Origin: Candidatus Eiseniibacteriota bacterium
GTDB lineage: Bacteria > Eisenbacteria > RBG-16-71-46 > JABDJR01
NCBI GenBank assembly: GCA_963783375.1
Contig: CAWANH010000003.1
Span: forward strand, 128,001 to 192,000
DNA length: 64,000 nucleotides
Reading direction: 5' to 3'
The notes under the pieces were generated by a model. That model made no database searches. It was not told the origin of the DNA and saw nothing but the letters and a program-made list of their open reading frames with translations. Shown here piece by piece: positions 1 through 64,000 of the stretch. Within the stretch, counting starts at the first letter, position 1. Every line of letters starts with the position of its first letter. Both the position numbers and the translations under genes were made by a program.

Positions 1-24
1 GCGGCGCGGCTACAATTGAGGCCT

Positions 25-831
25 ATGAAAACCGGAAACTCCCTCCTCGGCGTCCTCATGTTCGTGATCGTCGGAGCCGGACTCGGCCTGGGCTTCAACG
101 CCCTCCGACCCCAGCCCCTCCCCTGGGTGGCCACCCCCAAGACCGCGGTGAAGCTGGAGGACCTGTCCCCACCCACCGCCTCGGCGGACCCGGCGACGCC
201 CCTACCCTCGGAGTCCAATCCGGCATCCGGGTCGGCGATCGCCTCCGAGATGAGCGCGACCGACGGGAGCGACCACGGCGCCGCACCCGCCCCGAAAGAG
301 GACGCGCCGTCCAAGCCCGCCCCGGTGAAGGCCGCTCCGGCGGAGACCACCGCCGCGAAGGGGACCGAAGGCGGGGCGACCAACGGGAAGGCCGTCGCCG
401 ACACCGGCAAGACGGTTCCGGCCAAGCCGGCGTCCAGGATCACCGCCGAGGCGGTAAAGAAGCTTTATCCCGACATCCCCGAGTCCGACGTTCCCATCGA
501 CGTCTCCCTGGCCAAGGCCAAGGAGTTCTACGATCGGGGCGGGCTCCTGGTTCTCGACGCCCGCGATATGGACGAGTACGTCGACGGCCACATCAAGGGC
601 GCCCTGGACGCGCCGTACGACGACAAGGTCGGGGACATCCAGTGGCTGATGGACACCGCCAAGGACCCGCGTCCGATCCTCTGCTACTGCAACGGCGGGG
701 ATTGCGAGCTCTCGCTGGATCTGGGCACCGAGATCACCCGCACCGGTCACAAGCGGGTTCTCATCCTCACCGACGGGTACCCGGGATGGCGGAACGCGGG
801 ATACCCCATCGCGCCGGGAAAGAAGCCGTGA
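25..831 (+). CDS. Membrane-anchored rhodanese-like domain protein
   Basis: N-terminal TM helix, Pro/Ala/Lys-rich linker, rhodanese motifs VLDAR..EY..GHIKGA, YCNGGDC and GYPGW; ATG at 25. Confidence 0.8.
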   Translation: MKTGNSLLGVLMFVIVGAGLGLGFNALRPQPLPWVATPKTAVKLEDLSPPTASADPATPLPSESNPASGSAIASEMSATDGSDHGAAPAPKEDAPSKPAPVKAAPAETTAAKGTEGGATNGKAVADTGKTVPAKPASRITAEAVKKLYPDIPESDVPIDVSLAKAKEFYDRGGLLVLDARDMDEYVDGHIKGALDAPYDDKVGDIQWLMDTAKDPRPILCYCNGGDCELSLDLGTEITRTGHKRVLILTDGYPGWRNAGYPIAPGKKP

Positions 832-1283
832 GCGGCCCCTGGGGTTGGCGGTACATCTTCCGTCTCGCCCTCGGCATCGTGTTCGTGTGGGCTTCGCTGG
901 CCAAGATCGGCGATGTCCCGGGGTTCGCCGCAGAGATGCACAACTACCGCATCCTCCCCATCGGTCTCGAGAACGTCTTCGCCATGACCCTTCCCTGGAT
1001 CGAGCTCCTGGCCGGGGTGGCCCTGGTGGTGAACCTAGCTCCCCGCTCGGCCACGATCATCCTGGGCGCGCTTCTGGCGGTGTTCCTCCTGGCCATCCTG
1101 AGCGCGGTCATCCGGAACCTGGACATCGCCTGCGGCTGCTTCGGCACCGCGGACGCCACCCGCACCGGTTGGGTGGCCATCCTCCGGGACCTGGGATTCC
1201 TGGCCCTCGCCCTCCTCGGCTATCCATGGGGAACCGCGGAACGGGTCCGGGTTCCTTCCGCGGCCATGACCGTCCGTCCGTGA
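828..1283 (+). CDS. MauE/DoxX family membrane protein
   Basis: GTG overlaps upstream stop (GTGA); RLALGIVFVWASLAKI, LPWIEL and CGCFG motifs typical of MauE. Confidence 0.8.
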   Translation: MSGPWGWRYIFRLALGIVFVWASLAKIGDVPGFAAEMHNYRILPIGLENVFAMTLPWIELLAGVALVVNLAPRSATIILGALLAVFLLAILSAVIRNLDIACGCFGTADATRTGWVAILRDLGFLALALLGYPWGTAERVRVPSAAMTVRP

Positions 1284-1375
1284 TCCCAGGGGGAGTCGCC
1301 GGGTCCGGGACGCCGCGCCGCGGTGCCCGGCTCCTTTGGCTTGTCCCGGGCGCTCCCGACGCGTAGGCTCCCCCG

Positions 1376-2155
1376 GTGTCCGTCCTCGTCCTGATCCTCA
1401 TCTTCCTGGGGGGCTCGATCGCCGGGGTGATCAACACCATGGCCGGCGGCGGATCCCTCATCACCCTCCCCCTCCTCATCTTCGCCGGCCTCCCGCCCAC
1501 CGTGGCCAACGGCACCAATCGCGTGGCCATCGTGCTCCAGAACGTGGGGGCCCTGGCCGGCTTCCGGAAGAACGGCCTCAAGGTGGGCCGCGAGGCCTGG
1601 CTTCTTCTGATCCCTTCCCTCCTCGGCGCCTATCTGGGGGTGCGCCTGGCGGTGAACCTCGACGAGACGATGATGCGCCGGGCCATCGGGGTGATCCTGG
1701 TGGTCATGCTGGTGCCGCTGCTTCGCCGGCGCCGTCCCCGCCCCCCGGAGGGCGCGGTGCGGGTATCCACCCGCTGGTGGCTCTGGCCGGTCTATTTCGC
1801 GGTCGGGGTCTACGGAGGGTTCCTCCAGGCCGGGGTGGGATTCTTCTACCTGGCCCTGTTGGTGGGGCTCCAGGGGCTCGACCTGGTGCGGGCCAACCTG
1901 ATCAAGATCTTCCTCATTCTCATGTACAGCATTCTCGCTCTGGCCCTCTTCCTGGCCGAGGGAAAGGTGGCGCTGGTCCCCGGCCTGGCCCTGGCGGCGG
2001 GGAACGCGCTGGGAGGATGGGTGGGGGCGCACCTCGCGGTGCGAAAGGGCGAGAGCTGGATCAAGGTCGTCCTGGCCGTCGCGGTGATCGTTTCGGCGGC
2101 CCAACTCACCGGGCTCACCCGGCTTCTGGCCCGGCTGCTCGGCATCGGAGGTTGA
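1376..2155 (+). CDS. TauE/SafE family sulfite exporter
   Basis: AGGGSLITLP, ANGTNR and YGGFLQAGVG motifs; highly hydrophobic. Confidence 0.85.
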   Translation: MSVLVLILIFLGGSIAGVINTMAGGGSLITLPLLIFAGLPPTVANGTNRVAIVLQNVGALAGFRKNGLKVGREAWLLLIPSLLGAYLGVRLAVNLDETMMRRAIGVILVVMLVPLLRRRRPRPPEGAVRVSTRWWLWPVYFAVGVYGGFLQAGVGFFYLALLVGLQGLDLVRANLIKIFLILMYSILALALFLAEGKVALVPGLALAAGNALGGWVGAHLAVRKGESWIKVVLAVAVIVSAAQLTGLTRLLARLLGIGG

Positions 2156-2159
2156 GCGC

Positions 2160-3071
2160 GTGACCCCCGCATCGATCGTGGACCTCCACACCCATTTCTT
2201 CGGCCCGGTCTTCTTCCGCACCCTGGCCGCCGCCGCCCACCCGAAGGGGGACGTCGTCCCCGGCTTCGGACGCCTTCGCGCCGCGGGGATCGAGGTGCCC
2301 GGCGGAACTCCCGTCGATCACGCCCGGCGGTGGCTGGCCGAGATGGACCGCCACGGGATCGCCCGCATGGTGACCTTCGCCAGCGTTCCCGAGGAGATGG
2401 AATCGGTGGCGGAGGGGGTGGGGGTGTCCGACGGCCGGCTCATCCCCTTCTGCCTGGTGAACCCCGCCGCCGAGGCCTCGGCGGCGCGGGTGCGAACCCT
2501 GGTGGAGGCCGGAGGCGTCCGGGGGCTCCTGCTCTTCCCCGCCATGCATCATTTCGACCTTTCCGACCGGGAATTGGATCCGTTCTACCGGGAGGTGGAG
2601 CGGGCCGGGATCCCGCTCATCGTGCACATGGGCGCGCTCCGGGTCCAGGTGCGCGACATCCTGAATCTTCCCTCGGACTTCGACATCCGCTATGCGAACC
2701 CGGCGCGCCTGGCCGGAGCGGCGGAACGTTTCGCGGGAATCCGCTTCGTCATCCCCCACTTCGGCGGCGGCTACTTCGAGGACGCCCTGGCTCTCGGCCG
2801 AAGCCGTTCCAACATCTCGGTGGACACATCGAGCAGCAACGCCTGGATCCGTCTCCAGCCCGGAGCCCTCACCCTGGCCGAGGTGTTCCGGCGCGCGGTC
2901 GAAACCCTCGGCCCGAAGCGCGTCCACTTCGGCACGGACTCCAGCGTCTTTCCCCGGGGCTGGCGCGACGACGTGTACCGGGACCAGGTGCGGGCGATGG
3001 AGGAGGCCGGGCTCCCCCCGGAGGACCGGGCGCGGATTCTGGCCGGAAACACGCTTTCCCTCCTGGGCTGA
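2160..3071 (+). CDS. Amidohydrolase family protein (Amidohydro_2-like)
   Basis: DLHTH metal motif, VHMG, PHFGGG, FGTDS, ILAGN. Confidence 0.8.
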   Translation: MTPASIVDLHTHFFGPVFFRTLAAAAHPKGDVVPGFGRLRAAGIEVPGGTPVDHARRWLAEMDRHGIARMVTFASVPEEMESVAEGVGVSDGRLIPFCLVNPAAEASAARVRTLVEAGGVRGLLLFPAMHHFDLSDRELDPFYREVERAGIPLIVHMGALRVQVRDILNLPSDFDIRYANPARLAGAAERFAGIRFVIPHFGGGYFEDALALGRSRSNISVDTSSSNAWIRLQPGALTLAEVFRRAVETLGPKRVHFGTDSSVFPRGWRDDVYRDQVRAMEEAGLPPEDRARILAGNTLSLLG

Positions 3072-3152
3072 CCGGCGGCCGACAACCGGTCGCAGCCGAC
3101 GCGACGCCCCGGCCTCCGCGCGCGATTCACCGCGCGCTCCGGATGGTCTAGA

Positions 3153-3614
3153 ATGACCGCCATGGAAGTTCGCGCCGGATATCGGGAGGCTCATCTGGTG
3201 GTGGCGGCGGTGCGCGTCCTGGCCCACCGGGCCGGGGGACGCCCGCCCACCGCGGCGGAGGTGGCCGAGCTGCTCGGCCTCTCGCGGGAGTGGGTGGGGG
3301 TTCTGGCCGCGTCCCTGGAACGGGAGGGCGTCCTTCGTGCGCTGACCGGCCCCTATGAGAGCCGGTTCGAGGTGAAAGACCACCTCGCCCTGGAGAAGCT
3401 CCCTCGCGAGGAGACCTCGGCCGGCGTGGACGAGGAACTCCGCGAGTTCTCGGCCCGGAAGAAGCAGGAAGAGGAAACACTCCGGAACCTCTTCACCTCC
3501 GGCGACGCGCTCAAGAAGCAGGAGAAGAAGATCGACCGTCTGACCGACGATCTCAAACGCTTCAAGGACAGGCCTTCCCGCCGGCTTCGCGACAATCCGT
3601 TCGAGGACGACTGA
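3153..3614 (+). CDS. Hypothetical protein, probable winged-HTH plus coiled coil
   Basis: PPTAAEVAELLGLS...LEREGV resembles a wHTH; charged helical C-terminus; coding-like codon usage. Confidence 0.6.
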   Translation: MTAMEVRAGYREAHLVVAAVRVLAHRAGGRPPTAAEVAELLGLSREWVGVLAASLEREGVLRALTGPYESRFEVKDHLALEKLPREETSAGVDEELREFSARKKQEEETLRNLFTSGDALKKQEKKIDRLTDDLKRFKDRPSRRLRDNPFEDD

Positions 3615-3642
3615 GCCTCGTTCTCCGACCCGCCGATTCGTG

Positions 3643-3678
3643 TTGAGCGGGCTCAAAGCATTCTTTGATCGCGCTCAT
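3643..3678. promoter_or_regulatory. Two tandem FNR-like boxes
   Basis: TTGAG-CGGG-CTCAA (3643-3656) and TTGAT-CGCG-CTCAT (3665-3678), 22 bp apart, upstream of a Crp/Fnr gene. Confidence 0.45.
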
Positions 3679-3991
3679 GGACGCGCGTCGGGAACCGGAG
3701 TTGAATGAGCATGCCGGATCCGATCAGCGCGGACCTGGTGACTCCGGGGCGCGGGACCCGCTTTCCGTCCCGTGGACGTATCTGACCCACCGGAGCGTTT
3801 GCCGGGTAATTGGGATCTCAAACAATAGGTACTTGCCCGGGACGGGGCCTCGCGGACACGAGGCCCCGTTTCCTATCGGCCGGACGAGCCGGTTCGACAA
3901 GCCGCTTCTTGGTCGTGAATCGCCGTTTCGACGGGTTCGCGGCTTCCCACGCCCCCCCCGCATTGGCATATACTCGACTCCAGGGGAGGGG

Positions 3992-4693
3992 ATGACGATG
4001 GCGACCCCGGGTGTGACTTGCGCAGAGTGCGCCTTGAACGTGGAGGGCGCGTTTGCCGTTCTCGACGATCGGGCGAGGGGCATCCTGGACCGGGCCAAGA
4101 CCGTTCACGAGTATCAACCCGGGCAGGGCATCTTCTATGAGGGCACCCCCGCCGAAGAGGTCTACTGCATCCAGTCCGGGCTGGTGAAACTCTACCGATC
4201 CGATCCGGATGGTCGCCATTACGTTCTCCGCCTCGCCGGTCCCGGGGAGCCACTCGGCTACGAGGCGGTCATGGCCGGATTCCCCTACACCGCCACCGCG
4301 GAGGCGCTCCGCCCCACCCGGAGCTGCATTCTACCCGGGCGCATTCTCCACGAGCTCATGTCCCAGGTGCCCCAACTCGGACCCCGGTTGATCGTCGACC
4401 TCGCCGGGCGGCTCCGGGACTCCGAGGATCGCCGGGTGGCCCTGGCCCAGCTGTCGGTGCGACAGCGCGCGGCGGGTCTTCTCCTTCAGCTCGCCGACGG
4501 ATCCAAGCGGGGATCCCCCGTGACCCTCCCCCTCCGGCGCACCGAGATGGCGGACATGATCGCCACCACCCCCGAGACCCTGTCCCGGGTGCTCCGGGAT
4601 CTGGGCGAGGGGGGTTTGATCACCCTCACCCGCAAGGACCTCCTCATCCTGGATCCAAGCGGCCTCCGGGCCGCCGCCTCCCGAGAGCCCTGA
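3992..4693 (+). CDS. Crp/Fnr family transcriptional regulator
   Basis: cNMP-binding barrel (IFYEG, SGLVKL, GEPLG), HTH with TTPETLSR, N-terminal CAEC; RBS GGGGAGG before ATG 3992. Confidence 0.9.
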   Translation: MTMATPGVTCAECALNVEGAFAVLDDRARGILDRAKTVHEYQPGQGIFYEGTPAEEVYCIQSGLVKLYRSDPDGRHYVLRLAGPGEPLGYEAVMAGFPYTATAEALRPTRSCILPGRILHELMSQVPQLGPRLIVDLAGRLRDSEDRRVALAQLSVRQRAAGLLLQLADGSKRGSPVTLPLRRTEMADMIATTPETLSRVLRDLGEGGLITLTRKDLLILDPSGLRAAASREP

Positions 4694-4819
4694 TCCCCGC
4701 CTCCCCCCCCCTGCACCTCCGGAGCCCTCCGAATTCAAGCCGGCGCCCGACCCGCCGAAAACTGAACCCGAACCCGGTCACCCGGCCCACGCGCCGCCCG
4801 GGTCCGGGAGGACAGATCA

Positions 4820-6412
4820 TTGAACGATCCGACATCCGACGTGGGGGCGTACGGCGGCGTTGCCGGGAGGGTCCTTCGGGAAGCCCTCTCCGGGGCCACC
4901 GTACTCACCGGGGGCGCCCTGGTCCTGGTGCTGGGCATGGGAGGGTTCATCCTCCATCGCCTGGGCACCGAGGGAGCCGACGTCGTCTTCGGACAGTTGG
5001 TGCTGGCCCTGGTGCTGGCCCGGTTCGCCCTGAACGGGCGGTTCGGCGAGTGGGGCGGAACGCTCTTCTCCGAGCAGGGAGGATCGTGGCTCGACGTCGC
5101 GGCGGTCACCGCGCGCTACCTCGCTCTCACCGCGGTGTGGTTCGTGCCGCTCTATCTCCTGGGCTGGCGGTTGAGCGGGATGGGAGAGGCGGCGGCGGGG
5201 GCCATGATGGGAGCGGGCGGGTCCCGGATGCTCTCCCTCACCCTGCTCGCGGTGGCCGCCACCACGCTCACCCCTCCCGTGTTCCTGATCGCCTCGGTGG
5301 GGGCGGAGAACTTCGCCGAGATCTTTCTCCCCGCCCACTGGCGACGCCTGTTCGGCGGCCGGCTCCACGATCTCTTCCTGGTCTACGTGGTTTATCTGGG
5401 CGCTCTGGGCATGGTGGCCACGCTGGCCCTTCCTCCCCTTCTCGCGCTGGCCTTGCACCACCCCAACCCGGCCCTCATGACCGGACTGGGGATCCTCGCC
5501 TTCACCGTGGGCCTCTCGGCCTCGCTCCTGGGCCGGCTCTGCGGCTTCTTCACCGCCTTCGAGGGCGGGGTTGCGCCGATGGAGGCGCGATGGGATCCCG
5601 AAGATCCCGCCCTCGCGCCGGAGTTCGCCGGCCCCGAAGCCTCGATGCTCCTTTCCCCGGGAGAGGAGCCGGGAACCGCCTCCCGCGCGTCGGACCCGCC
5701 GACTGCGGTCGCGGAGGATCCCGCGGAGGCCGGGGCGATTGTCCCGGACCCGACCGGCCCTCCCCTGTCCGGTCGGGGAGCACGGTCCGAAGCGGCCGGA
5801 TTCCACCTGGTGGAAGGCGGGAAGCCGCACACCCCGTCGGGCAAGGGGCCGCTCCTCGACGCCCGGAAACGGGTGGAGGAGCTGGTCGCGCGGTTTCACA
5901 CCGACTCCGGTGCAGCCATGGACGCGCTGGAAGCGCTGCGGGAGGATTACGCTCCGAACCCGCTGGTCCTGCATGCGCTGACCCTGCTCCGGCAGAGGGC
6001 GGGGGACAAGGACGGCTCCCTCGAGCTGGCCCCCGAGGCGCTGGCCCTGTGCCTGGCGCGCGGAGCGACCAGGCTCGCCGCGGAGATCTACGCCACCCAC
6101 ATCTACGGCGCGGAGACCTTCGAGCTCTCCCGGGATCAGGTGTTGGAAATCGCCGACGAGCTTCGCCGGGACCGGATGCTCCCCGCGGCGGAAACCGCCT
6201 ACCTTCGCATTCTGGACCGGGACCGGGAGGAGCGTCGGGCGGTGAAGGGGCTCCTTCAGGTGGCCGACGGCTATCTCCATCATGCCCCCAACTTCCCCGA
6301 CGCCCACCGGCTGTACGGCGTTCTCCTGGAGCGCTGTCCGGACTCGCCCCTGGCCATGTTCATGCAGGAAGGCCTGGCCGAGGCCGAGCGACGGATGCAC
6401 CAGGCCTCGTGA
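4820..6412 (+). CDS. Membrane protein with C-terminal TPR-like domain
   Basis: Several N-terminal TM segments, acidic Pro-rich linker, helical repeats ending CPDSPLA. Confidence 0.65.
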   Translation: MNDPTSDVGAYGGVAGRVLREALSGATVLTGGALVLVLGMGGFILHRLGTEGADVVFGQLVLALVLARFALNGRFGEWGGTLFSEQGGSWLDVAAVTARYLALTAVWFVPLYLLGWRLSGMGEAAAGAMMGAGGSRMLSLTLLAVAATTLTPPVFLIASVGAENFAEIFLPAHWRRLFGGRLHDLFLVYVVYLGALGMVATLALPPLLALALHHPNPALMTGLGILAFTVGLSASLLGRLCGFFTAFEGGVAPMEARWDPEDPALAPEFAGPEASMLLSPGEEPGTASRASDPPTAVAEDPAEAGAIVPDPTGPPLSGRGARSEAAGFHLVEGGKPHTPSGKGPLLDARKRVEELVARFHTDSGAAMDALEALREDYAPNPLVLHALTLLRQRAGDKDGSLELAPEALALCLARGATRLAAEIYATHIYGAETFELSRDQVLEIADELRRDRMLPAAETAYLRILDRDREERRAVKGLLQVADGYLHHAPNFPDAHRLYGVLLERCPDSPLAMFMQEGLAEAERRMHQAS

Positions 6413-6434
6413 GCCGGGCCGGATCCGGCCGCGG

Positions 6435-6463
6435 TTGACAGCGCATTCCCCGGCGGTTTAACT
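6435..6463 (+). promoter_or_regulatory. Putative sigma70 promoter
   Basis: TTGACA-N17-TTAACT in the intergenic gap before the 6589 CDS. Confidence 0.45.
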
Positions 6464-6588
6464 CCCCCTGGGCGCGGCACGAACCTGCCGCGCTCGTTCT
6501 TCCGGTGCGCCCGCGCGCTCCGGAGCCGGGGACGGTCGCCCCCGGCGCGGCGGAAGCCTTGGCAGCCCCCGGGGGATGAACCACCGTC

Positions 6589-7521
6589 ATGACCGATTTC
6601 AAGCGCCAGGTCCTCGTGTCCGCCTGCCTTGGCCTCGCCGTGCTCGCCCCGCCCGCTCCGGCCCGGGGCGCCACCCGGCAGGCGGAGGACGTCCGTCCCC
6701 TCTTCGACGTCTTCCACCTGGAGTACGAGTCATTCCCCGAGGAGGGGCTTCGGGGAACCGGTCGCTCCTCGCCGGAAACGAAGATCCAGGTATCGGCGGC
6801 CCGGGCCGTGCTGAACCTCCCGACTCCGATCGGATCCCGCACCACCCTGATCCACGGACTCCGCTACGGTTACCTGAACACCGAGTACGCCGGGTTCCCG
6901 GCCGACTACGGCCCCCCCCGACCCACCGACCTCCACGCCGCCGGCTATTCGCTCACCGTGCTCAGGAAGTTCTCCTCGTCCTGGCTCCTCCACGTCTCCG
7001 CCGGTCCCGAGATCGCCTCCGACTTCCACCACGTCGACCACGGCCACTGGAAGGTGCGCGGCGAGGGCTACCTCGATCGCCGGATGAGGCGGAGCCTGGT
7101 CTGGGGGTTCGGGGCGGCGTACACCGACGTCACGGGAAGCCCCGAGATCCTGCCGGTGCTGCATCTGCTGGCCGGCTCCGGGGGCCGCGCGCGACTGGAG
7201 ATCCTCGTTCCCTACCGGGCGGAGGCCATGGTGACCCTCCTCCGGGGCGTCGACCTGGGGCTCTCCGCCCGCCTGGAAGGGGACCGGTACCGGCTCGGAC
7301 GAAGCGGGCCGTCGCAAAACGACTTCGTCCGATACTCCGTGGCGACCGCCGGGCCCAGCCTGGAGCTCCAGACCATGAACGGCATGTATCTCCGCCTGGA
7401 CGCCGGGACCGCCTTCTCGCGCACCCTGGAGATCCGGGACCGGAACGACGATGCGCAGGTGGGGAGCACCGAGCCCAGGAACGTCTTCTTCCTGCGGGGA
7501 GGGCTCGCGTTCAAGATCTGA
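6589..7521 (+). CDS. Outer-membrane beta-barrel protein (DUF6268-like)
   Basis: Signal peptide, alternating beta-strand pattern, aromatic C-terminal strand GGLAFKI. Confidence 0.6.
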   Translation: MTDFKRQVLVSACLGLAVLAPPAPARGATRQAEDVRPLFDVFHLEYESFPEEGLRGTGRSSPETKIQVSAARAVLNLPTPIGSRTTLIHGLRYGYLNTEYAGFPADYGPPRPTDLHAAGYSLTVLRKFSSSWLLHVSAGPEIASDFHHVDHGHWKVRGEGYLDRRMRRSLVWGFGAAYTDVTGSPEILPVLHLLAGSGGRARLEILVPYRAEAMVTLLRGVDLGLSARLEGDRYRLGRSGPSQNDFVRYSVATAGPSLELQTMNGMYLRLDAGTAFSRTLEIRDRNDDAQVGSTEPRNVFFLRGGLAFKI

Positions 7522-7546
7522 CCGCCGCATCGGAGGACGCCCCGGG

Positions 7547-8704
7547 ATGGAACATGACGACGGCCTGACCCACGACGTCCTGGTGGTGGGCGGAGGCCTG
7601 AACGGTCTCGCCGCCGCCTGGCAGCTCGCCCGCCTGGGAACGGGCCGGATCGCGGTGCTGGAGCGCTTCCGGCCCGGCCACGTCTTCGGGAGTTCCCACG
7701 GCGCCGCCCGGGTCATCCGCACCACCTATCCGAGCGCGGTGTACGCAAACCTCATGCGGGTCGCCAACGCCGAGGAGTGGCCCCGGCTGGAGCAGGCGGC
7801 CGGGGAGCCGCTGATCCACCGCCACGGCGGCATCTTCTTCGGTCCGGCGGGGGGGCTCTACGACGGCTACGCCGAGGCGATGGCCGTCTTCCCCGAGGAA
7901 GTCGACCGGCTGTCGCCGTCGGAGGCGGCGAGCCGGTATCCCGGCTTCCGGTTCGAGGACCCGGCCGGGGTGTTGTGGGACCGGACGGCGGGGGTGATCG
8001 CCGCCGCCCGGACTCTCCGGGCCCTGGATCGTCTCTGCCGTTCCGCCGGGGTGGAGATCCTCGAGGAGACGCGGGTGACCGGGATCGCCCCCGGCCCGGG
8101 GGCCGTCCGGGTGGCCACCGATCGGGGAACCCAGCGGGCGGAGCGGGTGATCGTGACCGCGGGGCCGTGGACGGCGACGCTCGTCCCCGAGCTTTCCCGC
8201 CGGCTCACCGTGAAGCGCCAGCACGTGGGCTACTACCGGCTGGGGATGGGTCGCTCCGACGTCTCCCCCGAGCGGTTCCCGATCTGGGCCTACCTCGGCC
8301 GGGAGGAGGACGACTTCTACTACGGCCTCCCCGAGTTCGAGCGAGTGGGGGTCAAGGCGGCCCGCCACGTGACCTCGGGTGGGACCGGGGACGACCCGGA
8401 CGCGGATCGCGAGCCCTCGGAGCCGGTCCTCCAGGACCTGGACGCCTTCGTGAGGCGGCTCTTCACCGCATCGGTGGAAGAGCGCATCGCCGCGGAAACG
8501 TGCCTCTACACCAACGCCCCCAACGAGGACTTCATCCTCGATCGCCATCCCTCGGACCCTCGAATCGTGATCGGCGCGGGGTTCTCCGGTCACGGCTTCA
8601 AGTTCGGCCCCTTGACCGGCCGGATCCTGGCCGAGTTGTCCCTCCACGGCCGGACCACCGTGGAACCGTTCGAGTCGAACCGGAGGGTCTTCGCTTTCCC
8701 GTGA
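7547..8704 (+). CDS. N-methyl amino acid oxidase (monomeric sarcosine oxidase/SolA family)
   Basis: GGGLNG FAD motif, GSSHG, CLYT (covalent FAD Cys), GFSGHGFKF. Confidence 0.85.
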   Translation: MEHDDGLTHDVLVVGGGLNGLAAAWQLARLGTGRIAVLERFRPGHVFGSSHGAARVIRTTYPSAVYANLMRVANAEEWPRLEQAAGEPLIHRHGGIFFGPAGGLYDGYAEAMAVFPEEVDRLSPSEAASRYPGFRFEDPAGVLWDRTAGVIAAARTLRALDRLCRSAGVEILEETRVTGIAPGPGAVRVATDRGTQRAERVIVTAGPWTATLVPELSRRLTVKRQHVGYYRLGMGRSDVSPERFPIWAYLGREEDDFYYGLPEFERVGVKAARHVTSGGTGDDPDADREPSEPVLQDLDAFVRRLFTASVEERIAAETCLYTNAPNEDFILDRHPSDPRIVIGAGFSGHGFKFGPLTGRILAELSLHGRTTVEPFESNRRVFAFP

Positions 8705-8762
8705 CCCGGGCCGCGCGGCCTCCGTTCACCGGGGGCGGCTCTCGGTTACCCAGGACCGGAGG

Positions 8763-11700
8763 CTAGCTCGATTCCTCGACCTTCTCCGCCTTGCCCCGGA
8801 TCCCGAACACCCGCCGGATCCAGGCTTCGGAGGCATAGCGGATATCCAGCATGAGGCTGAAGATGGCGGGAACCAGGAACAGGGTGAACACGGTGGAGAC
8901 GGCCAGCCCGCCCACCACCACGCTCCCCAGGCCCCGGTAGAGCTCCGATCCCGCTCCGGGGAACACCACCAGCGGCAACATCCCGAACACCGAGGTGCTC
9001 ACGCTCATGAAGATGGGGCGGATGCGGTTTCCCACCGCCTCCCGGATGGCCTCGCGGGACTCCATGCCGTCCTCGCGGATGTGGTTCAGCGATTGGTGAA
9101 CGATCAGGATCGCGTTGTTCACCACCGTGCCCACCAGGATGATGAACCCGAGCATGGTGAGGGTATCCAGGGGCTGGTAGACGAACAGGTTCATGGCGGC
9201 CAGGCCCAGGAACCCGCCGAGCGCGGCCAGGGGGACGCTGAACATGATGACGAAGGGATAGACGAAGTTCTCGAACAGGGCGGCCATGAGCAGGTAGGTG
9301 ATGACCAGGGCCAGGAGGAAGTTCCACCGAAGCGAGCGCCAGGTCTGGGAGAGCTTGTCCGCGGTGCCGCTCAGGTTCGCCTGGTAGAGACCGCCCAGCC
9401 TCCCTTCATCCTGCATGGGGCCGAGGATCCGGGTCCGGATCTCGTCCATCGCCTCTTCCAGGGGCATCTTCTCGTCGGGGGTGACCCGGATGGTGATCGC
9501 CCGCTCGCGGTTGGTGTGGTTGATGGTGACCGGGCCGTTCGTCTCCTCCACGTCGGCCACCGATCCCACCGTGACCAGCTGCCCTCCACCGGTGGCGATC
9601 GGCATCTGCTCCAGCAGGTGGGTGCGAAGGGAGTCCCCCTCGTCGGCCATCACCGTGAGGTCCAGCGCGCGACCCTCGTACTGGAACTCGCTGGCCTTGG
9701 CCCCGTCCACCAGCGCGCTCACCGTGAACCCGAGCTCCTGGTTGGAGATGCCCAGTTCCGCGGCCCGGCGGCGGTCGGTGCGGACCCGGACCTCGGGGTT
9801 TCCAAGATCCAGGCTCGGAATGGGGCGGGCCTGGGCCCCCGGAAGCACCTGCATGACCTTGCCGAAGACCTCGCCGCCGACTCCCAGCAAGTGGTCGAGA
9901 TCGGGGCCGGTGAGATCGATGTCGATGTTCCGGCCCTCCCCCAGCCCGCGTTGGAAGATGGAAGCCTGGTTGATCACGAAGATCGCACCGGGGATCTTGC
10001 CGTTGATCCTCCGGAACTCGGGGATCAGCTCCTTCACCCGCAGGGGATCGTTGGAGCGTGCTCCCATGAAGGCCTGGGTGGGAAGGGCCACGAAGAAGAA
10101 CCCGGAGATTCCTCCCCCGGGAAGCTTCTTGGCCTCGGGGGCGTTCGCGTCCGGGGCCCAGAGATGGGAGAGTTCCTTCTCGAACACGTCGTGCATCCCC
10201 GCCATCTCGTCCAGGTTGTAGCCGGGGGGCGGGAGCAGGAACCCGAAGAGGAAGTTCTGGTTTCCCACCGGGAGGTACTCGGTCTTGGGCATGAGGAGCC
10301 AGGAGAGCCCTATGGAGAGCCCGGTCATGACGATGATCACCGTGAGGCGCCGGCGATTGGAGCCGGTGATCCAGTACACGGTGCGGGTAACCCAGTCGTT
10401 GAAGGCGTGGGCGGCGGTCATGCCCCCCCACAGGTTCTTGAAGCCGTGGAGCTTTCCGGAAGGGATGCCCCCAAGGATCCTCGCCGACATGCTGGGAATG
10501 ACGGTGATGGAGACCAGGAGGCTCAACGCCACCGCGCAGGAAAGCGCGATGGCGATGTCCCCGAAGAGCTGGCCCACCTCCTCGCGAATGAAGACCACCG
10601 GCACGAAGACGGCGATGGTGGTCAGGGTCGAGGCCAGAACCGCTCCCCAGACTTCCTGGCCGCCGTCCAGCGCGGCCCTGAGCCGCGACTTTCCGAGCTG
10701 GCGGTGCCGGTAGATGTTCTCCAGCACCACGATCGAGTTGTCCACCACCATGCCCACCGCGAACGCCATGCCGGCCAGGCTGATGACGTTGATCGTCCGG
10801 TGGAGGAGCGCCATCATGAGAAAGGTGCCGATCAGGCTGATGGGGATGGCCACCGCGATCACCAGGGTACTGGTGAAGCTCCGGAGGAAGAGCAGGAGGA
10901 CGATGATGGCCAGGATTCCGCCGATCACCAGGCTCTGGCGCACCAGGGAGATGGAGCTCTCGATGTACTGGGTCTCGTCGTAGACCTGCTGGAGCTTGAG
11001 CCCGCGCCGGGTGAGCTCGTCCCGGTTCAGGGCCCCCGCCACCTCCTTCACCCCCCGCATGGATTCCAGGACGTTGGCCCCCGACTCCTTGATCACGTTG
11101 ATGGCCAGCACCTGCTGGCCCAGCTCGTAGACCCGGGCCCCCGGCTTGGCGTAGCTCAGCTCCGCGTGGCCGATGTCCTTCACGTAGACCGGCACCCCGT
11201 TCCGGATGGCCACCACCACGTTCTCGATGTCCTCGGGGGATCGGTATTCCCCCACCGTGCGGACCACGTACCGGCGCTTGCCCTCGTCGAAGGAACCGCC
11301 GCTGTAGTTCCGGTTCTCCCGGTCCAGGGCGGCCCGGAGCTCGTTCAGGCTCACCTGGCGGGCGGCCAGCTCCGCCGGGTCGAAGACGACCTGCATCTCC
11401 CGCTCGCGACCGCCATAAACATTGGAGTTGGCCACTCCGGGCACCCGTTCGAAGGCGGGCTTGATGACGTCGTCGGCGAAGTCGAAGAGGGTGGAGATGT
11501 CGCCGTCGAAGCCGTTCTTCTCCGCGGGCAGGAGCATGAACCAGGCGATGGCCCCGGCGTTGGCCGCAACGCTCCGGATCACCGGGCGGTCGGCCTCGGG
11601 TGGGTAGCTCGGCACCTGGTCGAGGCGGTTGGATACCTTGAGCACCGCCGCGTCGAGGTCGGTCCCCACCCCGAACGTGAGGGTGATGGAGCCCCGGCTG

Positions 11701-11957
11701 TCCGAGCTGGAGCTCTCCATCTTGACCAGGCCTTCCAGCGACTTGAGCTGCTCCTCCTGCTCGTCGACGATCTCGCGCTCGATTTCCTGGGGGCTCGCCC
11801 CCGGCCACACCGTGCTCACCGTGACCTCGGGCTGCTCCACGTTGGGGGTGAGCTGGACCGGGATCCGGGTCAAGGCCAGGCTGCCGAACAGCACCAGGAG
11901 GATCACGCACACCGTGGTGGTAACGGGGAAATGAACGGCCTGGTCGATGAGCTTCAC
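8763..11957 (-). CDS. RND efflux permease (AcrB/AcrD/AcrF family)
   Basis: 1064 aa, GMVVDNSIVVLEN, NNAIL, RIRPIFM. Confidence 0.95.
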   Translation of the reverse strand: MKLIDQAVHFPVTTTVCVILLVLFGSLALTRIPVQLTPNVEQPEVTVSTVWPGASPQEIEREIVDEQEEQLKSLEGLVKMESSSSDSRGSITLTFGVGTDLDAAVLKVSNRLDQVPSYPPEADRPVIRSVAANAGAIAWFMLLPAEKNGFDGDISTLFDFADDVIKPAFERVPGVANSNVYGGREREMQVVFDPAELAARQVSLNELRAALDRENRNYSGGSFDEGKRRYVVRTVGEYRSPEDIENVVVAIRNGVPVYVKDIGHAELSYAKPGARVYELGQQVLAINVIKESGANVLESMRGVKEVAGALNRDELTRRGLKLQQVYDETQYIESSISLVRQSLVIGGILAIIVLLLFLRSFTSTLVIAVAIPISLIGTFLMMALLHRTINVISLAGMAFAVGMVVDNSIVVLENIYRHRQLGKSRLRAALDGGQEVWGAVLASTLTTIAVFVPVVFIREEVGQLFGDIAIALSCAVALSLLVSITVIPSMSARILGGIPSGKLHGFKNLWGGMTAAHAFNDWVTRTVYWITGSNRRRLTVIIVMTGLSIGLSWLLMPKTEYLPVGNQNFLFGFLLPPPGYNLDEMAGMHDVFEKELSHLWAPDANAPEAKKLPGGGISGFFFVALPTQAFMGARSNDPLRVKELIPEFRRINGKIPGAIFVINQASIFQRGLGEGRNIDIDLTGPDLDHLLGVGGEVFGKVMQVLPGAQARPIPSLDLGNPEVRVRTDRRRAAELGISNQELGFTVSALVDGAKASEFQYEGRALDLTVMADEGDSLRTHLLEQMPIATGGGQLVTVGSVADVEETNGPVTINHTNRERAITIRVTPDEKMPLEEAMDEIRTRILGPMQDEGRLGGLYQANLSGTADKLSQTWRSLRWNFLLALVITYLLMAALFENFVYPFVIMFSVPLAALGGFLGLAAMNLFVYQPLDTLTMLGFIILVGTVVNNAILIVHQSLNHIREDGMESREAIREAVGNRIRPIFMSVSTSVFGMLPLVVFPGAGSELYRGLGSVVVGGLAVSTVFTLFLVPAIFSLMLDIRYASEAWIRRVFGIRGKAEKVEESS

Positions 11958-13054
11958 GGGAGGGGGTACTCCTGGGGTTGGGCGATCACCTTCTGGCCGG
12001 GGCGAAGCCGCTCGTTACCCCGGGTGACCACCGCCTGGCCGGCCTTGACGTCGCCCGCCACCGCAATCCAGTTCCCGGCTCCGGTCCCGGTGGCGACCGG
12101 GGTCATGGACGCGGTGCTGTCGGGGGCGACGACGTAGACGAAGCGGTTGGATCCCTGGCTCACCACCGCGTCCTTGGGCACAATGATCGAGGGCTTGGGA
12201 TCTCCCACCGGAATCGATGCCTGGGCCAGCATGCCGGCCGCCACCCGCCCCTCCCGGTTGGGGATGCTCACCTTGACCGGAAACGTACGGGCGGTGGGAT
12301 CCGCGCGGGGGATGATGGCGGTGATCTTCCCGTCGATCTCCGCCGGCGACGTCGCCTCGAAGGTCACCGCCGCGTCGGCCCCGAGAGCGACCAACCCGAA
12401 GTACCTCCCCGGGACCTCCACCCGCACGTCCATCCGATCGGTGGAAATCATGTCCACCACCGGATCCCCGACCCCGACCCACTCCCCCAGATCCACGTGC
12501 TCGGCCACCACCGTCCCGGCAAACGGGGCGCGAATGGTGGAGCGGTCCAGGTCGAGCTGGGTCTGGCCCACTTCGGCCGAAAGCTGCGCGACCTTCCCTT
12601 CCCACGCCTTGAACTCGGACTGGGCGTCGTCGAAGTCACCGGCGGATATTAGGTTCTTGGCCACGAGATCCTTGGCCCGGCCGAGCGCCCGCTCCGCCCG
12701 CTCCAGCCGGGCCTGGGCTTCCTTCAGGGCCCCCTGGGCCGCGGCGAGCTGGAATTCCAGGGTCTGGGTCCGGAGCTTCACCACCGGCTGCCCCTTCTCG
12801 ACCCGGGTTCCTTCGCGGGCTACCAGATCCTTCACCGCTCCCGCCACCTCGCTCGCCACCCGGCTGGTGGTCCTGGACTCCACCGATCCCGGGAGCTTCA
12901 CCGTCTCCCGGATCGCGAATTGCCGGGCGCTGGTGACCCCGACGGGGGCCGCGGGCGGGCCCTGGGCCAGGGCGGGAACGGAGATGAGGAGCGCGCCGAC
13001 GCCGAATGCGACGGCGGACGCAAACTTCTGCCGACCGGACGTGAATGCTTGCAC
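11954..13054 (-). CDS. RND efflux periplasmic adaptor subunit
   Basis: Lipoyl-like halves (VKDLVAREGTRVEKGQ, IRAPFAG) and coiled-coil hairpin; GTG start after RBS AGAGGA chosen; stop overlaps permease start. Confidence 0.9.
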   Translation of the reverse strand: MQAFTSGRQKFASAVAFGVGALLISVPALAQGPPAAPVGVTSARQFAIRETVKLPGSVESRTTSRVASEVAGAVKDLVAREGTRVEKGQPVVKLRTQTLEFQLAAAQGALKEAQARLERAERALGRAKDLVAKNLISAGDFDDAQSEFKAWEGKVAQLSAEVGQTQLDLDRSTIRAPFAGTVVAEHVDLGEWVGVGDPVVDMISTDRMDVRVEVPGRYFGLVALGADAAVTFEATSPAEIDGKITAIIPRADPTARTFPVKVSIPNREGRVAAGMLAQASIPVGDPKPSIIVPKDAVVSQGSNRFVYVVAPDSTASMTPVATGTGAGNWIAVAGDVKAGQAVVTRGNERLRPGQKVIAQPQEYPLP

Positions 13055-13097
13055 CGGATTCCTCTCTTGGGAAACAAAGGGGACAAAGGGGATCCGC

Positions 13098-13120
13098 ATT
13101 ATACACCCCCCCGGGGGGGG
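13098..13120 (-). promoter_or_regulatory. -10 element next to a C/G-tract palindrome
   Basis: TATAAT on minus strand (13098-13103) preceded by C8G7 tract. Confidence 0.35.
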
Positions 13121-13233
13121 CCGCATCCGGGAAGCCAGGGCCTCGGACGGCGGACCCCCGCGCCGGGGCCGGGCGACTCGGGTACACTCAGCCGCCTGCC
13201 GCCCCACACCCGGCCCGAGGACAATTCAGCACC

Positions 13234-14580
13234 ATGACCAGCACGGACTTGGAGAACACCGCCGGAGGACCGGCGGGCGAGCTCAGCTACCGGCGGATCC
13301 TGGCCACCTGGTGGCCCCTGGCCGCGAGCTGGCTCATGATGGGGCTCGAGCTTCCGGTGGTGAGCGCGGTCATCGCCCGGCTCGCCCATCCCGAGGTGAA
13401 CCTCGCCGCCTACGGCGGGGTGGTCTTCCCCCTGGCCCTGGTGGTCGAGGCCCCGATCATCATGCTCCTGGCCGCCTCGGTGGCTCTCTCCCGCGACGAG
13501 GCTTCCTACCGGAAGCTCCGCCGGTTCATGTTCGGGGCGGCGGGCGCGCTCACCGCGATCCACCTCCTGATCGCCGCCACCCCGCTGTACGATCTCGTGG
13601 TGGGGGGCGTGATCGGCGCCCCCGAGGCCATCCGCGCCCCGGCCCGGATCGGCCTCCTCATCATGACCCCCTGGACCGCCTCCATCGCCTACCGGCGCTT
13701 TCACCAGGGGGTGCTGATCCGGTTCAACCGGCCGCGGGTGGTGGGGGTCGGGACCGCGGTGCGGCTGGGAAGCAACTTCACCGTGCTGACCCTGGGATAC
13801 CTGATCGGCGGACTTCCCGGGATCGTGGTGGGAACCGGCGCGGTGGCGGTGGGGGTCGTGTCGGAAGCGGCGTTCATCGGGTGGTCGGTGCGCCCGATCG
13901 TCCGCGGGCCGCTCCACGAGGCCCCACCGGTGGCCGCCCCCATCACCCTCCGCTCCTTCGCGAGCTTCTACGTGCCCCTGGCCATGACCCCGCTTCTGAC
14001 CCTGTTGGCGCTCCCCATCCTGAGCGCGGCATTGAGCCGACTCCCCCGCGCCATCGATTCCCTGGCGGTCTGGCCGGTGATGAACGGGCTCACCTTCGCC
14101 CTTCGAAGCCTGGGCGTGGCCATGAACGAGGTCGTGGTGGCCCTCCTCGACGAGCCGCGCTCCGAGCGGCGCCTCTTCCGGTTTTCCCTGATGCTGGCGG
14201 GAGCGGTAACCGTGGTATTGCTCCTGGTGGCCGCCACCCCGCTCGGGCGGTTCTGGTTCTCGACCCTGTCCGGGCTCTCCGCCCCCCTTTCGCGCCTGGC
14301 CCGAAGCGCCCTGTGGCTGGCGGTGCTCCTTCCCGCATGGAGCGTCTTCCATAGCTGGTACCAGGGGGTTCTGGTCCACGCCCGGCGGACCCGCCCCATC
14401 ACCGAGGCGGTGGCGGTCTACCTGGCGGTGAACGCGGTGATCCTGCTGGGCGCCGCCCGGTGGATCCCGGTGACCGGGATCTACGTGGGCCTCGCGGCCA
14501 TGGTCACCGGCGGCGGGCTCCAGGCGCTCTGGTTGCGGGCGCGAAGCGGCGGGGAGATCGCGGCGCTCCAGGGGCGGTGA
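13234..14580 (+). CDS. MATE/MOP-superfamily membrane transporter (ANKH-like)
   Basis: About 12 TM with internal duplication (WWPLAASW..ARL / YVPLAMTP..SRL). Confidence 0.65.
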   Translation: MTSTDLENTAGGPAGELSYRRILATWWPLAASWLMMGLELPVVSAVIARLAHPEVNLAAYGGVVFPLALVVEAPIIMLLAASVALSRDEASYRKLRRFMFGAAGALTAIHLLIAATPLYDLVVGGVIGAPEAIRAPARIGLLIMTPWTASIAYRRFHQGVLIRFNRPRVVGVGTAVRLGSNFTVLTLGYLIGGLPGIVVGTGAVAVGVVSEAAFIGWSVRPIVRGPLHEAPPVAAPITLRSFASFYVPLAMTPLLTLLALPILSAALSRLPRAIDSLAVWPVMNGLTFALRSLGVAMNEVVVALLDEPRSERRLFRFSLMLAGAVTVVLLLVAATPLGRFWFSTLSGLSAPLSRLARSALWLAVLLPAWSVFHSWYQGVLVHARRTRPITEAVAVYLAVNAVILLGAARWIPVTGIYVGLAAMVTGGGLQALWLRARSGGEIAALQGR

Positions 14581-14654
14581 GCCGGTCGCGGTCGACGGCG
14601 GCCGGATCACCCCGGGCGAGCCGGGAATCGTCATCGTTCAGCGGTGTGGACGCA

Positions 14655-15848
14655 TCATCGGGCATCGCGGAACGCCGCGGCCAACAGGGCGAACATCGCG
14701 ATCCCCATACCCGCCCCGGCCGCAAACACCCCGTCCAGGCCCCAGACTCCGAACACCGAGGCCATGACCAGCGGCCCCAGGGTCTGGCCCAGCCGGAGCA
14801 CCATGCCGTTCACCGCCAGGAGCGCGCCGCGCCGCTCGGCGGGAGCGAGCCCGGCCAGGAGCGTGAGCACGTTGGGGATGTCGAGCCCCATCCCGATCCC
14901 GAAGATCACGGTGGGGACGAGGAGCAGGCCCACCGACCGGACGAAGGGCACGACGACCATCCCCGTCCCCAGGAGGGCAAAGCTCACCGCGAGAAGCCGC
15001 CGCTCGGAGAACCGCTCCGCCAGCCTCCCCACGAACGCGGAGGTCACCGCGGTGGACGCGGACATGCTGGACATCACCAGGCCGATCTCGAAGGCGCTCC
15101 CCCCGAAACGGCGGTCGATCAGGAACGGGAAGTACGTGAGGTAGGACCCGTACAGGATCACGAAGGTGGCCACGCTCGATGCGAACAGAACCAGGATCCG
15201 GCCGTCGAGCAGGAGATCGCGGACCCCTCCGAGGTACTCGCGGAGGGGCTGGCGGTTTCGTACCTCGGGGTTGTGGAGGCCGAAGAGCACCAGGAGCCCC
15301 ACCGGCACGGCGAGAATCGGCAGTGCAAACGGCGCGTACCATCCGAGGCCGGCCAGCGCTCCCCCCAGGACCGGGTAGCCCGCGGTGCCGACGCTGAGGA
15401 CGCTGGAGTTGATCCCCATGGCCTCGGTTCGCCGCTTCCCCGAATACAGATCCCCGATCAGGGTGGCATAGAGGGCCCCCAGGGACGCCGCCCCGATCCC
15501 CTGCACGAATCTGAGAACCAGAAGCGCGTGAAAATCGCGCATGAGGGCGCAGACGCTTCCCGCCAGACCGAACAGGAAGAGCGACGGAACCAGGATCCGC
15601 TTCCGACCGAAGCGGTCAGCCAGCATGCCCAGGAAGGGCGCCAGAACCACCCCGGGAAGGGTGAACACCGTGATGAGGAGTCCGACCTGTTTCGGCGACA
15701 CCCCCAGCGCGGTGACCAGGGCGGGAAAGACCGGCGTGATGCTGGATACCCCCATGATGGCCATGAGGGTGACCGCGAAGACGATGCGGAGGTTGGGGTC
15801 GCGGTAGAGTTTCGGCCGCCCGGGTCCCGGTGCCGGCGCTCCGGGCAT
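14655..15848 (-). CDS. MFS transporter
   Basis: Motif A GMLADRFGRKR, LRFVQGIG; about 12 TM; ATG overlaps upstream stop. Confidence 0.9.
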   Translation of the reverse strand: MPGAPAPGPGRPKLYRDPNLRIVFAVTLMAIMGVSSITPVFPALVTALGVSPKQVGLLITVFTLPGVVLAPFLGMLADRFGRKRILVPSLFLFGLAGSVCALMRDFHALLVLRFVQGIGAASLGALYATLIGDLYSGKRRTEAMGINSSVLSVGTAGYPVLGGALAGLGWYAPFALPILAVPVGLLVLFGLHNPEVRNRQPLREYLGGVRDLLLDGRILVLFASSVATFVILYGSYLTYFPFLIDRRFGGSAFEIGLVMSSMSASTAVTSAFVGRLAERFSERRLLAVSFALLGTGMVVVPFVRSVGLLLVPTVIFGIGMGLDIPNVLTLLAGLAPAERRGALLAVNGMVLRLGQTLGPLVMASVFGVWGLDGVFAAGAGMGIAMFALLAAAFRDAR

Positions 15849-17536
15849 CAGGCCGGTTCCGCGAGCTTCAGAACCGCCCGGCGGAGCTTCCGGTGCCGGT
15901 CGAAGAGCCGCACGAACTCCGACTCCCGCCGGCCTCCCTTGGCCAGGACGATCCGCGCCAGCGCGCGCTTCTCCTCCGAGCTCCACCGCTCCACGCCCGG
16001 CAGCGCGGCGATGAACAGGCTCCACCGGTCCCACCAGAGGCGCTCACCCGGAGAAAGTTTCCGCCGGGACCCGAGCCCCAGGAGCCGGGCCGCCTCGGCG
16101 GACGCGGTCCGCACCGCGGCCTCGCGATCCGAACCGAAGCGCCGGGCGGTGGACCTGACGATGCCCAGGCCGATCTCCCCCAGGGGGAGCCGCCCCAACA
16201 CGTCGTCCCGTTCGCGATTCAGGAAGTAGTACACGTTGGCGATGACAAGCTTCTTCAGGGTCCGGAGATCGGAGCGATGAGCGGGGTCGCGCTTCATGGC
16301 CCGGAGTTCCTCCCGGGCGATCCGCTTCACCTCGGGGTCGTCGGGCCGGAAGCCGAGCTTCCGGTAGAACCACCAGGCGCCCGATTTCAGCCCTTCCTCG
16401 TTCTCGTCCCCGAGCTGGTAGGGATCGATGGTGAAGGCGTCGGAGCCGAACAGCCAGCGGATGGTCCCCATGGCCCGGCCGTAGATGCTCGCCGCTTCCC
16501 CTCCCCGGAAGGTCTCGAACACGTTGAACGCCACCTCCGAGGAGCCGAAGATCCCGCTGGCCAGGACGTAGCCGGCGGGAACGCCGTTCACGAGGGTGAG
16601 GAACCCGTAGACCGACTCCAGCAGCAGCCGGCGCTCCGGCACGGTCCCGATCACCGCGAACTGGAGGCCGTCCCCGCACTCCACCATGCGGACGTCGTGG
16701 GGATCGGCGTGCTTGAACGCGTAGAGATCGCGGCTCCGGGTCACCATGGCCTCCCGGGCCCGGTCGATGAGGGCCCTCCCCTCCCGTGGCGCCACCTCTC
16801 GCACCGCCAACGGGGGGCGGAGGATTTCCCGACGGAGGTCGGGCCGGCCGCGATCCAGGGGCCGGGTCCGGTAGGTGACCGGAGAGCCGGGATGGCGGGC
16901 GTGGGTCCGGTTGGGGACGCCGGGGCCGGGAGCGAGGACAATGGGGACCAGGAGGTCGTCGAAGAGCTTCTCCCGGGCCGGGGCCGCGATCCGGAACGCC
17001 TCGAAGCGGCGGGCCAGGAAGGCGGCGTCGGTCTCACCGGGTCCCTTGAGCGCGTCCAGCCACTCCCCGGGGGCCAGCTCCAGGGAATCCAGGGCCAGGG
17101 TCTCGGCGTAGGGAAGCATGAGGAAGAGCATCTCGACCAGGCGGTCGGCGGCCTCGAACTCCGACCAGTCGATGGTGCAGCGGTCGGGCCAGCGGGAGAC
17201 GAGCCAGCGGACGGTGGGCCAGTAGAAGGCGTAGTGGGTGGCGGTGCCGTCGATCCCGCTGTCGGCGAGTGCCCGGCGGTGCCGCCGGAGATCGCCCCGC
17301 TCCGGGAACTCCGCCAGCATGGTCTCGGCGCCGCCGAGAACCGCGGGGTCGTCGGGATAGGCGCGGAGGAAGCAGAGGACCTCGTGGAGCCGGAGGACCT
17401 CGGCCGCGCCGGAGAGGCGGCGGGCGGAGAGCCTCCCCATGAGCGCGAGCTTCTCCGCGGAAGCTCCATTCCCGTAGACCTGCTTCAACGCCTCCAGCCG
17501 CCGGAGCAGAGCCGACGAACTCTCCCGCTTCACCAT
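15848..17536 (-). CDS. Hypothetical protein with GNAT-like C-terminal motif
   Basis: 562 aa coding-like ORF; NEEGLKSGAWWFYRKLGFRP resembles the GNAT N..A..FY.KLGF motif. Confidence 0.6.
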   Translation of the reverse strand: MVKRESSSALLRRLEALKQVYGNGASAEKLALMGRLSARRLSGAAEVLRLHEVLCFLRAYPDDPAVLGGAETMLAEFPERGDLRRHRRALADSGIDGTATHYAFYWPTVRWLVSRWPDRCTIDWSEFEAADRLVEMLFLMLPYAETLALDSLELAPGEWLDALKGPGETDAAFLARRFEAFRIAAPAREKLFDDLLVPIVLAPGPGVPNRTHARHPGSPVTYRTRPLDRGRPDLRREILRPPLAVREVAPREGRALIDRAREAMVTRSRDLYAFKHADPHDVRMVECGDGLQFAVIGTVPERRLLLESVYGFLTLVNGVPAGYVLASGIFGSSEVAFNVFETFRGGEAASIYGRAMGTIRWLFGSDAFTIDPYQLGDENEEGLKSGAWWFYRKLGFRPDDPEVKRIAREELRAMKRDPAHRSDLRTLKKLVIANVYYFLNRERDDVLGRLPLGEIGLGIVRSTARRFGSDREAAVRTASAEAARLLGLGSRRKLSPGERLWWDRWSLFIAALPGVERWSSEEKRALARIVLAKGGRRESEFVRLFDRHRKLRRAVLKLAEPA

Positions 17537-17628
17537 CCGGACCCCCCTTCGGCGGACTCCCGCCGGAAACGCCGGCCCGCGGGCGGAACTCGACCCGCGC
17601 GTGATTGCCGGCGACCCGGATCAGCCTA

Positions 17629-18627
17629 TCAGCGGGAGGCGGGGACGGGAACGGCCTTGGTCTCCTCCTCGGCCTCGTTCCAGTTGGTGTGGGGGACCCG
17701 GTTTCGCACGAACCACTGGAAGAGGATCTCGCCGTAGCCCATCGGTCGGTGGCCTATCTTCTCGTAGAACGGCCAGAGTTTCCGCTGCAGGGCGGGGAGG
17801 TTGTAGGCCGGCACCCCCACCAGGTAGTGGTGCTCGAGGTGGAAGTTCGAGTACACGAAGATCCAGTTCCAGAACCAGTGGCCCTTCACCAGGGTGGCCC
17901 ACTTGGCCGGATCGCGGGGATCGACGGCATAGTGCTGACCGAGGCGGTTCAGGAAGAACGCGAAGGGGAAGAAGAGGAAGAGCGGCGCCCCGTGAACCCG
18001 GAACCAGAGCCAGAATCCGCCGGTGGAGACGAGCCACCAGGCGAGGGCGATGTGGAGGCCCATCCAAGCCGTCCGCTCCAGGTTGATGGTGAGCCGGAGC
18101 CGCGGTGAATAGCGGCGCGCGGCCCGGGCCGAGGCGATGGAGTAGATCACGAACAGCGCGGGGGTGAAGTAGAGCGCCTTGTACCAGCGGGCAACCCGCT
18201 TGGGGGAGAGGTAGGCCCGCTTGGGATCGTCGTCGACGGTGCCCAGCTCGCTGTGGTGATCGAGATGCCAGCGTTTGAACTGGCTGGCCGAGATCGCGCT
18301 CGGAAGCGCGTAGAAGAGTCCCAACGCCCGCTCCCAGAACGGGCGGCGGCGGGCGAAGATCAGGTTGTGGACCTGTTCGTGGAGCAGAATGATGAAGGAG
18401 AGGATCACGAACCCCTGGAGGAACGCGAGAGGGATCCAGATCAGGGGGTGGGTCACCCGGGCGCACACCACCGCGATCCCCACCAGGAGCACGAGCTGCT
18501 GGGCCACCAGCGCGAAGTGCCTCCAGGCGCTACGCCGATGGAGGCCGCGGATCTCGTCCTGGCTCAGGAACTCCCGGAGCCGGCGTTGGATCTCGGGGTT
18601 GACGGTGCGGTCGTAGGAACGATTCAT
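17629..18627 (-). CDS. Membrane fatty acid desaturase family protein
   Basis: Three His boxes HEQVH, HLDHH, HLEHH with TM segments. Confidence 0.9.
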   Translation of the reverse strand: MNRSYDRTVNPEIQRRLREFLSQDEIRGLHRRSAWRHFALVAQQLVLLVGIAVVCARVTHPLIWIPLAFLQGFVILSFIILLHEQVHNLIFARRRPFWERALGLFYALPSAISASQFKRWHLDHHSELGTVDDDPKRAYLSPKRVARWYKALYFTPALFVIYSIASARAARRYSPRLRLTINLERTAWMGLHIALAWWLVSTGGFWLWFRVHGAPLFLFFPFAFFLNRLGQHYAVDPRDPAKWATLVKGHWFWNWIFVYSNFHLEHHYLVGVPAYNLPALQRKLWPFYEKIGHRPMGYGEILFQWFVRNRVPHTNWNEAEEETKAVPVPASR

Positions 18628-18765
18628 GAGTCCAATGGGTTCGGGCCGTCGCGCCGGTGATCGCCCGGCGAGGCCCCTTCGGTTCGGTACGATCGCGAAA
18701 CCCCCGGTTGCCGGGGCCGCGGGGAGAGGGTCGACCCGCTTCCCCGCGGCACAAGCCCGTCCCGG

Positions 18766-20775
18766 CTACCGGAGCTTGGTCATCCGGCGGGTGGCCGTGT
18801 ACTCCGGCGTCTCCAGACGGTAGAAGTATACGCCAGGAGTCACTTCCCGTCCGTCGTCGGTCCGCCCGTTCCAGCCCAGGTCGTACTCCCCGCGCGGAAG
18901 GTTTCCATCGGCCAGGGTCCGTATCCGGCGTCCCTGGACGTCGAACACCGACAGCCGGACGTGCGCGTCGTGGGCCAGGCTGAAGGCGATGCGGGTCCCG
19001 CCGGCCCGGAAGGGATTGGGGTGGTTGGCCCCGAGGATCGTGACCTGGACCAGGGGCGGGTCCCCGACCCCGATCGCGCCGGTCCCGGTCACCGTGGCCG
19101 ACAGGTTCACGGTGAGATCGCTCTGGAGGGTCGCCCCGGCCAGCCCCTGCTGGTCCCGGGTCGAGAACACCAGGGTCGCGGTGTAGGTGGTGTCGGACTC
19201 CCGGGCCGAGCCCGCGTCGTCGAAGGCCACGTCGAAGCTCGCCGCCGTTCCCCCCACGTCCGCCGCGCTGAACCCGCCGGCGATGCTGAAGCGTCCTTCC
19301 CCGCCGGTGATGTTCGCGGCATGGACGTTCAGGAGCGCCTGGAGGGCGTCGTAGCCCAGGTTCACCGTGGAGACCGGCTGGTTGGAGAACGCCCCCTCGT
19401 CATGGGTGCCGAAGTCCACGTTCGCGCTCAGGTTCTGGCTCCCGCCGGTCAAGGACGGCACCGCGTGCCGGAGCACCGTCCCGCTCAGGGGGACGTTCCG
19501 GCCGGGGTGGTCCACGTCGTCGCTGGAGATGACCAGGTTGCCGCCCTTGATCCCGGCCGTGCCGGTGAGCATGGTGACGGTGTGGGCGTTCCCCGCCCCC
19601 GCCGCGGCATGGAAGGTGCCCCCGGGGTTGGTGAACCCGACCGGAGAGATCATGGAGTAGTCGAGGATGTCGGCGGGCGCGGTCGCGGTGTTGTCCACGT
19701 TCAGGGTCTGCTGCGCCGTCGCCCCCACGATCACCGTGCCGAAGGAGAGCGAGGCGTCGGCGCTCACGATGGCCGGGACCTGGAAGTCGCAGCGCACCGG
19801 CAGGTGATCGGAGGCCCGCTGGAGCGCGTCGGCGATGGTCTGCCCCACCGCGCTGTTGGTGGGCGAGTCGTTGATGTTGAGGTTGAAGTGCTGTCCGTCG
19901 TTTCCGTAGGAAATGTAGCTGGAGGAGATCTGATCCAGCTTCTGCCCGTCGGCCAGGGAATAGGTGGGGAGGATGAAGTCGAAACGATCGTCCATCCCCC
20001 CGGTCGAGCCGCCGTCGTTGGGAGTGAGGTATCCGGTCCGGGTGCTCTGGGTGTGAATCGGAGCGTAGGTCGCCGAATTGTGCCACGTGCCCGGCGTGTT
20101 GATCGGGTCCTGCAGCCGGCCGATGTTGTTGGCCTCGGACTCCAGAAGCTTCACGTAGGCCGGCTCGCTCGAGGTGTAGAGGTTCAGGTCCCCCACCACC
20201 ATCATGTTCGTCCCGGCCGGGAAGGAGTTCATCCGGTTCCGGAGACGGGTGGCTTCCTCGAGACGGGTCTGCTGGTCGGCGCTGCTGCTCGAAGCCTTCA
20301 GATGGCAGACGAAGATCACGAGCTCCGCCTCGGAGGAGGAGTACGGCTTGGCCCGGAGGGTGTAGTAGGGAATGCTCCGGGGATAGTTGCCGAGAGTGTC
20401 GCTGGTCACGAAGGTGACGGCCGACGTTCGGTAGTAGAGCCCCGGGTTGAAGCCGGAGGAGGGATCGTTGTAGTAGGGCGCGGCGGCCCATTGGCCCGGC
20501 TCCACCACGTTCAGGACGTTGTTCAGAAAGTTGTTGATCGAGGTCTGGTCCTGGATCTCCTCGACCGCCAGGATGTCGATGTTGGAGATTCCCGTGATCA
20601 CGGTGCGGAAGGCCGGATCGCGGACCGTGTTCTGGTTGTCGTAGTTGAGGCAGTTGTAGGCCACGACCCGCAGGGCCTGAGCCGGCCCCGCGGCCAGGGT
20701 GAGCCCGAGAACGGCGAAGATCAGGGCGGCGCTGCCGGACAGGGCCCGGCGCAGGTGACGGGGGGAACGTCGCAT
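18766..20775 (-). CDS. Secreted endonuclease/exonuclease/phosphatase with Ig-like domains and FlgD-Ig C-terminal domain
   Basis: Signal peptide, AYN, VEEI, CHLKA, GDLN, DFI, SDHLPV; C-terminal PNPF..WNGRTDDG..PGVYFYRL. Confidence 0.85.
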   Translation of the reverse strand: MRRSPRHLRRALSGSAALIFAVLGLTLAAGPAQALRVVAYNCLNYDNQNTVRDPAFRTVITGISNIDILAVEEIQDQTSINNFLNNVLNVVEPGQWAAAPYYNDPSSGFNPGLYYRTSAVTFVTSDTLGNYPRSIPYYTLRAKPYSSSEAELVIFVCHLKASSSSADQQTRLEEATRLRNRMNSFPAGTNMMVVGDLNLYTSSEPAYVKLLESEANNIGRLQDPINTPGTWHNSATYAPIHTQSTRTGYLTPNDGGSTGGMDDRFDFILPTYSLADGQKLDQISSSYISYGNDGQHFNLNINDSPTNSAVGQTIADALQRASDHLPVRCDFQVPAIVSADASLSFGTVIVGATAQQTLNVDNTATAPADILDYSMISPVGFTNPGGTFHAAAGAGNAHTVTMLTGTAGIKGGNLVISSDDVDHPGRNVPLSGTVLRHAVPSLTGGSQNLSANVDFGTHDEGAFSNQPVSTVNLGYDALQALLNVHAANITGGEGRFSIAGGFSAADVGGTAASFDVAFDDAGSARESDTTYTATLVFSTRDQQGLAGATLQSDLTVNLSATVTGTGAIGVGDPPLVQVTILGANHPNPFRAGGTRIAFSLAHDAHVRLSVFDVQGRRIRTLADGNLPRGEYDLGWNGRTDDGREVTPGVYFYRLETPEYTATRRMTKLR

Positions 20776-21004
20776 GTTGTTTCCCTTTTTCTTCCCCACC
20801 CGCTGCCGACGGCCGGCCCTCCACGGTCGAGGAAGGATGCAAATCAAAGGTGTCATCCCTGGTTGACCAAGGTGCTAACTGCTTTAGTTTACACCATTTT
20901 CGGCTCCGTTGGGAGGGTGGACCCCGGCGGCGGGGCCGCCGGGGCCGCTCCGAGGCCTTCCCGAATCCCCGAATCCTAGGAATGCCAGGGGGATAGCCCG
21001 GGGG

Positions 21005-22546
21005 TCAGGGGAGACGTAGCATTTTGACCGATCCCCCGTTTTCCCGCCGCCGGGCGAAGTAGACCCCCGGAGGAGCCTCGGTTCCGGCGGCCAGGCGGCC
21101 GTCCCACAGCCACCCCCCTTCCCCCGATCCCGAGACCAGGACGCGGATCCGTCGCCCCCGGATGTCGAGGATGTCGAGCTTCTCTCCGGGGACGACGTCG
21201 GCTCCGCTCACCCGGACCACGCGCTCGAAGGGGTTCGGCTCGCCGTGAAGCGCGGGGCGGAACCCGCGGTCGCCGACCGCGGTGAGATCCGGGGCCCCCG
21301 TGGAGACGGAGAGGAGGGCGGCCTCCGGAACCGTGGCGCTGTCGCCGTCGGCCACCCGGAGGGCGTAGAGATCGTCGTCGTCTCCCGGGGTGGGGAGCCG
21401 CCAGGCCAGGACCGCGCTCCCGCCGCCGGCGGCCAGGGCGGGGTCGGCGACGTAGTCGAGGGGATCGGTGACGAGGAGCCCTCCCGCCGGATGCGGCACG
21501 CCCCCCATGTCGAGCCAGGCCCGCCGGAGCGCCCGGCCCGCCGGCCCCTGCTCCATCCACGCCAGGTGCGCGCCGGCCGGGGCGGCGGCCAGGCGCGGCT
21601 CGTACTCGAACGCGCTCGAAGCCGCAATGGAGAACGGTCCGGAGGTCCCGGGGCTGCCCGCCGGATCGGTGAACCGGCCCACCAGGTCGCTTCCCCCGTT
21701 CCCCGGCGCCCGCCACACCACCAGAAACCCCCCACCGAGGGGGGCCACGTCCGGATTCGGCCCTCCGGGGGTGGGATCCGAAACGGCGCGCGGGGGGCCG
21801 GCCGGTTCGCCCCCGGGGTCGAGGGGTAGGGCGGTCACCGTGTAGTTCACCCCGTCGGGCGCGGAGGACCAGACGGCGAGGAACCCGTCATCGCCGGCGG
21901 CGATCCTCACCCAGCGCTGGTCGGCGGGACCGGCGGCCAGGGCGAGTCCCCCCGGATCGCGGAGACCGGGACCGTGGTCCCATCGGGCGAAATAGAGATC
22001 GCCGGGCGCATTCCGCTCATCCTCCCAGGCCAGGATTCCGACTTCCCCGCGCACCGCCGCCGCGGGACGCCATACCGGCCCGGAGCCGGTGGTTACCTCC
22101 GTTCCCTCCACCTCCCTCGGAACTCCGGTCGGGGGGAGCTCCGCCGCGATGAGACGGGTGCCGGTTCCGGTCCAGGACTCCCACGCGGCCAGGGACCAGT
22201 CGCTTCCGGCGGCGACCGCGGGGTGGAGTTCGCCCGCCGAAGCCTGGGTGGCGCGAGCACCGAGGCGGTCCGGAAGCGTCGCCCCCAGACGCGTCCACCA
22301 GAGCCGCGTCCCCCCGTCGCGGGTGTCGGACCAGAGGGCGTAGGTCGTCCCCCCCGCCGCGGCCAGGGCGGGCTGGGATTGGAGACCGGGCGGAGGTTCC
22401 GGATCGGGGGCGGCGGCGGCGCTTCGCCACGGGCTCCGGTGCGCGGCGGCCGAGGCCTCGCCGGCGTATTCGCGCGGCCAGAGCAACGAGGCGGCCCCAA
22501 CGAGGCCGGTCAGGATGCCGAGGGTGAACAGGATCAGTCGTTTCAC
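21005..22546 (-). CDS. Secreted repeat (propeller-like) protein with FlgD-Ig C-terminal domain
   Basis: Signal/TM, repeated P.VAA..G..LVVW units, C-terminal PNPF..WDGR..PGVYF. Confidence 0.7.
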   Translation of the reverse strand: MKRLILFTLGILTGLVGAASLLWPREYAGEASAAAHRSPWRSAAAAPDPEPPPGLQSQPALAAAGGTTYALWSDTRDGGTRLWWTRLGATLPDRLGARATQASAGELHPAVAAGSDWSLAAWESWTGTGTRLIAAELPPTGVPREVEGTEVTTGSGPVWRPAAAVRGEVGILAWEDERNAPGDLYFARWDHGPGLRDPGGLALAAGPADQRWVRIAAGDDGFLAVWSSAPDGVNYTVTALPLDPGGEPAGPPRAVSDPTPGGPNPDVAPLGGGFLVVWRAPGNGGSDLVGRFTDPAGSPGTSGPFSIAASSAFEYEPRLAAAPAGAHLAWMEQGPAGRALRRAWLDMGGVPHPAGGLLVTDPLDYVADPALAAGGGSAVLAWRLPTPGDDDDLYALRVADGDSATVPEAALLSVSTGAPDLTAVGDRGFRPALHGEPNPFERVVRVSGADVVPGEKLDILDIRGRRIRVLVSGSGEGGWLWDGRLAAGTEAPPGVYFARRRENGGSVKMLRLP

Positions 22547-22715
22547 GATTCACGCTCCCCGGACGGGGCGATAAGCCGGAGGGAGCGCGGCGCGGCGGCC
22601 GGGGGGGTCGGCGACGGGAGGGCGGCGCGCGCGGGCGAAGCTCAGGGGCGGGGCGGTTCGAGGACCGGCTCCACCGCTTGCCCCGGCACCCATGGTACTA
22701 CCCGGGGAAACAGAA

Positions 22716-23375
22716 TCAAAGTGCAGCCGCCACCGCGGCGGTGAAGGCGGCGAGCCGGGTTTCATCCAGGCGTCCGCCGGTTCGAACCCCCGAGCAGACG
22801 TCGACCCCGAAGGGCCGGACCCGGCCGATCGCTTCCCCCACGTTCTCCGGGGTGAGTCCGCCGGCCAGGAACACCGGCGCCGCCACCGCCCGGCAGAGCC
22901 GCCGGCTCACCTCCCAGTCGTGGGTGCGTCCGGTCCCTCCCAGCTCCTTTCGCGCGGAATCGGGGGTTCCGGAATCGAGCAGGATCCCGTGCACGTGAGA
23001 GGCCGCCGCCGAGGCCTCGACAATCGATTCCTCCCCCCGAGCGTGAATCACCTGGACGATCCGAACCCCGGGGAGCCGCTCCCGGAGCGCCCGATGGGCT
23101 CCGGGCTCCAGGCGGTCGCAGAGCTGGACGGTGTCCGTGCGGCAGCGGCGCGCCTGGTCGGCGATTCCCTCCACGTCGCGGAGGCTGGTGAGGAGGAAGG
23201 TCGCCACCGCGGGAGGAACGGTGTCGGCAATGGCCGCGATCTCGGTCTCGGAGATCACCCCGGGACCGCTGGGCATTTCCGAGACCAGCCCCAGGGCCGA
23301 AGCCCCGTGGGCCACGGCCAGGCGCGCCTCCTCCCGGCTCATGATGCAGCAGATCTTGATCCGGGGGCGGTTCAT
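22716..23375 (-). CDS. trpF: Phosphoribosylanthranilate isomerase
   Basis: RIKICC, LLDSG, LGGTGRTHDW, FLAGGLTPENV, GVDVCSGV. Confidence 0.9.
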   Translation of the reverse strand: MNRPRIKICCIMSREEARLAVAHGASALGLVSEMPSGPGVISETEIAAIADTVPPAVATFLLTSLRDVEGIADQARRCRTDTVQLCDRLEPGAHRALRERLPGVRIVQVIHARGEESIVEASAAASHVHGILLDSGTPDSARKELGGTGRTHDWEVSRRLCRAVAAPVFLAGGLTPENVGEAIGRVRPFGVDVCSGVRTGGRLDETRLAAFTAAVAAAL

Positions 23376-24556
23376 CGGTGGACGCGCCCGAGGCGGGCGG
23401 TGGCCCGGGCCAGCCCCGCCGCGAACTCGTCGGGCGGGGTGAGAAGGCTCAGCACCAGCACGTTCTCCTCCTCGACGTCGTAGAAGTAGCCGGGGTGGAC
23501 GACCACGTTCTCCTCCTCGAGCAGGAGCCGCGCCGCGGTTTCGTCGCCGATCCCCTCGGGAAGGACGACCAGGCCGTACCATCCCCCCTCCCGCGGGAGA
23601 ACGCTCCCGCCGCGGAGGGCGGGCCAGCCTTCCCGAAGCACGGCTTCGTTCGCCTCCACCCGTTCCCGGATCATGGCCTGGATGCCTTCGCGGAGCGCGA
23701 GGAGCGCCGGCGCGGCGTGCTGGACCGGTCCCGAGACCGAAAGATACGTGTCGGCGATGAACTCCAGGCGCTGGATGGCGCGGGCGACCAGCGCCTCCGG
23801 GCCGCTCACCTGGATCCACCCCAGCTTGACCTGGGGGAGCCCCACCACCTTGGAGAGCCCGCTCAGGACGAAGGTGAGGGCGACGGGATTGCCCGCCGTG
23901 GTCTCGACGGGCACATCGAAGGACCGGGCGCGGTAGTCGAGGAACACCTCGTCCACCACCAGCGCGACCCCGTTTCCCGCGCACAGCCGGTTCAGCTCGG
24001 CCAGGTCGTGGCGGCGGAGGTAGGAGCCGGTGGGGTTGTTGGGGCTCACCGCCACCACCGCCCGGGTGCGATCGATGATCGAGGCGCACAGGTGATCCAG
24101 GTCGATCCGCCAGCCCTCCCCGGCGCGGCGGCGGAGCGGGTACTGGACCGGCTTCAGGCCTTCCAGCCCGGCCAGGAGCTCGAACAGGGGATAGCTCGGC
24201 CGGGGAACCAGGATCTCGTCCCCGGGATCGGCCAGGAGCTTGAACACGAAGGCGTAGGCTTCGCTGGTGCTCGCGGTGAGGAAGATGGTGTCGGGGTCCA
24301 CGCGCCGCCCGAGGCTCCGGTAGTAGCCGGCTACCCCCTCGCGGGCGGCGCGAAGCCCGCGCGGCGAGGGTTCGTAGGCCAGCCCCCCCAGGTCGGCCAG
24401 CGCGGCCAGGATCTCCGGCTCGGGGTAGTCGAAACCGGCCCGGGTGGGGTTGGTTCCGGTGAGGTCGAGGATCCCGGTCCCGGCCAAGCGGTGGGCGTCG
24501 AGCACTTCGCTCAACGCCTCGGGGGTCAGATCGTGACTGAACCGCGATGAGAACAT
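23372..24556 (-). CDS. PLP-dependent aminotransferase class I/II
   Basis: PNNPTG, VDEVF, SGLSK (PLP Lys), HPG. Confidence 0.9.
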   Translation of the reverse strand: MFSSRFSHDLTPEALSEVLDAHRLAGTGILDLTGTNPTRAGFDYPEPEILAALADLGGLAYEPSPRGLRAAREGVAGYYRSLGRRVDPDTIFLTASTSEAYAFVFKLLADPGDEILVPRPSYPLFELLAGLEGLKPVQYPLRRRAGEGWRIDLDHLCASIIDRTRAVVAVSPNNPTGSYLRRHDLAELNRLCAGNGVALVVDEVFLDYRARSFDVPVETTAGNPVALTFVLSGLSKVVGLPQVKLGWIQVSGPEALVARAIQRLEFIADTYLSVSGPVQHAAPALLALREGIQAMIRERVEANEAVLREGWPALRGGSVLPREGGWYGLVVLPEGIGDETAARLLLEEENVVVHPGYFYDVEEENVLVLSLLTPPDEFAAGLARATARLGRVHR

Positions 24557-24620
24557 GGGTCTGCTGGATCCTTCCCCGGCCGCAGCCCCACCGGATCGAA
24601 TGATCCGGAGGGTCCAGACC

Positions 24621-25697
24621 CTACTCGGCTCCGGCGGTCAACGCCTCCCGGAGGGACTCCATCGCCCGCCCCCAGTACTCCTTCATGCGCTCGGCCTCGG
24701 CTTCGTCGGCGAGCTTCATGTGCTGGACCGTAACCTGGGACTTCCGGTGGCCCTTGGGGTAGAAGTCCACGCTCAACCGCGTCAGCCCGTCCTTCCAGAG
24801 GATCCGCATCGACTTGGGCTCGGTGACCGTGGTGAGGGTGATTCCGGGCTCGCCGAGCCACCGGTCGCGGACCGAGGCGTCGTTCCAGGCCGCGAAAAGG
24901 CGTTCCACCGGCACGTCCAGGGTAAGGCTCCGGCTGATCGAGAACCCCTCGGCGGTCTCGTGTTTCTTCCGGAGTCCCCGCGCCTGCTCGTAGCCCACGG
25001 TGACCATCTGGGACCACCATCCGGTGAGGCCGTGGGTCTCGGCGAGGTGGCGCGCCATCTCCCGGTGGCCGATCTCCGGGGCGCCGGCCCCTTCCAGGAT
25101 CTCGAACCACTGATTCCAGCCCTTGCCGGTGGCGCTTAGGACCGCTTCCTCGCCGATTCCCGCCACCCTGGGCTCGTCACGGACTTCGGGGGAGACGGGT
25201 GCGGCCGCCCCGGCGGTGGTTTCGGGCGGAGGCGGCGTGAGCACCGGTTCGGCGAAACGGGGCCGCTTGGATTCGTTCCGGGCGGTGGAGATCACGGGTT
25301 CGGCGAGGCCGGTCGGGGGCGACGGATGGGACGGGCCCGGCGCCTTGCCGGACTTTCGCCGGGCCACCTCTTTCCCCGTCGTCCTCTTCCGGGTCGCTTG
25401 TTTCTTGGCGGCAGGCTTCTTCTTCGCCGCCCCTTTCCCGGCGGTCTTCTTCTTGGCGGTCTTCTTTCGGGCGGCGGGTTTCCTGGCCCCGGCCTTCTTC
25501 TTCGAGGCCTTCTTCCTGGCCGGCGTTCGCTTCGCCGCTTTCTTCTTGGTGGTCTTCTTCTTGGCCGCCTTCTTCTTGGCTGTCTTCTTCTTGCCCGCTT
25601 GCTTCTTGGTCACTTTCTTCTTCGCGGGCTTCTTCTTGCCGGCCGTCTTCCGGGCCGTCTTCTTCTTCGATTTCTTCGTGGTCTTGTTGGCCATCAT
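24621..25697 (-). CDS. Histone-like Lys/Ala-rich region fused to DUF4287-like and SRPBCC/AHSA1-like domains
   Basis: About 115-aa KKA-rich N-terminus, ATGKGWNQWF..GWWSQMVTVGYE, then LFAAW..RWLG..VQHMKL..YW. Confidence 0.7.
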   Translation of the reverse strand: MMANKTTKKSKKKTARKTAGKKKPAKKKVTKKQAGKKKTAKKKAAKKKTTKKKAAKRTPARKKASKKKAGARKPAARKKTAKKKTAGKGAAKKKPAAKKQATRKRTTGKEVARRKSGKAPGPSHPSPPTGLAEPVISTARNESKRPRFAEPVLTPPPPETTAGAAAPVSPEVRDEPRVAGIGEEAVLSATGKGWNQWFEILEGAGAPEIGHREMARHLAETHGLTGWWSQMVTVGYEQARGLRKKHETAEGFSISRSLTLDVPVERLFAAWNDASVRDRWLGEPGITLTTVTEPKSMRILWKDGLTRLSVDFYPKGHRKSQVTVQHMKLADEAEAERMKEYWGRAMESLREALTAGAE

Positions 25698-25929
25698 CCG
25701 TCCTCGCCGGGAGCCCTGCGGCCGGGACGCTCCCGAACCGGTGAAACCTCACCCCGTCGCGACGTTTACAAGACTACCCTCACACCCCGTTCTTGTGAAA
25801 CCACCCTCGGGGGCGGAGCGCGGGAAGCCCGTCCGTGACGGGAGACCGGGGGGCGGCCGTCAGGGCCGGCCTGCCCCCGAGGGAGCGCCGAGCGAGGGGC
25901 ACCGGCTCCAGGCCGCGCGCCGCCCCGGA

Positions 25930-26853
25930 TCAGGGGAGCGCGCTCCGGCCGGCGAAGGAGCGGAGCAGTTTCAGCGCCTCGGGAGAGAGTCCCAGGCTGT
26001 CGTCGATTGCGTCGAGCTCGGACCGGCTCCCGTTTCCCCCCACGAACCCGTTCACCCGGGCCGCCGCGGTCGAGGCGGCGAAGTCCCGTTCGTCGGGATA
26101 CATGGCGTGGAACTCCCGCATGAGCCCCTTCACCTGGCGGAGCCAGTATTTCTGATGGTAGTCCTCGGCGGGGGTGAACCCTCCGGCGGCACGGATCTCG
26201 GTCCGCACCGTCTTCCCCAGCCGCCGGGCGATCTCGTCCCGCGTCTCCTCGGCCAGGCGCTTCTGCTTCTCATCGTGGTAGAAGACCGCCGCCTTGTATT
26301 GCTTGCTCCACGAACGCGCGGTCGGGTCGTGGCCGGCCCAGAAGACCTTCAGGAGTTCACGGTAGGAGATCCGCGACGGGTCGTACTCGATCTCGATCGA
26401 TTCCGAGTTGTCGCCCAGGCTGTGATAGGTCGGGTGCGCCTTGGTTCCCCCCGTGTAGCCCACGGTGGTGCGAACGACGCCGGGGAGACTCCCGAACCGG
26501 GAGTCGGGTCCCCAGAATCACCCCATGGCGAAGGTGGCCAGCTCCGTGCGCGCGGGAACCGCCCGGTCGATGGGCGGAAGCCCGGAGGCGCGGGCGCCTG
26601 GCCCCGCGGTCGTCGCATCCTGGATCGAGGTCATGGATGCCTGCTCCTTCGCTCCGTCGGGAGACGCGCAAGCCGCCCCCGGCGAGGCGCCGGCGAGGAG
26701 GCCTCGGGGGACCGCGCACGCCGTCCCGGACTCCGTGGCGTCGGCGCTTTCGGCCGGAGCGGGCTTCCGGCCCCAAAGGCCGAGAACCCCCACCGGCAGA
26801 AGAACGACGGCCAGGGTCGCCGCAAAGATCCGTCCACGAGTGCGATTGTACAT
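25930..26853 (-). CDS. msrA: Selenocysteine-containing peptide-methionine (S)-S-oxide reductase MsrA
   Basis: ORFs 26518-26853 and 25930-26463 are in one frame, separated by TGA at 26520-26518, giving ATFAMG-U-FWGPDSRFG..VGYTGG; AEDYHQKY present. Confidence 0.9.
26480..26515 (-). promoter_or_regulatory. Bacterial SECIS element
   Basis: Directly after UGA: CUGGGGA-CCC-GACUCCC(GGUUC)GGGAGUC-UCCCCGG; upper stem follows a 12-nt spacer after UGA; apical loop starts with G. Confidence 0.8.
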
Positions 26854-26902
26854 GAGGGCGCTCCTTCCCCGTCCGCGAACCCTGCGATGGAAATACCCCG
26901 GC

Positions 26903-27250
26903 CTATTCCGGACCTTCCCAGCCGACCCGCTCCAGGTCGACCCGACCCGAGGCGTCGAACCGGATCCCCTCCCGCTCCAGGATCTTCCGCTGGACCAGGC
27001 CGCCGTCGCCGGCGCCCCGGGGGCTCACCCGCCCCTGGGAGTTGATCACTCTCTGCCAAGGTACGTCGGAATCGCTCGGGAGTGACGCCATGGCGTAGCC
27101 CACCATGCGGGGGGTGCACCCCACGATGCGGGCGATCTGGCCGTAGGAAGCCACCTTGCCCCTGGGGATCAATCGCGCCACCGCGCGAATGCGCTCGTGG
27201 ATCGGGACCGCGACGGCCGGCTTCCGCCGGCGTTCAGCTCGCCGCGGCAT
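26903..27250 (-). CDS. Alkyltransferase-like protein (ATL/YbaZ, MGMT family)
   Basis: IPRGKVASYGQIA, RMVGYAM, PWQRV (Trp in place of the catalytic Cys of PCHR). Confidence 0.85.
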   Translation of the reverse strand: MPRRAERRRKPAVAVPIHERIRAVARLIPRGKVASYGQIARIVGCTPRMVGYAMASLPSDSDVPWQRVINSQGRVSPRGAGDGGLVQRKILEREGIRFDASGRVDLERVGWEGPE

Positions 27251-27334
27251 CGAGGCTCACCACCGGTTGGTCTCCCGTGATCCCGGCGCCGTGAAGGGTG
27301 ACCTCGAACGCGGGGACCGCCCGTGTACGCGCGC

Positions 27335-27844
27335 TCAGTACGCCGGGGCCTCCATCCCGAACTGCTCCCACTCCTCCTTGGATGGGCCGAACACCCCCGG
27401 CACCCGGGCTCCGGCCTGGCGGAGAAGCACGGTCATCTGCCCACGATGATGGATCTCGTGGTGGATGAAGGCGAGCAGGGTGGTTCCGCGGGGCCACCGC
27501 TGTCCGTACATGTCGTCGGTCTCGAGGAGGGTCGCGTCGGTCCACGCCCCCCGGATCGCGCCCATGAGCTCCCGGCTGGCTTCGTGGTATCCCTGCCGGA
27601 TGGCGGCGGCGGTGGCCGGCGGCGGGGAATGGGGATCCACCGACGAGATCGCGAGCCCGGTCCGGCTCATCATCTCGGGGATCGTGGCCACCAGGTGCCA
27701 GCCCAGCTGCCCGAGGGTGCGGTGCTCGTCGGTGACCGCCCGGCCCAGGTTTTCGTCGGTCAGGGCGGCCAGCACCCGCTCCGTTCCCGACGTGAGGATC
27801 TCGTAGGACTGCATGAAGTCGTCGATGGATCGGAACACGATCAT
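27335..27844 (-). CDS. DinB family protein
   Basis: TLGQLGWH and HEIHHRGQ.TV.LR motifs. Confidence 0.9.
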   Translation of the reverse strand: MIVFRSIDDFMQSYEILTSGTERVLAALTDENLGRAVTDEHRTLGQLGWHLVATIPEMMSRTGLAISSVDPHSPPPATAAAIRQGYHEASRELMGAIRGAWTDATLLETDDMYGQRWPRGTTLLAFIHHEIHHRGQMTVLLRQAGARVPGVFGPSKEEWEQFGMEAPAY

Positions 27845-27913
27845 CCTCCAGCCTGACGCCGCCGGGAAACCGGCGCTCTCCGGCGGCGCCCGAACAGTGG
27901 ACCGGGGAACGTA

Positions 27914-29278
27914 CTAGCGCCTCACCCGCTCCTCTTCCGAGGCCTCGGAGCCGGACCCCGAAGCTTCGGGTGGCTCCCCGGCGCCGTCCCCCGAAGCGGG
28001 CCGCACCGGCGGGTCGTTGATGAGATAGCGGAACTTGCGATCGAACTCCGCGGGCGGCATCCGTCCGATGGTGGCCAGGCGGGCCACCGACTTGGGATCC
28101 CCGAAGTCCGCGTCCTCGAGCCGGATCATGTAGTGGCGGGCGACCCGATAGGAGTCGCTGTCGATGTCCACCTCGCGGATCCGCGCCTTTCCGGTCTTCT
28201 CGTCCAGCATGTCGGCGAAGGAAATGGGAATCAACCGCCCCCGGTCGATGGTCACAATGGACCCGCTTCCGCCGGACAGGAGGTACATGACCGCGGCGTA
28301 ACCCAGATCCTGGGTGTACTCCAGGTCGAAGGGGATGGGGTCGGCGCACCGGAGTTCGTAGCCGATGTCCTTGTCGACGATGGTGACGTTGATGCCGCGC
28401 TCCTTGAGCCGGCGGCGCACCTCGTTCTTGAGCATCCGTCCCAGCTCGATCTCTCCGTACCGGATGTTCCCGTGGGAATCGCGTTCGATCTCGGCGTTCC
28501 GGGAAAGCTCCTCCGGATCCAGCCGCTCGGAGAGCCCTTCGGCCAGGACCGCGACCCCGTAGGGGCGCCCCATGGCCATGCGCTTGATCACCGAGCCCTC
28601 GAGGATGTCGGCCAGGGTGGCCAGGGAGATCTTCCGGTCGCGGAATTCCTCCCCGATCAGGGTGAGGGTGGCGCCCGCGGCCTTGCCGATCCCCAGGGCC
28701 AGGTGGCCGGCCTTCCGTCCCATGGAGACCAGGAAGTACCAGCGTGTGGTGGTCTGGGCGTCGACGATGATGGCCTGGGTGATTCCCACCCCGAAATGCC
28801 GCGCGGTCTCATAGCCGAAGGTGGGCATGTGGCCGGGGAGAGGAAGGTCGTTGTCGATGGTCTTGGGAACGTGCGCCACCTGGATCTGAGGCCCGCTCAG
28901 GCTGTCGATCATCATCGCGCTGGTGGCGGTGTCGTCGCCGCCGATGGTGACGAGGTAGTCCACTCCCAGCTCGCTCAGGGCATGCACGACGGCTTCCAGC
29001 TTTTCCTGGGCCTTGGTGGGATTGGCGCGGGAGGTCCGGAGATAGGAGCCGCCGTCGTAGTGGATGCGGGAAACGTCGTCGATGTGGAGCTCGGTATGGC
29101 GGCTGGAGTCCCCCTCCATGAGCCAGCTGAATCCGTCGTAGATACCGAGCACCTTGAGCCCGGAATTGATGGCCTGAATGGTCACCGATCGGATGACCCC
29201 GTTGATGCCGGGGGCGGGGCCGCCGCCCACCAGGATGGCCAGGGTCTTCCCACGATGGTCCGTGGAGTACTTGATCAC
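27914..29278 (-). CDS. pfp: Pyrophosphate-dependent 6-phosphofructokinase
   Basis: GGGPAPG, GGDDT and PKTIDND (the Asp/Lys pair diagnostic of PPi use), MGR, GYELR. Confidence 0.9.
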   Translation of the reverse strand: MIKYSTDHRGKTLAILVGGGPAPGINGVIRSVTIQAINSGLKVLGIYDGFSWLMEGDSSRHTELHIDDVSRIHYDGGSYLRTSRANPTKAQEKLEAVVHALSELGVDYLVTIGGDDTATSAMMIDSLSGPQIQVAHVPKTIDNDLPLPGHMPTFGYETARHFGVGITQAIIVDAQTTTRWYFLVSMGRKAGHLALGIGKAAGATLTLIGEEFRDRKISLATLADILEGSVIKRMAMGRPYGVAVLAEGLSERLDPEELSRNAEIERDSHGNIRYGEIELGRMLKNEVRRRLKERGINVTIVDKDIGYELRCADPIPFDLEYTQDLGYAAVMYLLSGGSGSIVTIDRGRLIPISFADMLDEKTGKARIREVDIDSDSYRVARHYMIRLEDADFGDPKSVARLATIGRMPPAEFDRKFRYLINDPPVRPASGDGAGEPPEASGSGSEASEEERVRR

Positions 29279-29648
29279 GCGCGCTCACCTCCAAAAAAGT
29301 CCGGGTTGGACCGGTCCATCCGGTCACTATAACCCAACCCGGTTCCTCCTGTGACTATCCCCCTGGGGGGTCGGCGGGCGGAGACGCTCCGCGGCTCGCC
29401 CCCCCTCTCCACGGTCCCGGCGCGGCATCCCAAGGCTCCGACGCCGCCTCCCACCCCCCGCCCCCCCCTTCTAGCGCCTACTCCCCCGGCATTGGGGTAT
29501 TCCCAAACCGTGCCCTAGGGTTGTAAGTTGGTATGGTGGCGAAGGAAGCGGCCCCGGGGATCGACGGCGTCAGGTGCCGCGGTCCCGGGTTTCCCGCCCA
29601 CCCAGACGAGGAGGTCTCTTGGCGGTTCCAGCAGTTTCCCCGTTGCAG

Positions 29649-30671
29649 ATGTTCGCGCGCACCGCCAACGAGACCGGGCTTCTCGGAGACGAGTTCCACA
29701 AGCGGAAGTCCCCAGCCCCCCTGGTGGCGGCCCTCGGGGGCATCCGGTGCGACCGGCTCGAGCAGGCCCACCTCGCCCTGGCCGCCCGCCTTCCCGACTA
29801 CTCCCCCGACTATCTCCTCCGGGCCCTCCAGGACAAGCACACCGTGGTGCGAACCTGGGGAGTCCGGGGCGCGCTCCAGATCGTCCCCACGGGCGAGTTG
29901 GGGATCTTCCTGGCCGCGGCCGGAGTCACCGCCCCCCGATGGCGGCGGTTTCTGGATACCCGCTCCAACCTCACCCCGGCGGCGCGGCTCCGGCTCCTCA
30001 AGCGCCTCTGTCCCCACGACATTTCCCGGGACGGGTTGCGAGAGGCCATCCCCGACGCGACCACCCGGCTGTTCATGCTGAGGGAAGCGGCCCAGGCCGG
30101 GCAGATCGTCTGGAAGGAAGGCGACGGCCAGCAGGTGGTGTTCGCCTGGGCGAAGGAGTACCTGGGAAAGGTGGTGGAGGCCGACCGTGACTACCACGCA
30201 CTGGTCGGACGCTACCTGTCTTCCTACGGCCCGTGTGAAGCGTCGGATCTGGCGGCGTGGCTGGGGGTCACGGTGGCCGCCGCGCGCCGCCTGATGGCCA
30301 AGCATCGGGTGGACGAGGTTCAGATCGAGGGCGACCCCCTCAACACCTTCATGAAGCCGAAAGACCTGGAAGAGCTGATCCACTTCCGGAAGAGCCGGAC
30401 CCGGGGTCTGGTGGTGATTCCGCCCGGGGATCCCCTGCTCTTCGCCTACAAGACCCGCTACCACCCGGAAGAGGTCGTCGGCGAGGACACCGGCCTGGTC
30501 TACCTCGACAGCCGCCCCACCGCGACCTGGACCCTTTCCCGAAACGAGGCCCGGGTGAACTTCCTGGACGAGACCGGCCACACCCGGATCCTGAAAGGGG
30601 TGGAAGGACTGCTCCGTCGGGCGGGGGTCACGGCCTCGGTGGAGGAGGCCGCGGCGATCACCGGGGACTAG
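29649..30671 (+). CDS. AlkZ/YcaQ-like (HTH_42) winged-helix protein, divergent
   Basis: LALAARL, VVRTWGVRGALQIV, YL.SYGP..SDLAAWLG; start codon uncertain. Confidence 0.65.
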   Translation: MFARTANETGLLGDEFHKRKSPAPLVAALGGIRCDRLEQAHLALAARLPDYSPDYLLRALQDKHTVVRTWGVRGALQIVPTGELGIFLAAAGVTAPRWRRFLDTRSNLTPAARLRLLKRLCPHDISRDGLREAIPDATTRLFMLREAAQAGQIVWKEGDGQQVVFAWAKEYLGKVVEADRDYHALVGRYLSSYGPCEASDLAAWLGVTVAAARRLMAKHRVDEVQIEGDPLNTFMKPKDLEELIHFRKSRTRGLVVIPPGDPLLFAYKTRYHPEEVVGEDTGLVYLDSRPTATWTLSRNEARVNFLDETGHTRILKGVEGLLRRAGVTASVEEAAAITGD

Positions 30672-30692
30672 CCCGGCTCCGCCTCGATCCGA

Positions 30693-31583
30693 ATGCCCCT
30701 CCTCGGCGAACTGGCCGCCCTGACCACCGCCGCATTCTGGGCCGCCGGTTCCATTCTCTTCACCCTCGCCGGACGGCGGACGGGCTCCTTCGCCCTCAAC
30801 CTCGCCCGGATCACCCTGGCCCTTCTCGCCCTGAGCCTGATCCTCCTGATCACCCGGGGTCTGGCCTGGGCGCCGGAGGCCGGCTCCCGGAACGTGGTGA
30901 TCCTCGCGGTCTCGGGGCTCATCGGGCTGACCCTGGGCGACTGGGCCTACTTCGGGTCGCTGGTGTTCGTCGGCCCGAGGCTGGCCACCCTGCTCATGAC
31001 CCTCGCTCCCCCCTTCGCCGCCCTGCTGGCCATCCCGCTCCTGGGAGAGGCCCTCCGGCCCGCGGCCTGGCTGGCCATGGCCCTCATCCTGGGCGGGGTG
31101 TTCTGGGTGGTGCTCGAGCGCTCGCCGACCCCCATCCCGCGGGGCTACCGGGTGCGGGGGGTGACCTTCGGGGTTCTGGGGGCTCTGGGTCAGGGGCTCG
31201 GCCTGGTGCTCTCGAAGGTGGGGATGAGCACCGTCGTCGATCCCCTTCCCGCCACCGCCATCCGCATGGCCGCGGCCACCGGGGGGGTGTGGGCGCTCGC
31301 CCTGGCCACCGGCAAGGTCCGTTCGCTCCCGGTCCTCCTGCGGGACCCCACGGCGCGGTGGGCCACGCTGGGGGCCACCTTTCTCGGACCGGTCTTCGGG
31401 GTGTGGCTCTCCCTGGTCGCGGTGCGGCTCACCAAGACCGGGATCGCCGCCACCCTGATGGCAACCACCCCGATCCTGGTGCTCCCGCTACTCATCTTCA
31501 TGCAGAAGGAGAAGGTGTCGCGGCGGGCGGCGGCGGGGGCGCTGGTGGCGGTGGCCGGGGTGGGAATGTTGTTCCTCCGGTAG
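30693..31583 (+). CDS. DMT/EamA family transporter
   Basis: About 10 TM, two EamA repeats (LLGE / KEKVS). Confidence 0.9.
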   Translation: MPLLGELAALTTAAFWAAGSILFTLAGRRTGSFALNLARITLALLALSLILLITRGLAWAPEAGSRNVVILAVSGLIGLTLGDWAYFGSLVFVGPRLATLLMTLAPPFAALLAIPLLGEALRPAAWLAMALILGGVFWVVLERSPTPIPRGYRVRGVTFGVLGALGQGLGLVLSKVGMSTVVDPLPATAIRMAAATGGVWALALATGKVRSLPVLLRDPTARWATLGATFLGPVFGVWLSLVAVRLTKTGIAATLMATTPILVLPLLIFMQKEKVSRRAAAGALVAVAGVGMLFLR

Positions 31584-31682
31584 GGAGGGCGGGTCGCCCG
31601 GCCCGGTTGCCGGCTTGCGGTGCTCGAACCGGCGCCGATCGCCCCCCTCCCCGAACCCCCCGGGTTGCGGTAGTCTGCCGCC

Positions 31683-33542
31683 ATGACCGGCGTCCTGATC
31701 CTTCTCGCGGCGGCGATCATCCTCGCCGGGCCGGCGGCCCTCGTGCTGGTGCTCGTCACCAAGCGGCAATCGGACGACGCGCGGAAGCGCCTGATCGAGC
31801 TCGAGCGGCGGCTCGCCTCCCCCGGAGCGGCCCCGGACGGGGCCTCGGGCATCCATCCGGCCGTCCCGGCGCGTCCGGCGGCCACGATGACCGGATCCCA
31901 GCCGCCCGTCGGCATCCCCCAGGCCGCTCGCTCGCCCCGACGGCCGGATCCGGAGAAAGCGCCCCTGCGCAAACCGGCCGCCTTTCCCGGCGATCTCGAG
32001 ACCGTGGTCGGGGGCCAGTGGCTCACCTGGATCGGGGTGCTGGCGATCTTCTTCGGCACCGCGTTCTTCCTGGCCTACGACCTCGGCGAGAGCCCCTTCG
32101 CCGGGGTGGGGCAGATCCTGACCGGGCTCGTGGTGGGAGCGCTCTTCATCGCCGTGGGGAGCGCCCTGGTCCGCCGCCGCACCCAGCGTTTCCTCGGACA
32201 GGGGCTTCTGGGCGGCGGGGTCGCGCTTCTCTACCTCGCCGCCTACGCGTCCTACGGGTTCCATCGCATGGTGCCCACCGGGGTGGTCTATCCGTTCCTC
32301 TTCGGGGTGGCGCTGGTCGGCGCGGCGGTGGCCATCATCCAGAACTCGCTCATGGTCGCCACCCTGACCCTGACCGGGGCGTTTCTCACCCCGTCGCTGC
32401 TCCCGGCGGCCGGCGACTCCACCCGCGCGCTCCTTCCCTACCTGGTGGCGGTGAACCTGGGGGCGGTCCTCATCGCCGCGCGCCGCCGGTGGCCGATCCT
32501 CCCTCTCGGCGCCTGGCTGGGCACGGCGATCCTGGTGGGAACCTGGTGGTCGGGGCCCGAGGCCCCGGGGCACCGCGGGGCGGCCCTCCTCTGGGTCGGG
32601 CTCATGTGGGCCCTGTACGCGATGGTCCCGGTGATGAGCCCGCCCCGGCGCGGGTTCTGGAGCACGGCCCGGGCGGTGGTGACCGTGGCCAACGGCCTCG
32701 CCTTCTCGGTGTTTCTCTACCGGCTGATGGCTCCCGGGTACGAGGCGTTCCGGGGGCTGGCCTTCGCGATCCTCGCCCTGGCCTACGTGGGCGCGGCGCG
32801 CGCGGTCGCGCTCCGGCGGGGCGGCCTCCCCGGAGTGAGGATGACCCACTACACCGGAATCGCCCTGGCCGTCCTCGCGGTTCCCATCCAGTTCGACCTC
32901 GCCTGGATCACCCTGGCCTGGGCGCTCATGGGCCTGGTGCTGGTGGCCGGGGGGTTCCAGACCCGGAGCCTCAGCCACCGGCTGATCGGTCTCGGGGTCT
33001 ACGCCCTGGCCGTCTTCCGGGTGCTGATTCTCGACACCGCCGAGTCCTTCCAGGCCCCGGCCCGCTTCCATCTGTTCCTGAACCCCGAGTTCCTGACCGG
33101 AGTGGCCGCGGTGGGGGTCCTGGCCCTCACCGCCTGGCTCTATTCCCGCCACGGCGACCGCCTGGAGCCCCGCGAGCGGGGACTCGTCACCTTCCTGGTC
33201 ATCGCCGCCGCCGCGCTCCTGCTCTGGCGGATCTCGACGGAATCGATGGTCTTCTTCAAGTCCCGGGAGGCGCTGGAGCACGTCCGGCTCGAGGTGCCGA
33301 TGCTTCTCACCCTCTCCCTCATCTGGGCGGTGTACGCCGGGCTCCTCATCGTCGCCGGCTTCCTCACCCGCTACCGGCCGATCCGCCTCCTCGGCGTGGT
33401 CGTCCTGGGCATCCTGATCGTCAAGGTCTTCGCCTTCGACATGCGGGCGCTGGAGCGCGGCTACCGCATCGCGTCCTTCGTGGCGGTGGGGCTCCTACTC
33501 CTGGCCATCTCCGTCCTGTACCAGCGGGAGCGGCGAACGTGA
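31683..33542 (+). CDS. DUF2339 family membrane protein
   Basis: LE..VGGQWLTWIG, many TM, C-terminal KVFAFDM..L..GYRIASF..GLLLL. Confidence 0.85.
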   Translation: MTGVLILLAAAIILAGPAALVLVLVTKRQSDDARKRLIELERRLASPGAAPDGASGIHPAVPARPAATMTGSQPPVGIPQAARSPRRPDPEKAPLRKPAAFPGDLETVVGGQWLTWIGVLAIFFGTAFFLAYDLGESPFAGVGQILTGLVVGALFIAVGSALVRRRTQRFLGQGLLGGGVALLYLAAYASYGFHRMVPTGVVYPFLFGVALVGAAVAIIQNSLMVATLTLTGAFLTPSLLPAAGDSTRALLPYLVAVNLGAVLIAARRRWPILPLGAWLGTAILVGTWWSGPEAPGHRGAALLWVGLMWALYAMVPVMSPPRRGFWSTARAVVTVANGLAFSVFLYRLMAPGYEAFRGLAFAILALAYVGAARAVALRRGGLPGVRMTHYTGIALAVLAVPIQFDLAWITLAWALMGLVLVAGGFQTRSLSHRLIGLGVYALAVFRVLILDTAESFQAPARFHLFLNPEFLTGVAAVGVLALTAWLYSRHGDRLEPRERGLVTFLVIAAAALLLWRISTESMVFFKSREALEHVRLEVPMLLTLSLIWAVYAGLLIVAGFLTRYRPIRLLGVVVLGILIVKVFAFDMRALERGYRIASFVAVGLLLLAISVLYQRERRT

Positions 33543-33589
33543 CGCCGCGGCTGGCGCGGGGAGGTGGGGGGCGCGGTGGGAGACCGGGT

Positions 33590-34843
33590 ATGCGTAGGCG
33601 CCGCGTTCCGGCGATCGCCGCGCTGCTGCTCCTGGTAGGCGCCGCCGCCGGCGCCGAGGTCTCGAAGGACCTGACCACCCTCCCCTACCGGCGGGCCGTC
33701 CTCCCCCCCAACCACGTCCCGGCCGGGGCCTGGCTCGCGGTGGTGGAGGACTCGCTCCTCGCCGCGCGGTCCTCGCCGGACTTCCACGACGTCCGGCTCA
33801 TGAACGCCGCCGGTCAATCGGTCCCCTTCGCCGTTCTCCCTCCCCGGCGCGAAGACCCGATCGACCTCCCGGTGCTGGCCCGGCTCCTCCCCAGGCAGCA
33901 CACGAGCGACACCGTCTTCCAGGTGGACATGGGGCCCGACTACCCCGAGACCCTCCTGGTCGAATTTCCCCGCCGTTCCGGCCAGGAAAGCGTGGCGATC
34001 CGGACCGGCCCCGACCGGGAGGGCACGGTGCGGCTCGAGCCCCTCCCCGAGGCCCTCGACCGCTCCCACCCGGTTCCGCCGGAGCCCGGCCTGGACGTCC
34101 GGGCCGGAATCGCCGCCGGGCGGTGGCTCCAGGTGGATTTCTTCTCGACCGGGAACTTCCTCCCCGGGGACAGCCTGCGGGTCTACCGCCGCGTGGAACG
34201 GGCCGCTCCCCGCCTGACCGTTCCCTTCCGCATCGCCTCCCGAGGCTTCGAGGGGCGCACCTGGCGTGCGGTCATCGAGCTCGAGAATCCGGCCGGCGCC
34301 GCGACCGCGGTCGTGATTCACCGGCGGAACGCCCTATCCCGGCCCCCGATGCGGGTCGAGGCCCGCCTGCCCGGCGGCGCGTGGCGCTTCGTCCCCCGGC
34401 TGGGTCAGGGGTCCCCGGGAAGGGAGGCGAACGCCGCGGACACGTTCGAGAGCCTGGAATTCCGGCCCCTCCGCACCGACGCGCTGCGCCTCACCGTGAG
34501 CGCGGCCGACCCGCCCAACCCACCGCTCACCGTGGAGGGGGTGCAAACCGTCCCCATGCGCTGGGCCTTCCCCGCGTCCGCGGCGACGGAGTCCCTCTGG
34601 GTCGCCTACGGCGACCCTTACCTGGGGGCGCAGGCCTGGTTCCTGGAGGACGCCGCGAACCGGGTACCCGGCTACACCGCCGCCGGCCTCGGTCCGGAGA
34701 CGGCGAACCCCCTCCTCCAACCGCCGGGGTTCGGGCTGGACTGGCTTCGCCGGCACCCGCCGGTTCTGGGGGTGGCCATGGTGATCGTCCTCGCCCTGGT
34801 GGCGCTCATCGTCTTCCGCGGCCGGACCGGGCCCGCGACGTAG
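33590..34843 (+). CDS. DUF3999-like exported protein with C-terminal TM anchor
   Basis: Signal peptide, DVRL.NAAGQSVPF, YGDP, C-terminal TM; follows DUF2339; GTG 33539 is an alternative start. Confidence 0.6.
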   Translation: MRRRRVPAIAALLLLVGAAAGAEVSKDLTTLPYRRAVLPPNHVPAGAWLAVVEDSLLAARSSPDFHDVRLMNAAGQSVPFAVLPPRREDPIDLPVLARLLPRQHTSDTVFQVDMGPDYPETLLVEFPRRSGQESVAIRTGPDREGTVRLEPLPEALDRSHPVPPEPGLDVRAGIAAGRWLQVDFFSTGNFLPGDSLRVYRRVERAAPRLTVPFRIASRGFEGRTWRAVIELENPAGAATAVVIHRRNALSRPPMRVEARLPGGAWRFVPRLGQGSPGREANAADTFESLEFRPLRTDALRLTVSAADPPNPPLTVEGVQTVPMRWAFPASAATESLWVAYGDPYLGAQAWFLEDAANRVPGYTAAGLGPETANPLLQPPGFGLDWLRRHPPVLGVAMVIVLALVALIVFRGRTGPAT

Positions 34844-34864
34844 CGCGGGACCTCCCAAGAGCGA

Positions 34865-34889
34865 GGGCCGCCCCCGGAAGGGGCGGCCC
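34865..34889. terminator. Hairpin between convergent genes
   Basis: GGGCCGCCCC-CGGAA-GGGGCGGCCC, no U tract. Confidence 0.45.
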
Positions 34890-34921
34890 CGTGAGACGTC
34901 CGGCGCGACCGGGTCCGCCGA

Positions 34922-36335
34922 TCAGGCCTTCGGCTTGATGTTCTGGTTCCGGCGGAACAGGTTCTGGGGATCGTACTTCGCCTTGATCTTCTGCAGGCGG
35001 TCGAAGTTTTCCCGATAGGTCCCGGCCACCCGGTCTTCGCCTTCCTCCATCAGGAAGTTCACGTAGGCCCCGCCCGCCGAGTGCGGATGCAGGTCCTCCC
35101 AGTAGTCCCGGACCCACTTGATCCGTTCCGGGTTGTGGGCCGGGTCCGGATCCGCGCACAACATCACGGTGGAGAAATTCACCTCCCGATAGCTGAAAGC
35201 GGTATCGGCCTTTCCCACCCGGCCCGGCGCCCCGTTGGTCGGATAGATGTGCATCAGGGAGTGGATATTCGGGACCGTGGGCCCGTGCTTCAGGTGCACG
35301 TCGACGGTGGCGTCGTCGATCTCGGTCTGGAACTCCCCTTTCCAGTAGTGCTGCATGCCGGGGGGCACCAGCCCGTCGAACGCGGCGTTGAGCTGGGGCA
35401 GGGTAGCCCAGTGGAGGACGTCGAGCGCGGGTTTGATCCGGGTCTGGAGCGGCTTCAGCGCCTTTTCGGCCTTCTCCTCGGGACCCGCGTAGCAGGCGAT
35501 GATGGCGGCCATGGGGACTCCATGGAGCTCGGTCGGAACGAACGGCGCCGGCGGACCCTGATGGAAGCCGAAGAAAGCTCCCACCTCCTCGGGGGCGTCG
35601 GCGATGAACTCCCGGTAGAAACGAAGCACGTCCCCCGCCTTGTCGATGGGGTAGAAGACCGGACCGCAGTAGATCTTGTGCACCGGGTGGGCGCGGAACT
35701 CGAACGCGGTGACCACGCCGAAGTTTCCACCGCCTCCCCGCAGCGCCCAGAAGAGATCGGGATTCTCCTTTTCGCTGGCGGTGACGAAGCCGGCCGTCGG
35801 CGGTCACCACGTCGGCCGAGATCAGGTTGTCGATGGTGAGACCGTACTTCCGGGTGAGGTGGCCGGTGCCTCCTCCCAGGGTGAGCCCGCCCACCCCGGT
35901 GGTCGAGATGATCCCGGCGGGAACCGCCAATCCGAACGCAGCGGTGGCATGGTCCACGTCGCCCCAGGTCGCCCCGCCGCCCACCCGGACGGTGCGAGCC
36001 GCAGGATCCACCCGGACGTTCTTCATCGGGGAGAGGTCGAGAACCAGACCCCCGTCGCAGGTGCCCAGACCGGCGACGTTGTGGCCTCCGCCCCGGACGG
36101 CGAGCAGAAGACCCTGCTCGCGGGCGAAGTTCACTCCGGCCATGACGTCGGCGACGTCCACGCACCGGGCCACCAGGGCGGGGTGACTATCGATCATCGC
36201 GTTGTAGACGCTGCGGGCGGTGTCGTAGTCCGGGTGGTCGGGGGTGACGAGAGCGCCGCGGAGACTCTGGGCCAGCGCCTCCGCCGCCGCCTTGTCGAGC
36301 GGCGTCTTGGAGTTCGGGGAACGGGGGTCAGACAT
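34922..36335 (-). CDS. FAD-binding oxidoreductase (BBE-like), single +1 frameshift near 35790
   Basis: [16 protein letters not shown] in one frame; [16 protein letters not shown] and [12 protein letters not shown] in another; one extra base in GGC CGG CTT. Confidence 0.85.
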
Positions 36336-36439
36336 CCTAGTATCTCCTCGGGGAATGGGATGCAGAGGATACGGTGTTCGATGGTCGCCTTGGGGTAGGT
36401 CCGCCGGGCCCGTGGGGTCGGACCGCCATGGACGGAACC

Positions 36440-37429
36440 TCAATCCTCGGAATCTACCAGTTCCGGGGAACCGGTCAAGGGCTCTTCCACCTGCACGACC
36501 GGGCGGGGGCGACGGTGGACCCGGAGCTCGAACACGTCGGGGCGGGCGTAGTGCCCGGCCACGTCGAGCTGGTAGCGGGGACCGGTCATCTGGACCGGGT
36601 CGACCTCGGCGATCAGCATCTCCTCGCGGCCGGAGACCGGTTCCACCAGGAATTTCCCGTCCGGGTTCACGATCGCGCTGTCCCCCTTGTTGATCCACTC
36701 CGCGCCCTGGGGCAGGAAGTCCTGCTTGAAGGGGTAGCGGTCGGGGACGTCGTCCCGGTGGACGGCGCTGCAGCAGCCCACCACGAAGACCCGTCCCTCC
36801 TTGGCGATGTGGCGAAGGGTGGAGATCCACGGCTCGCCCGAGTCCCAGGTCGGGGCCAGGTGAATCTGCGTTCCCCAGGCGTAGAGGGCGTAACGGGCCA
36901 GCGGCATGTAGTTCTCCCAGCACACGAGCCCGCTCACCCGGGCAAAGCCGAGATCGTGGACGGCCAGGGTGCTCCCGTCCCCCTGCGCGTGGATCATCCG
37001 CTCTCCGACGGTGGGGACCAGCTTCCGGTGGCGTCCCCGGATCTCTCCCTGCTCGTCGATCAGGAGGATGGTGTTGTAGAGCGAGGCCCCGCTGGCCTCG
37101 GTGTTCCGTTCGTTCACCCCGATCGCCACGTTGACCCGGGCCTTGCGGGCCGCCGCGCACAGCCGGTCCGTGGTCTCGTCGGGGATCGATACCGCGTTCG
37201 CCACCAGCTCCGCGTAGAGGGCCCGAAGGACGGGCGAGCGGCCGGCGGGGACGTACCAGATCCAAAAGGGATAGCTTGGAATAAACGCCTCGGGGAAGAG
37301 GGCCAGCCGCACCCCCTTCTTGCCGGCGTCCCCGATGAGATCGCAAGCCTTGTCGGTGGTGGCCTTCCGATCGAGAAAGACCGGGGTGGCCTGGACGGCG
37401 GCAACGAGAAACGGCTGGGCGTCGGGCAT
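36440..37429 (-). CDS. Nitrilase (carbon-nitrogen hydrolase)
   Basis: Catalytic triad FPEAF, HRKLVPT, CWEN; GHYARPD. Confidence 0.9.
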   Translation of the reverse strand: MPDAQPFLVAAVQATPVFLDRKATTDKACDLIGDAGKKGVRLALFPEAFIPSYPFWIWYVPAGRSPVLRALYAELVANAVSIPDETTDRLCAAARKARVNVAIGVNERNTEASGASLYNTILLIDEQGEIRGRHRKLVPTVGERMIHAQGDGSTLAVHDLGFARVSGLVCWENYMPLARYALYAWGTQIHLAPTWDSGEPWISTLRHIAKEGRVFVVGCCSAVHRDDVPDRYPFKQDFLPQGAEWINKGDSAIVNPDGKFLVEPVSGREEMLIAEVDPVQMTGPRYQLDVAGHYARPDVFELRVHRRPRPVVQVEEPLTGSPELVDSED

Positions 37430-37534
37430 GGGGACCTCCTCCCGGTCGTACCGGCGGGGCAATGTGAGCGCGGACGCCGCGGCGACCGGCGCGGGGCGAG
37501 CGCGCAGTATATCAGGGCAGCGTCCGGCTCCCCA

Positions 37535-39124
37535 CTACTTGGCCCGGTAGACCGACTCCCAGGGCTTTCCCGCCTTCTCCCGCATCACCCCATGATCGGG
37601 GTTGGCGGCGGCGTGATCCAGGAGCTTGAGCAGGGTCTCGATCCGGTCCTCGGCGTCCAGGAGCCGGGCCAGGTCCTCGAGCCGCCAGCCCTTCCCCTTC
37701 TCCTCGCGGAGCACGGCCAGGGCGCGGCCCTGAAGCTTCAGCACCCCGGCCGCGGCCTTCTTCCCGGCTTCCACCCCCGGCTGGTGGTAGGCGTTGATGT
37801 TGATGAGCGAGGCGTAGAGCCCCACCGCGCGCTCGTAGAGAGCGATCAGCATGCCGATCGAGCGCGGTGAGACCTCGGGAAGGGTGAGGACCATGGACCG
37901 GCGACCCTCCTCGTAGAGCGCGCTCCGCGTCCCCAGGAGGAATCCCAGCAGGAAATCCCCGGCGGTGGCGCCTTCCTCCAGGGCCGGCGAACGCCCGGCC
38001 CGGTCCCGGAGCACATCGACGAAGGTCACGAAGAAGTCGCTCCGGCCGTCGCGGAGCTGCTGGACGTAGGCGTGCTGGTCGGTGGAGCCCTTGTTGCCGA
38101 AAACGGTGATTCCCTGGTGGACGACGTTTCCGTCCAGGTCCTTCTCCTTCCCCAGCGACTCCATCACCAGTTGTTGCAGGTAGCGGCTGAAGAGGAGGAG
38201 GCGGTCCTTGTAGGGTAGGACCACCATCTGCTTCTCGCCCTTCCCGTTCCCCGCCTGGTACCAGGCCGCGGCGAGGAGCGCGGCGGGGTTGCCGCGAAGC
38301 TGGTGGAGCCGGGTGCGTTCGTCCATCTCCCGCGCGCCCTCGAGCATCGCGGCGACGTCGATCCCCTGGAGGGCGGCCGGCACCAGGCCCACCGCGGAAA
38401 GCTCGGAGGTCCGCCCCCCGACCCAGTCCCACATCGGGAAGACATCGAGAAACCGGTCGGCTTCGGCCAGCTTCGCGAGCACGCTCCCCTCCCCGGTCAC
38501 CGCCACCGCGTGGGGGCCGAGTTCCAGGCCGAGCCGCCGGTAGGCGGCCTCGATCTCCAGCATCCCGTTCCGGGTCTCCTTGGTCCCCCCCGACTTCGAG
38601 ATCACGATGGTCAGGGTCTCGGCCAGGTCGTCCCCGATCTCCCCCAGCACCCGGTCCACCCCGTCGGGATCGGTGTTGTCGATGAAGTGCGGGGCCAGCC
38701 GGTCCCCCGTGCCCCCCAGCGCGTCGGCCACGAATTCCGGACCCAGGGCCGAGCCCCCGATCCCCACCGAGATGAACCGTGTGAACCGCGGGGCGCTGGG
38801 AGGCTTCACCGCCCCGGTGTGGACCTTCTCCGCGAAGGCGCGGGCCCGCGCCACCGTCTCCTGGATCTCCCGGGTCAATTCGGGCTGCGGCGCCATCTCG
38901 GGGGCGCGAAGCCAGTAGTGCCCCACCATGCGCCTCTCGTCCGGGTTGGCGATCGCCCCCGCCTCCAGCGCGTCCATGGCCGCGAACGCCTTCGCCATCC
39001 CGGGTTCGATCCCGTGGAGGAAGGCATCGTCCAGGTCCATCCGGCTCACGTCGAGCGAGACCCCCAGCGTCTCGTCGTGCCAGAGCAGTTCCTTGTAGCG
39101 GTCCCAAAGCCGGGCGGTTTCCAT
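37535..39124 (-). CDS. pgi: Glucose-6-phosphate isomerase
   Basis: [39 protein letters not shown]. Confidence 0.95.
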
Positions 39125-39292
39125 GATCGTCTCCTCGGGATGGCGGGCCAATCGCATCGGTGAATCCAACCGCTTCCATGGTCCCCCCGGGGCCGCGCTC
39201 CGCGCAAGGCCCCCCGGCTCCTGGCCCGACCGGCTTGAGCCCACCGCCCCTTCCGGCTATCCTCCCCGGGTCTCCGACACCGTGCAGCAACC

Positions 39293-40123
39293 ATGAATAT
39301 CGCCATCCAACGCCCGGACGCGAACCACCGCGTGCCCCTCACCCGCATGACCGCGCTCGCCGCCTTCTGCGCGGCGGCGGCGCTCCTCATTCCCCTCCGG
39401 GCGTACGTTCCCGGCGCAGTTCTGTGGGGGATCGCCCTGATCCTGGTCCTTCGCGACGCCGAGCCGGCCTTCCGGCGCCGGATGGGGGTGCTCCTGGGGG
39501 CGGTGGCGGTGCTGGCCGCGGCCCCGATCAACACCGACACCTCGACCCGCCACTTCATCACCCTGGGGATTCCCTTCGCCGCGGTGCTGATCGTCCCCTA
39601 CCTGATTCTCCGGAGGACCGACCCCGGGGTCGTCCGCTACCGGTTCCTCCCCCGGCGCTTCCGCCGGCTGGACGTCTTCTACGTCCTCATCTCCATTCCC
39701 CTGGCCTGGCTCGTATTCGAGCTCTACTTCAAGGTCCTGAACCCATGGGTGCCCACCCACTGGCATCTCCCCCCGGAGCCCGACCTGACCGCGAGCTGGC
39801 GGCTCTTCATCGGCATCAACTGCGTGGGGATCTGGGACGAGCTGTTCTTCGTGAACACGGTGTTCGCGGTGCTCCGGAGCGTGTTCCCGTTCCGGGTGGC
39901 CAATGCGGCCCAGGGGGTGATCTACGCCTCGGTTCTCACCCGCATGGCCTTCACCGGGATCGGCCCGGTGGTGGTCTTTCTCTTCGCCCTCACCCAGGGG
40001 TCCATGTTCGAGGAATCCGAGAGCCTGGTCTATGTGCTCCTCGTCCACGTCATCGTGGACGTGTTTCTGCTCTCGGCGATCTTCAACCATTACTACGCCG
40101 GGTTCACGCCGATCCCGTTCTGA
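39293..40123 (+). CDS. CPBP family intramembrane metalloprotease-like protein
   Basis: Multi-TM, WDELFF motif, VLLVH. Confidence 0.65.
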   Translation: MNIAIQRPDANHRVPLTRMTALAAFCAAAALLIPLRAYVPGAVLWGIALILVLRDAEPAFRRRMGVLLGAVAVLAAAPINTDTSTRHFITLGIPFAAVLIVPYLILRRTDPGVVRYRFLPRRFRRLDVFYVLISIPLAWLVFELYFKVLNPWVPTHWHLPPEPDLTASWRLFIGINCVGIWDELFFVNTVFAVLRSVFPFRVANAAQGVIYASVLTRMAFTGIGPVVVFLFALTQGSMFEESESLVYVLLVHVIVDVFLLSAIFNHYYAGFTPIPF

Positions 40124-40205
40124 GACCGGCGGGGCGCGGCCCCCGGGGCCCTCCACCCGGGGCCGTTTGACCGCACCCCGGTCCCGGCCGGAGGATGGAA
40201 GCCGG

Positions 40206-40231
40206 TGGCGGAACGGCTTTTCGCCATTTTT
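40206..40231 (+). terminator. Rho-independent terminator
   Basis: TGGCGGAA..TTTCGCCA stem followed by a T run. Confidence 0.5.
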
Positions 40232-40234
40232 AGC

Positions 40235-40262
40235 TTGATCCGGGCGGAGGGTCTGCTAGACT
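40235..40262 (+). promoter_or_regulatory. Putative fusA promoter
   Basis: TTGATC-N16-TAGACT with extended -10 TG. Confidence 0.45.
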
Positions 40263-40400
40263 CTCGCGTCTCTTTTTGCCAGCCGATTTTCTGCCGGCGG
40301 GGTCCCTCGGCACGCCCCCGGCCGGATCCTTGAGCCACCCCCGGGGCCGGAATACGCCCCCCGACCGGGCCGGCTTACGTCCACTTCGAGGTACCGACCG

Positions 40401-42488
<2,088 letters not shown>

Positions 42489-42550
42489 ATCACCCGGGAC
42501 CGTTCATGAAGGGCGCTCATGAAGGCCCGGGTCAAGGAGACGAACAGGCC

Positions 42551-43258
42551 ATGTACACCAAGGATGTGAACGCCCGGAGCCCTCTGCGTGTGTTCGAGAA
42601 ATCGACCCACGGGGGCCTCGGCAAGGGGAACCTCGGGGTCGTGATGTCCCGGGCCGGGGTCGGGAAGACCGCGTTTCTGATCGGGGTCGCCCTCGACGAC
42701 CTGATGCGGGGGCGAAACGTGCTCCACATCTCCAACGGGGACTCGGTGGACCACGCGCGCGAGTTCTACGAGGAGATCTTCAACGAGCTTCGCCAGAGCG
42801 CCCACATCCAGGACGCGTCCCTGACCAGCTACCTGGTGGAGCGCCACCGCATCATCCACACCTATCGCGGGGTGGACATGGACGTGACGCGGATCCAGCG
42901 CGACACCGCCTTCTACCGGGACCACGCGGGGTTCGCCCCCGAGGTGGTGGTGGTGGACGGCTTCGACTTCAACCAGGCGGCGGAGACCGACCTGGCCGCG
43001 CTCAAGGACTTCGCGGCGAGCCTGAACGTGGAACTCTGGCTCTCGGCCCTGACCCACCGCGAGGAGCCGGTGACCGATCCCCGCGGCGTGCCGAACCCGG
43101 TGGCGCGGTTCGATCCGTGGATCGCGGTGATGGTGGTCCTGGAGCCCCTGGGCGCGGCCACCCAGATCCGCCTCCTCAAGGATCACGACAACCCGGACGT
43201 CGGGCAGCTCCACATGAAGCTCGATCCCCGAACCCTGCTCCTGGCCGAGTCCGCCTAG
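42551..43258 (+). CDS. RecA/KaiC/DnaB-fold P-loop ATPase, function unknown
   Basis: Walker A-like SRAGVGKT and Walker B VVVVDG. Confidence 0.75.
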   Translation: MYTKDVNARSPLRVFEKSTHGGLGKGNLGVVMSRAGVGKTAFLIGVALDDLMRGRNVLHISNGDSVDHAREFYEEIFNELRQSAHIQDASLTSYLVERHRIIHTYRGVDMDVTRIQRDTAFYRDHAGFAPEVVVVDGFDFNQAAETDLAALKDFAASLNVELWLSALTHREEPVTDPRGVPNPVARFDPWIAVMVVLEPLGAATQIRLLKDHDNPDVGQLHMKLDPRTLLLAESA

Positions 43259-43283
43259 GATTCCCGCCGGTATCCGTTCGCCC

Positions 43284-43313
43284 GAGGCGGCTCCTTCCGG
43301 GGGCCGCCTTCTT
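43284..43313 (+). terminator. Terminator of fusA-ATPase unit
   Basis: GAGGCGGCTCC..GGGGCCGCCTT stem then CTT. Confidence 0.55.
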
Positions 43314-43345
43314 CGTGCCCGGGGGACGGAGGGAGGCGCCGGCGA

Positions 43346-44722
43346 TCAGCCGATGAGAACCAGCCGGAGGGAGCGAACCCGGTTCGCGTACCGGACCCGC
43401 AGGAAGTACACCCCGGGGGCGGCGGGTCGCCCCGACTCCAGGCGGCCGTCCCATTGCCAGCTCCCCGCGGGGACGGCGTCCCAGCCTCGGATGCGGCGGC
43501 CGGAGAGGTCGTAGATGTCGAGGGCGATCGTCCCGGACCCCCCGGACCGGAGCCGGATCGCCTCCCCCACCCGGGCCGGGTTGGGGCCGACGGCCGGAAG
43601 CGGCTCCGGGAAGCGCAGATCCCGGGGGCCGAAGCGCGCGCGGGAACCGTCCCGCCCCACCGCCTCGATCACGTAGCCGTACACCACCCCGGCCCGCCCG
43701 GTGCGGTCGGTGAAGGTGTAGTCGGGCCCGGGGCCGAGCAGCGCGGCGTTCAGCCGGACCTCGGTCGCGCCGCGGAGGCGGAGCACGTTGAAGCCGGCGT
43801 GATCGACCTCGAACCCGGTCCGCCAATCCAGGCGCACCCCACCTTTCCATTGCGCCGCCGTGAAGGAGGCGAGCCGGACGGCTACGTTCGGGAAGTAGGC
43901 GCGATCCACCAGGGTGGGGTCGATCACGAACGGGTTGAACTTGCCGTCCTGGTAGGGGGCGATCCCGCAGGCGCGGTCATATTCGTGCCGGTCGGGGGGA
44001 TCGGCCAGGTTCCAGGCCCGTAGATCGTCCTTCATCACCCCGAAGAAACCGGGATCGGTGGCGTCGGCCTCGGCGCGGTAGACGGTGTAGAAGTAGAACG
44101 CGGCCCGGGCGATGTCCCCCTTGACCGATTCCCGGGGCTCCCAGCGTCCCCCGTAGGGAAGGGAGGCGTTCACGTCCAGCTCGCTGTAGGCGTCGATCCT
44201 CTGGGGATCGGGGGTGGAGGTGACCTGCTTCATCCAGTACCAGGCGTCGGTGTCCTGGTCGGGAATCTCCGCGAAGGGGTAGTTCCCCCGGGCGGAGTTG
44301 GCGCCGATCTCGCTCGGGAAGAGGTGGTTCATGTCCGCTTCGGCGGGGACGGACCCCGCCCCCTTGCTCTGGGGCCAGGAATGCTCGGCGTTGATCCCGG
44401 CGGCGAACGCGTCGGCCCTCGGGGTGGGCGATTCGGGATCCACGTAGACCGTGTACCCGGTGTAGATCCCGGCCAGATGCCCGTCGTCGTTGTCGATGGT
44501 GGAATAGAGAACGTCCCGGGCGCCGGCGTAGCTGAGCCCCACCGGCGGGCGGTAGCGGGCCCGAAGGCTGTCCTGGAGGGCCGGCCCGGTCACCCCGGAC
44601 AGGATCACCGTGCCGGGAGCCGGGCAGTCATCGGTCTGGGCGCCGGCGGGGCCGGCGGGCAAGACGCCGAGGCCGAGAAGGAGGGCGGCGAGGGTCAAGG
44701 CGTGAATGAAGCGGCTGGGCAT
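43346..44722 (-). CDS. Secreted endonuclease I family nuclease with FlgD-Ig C-terminal domain
   Basis: Signal peptide, NAEHSWPQS, DMNHLFP..NSARGN, KGDIARA, NPFV; C-terminal WDGR..PGVYFLR. Confidence 0.9.
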   Translation of the reverse strand: MPSRFIHALTLAALLLGLGVLPAGPAGAQTDDCPAPGTVILSGVTGPALQDSLRARYRPPVGLSYAGARDVLYSTIDNDDGHLAGIYTGYTVYVDPESPTPRADAFAAGINAEHSWPQSKGAGSVPAEADMNHLFPSEIGANSARGNYPFAEIPDQDTDAWYWMKQVTSTPDPQRIDAYSELDVNASLPYGGRWEPRESVKGDIARAAFYFYTVYRAEADATDPGFFGVMKDDLRAWNLADPPDRHEYDRACGIAPYQDGKFNPFVIDPTLVDRAYFPNVAVRLASFTAAQWKGGVRLDWRTGFEVDHAGFNVLRLRGATEVRLNAALLGPGPDYTFTDRTGRAGVVYGYVIEAVGRDGSRARFGPRDLRFPEPLPAVGPNPARVGEAIRLRSGGSGTIALDIYDLSGRRIRGWDAVPAGSWQWDGRLESGRPAAPGVYFLRVRYANRVRSLRLVLIG

Positions 44723-44777
44723 GTCGGGTCTCCGTGGATTGAGCCGAATACCTTAGCACGCGGGGAAGCGTCGCGAC

Positions 44778-46166
44778 TCAGGACCGCCCGGGGTTCGGCC
44801 GTGCCAGGAGCCCGGCCAGGTCCCGTTCGGCCTGCCGCCGCGGGGTCGGGACCTCGAGCTCCAGGTAGAACGCACGCCGGTCCGCCGCCTCCGCGATCAA
44901 CGCCAGGGCAAAGACCGCGAAGAGCCCCGGCTGCGGCCGCGCGAGCCACACCACGGCCGGAGCGAAGAGGCCCGCGCCGAGGCGGAGGAGATCCAGGGCG
45001 AGGCGGTCCCGCCGGGAAACGCCCGCCCGCCGCCGCACATAGAGGCCCGCCTTCAGGAGGGCTGCCGCCCCGGCCAGCCACGGTTCCCGCGCGAGGATTC
45101 CGGCCATCAGGAGCCCGGTGACGAGAACGTCGGCGCTGTGGAGCGGCTTGGCCGTCCTGGCGCGGACCGGATCGTAGACCCGGTCCATGGCGAAGAGGGC
45201 CAGGAAGCCGACGAGCGCGCCCGCCCAACCCAGGGCCGGCGCCTTGAAGAGGAGGGCGAGCGCCGAGAGCCCCATGAAGATCTCGAAGCCCGCGATCTCG
45301 CGGCTCAGCCACGAGCGGCGAACGTTCAGGACCGCCCGCCACGCGCGAGTCTTCCGTCCCAGGTGCCGAACGCTCACCAGCATCGCCGCACCGCCTGCGG
45401 CCAGGAACAGCCAGGGATCGGGGGGGGACCCGCCGAGAAGCGCCGCCGCGAACCAGCCCACCAGGACCGAGGCCAGGAGGGAGAAGACCAGAAGCGGCCA
45501 CTCGCCGGCCAGGGTGATCTCCGAGGCCGGCCGCGCTCCTGCCGCGGTCGCCGGGCCACCGCCCGGGTTCCCGTCCGGCGCCCGTCCCCCCGGAGCGGTC
45601 GCGCCGTCGTCGGCGGCGAGGCTGCTCTCGGGCGGTCCCCCCTTCCCCCGGAGCGGGGTGAAGCGGATCGAGGGGCGGGGCGCCGGCGCCGGAAACCCCG
45701 GCACGCGGTCGGTGCCGGTGAGGCTTGCGAGGTCTCCACGGCCCAGGGCCCCGGTGGGGCATGCGGTGACGCAGGCCGGCTCCAGGCCCTCGGCCAGCCG
45801 GTGATCGCAGAAGGTGCACTTGGTCATGACCGCGGCCGCGTCGTCGTAGCGGAGGGCCTCGTAGGGGCAGGCCCAGGTGCAGTAGCGGCAGCCGATGCAG
45901 CGCTCGGCGTCGATGTTCACGATGCCGGAGGCCGGGTCCTTGCCGATGGCCAGGGCCGGGCAGGCCCGCTCGCAGGGCGCGTCGGCGCAGTGGTTGCACG
46001 CCAGGGACAGGTGGTAGGTGGGGAGGCCGGGGTGGCGCGGGGCGTTGAAGGTCACGATCTGCCGCCAGCTCCAGTCGAGGCCCAGCTCGTTCTCGATCGA
46101 GCAGGCCAGGCGGCAGGCCTCGCAGCCCGTGCACCGGTTGAGGTCGAGGGTGAACGCCTCGGTCAT
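44778..46166 (-). CDS. Fused 4Fe-4S dicluster protein (DmsB-like) and DmsC-like membrane anchor
   Basis: CTGCEAC, CNHCADAPC, CIGCRYC, KCTFC, PACV..CP; then EWPLLVF, HLGR..R.SWLSREI. Confidence 0.9.
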   Translation of the reverse strand: MTEAFTLDLNRCTGCEACRLACSIENELGLDWSWRQIVTFNAPRHPGLPTYHLSLACNHCADAPCERACPALAIGKDPASGIVNIDAERCIGCRYCTWACPYEALRYDDAAAVMTKCTFCDHRLAEGLEPACVTACPTGALGRGDLASLTGTDRVPGFPAPAPRPSIRFTPLRGKGGPPESSLAADDGATAPGGRAPDGNPGGGPATAAGARPASEITLAGEWPLLVFSLLASVLVGWFAAALLGGSPPDPWLFLAAGGAAMLVSVRHLGRKTRAWRAVLNVRRSWLSREIAGFEIFMGLSALALLFKAPALGWAGALVGFLALFAMDRVYDPVRARTAKPLHSADVLVTGLLMAGILAREPWLAGAAALLKAGLYVRRRAGVSRRDRLALDLLRLGAGLFAPAVVWLARPQPGLFAVFALALIAEAADRRAFYLELEVPTPRRQAERDLAGLLARPNPGRS

Positions 46167-48221
46167 CCGGCCTTCTCGACCTGGACCAGGTTGTCGTGGA
46201 AGGCGGCGCCGTGACCCATGTCGGTCTCCCGCCCCAGGGAGCAGAAATTCACCGTCCCCCCGTCGGTGATCCACCAGCCGTTGGTCACGGTCACGCATCC
46301 CCGGCGGAGACCGTGGTCCGCCCGGGCCTCCACCGTGAGCTCCCCCCGGTCGTTGAACACCCGCACCCGGTCCCCCTCGGCGACACCGCGCTCGGCCATG
46401 TCCTCGGGGTGCATGGCCACGGTGGGTTTCGGGCTCACCGCCCGGATCATCCGGAGGTTGTTGAACTGGGAGTGGATCCGGTTCTTGGTGTTGGGGGTCA
46501 TGAGATAGAGCGGATACTTCCGCGACTCGGCCGAGTCGCGCCGGACGGACTCCTCGGGCTCGACGTAGGCGGGAAGGGGGTCCACCCCCCATCGCCGCGC
46601 CGCCTCCTCCGACCGTAGCTCGATCTTCCCCGAAGGCGTTGGGAACACGAGATCGGCGAACGCGATCTCCTCGTGTCCCGGGGCCAGGATCGGCCCTTCC
46701 CTCAGGCGGGCCAGGGTCAACCCGGGGAAGGGGGCCAGGCGGGTTTCCAACCACGCTTCGATCTCCCCGTCCGAGGCCCCGGGGAAGGCGCTGTCGATCG
46801 CTTCCTGCGGGAACCCCAGGCGTTCGGCCAGGAGCCGGTAGATCTCGCTCTCCGGCTTCACCTCTCCCGGGGGCTCCAGCACCTTCTGCTTGAGCTGGAT
46901 GTAGGGGTGCCAGTAGGCCCCGATCACGTCGGACTGCTCGAACAGCGTCTTGGCCGGAAGCACCAGGTCCGCCTCGCGGGCGGTGTCGGTCAGGAACTGC
47001 TCCACCACCACCCGGAACTCGAGCTTCCGGATCGCTTCGAGAACGGTGTTGGTCTCCGGGTTCTGGGTGACCGGGTTCCCCCGCTCCACCCAGAGCATCC
47101 GGAGTTCGGGGTCGCGCTGGGCGAGCATGTCCCGGCCGAGCCGGGCGGTGGAGACGGAGACGCGCGCCACGCCGTCCGGCCGCTCCGGCGGATAGAAGGC
47201 GATCGGGTCCTTCATCTCGTCGAAGATCGAGGTCTGGAGGTTGGCGAACTGCCAGCCCGCCCCCGGCCGGCCGAAGTTCCCGGTGAGGGCCAAGGAGCGC
47301 CAGCATCGCCCGCATGGTCTGGCCGCTGTTGGTGTAGCGCTGCATGCCGTAGCCCGCGGAAATCGTAGCCGGGCGGTGCTCGGCGAAGAGCGCGGCCAGG
47401 CGTTCGATATAGGGCGAGGGGACGTCGGTGATCGCCGCCGCCCGCTCCGGGGTGAAATCGCGCACCAGGGCCTCGAAGGCGTCGTACCCAAGGACGTGCC
47501 GTTCGATGAAGTCGCGGTTCACCGCACCGTCCCGGATGAGCGCGTGGGCCACGGCCAGGGCGAGGGCGCCGTCGGAGCCGGGCCGGCACTGGATCAAGAG
47601 GTCGGCCCGGTCCGCGCTCGCGGTGCGACGGGGGTCCACCACCACGAGCTTCCCCCCCGCGGCCTGGGCCTCGTCGATGAAGCGGGTCTGGTGGATGTTG
47701 GTCTCGGCGGCGTTCTTCCCCCAGAGCACGATGAGCCGGGCGTTGGCCAGGTCCCAGGGGGCGCTGTGAAGGTTCTTCCCGAGGGTGAGCCGCGAGGCCT
47801 CGAGGCCGGCCGGCCAGCAAAGGTCGCCGTAGGTGGTGGTGTATCCCCCGTAGAGCCGCCAGAACGCCGACCCCAGACGGTTGAGCAATCCCTTGGTCCC
47901 GCTGGCCGCGTAGTAGAGCACGCTCTGGGGGCCGGGGTCCTGCTCGAGCGCGGTCAGCGTCTCGGCGATGCGGTCGAGAGCGTGGTCCCAGCTGACGCGG
48001 CGGAAGGCGCCCGATCGCGGCCCCCGCTCCAGGGGGAAGAGGATCCGGTCGGGAGAGGTCGCCCGCCCCACGTAGCTCAGACCCTTGAGACAAACGCCCT
48101 CGGGAGTGGCGCGGTTGTCGGGATGGGGCTCGATCCGGCGCACGCGACCGTCTTCCACGTGCACCTTCATGGTGCAGGTGCTGTAGCAGTTCCGCGGACA
48201 GGCGGTGGTGTAGACGGGCAT
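46163..48221 (-). CDS. Molybdopterin-dependent oxidoreductase catalytic subunit, +1 frameshift near 47292
   Basis: CPRNCYSTC..CLKG Fe-S site, WGKN, DPRR, TDTA..AD.VLPA, IHSQF; extra T in CTC CTT GGC. Confidence 0.85.
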
Positions 48222-48543
48222 GGGGTGGAGACCTCCGGATCGCTCGGACAGCGACTCGACTTCCGGACGCCCCGGAGCATATCAGGCCGAAGGTCTCCCT
48301 GCCGAGGCGGAAGGGAACGGTCGGCGTCCTCGACGTGCAAAACTGCTTCCGGGGAGAGGCAATGCGCCGGAAGGTGGTGTTCGTGGACCATCTCACGTTG
48401 GTCGGTCATTTGATGGGATTCCGGCCCCGACCGCCGGGGCGAACCCCGGAGATGATCGGGGCATTATTCCCGTCTGTCGGCTTTGTTCTCTTGACCGTCC
48501 TGCTCCCGCTAGGGGTCCGGTAGGTACCCGGCCGGCCGAAGAA

Positions 48544-50856
48544 TCAGACCTCGAAACCCATCTTCCGGAGGAACGCCGGCCAGCGGGGATCGCGCTGCAG
48601 CGCGGTCAGCACCGGAATGGACTTCACCATGCTCGCCCCCGAGTCGCGGGTGTCCACCGCCCGGTCCATCCAGTGGAAGGCGTCGTCCACCTCGCCCCGG
48701 ATCGCGTGGAGGATGGCGATCTGGATCGCGGAGTCCTCGGGGTGCTCGGCCTTGAGCTTCTCGAGCGCCGCCCGCGACTCGGCCTCCCGCCCCATGGCGA
48801 AGTACACGTCGCCGAGAGCGAGTAGCCGGGCGAACTCCGCGGGCTCCCGCTCGGCGTGGGACAGCGCCTCATCGAGCCGGCCCATCCGGCAAAGGATGCT
48901 GGCCAGGATGCTGTGACACACGATCCGCTGCGGGGCCAGCTCCAGCGCCTTGAGGTAGGCGGTTTCCGCCTCCTCGAACCGTAGAGCCGAGAAGTAGACC
49001 CGGCCCAGGCGGGCGTATGCGTTCGAGCTCAGGGGATCCAGCGCGGTTACCTTCTCGGCGAACGCCACCGCCTCCTCGGCCCGCCCCAGATACGAGGCCA
49101 GCTCCCCCGCCTCCTGGATCACGTCCAGGCTGTCCGGGGCCAGCGCCAGGGCGCGGGCCGACGACGCCTGCGCCCCCTTCCAGTCCCACTCGTACATCCG
49201 CTGGACCCGGGAGAGCATGACGTACCCCTCGGCCAGGTCGGGTTCGATGGCCAGCGCCCGCTCGGCCGCCTCGCGCGCCCTCGGCCAGCCCTCGTCCACG
49301 GGAACCCACCCGTAGCCCCCCTGGAGGCCGAAGGCAAGGGAAAGGGCCGCCCACGCCCGGGCGTGGCCGGGATCCAGATCCACCGCCCGGCGGAGGTATC
49401 CGACCCCCTTCTCGACGTCCGCTTCGCTCAACCGGTCGATGAAGTGCCTTCCCTGGAGGAACAGGCGGTGGGCCTCTGCGTTCCCCCCGCGGCCGGCAGC
49501 GGCGGCGGCGACCTCGGCGCGCGCCTCGCGGCTGGCGGTGGAATCCTCCGACTCCCCCAGGAGCGTGGTGCGGAGCTCCTTCACCACCGATTGCGCGATG
49601 TCGTCCTGCACCGCGAAGATGTCGTCCAGGGTCCGGTCGTAGGTCTCGGACCAGAGCGGATAGCCGTCGGCGACCTTGACCAGCTGCACGGTGACCCGCA
49701 CCCGGTTTCCCGCCTTGCGCACGCTCCCCTCCAGGACGGTGGCCACCTTGAGGGCGCGACCGATCTCGGCGATCGTCGCCTCCTTGCCCTTGAAGGTGGA
49801 CGACGACGTCCGCGCCGCCACCCGGAGGCCACGGACCTTCACCAGAACGCTCAGAAGCTCGTCGGCGAGACCATCGGAGAAGTATTCATCCTCGGGGTCG
49901 CGGCTCCGGTTCACGAACGGCAGCACCGCGATCGACGGCGCATCCGTATTCGGGGGCGCGGGCTTCGCTACCGGGGAAGGAGCCGCGGCCGCCGGCCGTG
50001 ACGCCGTCTCCCGCTGGAGGATTTCCAGCTCGTTCCGCACGTCCTTGGCGGTCTGGAACCGCCGCTCGCGGTCCTTCTCCAGGCAGCGCGACACGATCCG
50101 ACCGAGATCGCGGGGCAGCTCGGCGCGGAGGTCGCGGAGCGGAACCGGCGTGTCGCGAAGAATCGCCGAGGTCACGTCCGCGGACGATTCACCCGAGAAT
50201 GGCCGCCGCCCGGTCGCCATCTCGTAGAGGATGATGCCCAGGGCGAAGAGGTCGCTGCGCGCGTCCACCGGCTCGCCCCGGATCTGCTCGGGAGCCATGT
50301 AGGGGACGGTCCCGAAGAGCTGGCCGGCCTCGGAGATCGGCGACTGCATGGTCACCATCCGGGTGGCTTCCTGCTCCGGATCCTCCTGGGCCAGCTTGGC
50401 CAGCCCGAAGTCCAGCACCTTCACCCGCCCGTCGTGAGCCACCATGATGTTCGCGGGCTTCAGATCGCGGTGCACCACGCCCCTCTCATGGGCCGCGGAC
50501 AGGGCGTCGGCCAGGGGAATCGAGAGCTCGAGGAGACGGGCGACGGGGAGGCCCCCCGGGGCGATGACGGTGTCCAGGCCCCGGCCCGTCACCAGCTCCA
50601 TGGTGAGGAAGCGCACCCCCTCCGCCTCCTCGATGGAGTGGAGGACCACGATGTTGGGGTGGGTGAGCCCGGCCACGGTGCGGGCCTCGCGCTCGAACCG
50701 GGCAAGACGGCCGGCATCCCGGGCCAGGGCGTCGGGAAGCACCTTGAGGGCCACGTCGCGCCCCAAACGCTCGTCGCGGGCCCGGTACACCTCCCCCATT
50801 CCCCCCGCGCCGATCTTCTCGGTGACGGTGTAGTGGGCCAGGGTGCGACCGATCAT
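48544..50856 (-). CDS. Ser/Thr protein kinase with TolB-like (SIAVLPF) and TPR domains
   Basis: GAGGMG, VALK, HRDLKPAN, DFG, APE; SIAVLPF; TPR repeats; DPRW. Confidence 0.95.
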   Translation of the reverse strand: MIGRTLAHYTVTEKIGAGGMGEVYRARDERLGRDVALKVLPDALARDAGRLARFEREARTVAGLTHPNIVVLHSIEEAEGVRFLTMELVTGRGLDTVIAPGGLPVARLLELSIPLADALSAAHERGVVHRDLKPANIMVAHDGRVKVLDFGLAKLAQEDPEQEATRMVTMQSPISEAGQLFGTVPYMAPEQIRGEPVDARSDLFALGIILYEMATGRRPFSGESSADVTSAILRDTPVPLRDLRAELPRDLGRIVSRCLEKDRERRFQTAKDVRNELEILQRETASRPAAAAPSPVAKPAPPNTDAPSIAVLPFVNRSRDPEDEYFSDGLADELLSVLVKVRGLRVAARTSSSTFKGKEATIAEIGRALKVATVLEGSVRKAGNRVRVTVQLVKVADGYPLWSETYDRTLDDIFAVQDDIAQSVVKELRTTLLGESEDSTASREARAEVAAAAAGRGGNAEAHRLFLQGRHFIDRLSEADVEKGVGYLRRAVDLDPGHARAWAALSLAFGLQGGYGWVPVDEGWPRAREAAERALAIEPDLAEGYVMLSRVQRMYEWDWKGAQASSARALALAPDSLDVIQEAGELASYLGRAEEAVAFAEKVTALDPLSSNAYARLGRVYFSALRFEEAETAYLKALELAPQRIVCHSILASILCRMGRLDEALSHAEREPAEFARLLALGDVYFAMGREAESRAALEKLKAEHPEDSAIQIAILHAIRGEVDDAFHWMDRAVDTRDSGASMVKSIPVLTALQRDPRWPAFLRKMGFEV

Positions 50857-50991
50857 GGGGTGCTCCGGAATAGGTTGGGTGAGACGCCGCGACAGACTTT
50901 ACCCGATGATCTGCCGCGCTCCAAGCCGACAACCGCTCCGGGATGGAAGCGCGGGGCGGGTCTCCCGCGCCTTTCTTCCGCCGCCGTTCCT

Positions 50992-52113
50992 TCAGGTGCT
51001 CCGCCGCCAAATGGCGGGACGGGCCTCTCCGTTCTCCCCGCTCTGCAGGGATCCCGCGGCCCAGATCGAGCCGTCCGGGGCCTGGGCCAGCCGCCGAATG
51101 CGGGCGGACGGAATGGCTGCTTCGCGCTCGATCCCTTCTCCCGACGGCCACCGGAGGATGAATCCGGTGTCCATGCCGCAGGCGAGATAGAGGGTGCCGT
51201 CCGCGGCGATCAGGATGTCGTTCACCCTTTCCAGGGCCTCCGGATCGGGGAGCACGATCTCGGCCCAATCTCCGGCCACGGATCGAAGCAGGAGGAAGGC
51301 GGTGTACTCGTCGGCGCCGCCGGCAAAATTCGTGATCGCCCCACCCAGGAGGATCCCCCCGGGGGCGCTCACCGCCACCGCGCCGAACTCCCGGTTGGAG
51401 CAGCCGCCGCAGGGGACGTCGATCCGGTCCCAGCCCGATCCGCGGTGCAGGAACAACACTCCGTTCGGGGATTCGGGGGTTCCCTCGGCCCCGTCGTCGA
51501 ATCCGCAGGCGGCCCAGAGCCCGTTCCGGGTCGCAATGTCGTCCAGACCGCGCTCGTTCCGGTTCGCGGGGAAGGGCAGCGTCTCCGGGGTCCATACGTC
51601 GGCGGCGGTGCTGACCATCACCTGCTGGCTCCCGATTGCTCCTCCCCCGAACCGAAGCGTGTCGCCGTTCGCCGCGAACGCGGTTCCGCCGAAGTCGAAT
51701 TCGTGACGGCTCCAGCCGTCCCGTTCGTCGAGGATGAATCCCCCCGCCGTCGGGTCCGCTCCCGCCACCACCGCCTCACCGGCGGGGGCGACGCCGACGG
51801 CGGACAACAACCCCTCGGCCGGTAGCGGGACCCCGGTGACCGGAGTCCACGCGCCGTCCTCACCGAGCGAGGCGAGAAACGGGGCGAAGGTCTGAACGGG
51901 GACGGTTCCCCCCACGCCCGCTCCCGCCGCCAGGCCCCGGGTCGCCGAGAACGCCAGCCCGAGGACGTAACCCTTCTCCGGGGCCGCGGTGAAGGTGGTT
52001 GCCTCCCAGGGGCCCAGGAGGTCCGGACGGGTCGGATCATCATTGCAGGCGAGGAGCAGGGTGGCGGAGCAAAGCGCCACGATTCCCAGCACCGACAGGT
52101 TCACGCGTTTCAT
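50992..52113 (-). CDS. Hypothetical lipoprotein (propeller-like)
   Basis: Lipobox LLAC; repeated beta-rich G..W units. Confidence 0.65.
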   Translation of the reverse strand: MKRVNLSVLGIVALCSATLLLACNDDPTRPDLLGPWEATTFTAAPEKGYVLGLAFSATRGLAAGAGVGGTVPVQTFAPFLASLGEDGAWTPVTGVPLPAEGLLSAVGVAPAGEAVVAGADPTAGGFILDERDGWSRHEFDFGGTAFAANGDTLRFGGGAIGSQQVMVSTAADVWTPETLPFPANRNERGLDDIATRNGLWAACGFDDGAEGTPESPNGVLFLHRGSGWDRIDVPCGGCSNREFGAVAVSAPGGILLGGAITNFAGGADEYTAFLLLRSVAGDWAEIVLPDPEALERVNDILIAADGTLYLACGMDTGFILRWPSGEGIEREAAIPSARIRRLAQAPDGSIWAAGSLQSGENGEARPAIWRRST

Positions 52114-52209
52114 CTCACAGCCTCACCATCTTCCCGCGGCCCTGGCAGGAATCCCCCAAGATGGGAGGGCACCGTCCCCCTCCGTCTCCGCATCAACCTA
52201 ACAGAAGCA

Positions 52210-52239
52210 GGGACCGCGGTCCTCTCGGGCCGCGGTCCC
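52210..52239. terminator. GC hairpin downstream of the 52300 gene
   Basis: GGGACCGCGGTCC-TCTC-GGGCCGCGGTCCC. Confidence 0.45.
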
Positions 52240-52299
52240 CTCTCTAAGCCTGAAGCGCGGATGATCCCCGCGAGGATTCTCGATAGCTTTCGACCTGGG

Positions 52300-53283
52300 T
52301 TACTCCTGGGTCGACGGATCCGAACCCGCGTCGGACGAACCATAGGCCTGCTTGATGGCGCCCCATGAAGCCTGCTTTGTCGGTGTGGGAGACTCGCAGA
52401 CCTTCCAGCACCCGCCCGCGTAGCTGGTGACGTACAGGCAGTTGTTGCAGAAGGTGATGCCGGCCGGCCTGGTCAGGGTTGCCCAGACGGTCTTGGTTCC
52501 GTCCGGCTTGACCCGGTAGATCTTGCCGTCGGACATGTCCGAGGCGAACATGTCGCCGCCGAAGCTCCCGCCGGTCGCCCAGTCGAACTGCTCCGGACCG
52601 ACCATTCCCCCCGTGAACAAGGTCGCGCTACCGCCGCTATCGACGGTCACGATCCCGACGCCGAGGCTCCCGGCGGCGCTGGTCGCGTAGAGCCCGGTTC
52701 CCCAGGCCCCACCCGGCCCGAACCGGAAGTAGGAGGACTGGAAGTTGGCGAACGGCGTGATCACGCCCCCGGGGGTGACCGTGCTGATCGCTCCGAAGTA
52801 GGAGATGGCGAAGAGGTCGGTGCTGTAGGCGCCGGTGGGATCGAAGGTCACGTCGCTCACGTTGGGGAAGTTGACGAACAGGGACGGCGACCCCGATGGA
52901 TCGAGACGGGTGATGCGACCGGAGCCGTACGAGGCCACGTAGAGGTAGGTGCCGAAGTCGTTGGCGGGACCGGGGCCGAAGGCCATGCCCACCGGGAACT
53001 GGATATCGGGAGCACCCGAGGCGAACGGGGAGGGATCGTCGAGGAAGTCGATGCGCTCGACGGCGTCGCCGCTGCTGTCGTCGATGTAGACGTAGTCGCC
53101 CCACACGCCGCCCGGGCTGCACGCCGCCCCCTTGGGGCCGGTGGAAGTACCAAGGACGGTCACGTCGAAGCCCGATTCGTTCAGGGTGAACTGGGCGGAT
53201 GCCGTCCCCGGGGTCATGCAAAAGACCATCGTCGCCAAGACCGCCGGGCTCATCGCGGCAGTCAGTATTCGCCTTGCTGTCAT
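52300..53283 (-). CDS. Secreted beta-propeller (NHL/SGL-like) protein with SWGxIKxxY motif
   Basis: RBS AGGAGG, signal peptide ..ASAQ, repeats P.GMAFGP..LYV; TPTKQASWGAIKQAY near C-terminus. Confidence 0.75.
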   Translation of the reverse strand: MTARRILTAAMSPAVLATMVFCMTPGTASAQFTLNESGFDVTVLGTSTGPKGAACSPGGVWGDYVYIDDSSGDAVERIDFLDDPSPFASGAPDIQFPVGMAFGPGPANDFGTYLYVASYGSGRITRLDPSGSPSLFVNFPNVSDVTFDPTGAYSTDLFAISYFGAISTVTPGGVITPFANFQSSYFRFGPGGAWGTGLYATSAAGSLGVGIVTVDSGGSATLFTGGMVGPEQFDWATGGSFGGDMFASDMSDGKIYRVKPDGTKTVWATLTRPAGITFCNNCLYVTSYAGGCWKVCESPTPTKQASWGAIKQAYGSSDAGSDPSTQE

Positions 53284-53585
53284 CTGGATCCTCCTGAGGT
53301 GCGGTGGGGTGCTTCCCGCTCGGAGTGCCCTGTCGGCTCCATCGTGCACGGGGTTTGGTTGCGGGTTGACGACCAATTCTATCATGAATCGAGCTGAGTT
53401 CGAGCCGTCGGATCAGGTTTCGAGGCTTCAAATCGCGTTTTTGCCCGAGGCTCGAGATCGGATTATCGGAACGACGGGGTTTAAGCAAGTTGGCGGAGGG
53501 ATGACCGGCTGTCCGGCCGGAGGGATCGAGCGGTGCAAGGGCGGCGGGTCCGGACGAAGGGCCACCGGCTCCGGGGACCCGCGAG

Positions 53586-55925
53586 CTAGAAGCTGCCTCG
53601 CCTCCGACGAAGTCCGCCAGTCCCATGCGCTTCAGAACCTCCCGGATACCGCGGTTCGTTCAGCAGGTCGAGGTGCGGCTCGAGGCAGGAGAATTCGAGG
53701 ATGCGCGGAACTCAGCGCCGAACGCTGACGGTAGGTCTCTTCGATGCCGTCGAGCACCTTGTCCTTTTCGCCGAGAGCGGAGTCGATGTAGGCCGAGGAC
53801 CACCGGATCCACCGCGACGCTTTCGGTGTCCCGTAGTCCTGACTTGAATCGCGAGGGCCTTCTCCCGGTCGCCGGCCGCCCCGTAGACCCGGGCCACCCA
53901 GGACCGGGCCAGTGGCGTTCCCCCACCGTGAAGCGCGGCCTCCGCCAGTTTGATCTCGGCCACCGCTTCATCGTGGCGGCCCTGTCTCGAGTAGGTGTTG
54001 GCCAGCTTGATGTGCCCCCAGATCCAGTCGGGATGGAGGGCGATGGCCGCGGTGAACTCGCGGACGGCCCGTTCGTAGTCCCCCATGAGCATGCAGACGA
54101 ATGCCACGGCATGAGTCGGGTTGGGAGAAACCGGGTCCAACCGCCTGGCCCGCTCCGCCATCTCCAGGGCCTCGGGCAGGCGATTCTGCGGTGCCCAGGA
54201 AGTCGGCGTATTCCAGGTGTGGGACGTCCCGTCCCGGCCCCGCCTCGACGGCGCGGCGGTGGGCCTCATCCGCCCCTTCCCAGTCCCAGTCGAACGCCCG
54301 CATCATGCCGAGAGCGGTCTGGGCCTCGGGGAGGTCGGGATCGAGGCGGACGGCGGTTCGGGCCGCGGCCCGGGCCCGTCGCCTGGCTTCCTGCTGGTCC
54401 AGAATGTTGTGAAGGCTCTGAATCATGTAGGACTCGGCCAGCGCGGCATGGGGCAACGCGTAGTTTGGGTCGCGTTCCGCCGCTTCCTCCAGGTACTCCG
54501 CTCCCTTGACCATCTGGGTGGCGCTCCCAATGAGCAAGGACTTGCCCTTGAGATAGAGCAGGTACGCCTGGGGATCGACCTGGTTCTCGACCAGACGAGC
54601 CACCTCATCGCTGGAGAGGGCGTCCTTGAGTTGCCGGGCGAGGTTTCGGCGAGGTCCCGCTCCATCGACGCGGCTTCGGCCAGCGGCCGGTCGTAGCGAT
54701 CGCCCCAGAGACGGCGGCCGTCGGGTACCCCCACCAGCTCGACGTTCAATACCAGGCGATCCCTCCGGGGGCGGAGATCTCCCAGCACCAAGGCGTCGAC
54801 CCCGAGCCGTTCGCCCAGGACCGGGATATCCCGGGGCTCGTCCCGCAGGGCGAAGGTCGCGTGCCGGGAGATGACCCTGAGATCCGGGATCCGCGCCAGG
54901 GTGGCGATGAGGTTCTCGGCCAGGCCTTCGCAGAGGTACTCCGCGTCCTCGTCCTTGGACCCGTTCTCGAACGGCATGACCGCCACCGATTCGATCCGGG
55001 AGAGCTCATCCTCGGGGGGCTTGCTCCGGGCGGGCCGCCGGATGCCGAAGGTCCGCCGGCTGGGCGGCAAGATCTGGAGCGCCGCGAGGAGGGCTCCGGC
55101 GTTACGAAACCGCTGCTCCGGGTTCTTCGCCAGGCACCGGTGGACGATCCTGGACAGGGACCGGGAGACGGCGCCATTCAGACCGTCCACGGCTTCCGGA
55201 GCGTGTCCCTGGATCCGCTCGAAGGTCTCGCGCGGGGTCCGGCCGGCGAAGGGTCGCTTCCCGGCCAGCATTTCGTAGAGCACGACACCCAGGCTGAAGA
55301 CGTCGGTTCGCGCGTCCAAGTCGGTTCCCAGGGTCTGCTCGGGGCTCATGTAGGGGACGGTCCCCAGGATCTCTCCCGCCTGCGTCATCCCGCCGTCGAC
55401 CTCGGGATCGAGAGCCATCGTCTTCACCAGAGGATCGGCATCGTAAGCGGGATCGTACCCGAGCCGGGCCAGGCCGAAGTCCAGCACCTTCACCTGCCCG
55501 CGATCGGTGATCATCACGTTCCCGGGCTTGATGTCGCGGTGGACGATGTGACGGGCGTGGGCGTCGGCCAGGGCATCGGCGATCTGGATGCCGATCGAGA
55601 CGGCCTCTCCGATCGGAAGGCCGCCCCGCGCGATGCGGTCGGTCAGTGTCACCCCATCGATGTGCTCCATGACGATGTAGCTCATGCCGTCGGTGTCGCC
55701 CACGTCGTAGATGTGGGCCACGTTGGGATGCTTGAGGGCCGACGCCGATCGCGCCTCCACCGTGAACCGGCGGCGGCGCACGGCGTCCGCGGCCAGTTCC
55801 GGGGGTAGCACCTTGAGGGCCACGGTGCGCTTCAAACGGACGTCCTCGGCCAGATACACCGCCCCCATGCCGCCCTCCCCCACCTTGCGGAGGATTCTGT
55901 AGTGGGAAATGGTCGTGCCGATCAA
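53586..55925 (-). pseudogene. Ser/Thr kinase-TolB-like-TPR gene with at least six single-base indels (possibly sequencing errors)
   Basis: Intact kinase domain (HRDIKPGN, DFG) and SVAVMPF; frame breaks near 54642, 54190, 53846, 53793, 53709, 53645; 3' end approximate. Confidence 0.7.
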
Positions 55926-56170
55926 GGTTGTCCCGCCGTTCGGATCAGGGAGATGCAGACAGGTTGAGGAGGCCGGATCATAGCGGATAATCCTGACACC
56001 GCGGCCCCTGGCTGACCAATGGGTTGGGGCGCAACACCTTGGACGGTGGATACGGCGGGGGCCGAACGCTAATGGCAAGCCCTTCAGTTGTTCCGAGACC
56101 CATGATCCTTCCGAAACAGCAGACGTACCGTTCCGAACGGGACTCATCCAGCGGGATCGGAGACGGGCGA

Positions 56171-58462
56171 TCAGGACTCGCTCGTCGCTCCCAGCCCCAG
56201 GCTCTCCACGAACCCCGGCCAGCGCGGATCGGTGCGGAAGGGATCGAACCCGGGGTGGCCGATGAGCGAGATGACGGTCTGGCACTCGTCGCGAGCCGCC
56301 TCCAGGATCGTCCAGGCGGTATCGCGATCGCCCAACTCCCCCAAGGCCCAGGCGGCGGCGGCCACGGCGGGAGCGGGAGAGCCGGGACCGTCCCCCGAAG
56401 CCGGACGCGCGGCCAGTTCGTCGAGCAGGGTGCGCGCCTCTCCCCCCCTGCCGGCGCGGGCCAGGGCCCAAGCCAGCACCCCCACGTAGTGCGAGGCACG
56501 GTTCGTCGCGGCGACGGCGTTCTCCAGAGCGGCGATCGCCTCGTCGTATCGGCCGCGCTGCACGAGGACGGAGGCGAGGCTCCAGAGGGCCAGGGTGTGC
56601 CCGGGTTCCAGATCGAGGCCCACCTCCAGATAACGCTCCGCCTCGTCCACCCGCCCCACCACCAGGAGGCTGAGGCCGCTCATCCCGTAAGGATAGGCGG
56701 CCAGGGGATCCATGGCCCGGGCGCGCTCGAAGATGGCCGCGCACTCGTCACCGCGCTGCTGGGCGGCCAGGGCCATGCCCTGCCAGCAGGCGGCCTGGAC
56801 CTGCTCGGAGCCGGCCGCGAGGGCGCGGTTGAACGCGTCCTCGGAGGCGGGCCAGTTACGCTCGCAGAAGGCGATCATGCCCCGCACGCAGTCTGCTTCC
56901 GCGGTTTCACCCTGGAGCTTCTCGGCGGTGATCAGGGCCCGGCGGGCCTCTTCCAGGGCGGGACGGGACGGGCGCATGGCGTAGGTGGCGCAGAGGACGG
57001 CAGTCTCGGCCAGGCCCACCCACGAGGGACCGTGAGTGGGATCCAGGTCCAGGGCGTTGCGGTAGCTGGCGGAAGCGGCGGCGTGGTCGTTCCGCAAGCG
57101 CAGGTAGCGCCCCTTGAGGAAGTGGCGGTAGGCATCGAGGTTGTTGACCTGGGCGCGCGCACGAACGGGGAGATCCTTGGAGGCGCGACGGTCCTCGCGA
57201 CCCAGGTGGCTTCGTACCGCCTCCACCACCCCGGCGGCTATCTCGTCCTGAACGGCGAAGACGTCCTCGGTATCGCGGTCGTAGCGTCGAGACCACAGGT
57301 GGTAGCCGGTTCCGGTGTCCACGAGCTGGGCGGTCACCCGCATGCGGGTTCCGGCCACGCGCACGCTCCCTTCCAGGATGTGGCCCACGTTCAGGGCCCG
57401 GCCGATGTCGGGGAGGTCGCGGTTCTCGCTTCGGGCACGGAACGCCGAGGTGCGCGAGGCGACGCGGATCCCCGGGATGGGAACGAGAGCGTTCATGATC
57501 TCCTCGGCCATGCCCTCACAGAAGTAGTCCTGGTCCTTGGCCGCACTCATGTCGGCAAAGGGAAGGACGGCGATGCCGTGGCCGAGTTGCTTCTCCGGCC
57601 CGGCTGATTCACGGTTGTCGCTCTGGAGCGTACGGAGTTCGTTGTGGATGTCGCGGGCGGTCTGGATGCGGTGGTTGGGCTCCTTGGCCAGACACCGCCG
57701 AACGATCCGGCTCAGCTCCTCGGGAAGCTCCCTCCGGCGCTCCGTCACCGGCGCCGGCTCCTCCTTCAGGATCGACGCCATGATCTCGGGGAAGCTCCCC
57801 CCCTCGAACGGCCGCGTCCCCGTGGCCAGCTCGTACAGCACGACCCCCAGCGCGAACAGGTCCGTACGCGCGTCCACGGCCTTGCCTTGCAGCTGTTCCG
57901 GAGCCATGTACGGCACCGTCCCCAGCACCATTCCCTCGCCCGTGAGCGGCGCGCTCAGGGCCCTGGTTGCACCGGGGTCAGCGGGCTCCTCCGCGGCCGT
58001 CTTGGCCAGCCCGAAGTCCAGCACCTTCACCCGCCCCTGCTTCGAGAGCATCACGTTGGCGGGCTTCAGGTCCCGGTGCACGATCCCCGCTTCGTGCGCC
58101 GCCTGAAGCGCATCGGCCAGCGAAACCCCGATCCGGAGCAGATCGGCAAGCGGAAAGCCGTCCGGCGGGAGGCAGTGATCCAGGCTCTGGCCCTCCACCA
58201 GCTCCATGGTGAGCAGGTGAACCCCCTCCGCTTCCTCCACCGAGTAGATCGTCACGATGTTGGGGTGGTTCAGGGCGGCCACCGCCTCGGCCTCCCGCTG
58301 GAAACGAGCCAGGCGGGAGGGGTCGGCGGCGACGGCGGCCGGCAGCACCTTGAGGGCCACCTGCCGCTTCAGCCGGGAGTCCGTGGCCCGGTATACCTCT
58401 CCCATTCCCCCCTCACCGATCTTGGCGGTGACGGTGTAGTGGGCCAGGGTCCGGCCGATCAT
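56171..58462 (-). CDS. Ser/Thr protein kinase with TolB-like (IAVLPF) and TPR domains
   Basis: GEGGMG, HRDLKPAN, DFG, APE; GIAVLPF; TPRs; DPRW. Confidence 0.95.
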   Translation of the reverse strand: MIGRTLAHYTVTAKIGEGGMGEVYRATDSRLKRQVALKVLPAAVAADPSRLARFQREAEAVAALNHPNIVTIYSVEEAEGVHLLTMELVEGQSLDHCLPPDGFPLADLLRIGVSLADALQAAHEAGIVHRDLKPANVMLSKQGRVKVLDFGLAKTAAEEPADPGATRALSAPLTGEGMVLGTVPYMAPEQLQGKAVDARTDLFALGVVLYELATGTRPFEGGSFPEIMASILKEEPAPVTERRRELPEELSRIVRRCLAKEPNHRIQTARDIHNELRTLQSDNRESAGPEKQLGHGIAVLPFADMSAAKDQDYFCEGMAEEIMNALVPIPGIRVASRTSAFRARSENRDLPDIGRALNVGHILEGSVRVAGTRMRVTAQLVDTGTGYHLWSRRYDRDTEDVFAVQDEIAAGVVEAVRSHLGREDRRASKDLPVRARAQVNNLDAYRHFLKGRYLRLRNDHAAASASYRNALDLDPTHGPSWVGLAETAVLCATYAMRPSRPALEEARRALITAEKLQGETAEADCVRGMIAFCERNWPASEDAFNRALAAGSEQVQAACWQGMALAAQQRGDECAAIFERARAMDPLAAYPYGMSGLSLLVVGRVDEAERYLEVGLDLEPGHTLALWSLASVLVQRGRYDEAIAALENAVAATNRASHYVGVLAWALARAGRGGEARTLLDELAARPASGDGPGSPAPAVAAAAWALGELGDRDTAWTILEAARDECQTVISLIGHPGFDPFRTDPRWPGFVESLGLGATSES

Positions 58463-58590
58463 GGGCGGGTCCCGAAGTGGTGTGTTCATGGCCGCCAACT
58501 CTAGCACCACCGGGTGCGCGCAACAGCGTGGCGGCGGGAATGCCCGGATCGGGGAAGCCGTCCGCGCCTTCCGGGGCCGGCGGCCGGAAC

Positions 58591-58998
58591 CTACTCGCAG
58601 AAGACGCGGACGACGTCGCCGTCGTCCGTATTCACCTCCACGTCCAACTCCCGAAGTGCCTCGATCAGCTCCTCACCATCGAGACTGCTGAACCGAGACA
58701 GGTCGATTCCACGCTCGGAGAGGCGCCGGCTGGCCTTGGAGGGCATCAGCGTCGTGAGCTTGATGCCGGTTCGAACGAGCCCGATCGGAATGCGGATGTT
58801 GACATTGTCCTTGCCGTCGACGACGACGCGCAGGTACTTGAGAGGTACTGCCTGCCGCGCGCCGCGGTCGCGCGCCGACTCCATGGTCGCCGTGGGCGTC
58901 CCGGGGGAGTCCAGTCGGGACAGGAGCTTCTCGCCTTCTTCGGGGGTAATGGTGGCGTCGGCAACCATCTTGAGGATCTTCGCTCGTTCACGGGACAT
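58591..58998 (-). CDS. SHOCT-like domain protein (DUF2089-associated)
   Basis: ERAKILKMVA..ITPEEGEKLL, LRVVV..VNIRIP, VRVFCE; RBS AAGGAG. Confidence 0.75.
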   Translation of the reverse strand: MSRERAKILKMVADATITPEEGEKLLSRLDSPGTPTATMESARDRGARQAVPLKYLRVVVDGKDNVNIRIPIGLVRTGIKLTTLMPSKASRRLSERGIDLSRFSSLDGEELIEALRELDVEVNTDDGDVVRVFCE

Positions 58999-59102
58999 CT
59001 TCGGGTCTCCTTCCTTTCGGGTTTCCTGGATCCTGACGAATTCGATCCGCACCCGCCTGCCGCCGGCGGTGACCGGAACCATCCCGGGATCACGTTGGGG
59101 CC

Positions 59103-59462
59103 TCACCGATTCAACCTCTCGAGGGCCTCATCGACGGTGATCTCGCCTCGGGCGAGCTGATCGAGCACGAGCTCGTTGGGCGTGGGTACGTCGAATGTCT
59201 CGTCGAGCCGCCGCACGATCGCGTTCAGGCGGTTCTTCACCGTGGGATAGCTCACTCCGAAGAGGCTCTCCATCTTCTTGATCGAGCCGTGGTGCCGGAC
59301 GAAGGCCATCACGAGGGCTTGGTCCTCGAGCGGGAGCCTGGCCAGCGCCGACACCTCGAATTCGCCTTCGAGCCGCACGCCGCACCTCGAGCAGACCATC
59401 CTGGAGACGACCATCGGGCGATGGCACTCGGCACAGCTGGCCTTTGAAATATCCACATCCAC
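59103..59462 (-). CDS. DUF2089 family protein (zinc ribbon plus HTH)
   Basis: CAEC..CSRC, GSIKKME..VSYPTVKNRL, GEITVDEAL. Confidence 0.9.
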   Translation of the reverse strand: MDVDISKASCAECHRPMVVSRMVCSRCGVRLEGEFEVSALARLPLEDQALVMAFVRHHGSIKKMESLFGVSYPTVKNRLNAIVRRLDETFDVPTPNELVLDQLARGEITVDEALERLNR

Positions 59463-59478
59463 CTCCTCGAATAGAGGT

Positions 59479-59532
59479 AGAGTGCGCTATTTGATTAACA
59501 AAGTCAAGTGTCAGATTGATTTTTTTAATTTT
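59479..59532 (-). promoter_or_regulatory. Putative promoter of DUF2089 operon with AT-rich upstream element
   Basis: TTGACT-N17-CACTCT with AAAATTAAAAAAATCAA upstream; RBS GAGGAGG downstream. Confidence 0.45.
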
Positions 59533-59778
59533 CTCGGGGCGGGAACCGGTGCGAGCCGGTGCTTTCGCGATGGAGCGGTTGGCGGTCCCGCTTGCTTGTC
59601 GTATCTGACGCATTGACAATGCGTTAACAATCGTCGTGGGGGTGGTGGGACCCGAACACCTGAAGGGTCCTCTATCACCCCCTTGTTCAACCGACCTCAG
59701 GAGTGAACGACCGGAGCAATGCTCCGGACGAGGTTGGACCGGTCTGACGAGATCGGAATTCCGGGCTCGAACTCGCGA

Positions 59779-60864
59779 TCACCAGGGTCCATCCCTGGAA
59801 ATCTTGACAAATGATTCGCCCTCAAGACGATAGAGTCCCAGATATCCTCCGGCCCAGATCCGGCCTTCCCTGTCCTGAAAGGTGCACTGGACGCCGGGAC
59901 TATCCATGCCCTGCTGCTCGCCAAAATTCGTGAACGCTTTCCCGTCGTATCGGTACAGGCCGGCATGCTCGACCGGAAACCAGATGTTCCCCGCGCCATC
60001 CCGGTAGACGTCCCACACCTCCGTACCGCTCAACCCTTCCTGCTCGGACACATTGATGAACGATGTCCCGTCAAGACGGCACACGCCGGTGTAGTGGGTC
60101 GCAAGCCACATGCGTCCTTCCCGGTCTTCCGCAATGCAATTGACGGAGACGTCACGAAATCCATATTTCTCCGAGACGTCGACCAACGTGCTCCCGTCGT
60201 ACTCGTACACGCTGTGTTCCGCAGCAAACCACAGATTCCCGGCGCTGTCTTCCATGATGCTCCTGACCATCGTCGTGCTCGATACCCCCCTCATCGGATC
60301 AGCCTCATCCGCCGGCGGGATAGCAAACGGGACGAAGCGCTCTCCATCGAAACGACACGCTCCCTCATAGGTCCCGACCCAGATGGTTCCAAGATGGTCT
60401 ACAAGGATGCTCCAGACGTCGTCGTGATTCAGTCCGTCCTTCACGGTGTAGTTGACGAAGGACTCCCCGTCGTACCTTGTCACGCCTCCGGACGTCGCAA
60501 ACCAGACATTGCCGTCCTTGTCTTCCACGATGCCCCTTACCGCAACTCCGCCAAACCCTTCCCGGGTCGAGTAGTAGGTCAGCGATTGCCCATCGAACCG
60601 GCAGACGCCATTCCCGTTCGTGCCGAACCACAGGTTTCCTTTCGAGTCCTGGAAGATCCTGCGTACGAACGCACTGATTGCGTCGGGCGAAGGGTACACG
60701 TCGGGACCGGGGTCCTGGCTTGCAACCAGGTCTCCAGCCGCTTCCCTTGATCCAGCCGTGCTCTCCTGGGGCGAATCGGCAGTCTGGGAGTGCTGTGCGT
60801 GCCGACAGCCGATCGCGCCGAGAATGAACAGGACGGTCACGCCAATTGAGACCCGGTTACCCAA
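59779..60864 (-). CDS. Lipoprotein with two-component-regulator propeller repeats
   Basis: Lipobox AIGC; repeats I.ED..GN.WF.T..G...YDG..F; RBS GGAG. Confidence 0.85.
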   Translation of the reverse strand: MGNRVSIGVTVLFILGAIGCRHAQHSQTADSPQESTAGSREAAGDLVASQDPGPDVYPSPDAISAFVRRIFQDSKGNLWFGTNGNGVCRFDGQSLTYYSTREGFGGVAVRGIVEDKDGNVWFATSGGVTRYDGESFVNYTVKDGLNHDDVWSILVDHLGTIWVGTYEGACRFDGERFVPFAIPPADEADPMRGVSSTTMVRSIMEDSAGNLWFAAEHSVYEYDGSTLVDVSEKYGFRDVSVNCIAEDREGRMWLATHYTGVCRLDGTSFINVSEQEGLSGTEVWDVYRDGAGNIWFPVEHAGLYRYDGKAFTNFGEQQGMDSPGVQCTFQDREGRIWAGGYLGLYRLEGESFVKISRDGPW

Positions 60865-61099
60865 TTCCAGACTCCTTTCCTCCGTACTTCATTTTCACCT
60901 GATGCCAACTTCCGCAACTCCCCAAGCGGTTCTTCATCTGGAGACCACGGCCGGTCCCGTGAGTGAAGTAAGAATGACACACGCAGAACTCGAAGTCGTG
61001 CATAGGCAGGACGCCGACCAGGTGGGACGCGGGAAATTCAGAGTGGCGGTCCCGCGACATCTAGCGTCCTAACGTACTGCAACCAAATAGATTGGGTGC

Positions 61100-61351
61100 G
61101 GCGGCGGGTTATCGGATCCCGAAGGGATCCGGCCCGCCGTCATCAGAAATCAGCGCACCGGAGGTGCGCGCAGTGGTGGAGGCGGCGGGTTATCGGATCC
61201 CGAAGGGATCCGGCCCGCCGTCATCAGAAATCAGCGCACCGGAGGTGCGCGCAGTGGTGGAGGCGGCGGGTTATCGGATCCCGAAGGGATCCGGCCCGCC
61301 GTCATCAGAAATCAGCGCACCGGAGGTGCGCGCAGTGGTGGAGGCGGCGGG
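61100..61351. repeat. 81-bp tandem repeat (3 copies plus partial) containing the tmRNA 3' end
   Basis: GGCGGCGGG recurs at 61100, 61181, 61262, 61343; units identical; TGGTGGAGGCGGCGGG is the reverse complement of the last 16 nt of tmRNA. Confidence 0.95.
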
Positions 61352-61690
61352 AATCGAACCCGCGTCCGAAACCGAATCCACGAGAGTCACTACGTGCGTA
61401 GCCGGATGTTTGATTCTCGCCCCCCGCCCCGCCGACCGGCGGGCTGAGCAAGGGGCCAGCTCCTAAGATCTCGCCGGTTCCCTCGGAGCAGAGTACCCGG
61501 CCAGCCCGCCTGATATGACGGTTCACTCCTCCCCCGACGGACGAAGGGAGGCGAACCGCGCTACCTTATGTTAGGCAGCGAGTGCGAACTGAGTATTGTC
61601 AGTTGCAGTTTTCCTGCCGGTTTAACGAGGTTGACAGGACCTCGGCACGCGCCTCCCGCTTCCTCGACCCCGTCGAAGCCAATCGCCCCC
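61336..61690 (-). ncRNA. ssrA: tmRNA
   Basis: 5' GGGGGCGATTGGCTTCGAC pairs with 3' CGCCTCC-ACCA (G3-U pair), T-arm GGTTCGATTCC, tag frame DNTQFALAA* at 61600-61571. Confidence 0.97.
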
Positions 61691-61989
61691 AAATCGGTGC
61701 CGCGAAGCGGGTGCCGGAGCGCCGCATCTGGCGGGCGCCGGCACCGGGCTCGCAAACTTCATTCTACTCTATCGGCCGGCCGGCCGCCGAATCCTGAGGC
61801 CTCGGGAGGCCGAACACCGGCGCCCGGACTTCCCGGGACCCGGCGGAACCCGCCCACGGACGGGGAGCCGCAAACCACCTGGTCGCCCAAGCCAAACCCA
61901 ATTCCTTGCCGCACAACGAAATACCCGGGTACACCCCGGTCCGGGAGCGCGCCGGCCACCGGCCCGGACCCCAGCGCACCGGCGGCGAC

Positions 61990-62030
61990 AAAAGGAAGAG
62001 CCCCGGCAGGCGCGTCCGCCACCGGGGCTC
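61990..62030 (-). terminator. Terminator after tRNA-Lys
   Basis: GAGCCCCGG..CCGGGGCTC stem followed by TTCCTTTT on minus strand. Confidence 0.65.
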
Positions 62031-62040
62031 CCAGTCGAAT

Positions 62041-62116
<76 letters not shown>

Positions 62117-62271
62117 AGATCAAAACGGAGAGGAAAGCTAGCACACGGCCCCTCGGGTGACAAGAGCGGTCGACGCCCATCGCGCCACCCGCGCCCCGGC
62201 TGCCGCCGGTACCGCCGTATCCCCGGGCCGCGTAAATCGGAACCCAGGCGCCGCCCCGGTCCCGCAGACCT

Positions 62272-62490
62272 CTAGGCGGTCTTCACCCGGTACCCCGCCC
62301 CCTCCACCGCCTTCGCGAACCCGGCCGGGTCCGTGGTCTCGGGGTTGAAGGTGACGGTGGCCGTCCCCGCGGCCAGATCCACCTCTACCGCTCGCACACC
62401 CGGGACCTCGCCTAGCGCCGCCGACACCTTCTTCACACACATGTCGCAGTGCATGCCCTCGATCCCGATCACCTGCGTGGTCACCGCCAT
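62272..62490 (-). CDS. Heavy-metal-associated domain chaperone (CopZ-like)
   Basis: GMHCDMC, GV..VEVDL, AVEGAGY. Confidence 0.9.
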   Translation of the reverse strand: MAVTTQVIGIEGMHCDMCVKKVSAALGEVPGVRAVEVDLAAGTATVTFNPETTDPAGFAKAVEGAGYRVKTA

Positions 62491-62671
62491 CATCGTCTCC
62501 TCGGAGGTCCCGCGAGCCGTCGCCCGCCGTCCCTCATCGTCGTTGTCCGGGTCCCGCCACCGAACCCCGATCCCCGCCCCCCGGCTCCGCCGCTGAGACC
62601 CGGCCGCTCAAGAGAACGCCGGCGGATCCCCTCGGAATCCGCCGACGCGAACTGCGTGAACGACCGCCCGA

Positions 62672-63121
62672 TCAGAAGGGCAGGTCGTCGTCGGCCGGGG
62701 CCTCGTCCCCGCCCACCGGGGCGTACTGGCTCTCCTCGCCTCCGCCGGACCCGCCCGAGCCGCCGGAGCCGCCGTCGCCGCCCCGCCCGCCGAGCATGAC
62801 CATGTCGTTGGCCCGGACCTCGGTGGTGTAGCGGGTGTTTTCTTCCTTGTCCTTCCACTGCCGGGTCTGGAGGGTCCCCTCGATGTACACCTGGCGGCCC
62901 TTGGTGAGGTACTGGCCGCAGATCTCGGCCAGCTTCCCCCACGCCACCACCCGGTGCCACTCGGTCTTCTCCACCCGCTCCCCGCTCTGCCGGTCGTTGT
63001 AGGACTCGTTGGTGGCCAGCCTGAGGTTCGCCACCGCGGTGCCGCTCTGGGTGTAGCGCACCTCGGGGTCCGCGCCGAGATGACCGAGGAGAATGACCTT
63101 GTTGACGCTCCGTGTTGCCAT
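62672..63121 (-). CDS. ssb: Single-stranded DNA-binding protein
   Basis: [20 protein letters not shown], acidic tail DDDLPF. Confidence 0.97.
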
Positions 63122-63435
63122 GAGGATTCCTTTCCTGGACGCCCGGCCCGGGGGCCGCTCAGCGTCCGCTAAGACGGGGACCGTTCAGACGGGACCCTGA
63201 AATCGACGGGGAATGGGGTCGGGGAGGTCCTTCAAAACTGCTCTAGACCGTACCGGAGCGGGGTTTTGGGGTCAAGAGCCCCGAGGCCCCGGCGGACGGG
63301 CGGTGGCGCCCGGACCCGGCCGGGCGTCGGGGCCGCCGCGTGAGCCGGCGCATGAAACCGCCCGGCCCGACCGGCCATGCCCGGCCGCCCCGCGAACCCC
63401 CGCGTTCCGGCGCTTCCGAGCCCCCTGGGGGGATG

Positions 63436-63464
63436 TTGTCTCCCCCGGGCGGGGATGCTACCAT
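63436..63464 (+). promoter_or_regulatory. Promoter of tRNA Pro-His-Arg cluster
   Basis: TTGTCT-N17-TACCAT with extended -10 TG. Confidence 0.55.
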
Positions 63465-63513
63465 CGGGGGCCGTTTTCCGGATGCAAGGGTTGCCCGGCC
63501 GACCCTACGACCT

Positions 63514-63590
<77 letters not shown>

Positions 63591-63640
63591 AGATGACGAT
63601 CCGGGCGCCCCGGCGCCGGGCGCCCGGCCCAGGTTTCGAT

Positions 63641-63717
63641 GGTGGATGTAGCTCAGCTGGTAGAGCACCTGACTGTGGCTCAGGTGGTCGCGGGTTCGAA
63701 CCCCGTCATCCACCCCA
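63641..63717 (+). tRNA. tRNA-His(GTG)
   Basis: G-1 plus GTGGATG acceptor, CCTGA-CTGTGGC-TCAGG, C discriminator, CCA. Confidence 0.97.
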
Positions 63718-63750
63718 TTTCTTCCTCCTCCGCCCCGGTCGCCGACTCGA

Positions 63751-63826
<76 letters not shown>

Positions 63827-63878
63827 CTCACGCCGGGCCCCGCCGGCGCGCCCGCCTCGGGCCGCCAAAGGAGACCCC

Positions 63879-64000
63879 ATGGACCAGGACACCGCCCGCT
63901 CGATCTACGCCGAACTGAAGGCCCTCGGGCCCGACGACCCCGATGCCCTCCGCCTCCGCGACGATCTGTTCCTGGTCGCCGTCCGCTACGCCCGCATCCG
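63879..64000 (+). CDS. Hypothetical protein, 5' part only
   Basis: RBS AAGGAG then ATG, open to window end (MDQDTARSIYAELKAL...). Confidence 0.55.
   Translation, partial: MDQDTARSIYAELKALGPDDPDALRLRDDLFLVAVRYARI

Follow-up and report, generated by a model that had tools for sequence, protein, structure and literature searches.

[quoted passage not shown] The reading we prefer, with a probability of about 0.8, is that this Sec-MsrA gene has two products, a full-length one predicted to be exported or membrane-anchored and, likely, a cytosolic one that would begin at Met74. MsrA is already listed among known bacterial selenoprotein families (PMC13188914, PMC9312934), one that has been characterised experimentally (PMC13188914), and the protein matches the C. 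oremlandii enzyme (CoMsrA), so the core finding is a member of a known family. The export signal and the likely second start appear to be a variant that we have not found described, and in the literature covered (mostly open-access, main texts only) no account of an exported or two-start Sec-MsrA was found. The features of the gene are presented in Table 1.

Table 1. Features of the msrA locus, in window coordinates
Feature	Position	Strand	Basis
Shine-Dalgarno-like AAGGAG preceding Met1	26861..26866	-	sequence; duplex energy -6.3
msrA coding sequence, 307 aa from Met1	25930..26853	-	translation; terminal TGA 25932-25930
Hydrophobic segment, residues 9-27, predicted signal peptide or anchor	26773..26829	-	hydropathy 2.71 over 13 residues
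Low-complexity linker with Cys46 and Cys62 (residues 31-92), predicted to be disordered	26578..26763	-	pLDDT, translation
Second in-frame ATG (Met74, 26634-26632) with AAGGAG (26649-26644)	26632..26649	-	Shine-Dalgarno duplex energy, homologues
MsrA catalytic domain PF01625, residues 106-243	26125..26538	-	E 1.1e-41
In-frame TGA, predicted Sec112, at the catalytic Cys position	26518..26520	-	translation, homologue alignment
Bacterial SECIS-type hairpin	26480..26515	-	folding, conservation, bSECIS geometry
CoMsrA-type C-terminal helical domain	25933..26124	-	PF20939, CoMsrA alignment, TM-score 0.89

The initial annotation had described an MsrA with an in-frame UGA at the catalytic position which ORF callers split, and both points held; it did not mention the N-terminal signal or the second start. 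The reading frame contains a single internal TGA, codon 112, in the context A-M-G-U-F-W-G-P-D, and under translation table 11 it falls into an ORF of 111 aa and another of 177 aa, the latter without the catalytic motif. By profile search the read-through product exceeded the cut-offs of PF01625 (143 bits against 23.7) and TIGR00401 (121.6 bits against 108.1). Three segments of the translation, G-C/U-F-W, GYxGG and E-x-Y-H-Q, which we take to be the MsrA motifs, are invariant or nearly so across the homologue alignment. With respect to the helical domain, the PF20939 match (residues 260-292, 21.3 bits) lies slightly below its cut-off of 23.7, and sequence alignment to CoMsrA extends through residue 285. 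A match to NF041383, the VPGUxxT thioredoxin-like (seleno)protein type 2 family, covered residues 101-212 with 42 bits; the cut-off is 275 and the thioredoxin part is absent, and membership was rejected. No msrA other than this gene was found in a PF01625 search of its genome.

A promoter scan at the gene returned no sigma-70 sites and no convincing terminator was found downstream of it. Upstream on the same strand (window 26903-29278) lie the gene of an Ogt-like DNA-binding protein, which ends 49 nt upstream of Met1, and genes for a DinB-family protein and a PPi-dependent phosphofructokinase. The downstream gene (window 24621-25697, minus strand) encodes a long Lys/Ala-rich, histone H1-like N-terminus followed by DUF4287 and AHSA1-like parts, the matches to the last two being under cut-off. 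Among the 89 of 154 neighbour ORFs that were scanned around msrA homologues, MsrB was seen three times and a DsbD-like protein once; there was no conserved partner, and no reductant gene was a conserved neighbour.

The relationship to CoMsrA, to which the initial annotation had pointed, was borne out. In sequence as well as in fold comparisons, the best PDB matches were all CoMsrA (E 2e-49 by sequence), the enzyme of C. oremlandii OhILAs represented by entries 4LWJ-4LWM, 4U66 and 7C13 (PMC4333827, PMC4479559). Identity was 42-43%, and a predicted model of the present protein gave a TM-score of 0.89 over the CoMsrA chain. Both proteins share the G-U-F-W-G-P-D motif, a catalytic domain joined to an aligned C-terminal helical domain, and the lack of any Cys past Sec. 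CoMsrA is described as a protein of 209 aa with Sec at position 16, no Cys and an essential helical domain (PMC4333827). In contrast, 111 codons precede Sec in the gene analysed here, and these encode a hydrophobic signal and a two-Cys linker and include another in-frame ATG, preceded by a Shine-Dalgarno (SD) sequence. The word 'signal' does not occur in the text of one of the CoMsrA papers (PMC4479559).

The hairpin past the UGA, to which a bacterial SECIS layout had been attributed, was present as described. Its upper stem (26505-26487) carries, 19 nt from the UGA, a GGUUC loop (26498-26494), which the minimum free energy (MFE) fold closes to GUU by one additional G-C pair. The legend of Fig 2 in PMC13188914 sets limits for bacterial SECIS elements, namely a loop of 3-9 nt having G in its first two positions, an upper stem of 4-16 bp, a distance of 16-37 nt from the UGA and an MFE of -7.5 or lower. 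All values found here fall within them, with the GGUUC loop (GUU in the MFE fold), an upper stem of 7-8 bp, a spacing of 19-20 nt and -25.3 kcal/mol for the 45 nt past the UGA. Of 3000 random post-TGA 45-mers drawn from the same 69% GC genome, 1.2% folded with an energy as low. The 81 nt counted from the UGA folded with -44.1 kcal/mol (z = -3.34), and none of 200 shuffles was equally stable. The core pattern of the hairpin follows 25 of the 96,464 TGAs of the genome. An Rfam scan of window positions 25000-28000 returned no SECIS family and only four sub-threshold chance matches.

Conservation of the hairpin was compared between TGA copies and the 22 Cys copies having the helical-domain motif. 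Among the matches listed, the paired core with G at +21 was present in 43 of 45 TGA copies versus one of the 22 Cys copies; the codons under the upper stem read NCC in 45/45 versus 11/22, and the Gly codon there was GGG in 44/45 versus 2/22. Alignment columns 19 and 31 swap between U-A (19) and G-C (15) among the TGA copies listed, with a covariation score for these matches of 0.154; shuffling gave 0.083, and slid partners scored no higher than 0.103. Codons 112-126 are identical between this genome and a second genome of the genus (G002), whereas six other segments compared between the two are 89-97% identical. In the matches listed, 80% of the upper-stem cells are paired versus 59% of those in the lower stem, and pairs changed on both sides number only three, no more than in shuffles; since the structure was moreover taken from the query, the evidence for a SECIS element covers the upper stem. 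Conservation of the xRFG peptide encoded under the hairpin extends in part to Cys copies, so some of the stem pairing is imposed by the protein.

An MsrA match was found in 35 of 41 genomes, this one included. Thirty loci were fetched and 29 parsed, of which three had TGA at the catalytic site (this genome, G001 and G002, all of the same genus) and 26 had Cys, the latter apparently ordinary MsrA or MsrBA that lack the helical domain. A scan of a genome collection gave 552 confirmed stretches; in the best 80 the catalytic codon was TGA in 41, Cys in 38 and cut off in one, a sample that is not unbiased since one search pattern contained Cys. Overall, the Cys/UGA pairing which had been proposed as a check was evident, with 45 TGA and 39 Cys codons at the catalytic site in 84 hits among the matches listed. 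The TGA copies listed come from Thermodesulfobacteriota, Chloroflexota, Nitrospirota, Bacillota, Actinomycetota, Planctomycetota, Synergistota and others. In 50 hand-chosen genomes from the best 80 of the 552 loci, selA was present in 39 of 40 with TGA (the miss being a 1.4-Mb assembly) versus 3 of 10 with Cys; the homologues are related, so such counts overstate independence. A quick tree of the listed homologues had eight Sec/Cys changes and may be consistent with a single origin of the Sec form. The contigs of 4 of 16 DNA runs included none from a close strain that spanned the codon by 31 nt in both directions, and gave no differing letter at 26518-26520. The helical-domain type also includes haloarchaeal Cys MsrAs (L107-L118, L121 and L122), which form one well-supported group and have no signals.

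The genome carrying the gene (4.73 Mb, 97% complete) has the Sec trait that had been ascribed to this lineage, with selA, selB, selC and selD all found. The scores of selA (551 bits), selB (327 bits) and selD (390 bits) were all above curated cut-offs, and selD has an in-frame TGA of its own. The nearest named relatives of its SelA share 52-54% identity. The tRNA-Sec (68.5 bits, anticodon TCA) was the only tRNA with a TCA anticodon found in the genome. Release factor RF2 is present, so UGA is otherwise a stop and has not been globally reassigned. All five genomes of the same family that were tested contain selA. A further genome of the genus (G003, 98% complete) has selA and gave no match to this MsrA query.

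With respect to other selenoproteins, a scan for motif plus hairpin was set aside, as its 682 matches were mostly spurious in this GC-rich genome. A coding-potential scan ranked the MsrA TGA 121st of 51,957 and yielded at least 10 further Sec candidates, namely SelD, a peroxiredoxin, a SelW-like protein, three UshA-like proteins, a TUGYCR redoxin, two thioredoxin-TPR proteins and a DsbA-like protein. One additional candidate (C28:2028943) was discarded, being an ordinary gene end with a new start behind it. An apparent signal was seen by inspection in 8 of the 11 candidates with MsrA included (7 of 10 without it), and on these predictions the selenoproteome of the organism looks mostly extracytoplasmic; exported bacterial selenoproteins as such are already known (bioRxiv 10.1101/2022.07.06.499078). 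As in msrA, the gene of the DsbA/FrnE-like protein with U-P-W-C (C29:23274, minus strand) combines a signal-like leader with a second ATG of strong SD (-10.2), 19 codons before its UGA. In a UshA-like P-C-G-U gene (C28:827464, with a duplicate on C25) the frame apparently shifts about 150 codons past the UGA, and the C-terminal part, which has haem-binding motifs, lies in another frame, through either an assembly error or a real break; this gene adjoins msrP on the opposite strand. C4, C25 and other small contigs duplicate stretches of large ones, so gene counts in the assembly may be doubled.

The form of MsrA that starts at Met1 is probably exported or membrane-anchored, judging from its N-terminus and those of its homologues. 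Residues 1-8 are basic, the predicted structure has a helix over residues 2-25, and a lipobox is absent from this copy. The linker that follows has pLDDT below 50 at residues 34-64 and 66-75, with predicted disorder to about residue 90. Signals in homologues were judged by hydropathy and a regex heuristic. An in-frame hydrophobic stretch upstream was found in 35 of the 45 TGA copies among the matches listed, as compared with 9 of 142 off-frame controls, and 15 of the 45 have a lipobox-like motif. It was found also in 7 of 26 Cys copies among those listed (a set drawn by a different rule from the 22 used for the hairpin), 14 of the 26 being haloarchaeal, none with a signal. Leaders are annotated in 23 of the 52 full-length Cys homologues among the best 120 database proteins. 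Two observations weigh on the other side. Between this genome and G002, codons 1-30 differ at two synonymous and four non-synonymous positions with no stop or frameshift, so the signal region shows no synonymous excess, which counts against export; and the genome has a periplasmic-type MsrP, which makes an exported MsrA less necessary. The only MsrB found (C28:616022-616366, duplicated on C4) is of the Cys type and has a lipobox-like signal and a Met-rich linker with two ATGs (SD -6.2 and -6.8).

The start at Met1 is plausible, though Met74 is preceded by an equally strong Shine-Dalgarno sequence (both AAGGAG, duplex energy -6.3). From Met74 the product would have 234 aa, no signal, no Cys and Sec at position 39. 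The ATG is kept in G002, and G001 has a comparable one 46 codons before Sec (SD -10.1). In 42 signal-bearing homologues among the matches listed, ATG made up 46 of 1539 linker codons, three times its frequency in the catalytic part (about 1%), and an SD energy of -7 or lower preceded 15 of the 46 linker ATGs versus 3 of 82 in the catalytic part. A linker ATG with SD of -5 or lower occurred in 19 of the 42 listed homologues, where permutation of positions confined to these linkers gave an expectation of 8.0 (p 0.0002), and in 14 of 33 versus 5.7 expected after removal of nine close kin. Such an ATG was found in 53 of 384 other signal-bearing genes of this organism, a control that comprises a single 69% GC genome with heuristic gene calls. 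Among the matches listed, 19 of 21 linker ATGs with a strong SD sit 15-38 codons before Sec, in the same zone as the ATG of signal-less Sec copies, which lies 31-40 codons before it.

On this evidence we give Met74 about an even chance of being used as a second start. The strongest competing account is an exported or anchored Sec-MsrA made from Met1 only, the Shine-Dalgarno before Met74 being left over from a signal-less ancestor or arising as a side effect of Lys and Glu codons in the linker. We regard it as a serious though less favoured possibility. Among the listed signal-bearing homologues, 23 of 42 lack a linker ATG with SD of -5 or lower, and the linkers are purine-rich, with a mean SD of -2.7 at codons other than ATG; SD strength is nonetheless tied to the ATG codons and not to the whole linker, and the second-start pattern recurs across phyla. 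Export of the entire product would moreover leave the cytoplasm without MsrA, as the gene is the sole PF01625 match in a nearly complete genome, for which two starts would supply both compartments. A precedent exists in Neisseria PilB (MsrA/B), an exported methionine sulfoxide reductase for which two forms from one gene were reported, the short one arising at an internal AUG (PMC2907840, citing Wu 2005; PMC6372556). That precedent is disputed: the short form was called inactive, and the later work in PMC6372556 did not observe the truncated cytoplasmic product, which favours use of Met1 only. As with PilB, the present gene is predicted to give two forms of an exported reductase. PilB is Cys-based, with fused thioredoxin and MsrB, whereas here a stand-alone Sec MsrA is encoded and both products would contain the whole catalytic unit. 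The Sec-MsrA family adds a sequence-level signal across phyla to the disputed two-form precedent.

Translation from Met74 alone, giving a cytosolic 234-aa enzyme like CoMsrA with the upstream open frame left untranslated, is unlikely. It would fit the equal SD strength at the two starts, the Cys-free product, as in CoMsrA (PMC4333827), and a third-position GC of 0.70 in codons 1-30 versus 0.89 in the catalytic part. The in-frame hydrophobic stretches of the TGA copies, many of them with a lipobox, and the leaders annotated in Cys homologues argue that the upstream frame is translated.

Slightly less probable again is a role of Cys46 and Cys62 as resolving residues on a flexible arm, which would make the long form a Sec/Cys/Cys enzyme recycled by thioredoxin. 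These are the only Cys of the protein, residues 74-307 having none, and they lie in a long linker predicted to be disordered. Both are kept in G002, one similar A-C-x-x-P occurs in G001, and a few distant homologues have linker Cys. By inspection of the matches listed, most homologues nevertheless have no linker Cys besides that of the lipobox, and the predicted model places neither residue confidently near the active site.

Under the preferred reading, with an exported or anchored full-length form and a likely cytosolic one, SelB would bind the hairpin and bring Sec-tRNA to the UGA, as in the known bacterial pathway. By analogy with CoMsrA, Sec112 would attack methionine-S-sulfoxide, free Met and end oxidised, and the helical domain would keep the active site in shape. 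Since the catalytic part lacks a resolving Cys, an external thiol or selenol oxidoreductase would have to recycle Sec112. CoMsrA is recycled by glutaredoxin and not by thioredoxin (PMC4479559). Unlike that system, neither gshB nor a plain glutaredoxin was found in this genome: glutathione synthetase (PF02955) gave no match, and the sole PF00462 match is a cytosolic protein disulfide oxidoreductase (TIGR02187). A DsbD-like gene is present, scoring below the NCBIfam cut-off. The lack of glutathione synthetase, together with the DsbD-like gene and the apparently exported Sec-thioredoxins, makes a DsbD relay the likeliest route. Electrons would pass from the DsbD-like protein to the exported form by way of one of the four thioredoxin-fold Sec proteins that bear signals, in place of the glutathione/glutaredoxin route of C. 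oremlandii; we put this forward tentatively, at somewhat below even odds. DsbD is named as the electron source of PilB in the title of a paper cited in PMC6372556. In an actinomycete MAG (L085), two tandem Sec-MsrA genes enclose an msrB, and a DsbD-like gene lies downstream.

More speculatively, and with less confidence than in the relay itself, CoMsrA-type selenoenzymes may be mainly envelope proteins, many of their genes having two ribosome-binding sites ahead of a single UGA/SECIS for exported and cytosolic forms, with a glutathione-free DsbD/Sec-thioredoxin relay in the organism analysed here. If export and dual start are true, the characterised cytosolic, glutaredoxin-fed enzyme represents only part of the family, and selenium-based protein repair in the envelope is open to direct testing.

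A nonsense mutation or assembly error (a pseudogene), or UGA read as Trp, is very improbable: W stands at the site in 14 database homologues, but two further genomes of the genus carry the same TGA, as do 41 other loci (best 80 of 552), the downstream frame is intact and conserved, RF2 is present, the sole TCA-anticodon tRNA found is tRNA-Sec, and Trp is unable to serve as the catalytic nucleophile. Those 14 cases presumably represent TGA translated as Trp. They belong to the best 120 database proteins, of which 54 start downstream of the catalytic motif and 52 have Cys, and the expectation that annotation pipelines would miscall the gene is thereby confirmed. The Sec-MsrA assignment corrects this annotation, over half of the top database relatives being truncated or having Trp at the catalytic site. 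The top database match (P0002) is itself a 177-aa stub, matching the G002 copy.

What the first reader, a model, noticed from the sequence alone, without database searches (positions are those of the whole stretch)
61100..61351. Array of 81-bp repeats each regenerating the tmRNA 3' end
Seen: in tmRNA sense the CCA is followed by CTGCGCGCACCTCCGGTGCGCTGATTTCTGATGACGGCGGGCCGGATCCCTTCGGGATCCGATAA-CCCGCCGCCTCCACCA twice exactly, then a third copy whose end decays to CCCGCCGCCGCACCCA at the border with lower-GC DNA. Known: repeats carrying a tRNA 3' end follow E. coli tyrT, and integrases duplicate ssrA ends. Inference: either a minimal non-autonomous element integrating repeatedly at ssrA (a stack of att sites) or a precursor processed into 81-nt ACCA-ended small RNAs.
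Basis: partly seen in the sequence, partly recalled or inferred. Interest (0 to 1): 0.7.

Follow-up and report, generated by a model that had tools for sequence, protein, structure and literature searches.

The report
tmRNA-tail repeats as spare docking sites
Behind this bacterium's tmRNA gene sit three 81-base repeats that end in a copy of the gene's tail; in relatives, blocks of foreign DNA start at such tails and carry their signature letters, so the repeats likely serve as spare docking sites for mobile DNA, a testable job for a long-unexplained repeat class.

Summary
The array is real: three 81-bp units behind ssrA, the third differing at 3 of its last 7 bases. It is a tRNA-linked repeat (TLR), known from E. 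coli without a function and not listed there at ssrA. The two-hairpin unit shows compensatory changes and occurs in 11 of 150 class genomes. The genome's four tRNA-Ser genes carry a second family. In relatives, islands begin at unit ends. Of 25 ssrA-type right junctions, the 4 that close an island starting at a unit carry the unit's T-loop letter G58; the other 21 carry ssrA's A58. Islands therefore likely integrate into unit ends. Here an island left end starts at the first base after unit 3 (E 1.7e-7), so the 'decayed' copy is probably a junction. Against: the window has no integrase or recognisable right arm, and its candidate right junction does not match today's unit. Independent insertion of units was not seen. 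Aminoacylation is unlikely (4 of 7 acceptor pairs, no G3-U70); transcription is untested. This scan found TLRs and a spare-dock reading before on other DNA. New variant of a known kind.

The parts
61336..61690 (-). ssrA (tmRNA) gene, tag ATDNTQFALAA; T-loop TTCGATT; its last 16 nt are the repeated core
61255..61335 (-). Unit 1, 81 bp: hairpin 1, linker, long hairpin, exact copy of the ssrA last 16 nt
   Evidence: (MFE -41.5 kcal/mol, z -4.75)
61174..61254 (-). Unit 2, identical to unit 1
61093..61173 (-). Unit 3, 78 of 81 identical; its end breaks the acceptor strand and CCA; inferred left junction (attL-like) of the adjacent islet
61315..61331 (-). Hairpin 1 of unit 1 (7 bp, 3-nt loop reading GGA on the opposite strand); flagged terminator-like with a weak T tract; same at 61234-61250 and 61153-61169
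61295..61303 (-). 5' arm of unit 1, rebuilds the T-stem 5' strand and pairs with the copied 3' strand
   Evidence: switches with the host gene in the G004 tRNA-Leu copy
61276..61292 (-). Inner palindrome of unit 1 placed in the T-loop position (7 bp, 3-nt loop reading GAA on the opposite strand)
61255..61270 (-). Spare copy of the ssrA 3' end in unit 1 (T-stem 3' strand, acceptor 3' strand, ACCA); second exact copy at 61174-61189
60998..61092 (-). Conserved island left end, starting at the first base after unit 3
   Evidence: profile from 5 other loci, window excluded, E 1.7e-7 in the window and best hit in the genome; pairwise E 2.3e-7 to the sequence directly after ssrA in G020
59779..60864 (-). 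Cargo gene of the islet, 361 aa, two-component regulator propeller repeats (PF07494), GC3 0.72 against 0.81-0.94 in 7 neighbours
59634..59656 (-). Candidate decayed right junction (attR): full T-loop with G58 plus 12 of 16 core matches; closes a 1.46-kb islet; uncertain
   Evidence: 13 genome hits of the pattern, 10 are ssrA or tRNA genes; right arm not detected

Best explanation
The array is a host-resident tRNA-linked repeat whose units each rebuild the ssrA T-arm and 3' tail, and these tails likely act as spare attachment sites for ssrA-specific tyrosine-integrase islands. Shown: the unit anatomy, its conservation with compensatory changes across two families, islands starting at unit ends in relatives, the T-loop letters of their right junctions, and an island left end at the first base after unit 3. 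Inferred: strand exchange falls in the T-loop, so the displaced right junction keeps the target's loop letters and records whether ssrA or a unit was hit; copy number changes by slippage or unequal crossing-over between the 16-bp direct repeats, which also homogenises units; unit 3 is the left junction of a 1.46-kb integrase-less islet; and arrays are kept because they give several docks and take insertions that would otherwise hit ssrA. The last step is the weakest.
For: (1) T-loop test. Right-arm model R3 (T-loop and core left out) over 150 class genomes; one search printed 47 arm hits, of which 24 are followed by the ssrA core (23 target other genes or have no loop); one more comes. The 4 with G58 (G118 R1, G076 R3, G001 R1 and R2) each close an island whose left end is a unit with the same loop letters. 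The other 21 have A58 like ssrA: 19 in 13 genomes with no R2 match and 2 in G076 islands that do not start at a unit. Fisher p 8e-5 by junction, 0.002 by genome (kin not independent). (2) G118 R1 and G076 R2 have right arms identical at 123 of 133 positions but different loops, each matching its target, so the loop is not a fixed element trait. (3) The G076 pattern was predicted and then read. (4) The same right-arm family flanks an intact PF00589 integrase island at ssrA in G013 (E 3.4e-12; Pfam), and in G202 a PF00589 island starts at a repeat end. (5) L207 and L209 share 1605 bp at 99.9% from the att core on; L207 has ssrA upstream and L209 other sequence ending in an att copy, so units stay with the host. 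(6) Window: left-end profile hit 61092-60998, low GC, low GC3. (7) Structure: 92% of cells paired, 7 of 15 pairs with double changes, 0 of 500 shuffles for the covariation score.
Against: The window has no integrase; the genome's 5 PF00589 hits lie on other contigs. No right arm is found in the window. The candidate attR loop (TTCGGGT) matches units of relatives, not this genome's unit (CCGATAA, one base longer). The diagnostic set is 4 junctions in 3 genomes, and these arms were in the training set of R3. None of those 4 islands was shown to encode its own integrase. G201, G202 and G214 stacks are not diagnostic, and G003's junction is decayed and was not counted. G214 has identical repeats on both sides of an island, which also fits carriage on the island. 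Use as a target does not explain why the two hairpins are conserved, and does not show selection. Fold-back template switching could give compensatory changes without selection (my knowledge).
Confidence: 0.5

Rival explanations
1. Same anatomy and same occasional docking, but no selected role: the unit is a by-product (ssrA terminator hairpin plus an old attachment-site remnant) that perpetuates itself by slippage, with fold-back repair keeping the palindromes perfect.
For: Core unique in the genome; copy number and unit length vary freely (1-6 units, 44-206 bp); hairpin 1 is terminator-like; 0 of 129 genomes of the other 16 families carry this unit although many have ssrA islands; an E. coli strain lacking all 22 TLRs was built (strain table of PMC8144298). 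G006 has a single unit sharing only 9 bp with ssrA, a possible seed state.
Against: Conserved two-hairpin layout across 4 genera and a second family, and re-tailoring of both arms to tRNA-Leu in G004; 6 of 7 other family members keep it.
Confidence: 0.2
2. The units are co-transcribed with ssrA and cut at the copied 3' ends into structured small RNAs, like RtT and RrB in E. coli, and that RNA is the selected function.
For: Same orientation as ssrA; strong fold (z -4.75); consensus fold slightly better on the sense strand (-16.9 against -12.6 kcal/mol) with some G-U pairs; RrA/B/F TLRs are transcribed and processed (PMC8144298).
Against: Acceptor mimic is broken in 14 of 14 aligned units (best 5 of 7 pairs in register; here 4 of 7, U3-U70). 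Loops are 3-nt in register, reading GNA on the opposite strand; UUCG-only and GNRA loops are not enriched in 65 units. No match to RtT or C4 in Rfam.
Confidence: 0.17
3. Each unit is a non-autonomous mini-element that an integrase inserts at the ssrA T-loop as a folded single strand, as with integron attC sites or CTX phage DNA.
For: GNA-triloop hairpins on the strand opposite ssrA: GC-TNC-GC 29 against 5.9 +/- 2.2 in shuffles, CC-T[ACG]C-GG 20 against 2.2, over 65 units (many are related Acidobacteria). Single units fold better on that strand in 12 of 12 (partly a G-richness effect). Patchy spread (2 of 18 families) and a jump to tRNA-Leu. Mixed arrays of different unit types in G004 and G007.
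Against: 0 of 4 diagnostic islands show a unit added after the island; G076 and L209 have no new unit at the gene; 0 hits in viral contigs for one exact pattern; tRNA-Ser units carry the triloops on the other strand; no mobilising enzyme found.
Confidence: 0.12
4. Assembly artefact.
For: Units 1 and 2 are identical; contig depth is not threefold.
Against: Junction-containing contigs in two runs; homologous arrays with other unit lengths in relatives.
Confidence: 0.01

Closest known systems
E. coli tRNA-linked repeats (TLRs), including the tyrT/tyrV 178-bp repeats = RtT RNA (Rfam RF00391). Source: PMC8144298 passages, discussion part 1 and strain table; Egan and Landy 1978 and Rudd 1999 only as cited there.
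   Same: Directly behind a stable-RNA gene, same strand, 1-5 copies, each ending in the gene's 3' end; a 5' arm complementary to the copied T-stem strand; only the last bases of the T-loop kept (tyrT units read).
   Different: Sits at ssrA, which is not among the loci in the 22-TLR deletion list; 16-nt rather than 18-19-nt identity; 81 against 178 bp; no sequence match to RF00391; evidence here for use as integration targets, which the passages I read do not mention.
Genomic islands at tRNA/tmRNA genes and their tandem arrays (Islander, PMC4383910 passages; Dehalococcoides ssrA islands, PMC3146451 passages)
   Same: Displaced 3' fragments mark island ends; crossover in the T-loop region; stacks of islands, some without integrase; ssrA the most enriched target.
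   Different: The repeated unit is gene-less and 81 bp (Islander rejects candidates under 2 kb), lacks the island arms, has its own conserved fold, and exists before islands enter it. Dehalococcoides islands use a serine recombinase; the islands here encode PF00589.
Folded single-strand recombination sites (integron attC, CTX phage attP) and GCGNAGC mini-hairpin DNA (PMC13037366, start of abstract only; attC and CTX recalled)
   Same: Imperfect long hairpin with an unpaired centre; C-GNA-G triloops on one strand.
   Different: No GTTRRRY core conserved, no integron integrase, no cassette genes inside the units; single-strand use untested.
C4 antisense RNA (RF01695) and REP/REPIN elements
   Same: Short structured intergenic repeats.
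   Different: No Rfam match; not dispersed: 3 copies at one locus.

Membership tests
tRNA-linked repeats (TLR) | Directly downstream of a tRNA/rRNA-type gene on the same strand | tested here: met
   Unit 1 starts at the base after the ssrA CCA
tRNA-linked repeats (TLR) | 3' end identical to the upstream gene's 3' end (18-19 bp in E. coli) | tested here: met
   16 nt exact, slightly shorter than in E. coli; 17-18 nt in G003, G001
tRNA-linked repeats (TLR) | One to five head-to-tail copies per locus, several loci per genome | tested here: met
   3 copies; 5 of 57 tRNA/tmRNA calls carry such repeats: ssrA and 4 tRNA-Ser
tRNA-linked repeats (TLR) | Co-transcribed and processed at the repeated end (shown for RtT and RrB) | not testable with these tools
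   Only contigs of RNA runs were available
RtT RNA family RF00391 | Match to the covariance model | tested here: not met
   No hit at gathering score or at E up to 10 / 5
C4 antisense RNA RF01695 | Match to the covariance model | tested here: not met
tDNA-targeting tyrosine-integrase island (unit as element) | Integrase gene or island arms inside the repeated unit | tested here: not met
   Unit is 81 bp; no PF00589 on this contig; arm model R3 has no hit in the window
tDNA-targeting tyrosine-integrase island (adjacent islet) | Left end next to an att copy | tested here: met
   Profile hit 61092-60998, E 1.7e-7
tDNA-targeting tyrosine-integrase island (adjacent islet) | Displaced 3' fragment and right arm at the far end | tested here: inconclusive
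   Candidate fragment at 59634-59656, about 0.002 expected by chance per 5 kb, post hoc; right arm not found
attB site for ssrA islands (unit end) | Islands found inserted at it, with the right junction inheriting its letters | tested here: met
   In relatives, 4 of 4 diagnostic junctions against 0 of 21; not matched for this genome's own unit
attB site for ssrA islands (unit end) | Recombination by the integrase in vivo or in vitro | not testable with these tools
   needs an assay
Alanine-accepting tRNA mimic | 7-bp acceptor stem with G3-U70 | tested here: not met
   4 of 7 pairs, U3-U70
Integron attC | Conserved RYYYAAC/GTTRRRY boxes and an integron integrase | tested here: not met
   Boxes not conserved in alignment A3; the 5 PF00589 hits were not typed further

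The most novel reading that the evidence does not exclude
TLRs are host-encoded, expandable multi-slot landing pads: folded DNA modules with extra-stable GNA-triloop hairpins on one strand that present spare T-loop attachment sites behind ssrA and tRNA-Ser, collect cargo islets one per unit like a recombinase-free integron platform, and shield the stable-RNA gene from elements whose own 3' copy is defective. This would give the TLRs described since 1978 a general DNA-level function across phyla.
Probability: 0.3. Interest if true: 0.8.

Novelty: new variant of a known kind. Interest (0 to 1): 0.55.

Why it matters
TLRs have no known function (PMC8144298). The T-loop letters act as a natural barcode of the integration target, which turns the question into a genome-wide count and a simple integrase assay. 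If unit ends are real attB sites, island stacks at ssrA form by filling pre-existing slots and not only by repeated insertion at the gene; island finders that drop short tDNA fragments misplace boundaries; and short tandem landing pads could be used for multi-copy integration in engineering.

Tried and rejected
Dispersed repeat or REP: the core is unique in the genome. Rfam families RtT and C4: no match; best non-tRNA hits were hairpin-type miRNA models far below their cut-offs. Viral contigs: 0 hits for one exact unit pattern, a narrow test. Metagenome pattern scan: 28 loci, only 3 real units (L201, L207, L209); 14 were tmRNA genes themselves, 1 an island right junction, 10 unrelated matches. 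RNA runs X3, X4, X7, X9: contigs cover tmRNA-like sequence and none covers the array, but they are contigs of other strains, so this says nothing on transcription. Strand of folding by wobble pairs: mixed; one search ended in an error after printing the tmRNA and Ser totals. Left-end model R1 found only its 3 training sequences at strong E in 141 genomes. Right arm in the window: none. Spacer/guide reading of the variable 5' halves of tRNA-Ser units: noticed, not tested. The short ORFs across the array (101-124 aa) are translations of the repeat and were not pursued. G026's Ser hit is two adjacent tRNA genes. First MAFFT alignment had wrong G004 coordinates, redone. Literature: searches gave no paper describing TLRs at ssrA or TLR ends as att sites (listings only, except the papers named). 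Williams 2002 and 2003 and Bosl and Kersten 1991 were not held; Rudd 1999 was not looked up; they may mention this. The C4 text in the supplements of PMC2864571 did not contain 'rtT' or 'tmRNA' (one file cut). bioRxiv supplements were not read.

Full report
Observation. The tmRNA gene lies at 61336-61690 on the minus strand. Three 81-bp units follow it: 61255-61335, 61174-61254 and 61093-61173. The first two are identical and end in the last 16 nt of ssrA; the third differs at 3 of its last 7 bases. The core occurs nowhere else in the genome. Two DNA runs hold 111-nt contigs containing the unit-to-unit junction. They may be the source sample, and their depth does not confirm three copies.

Anatomy. 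Each unit has a 7-bp hairpin, an AT-richer linker and a long hairpin whose base rebuilds the T-stem. An inner palindrome sits where the T-loop would be, followed by the T-stem 3' strand, acceptor 3' strand and ACCA (-41.5 kcal/mol, z -4.75; coordinates). Both loops are 3 nt in register and read GGA and GAA on the opposite strand. The acceptor stem is not rebuilt: 4 of 7 pairs and U3-U70 here, at best 5 of 7 among 14 aligned units. Charging with alanine is therefore unlikely.

Distribution. Records titled Candidatus Eisenbacteria carry the same kind of array. A covariance model of the unit (14 units from 9 genomes and 2 metagenome loci, which match by construction) hits 11 of 150 class genomes: this genome, 6 of 7 others of its family, 4 of 13 of family f15 and 0 of 129 in 16 other families. 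G003 and G039 are the only hits outside the training set; G002, the one miss in the family, has no assembled tmRNA. Units vary from 44 to 206 bp and from 1 to 6 copies. On the 14-unit alignment 92% of cells pair and 7 of 15 pairs show double changes (the structure was derived from this alignment and kin are not independent). One copy in G004 follows tRNA-Leu(TAA), and both its 3' end and its 5' arm are switched to that gene's sequence. In this genome 5 of 57 tRNA/tmRNA calls have such repeats: ssrA and the four tRNA-Ser genes. The Ser units (104-112 bp) are a separate family found in 6 of the family's 8 genomes. A scan of GTDB for the tmRNA end repeated at 60-120 bp gave 90 loci, 65 anchored at a tmRNA-like end, 12 of them with several units, in many phyla. 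Some of these may be island scars and not TLRs (L423). Their first units are enriched for triloops reading GNA on the opposite strand (29 against 5.9 +/- 2.2) and not for RNA tetraloops (dominated by related Acidobacteria). GCGNAGC is an unusually stable DNA hairpin (PMC13037366, start of abstract).

Known class. This is the TLR layout: 22 repeats at 10 loci in E. coli, 18-19 bp identical to the upstream gene's end, no known function (PMC8144298, passages, discussion). ssrA is not in that paper's deletion list. There is no match to Rfam RtT or C4, so the unit works like a TLR and meets its layout criteria but is not an RtT homologue by sequence.

What the surroundings show. Behind ssrA, G001 has three units, a 3.2-kb islet, a right junction, a unit, a 1.3-kb islet, a right junction, a unit and another island left end. 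G118, G201, G202 and G214 show the same alternation. The right arms belong to the family that flanks an intact PF00589 island at ssrA in G013. Integration displaces the target's 3' fragment to the far end of the island (PMC4383910), so the T-loop letters of that fragment should record the target. ssrA has A at position 58; units of G001, G118 and G076 have G. I saw unit-type loops in G118 and G001, predicted the G076 order, and found it: the integrase island at ssrA and the next islet end in A58, and the island that starts at the unit ends in G58. As a control, a right-arm model without loop or core was run on 150 genomes. Of 47 arm hits printed, 24 are followed by the ssrA core; with G076 R3 this makes 25. 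The 4 with G58 all close islands that start at a unit with the same letters; all 21 others have A58, 19 of them in 13 genomes without a unit match. Two near-identical arms (123 of 133) carry different loops, each matching its target. L207 and L209 show the other route: an insertion at the gene itself, with the units pushed behind the right junction unchanged. I dropped G003 (decayed junction) and G201, G202, G214 (loops not distinguishable) from the count. The positive set is 4 junctions in 3 genomes, and none of those islands was shown to encode its own integrase.

The window. A profile of island left ends from five other loci hits 61092-60998, from the first base after unit 3 (E 1.7e-7; best in the genome). 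The same end follows ssrA directly in G020, which has no unit. The next 1.4 kb are low in GC and carry one PF07494 gene with low GC3. A T-loop plus 12 of 16 core bases at 59634-59656 may be the decayed right junction; the pattern has 13 genome hits, 10 at ssrA or tRNA genes. Unit ends that break the acceptor strand also occur at island junctions in G001 and G076, so the third copy's 'decay' is likely junction sequence. Results against: no right arm, no integrase on this contig, and the candidate's loop matches relatives' units, not this genome's. This is unexplained; later turnover of the array is one possibility.

Mechanism. Best reading (0.5): resident units provide spare T-loop attachment sites, expand by slippage between the 16-bp repeats, and are filled by ssrA islands. 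Docking in relatives is well supported by sequence; that this is why arrays are kept is inference. Rivals: neutral self-perpetuating scar with incidental docking (0.2), processed small RNA (0.17), mini-element inserted as a folded single strand (0.12), artefact (0.01). The triloop bias is the main fact the best reading does not explain.

Earlier notes of this scan. One search, seen before my tests, listed stacks of cassettes and docking sites behind tRNA genes and gave the lead to PMC3146451 (passages). One search, seen, listed TLRs on other DNA, several with a spare-dock reading and two against it. A sequence look-up found no look-alike. These notes are not independent evidence. The T-loop test with its control is my own addition as far as those listings show.

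Verdict. Real; a new ssrA-linked variant of a known, unexplained repeat class, with direct genomic evidence that its ends are used as integration targets. Interest 0.55.

Noticed in passing
G000:C29:1086693-1087313, 1090665-1091091, 1125051-1125359, 1126083-1126581 (all minus; L031, L032): All four tRNA-Ser genes carry 104-112-bp repeats ending in their own 3' end, with a conserved 3' hairpin (GNA triloops on the sense strand) and variable 5' halves; units are shared between Ser loci of one genome. No tRNA-Leu or tRNA-Tyr gene of this genome has them.
   Followed up: partly
L301 (G004:C2:671053-671138): An ssrA-type unit behind tRNA-Leu(TAA) with 3' end and complementary 5' arm both changed to the tRNA-Leu sequence.
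   Followed up: partly
L083 (G006:C14:2946339-2947388, minus): tRNA-Ser(TGA), three repeats, a 138-aa lipoprotein-like gene, then a 3' half-copy of the tRNA from the anticodon arm and another repeat: an islet inserted at an anticodon-type site beside TLRs.
   Followed up: no
L035 and L036 (G004, G007 ssrA): 44-45-bp minimal units (pyrimidine leader, T-stem mimic with 8-nt loop, ssrA end) alternate with 83-84-bp units; G003 and G007 share a 206-bp double unit.
   Followed up: no
L193 (G013:C1:3180000-3197000): The integrase ORF reads through the ssrA 3' end on the opposite strand, and the left end with a second integrase-like ORF recurs after the right junction (tandem island).
   Followed up: no
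window 48544-59462: Run of Ser/Thr kinase genes with TPR repeats (one apparently frameshifted near 54400) and a DUF2089/SHOCT pair downstream of the islet; similar kinases follow ssrA in G001, G003 and G020.
   Followed up: no
G000:C28:377415-378446, C28:1545063-1545427, C29:1086489-1086623, C29:1272949-1273539: A dispersed palindromic repeat family with a GGGGAAGC / TTATTGCGAAC core forms tandem arrays at several loci, one directly after the tRNA-Ser(CGA) repeats.
   Followed up: no
G000:C28:1122151-1126977: 222-bp x 21.8 coding repeat with CXXCH motifs, a very large multiheme cytochrome.
   Followed up: no
window 44778-48221: Molybdopterin oxidoreductase gene appears frameshifted near 47400, continued by an ORF at 46163-47491 in another frame.
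   Followed up: no
L341, L320, L326, L355 (G118, G058, G094): The same island right-arm family also ends at other tRNA 3' ends, so one element family uses several tDNA targets.
   Followed up: no
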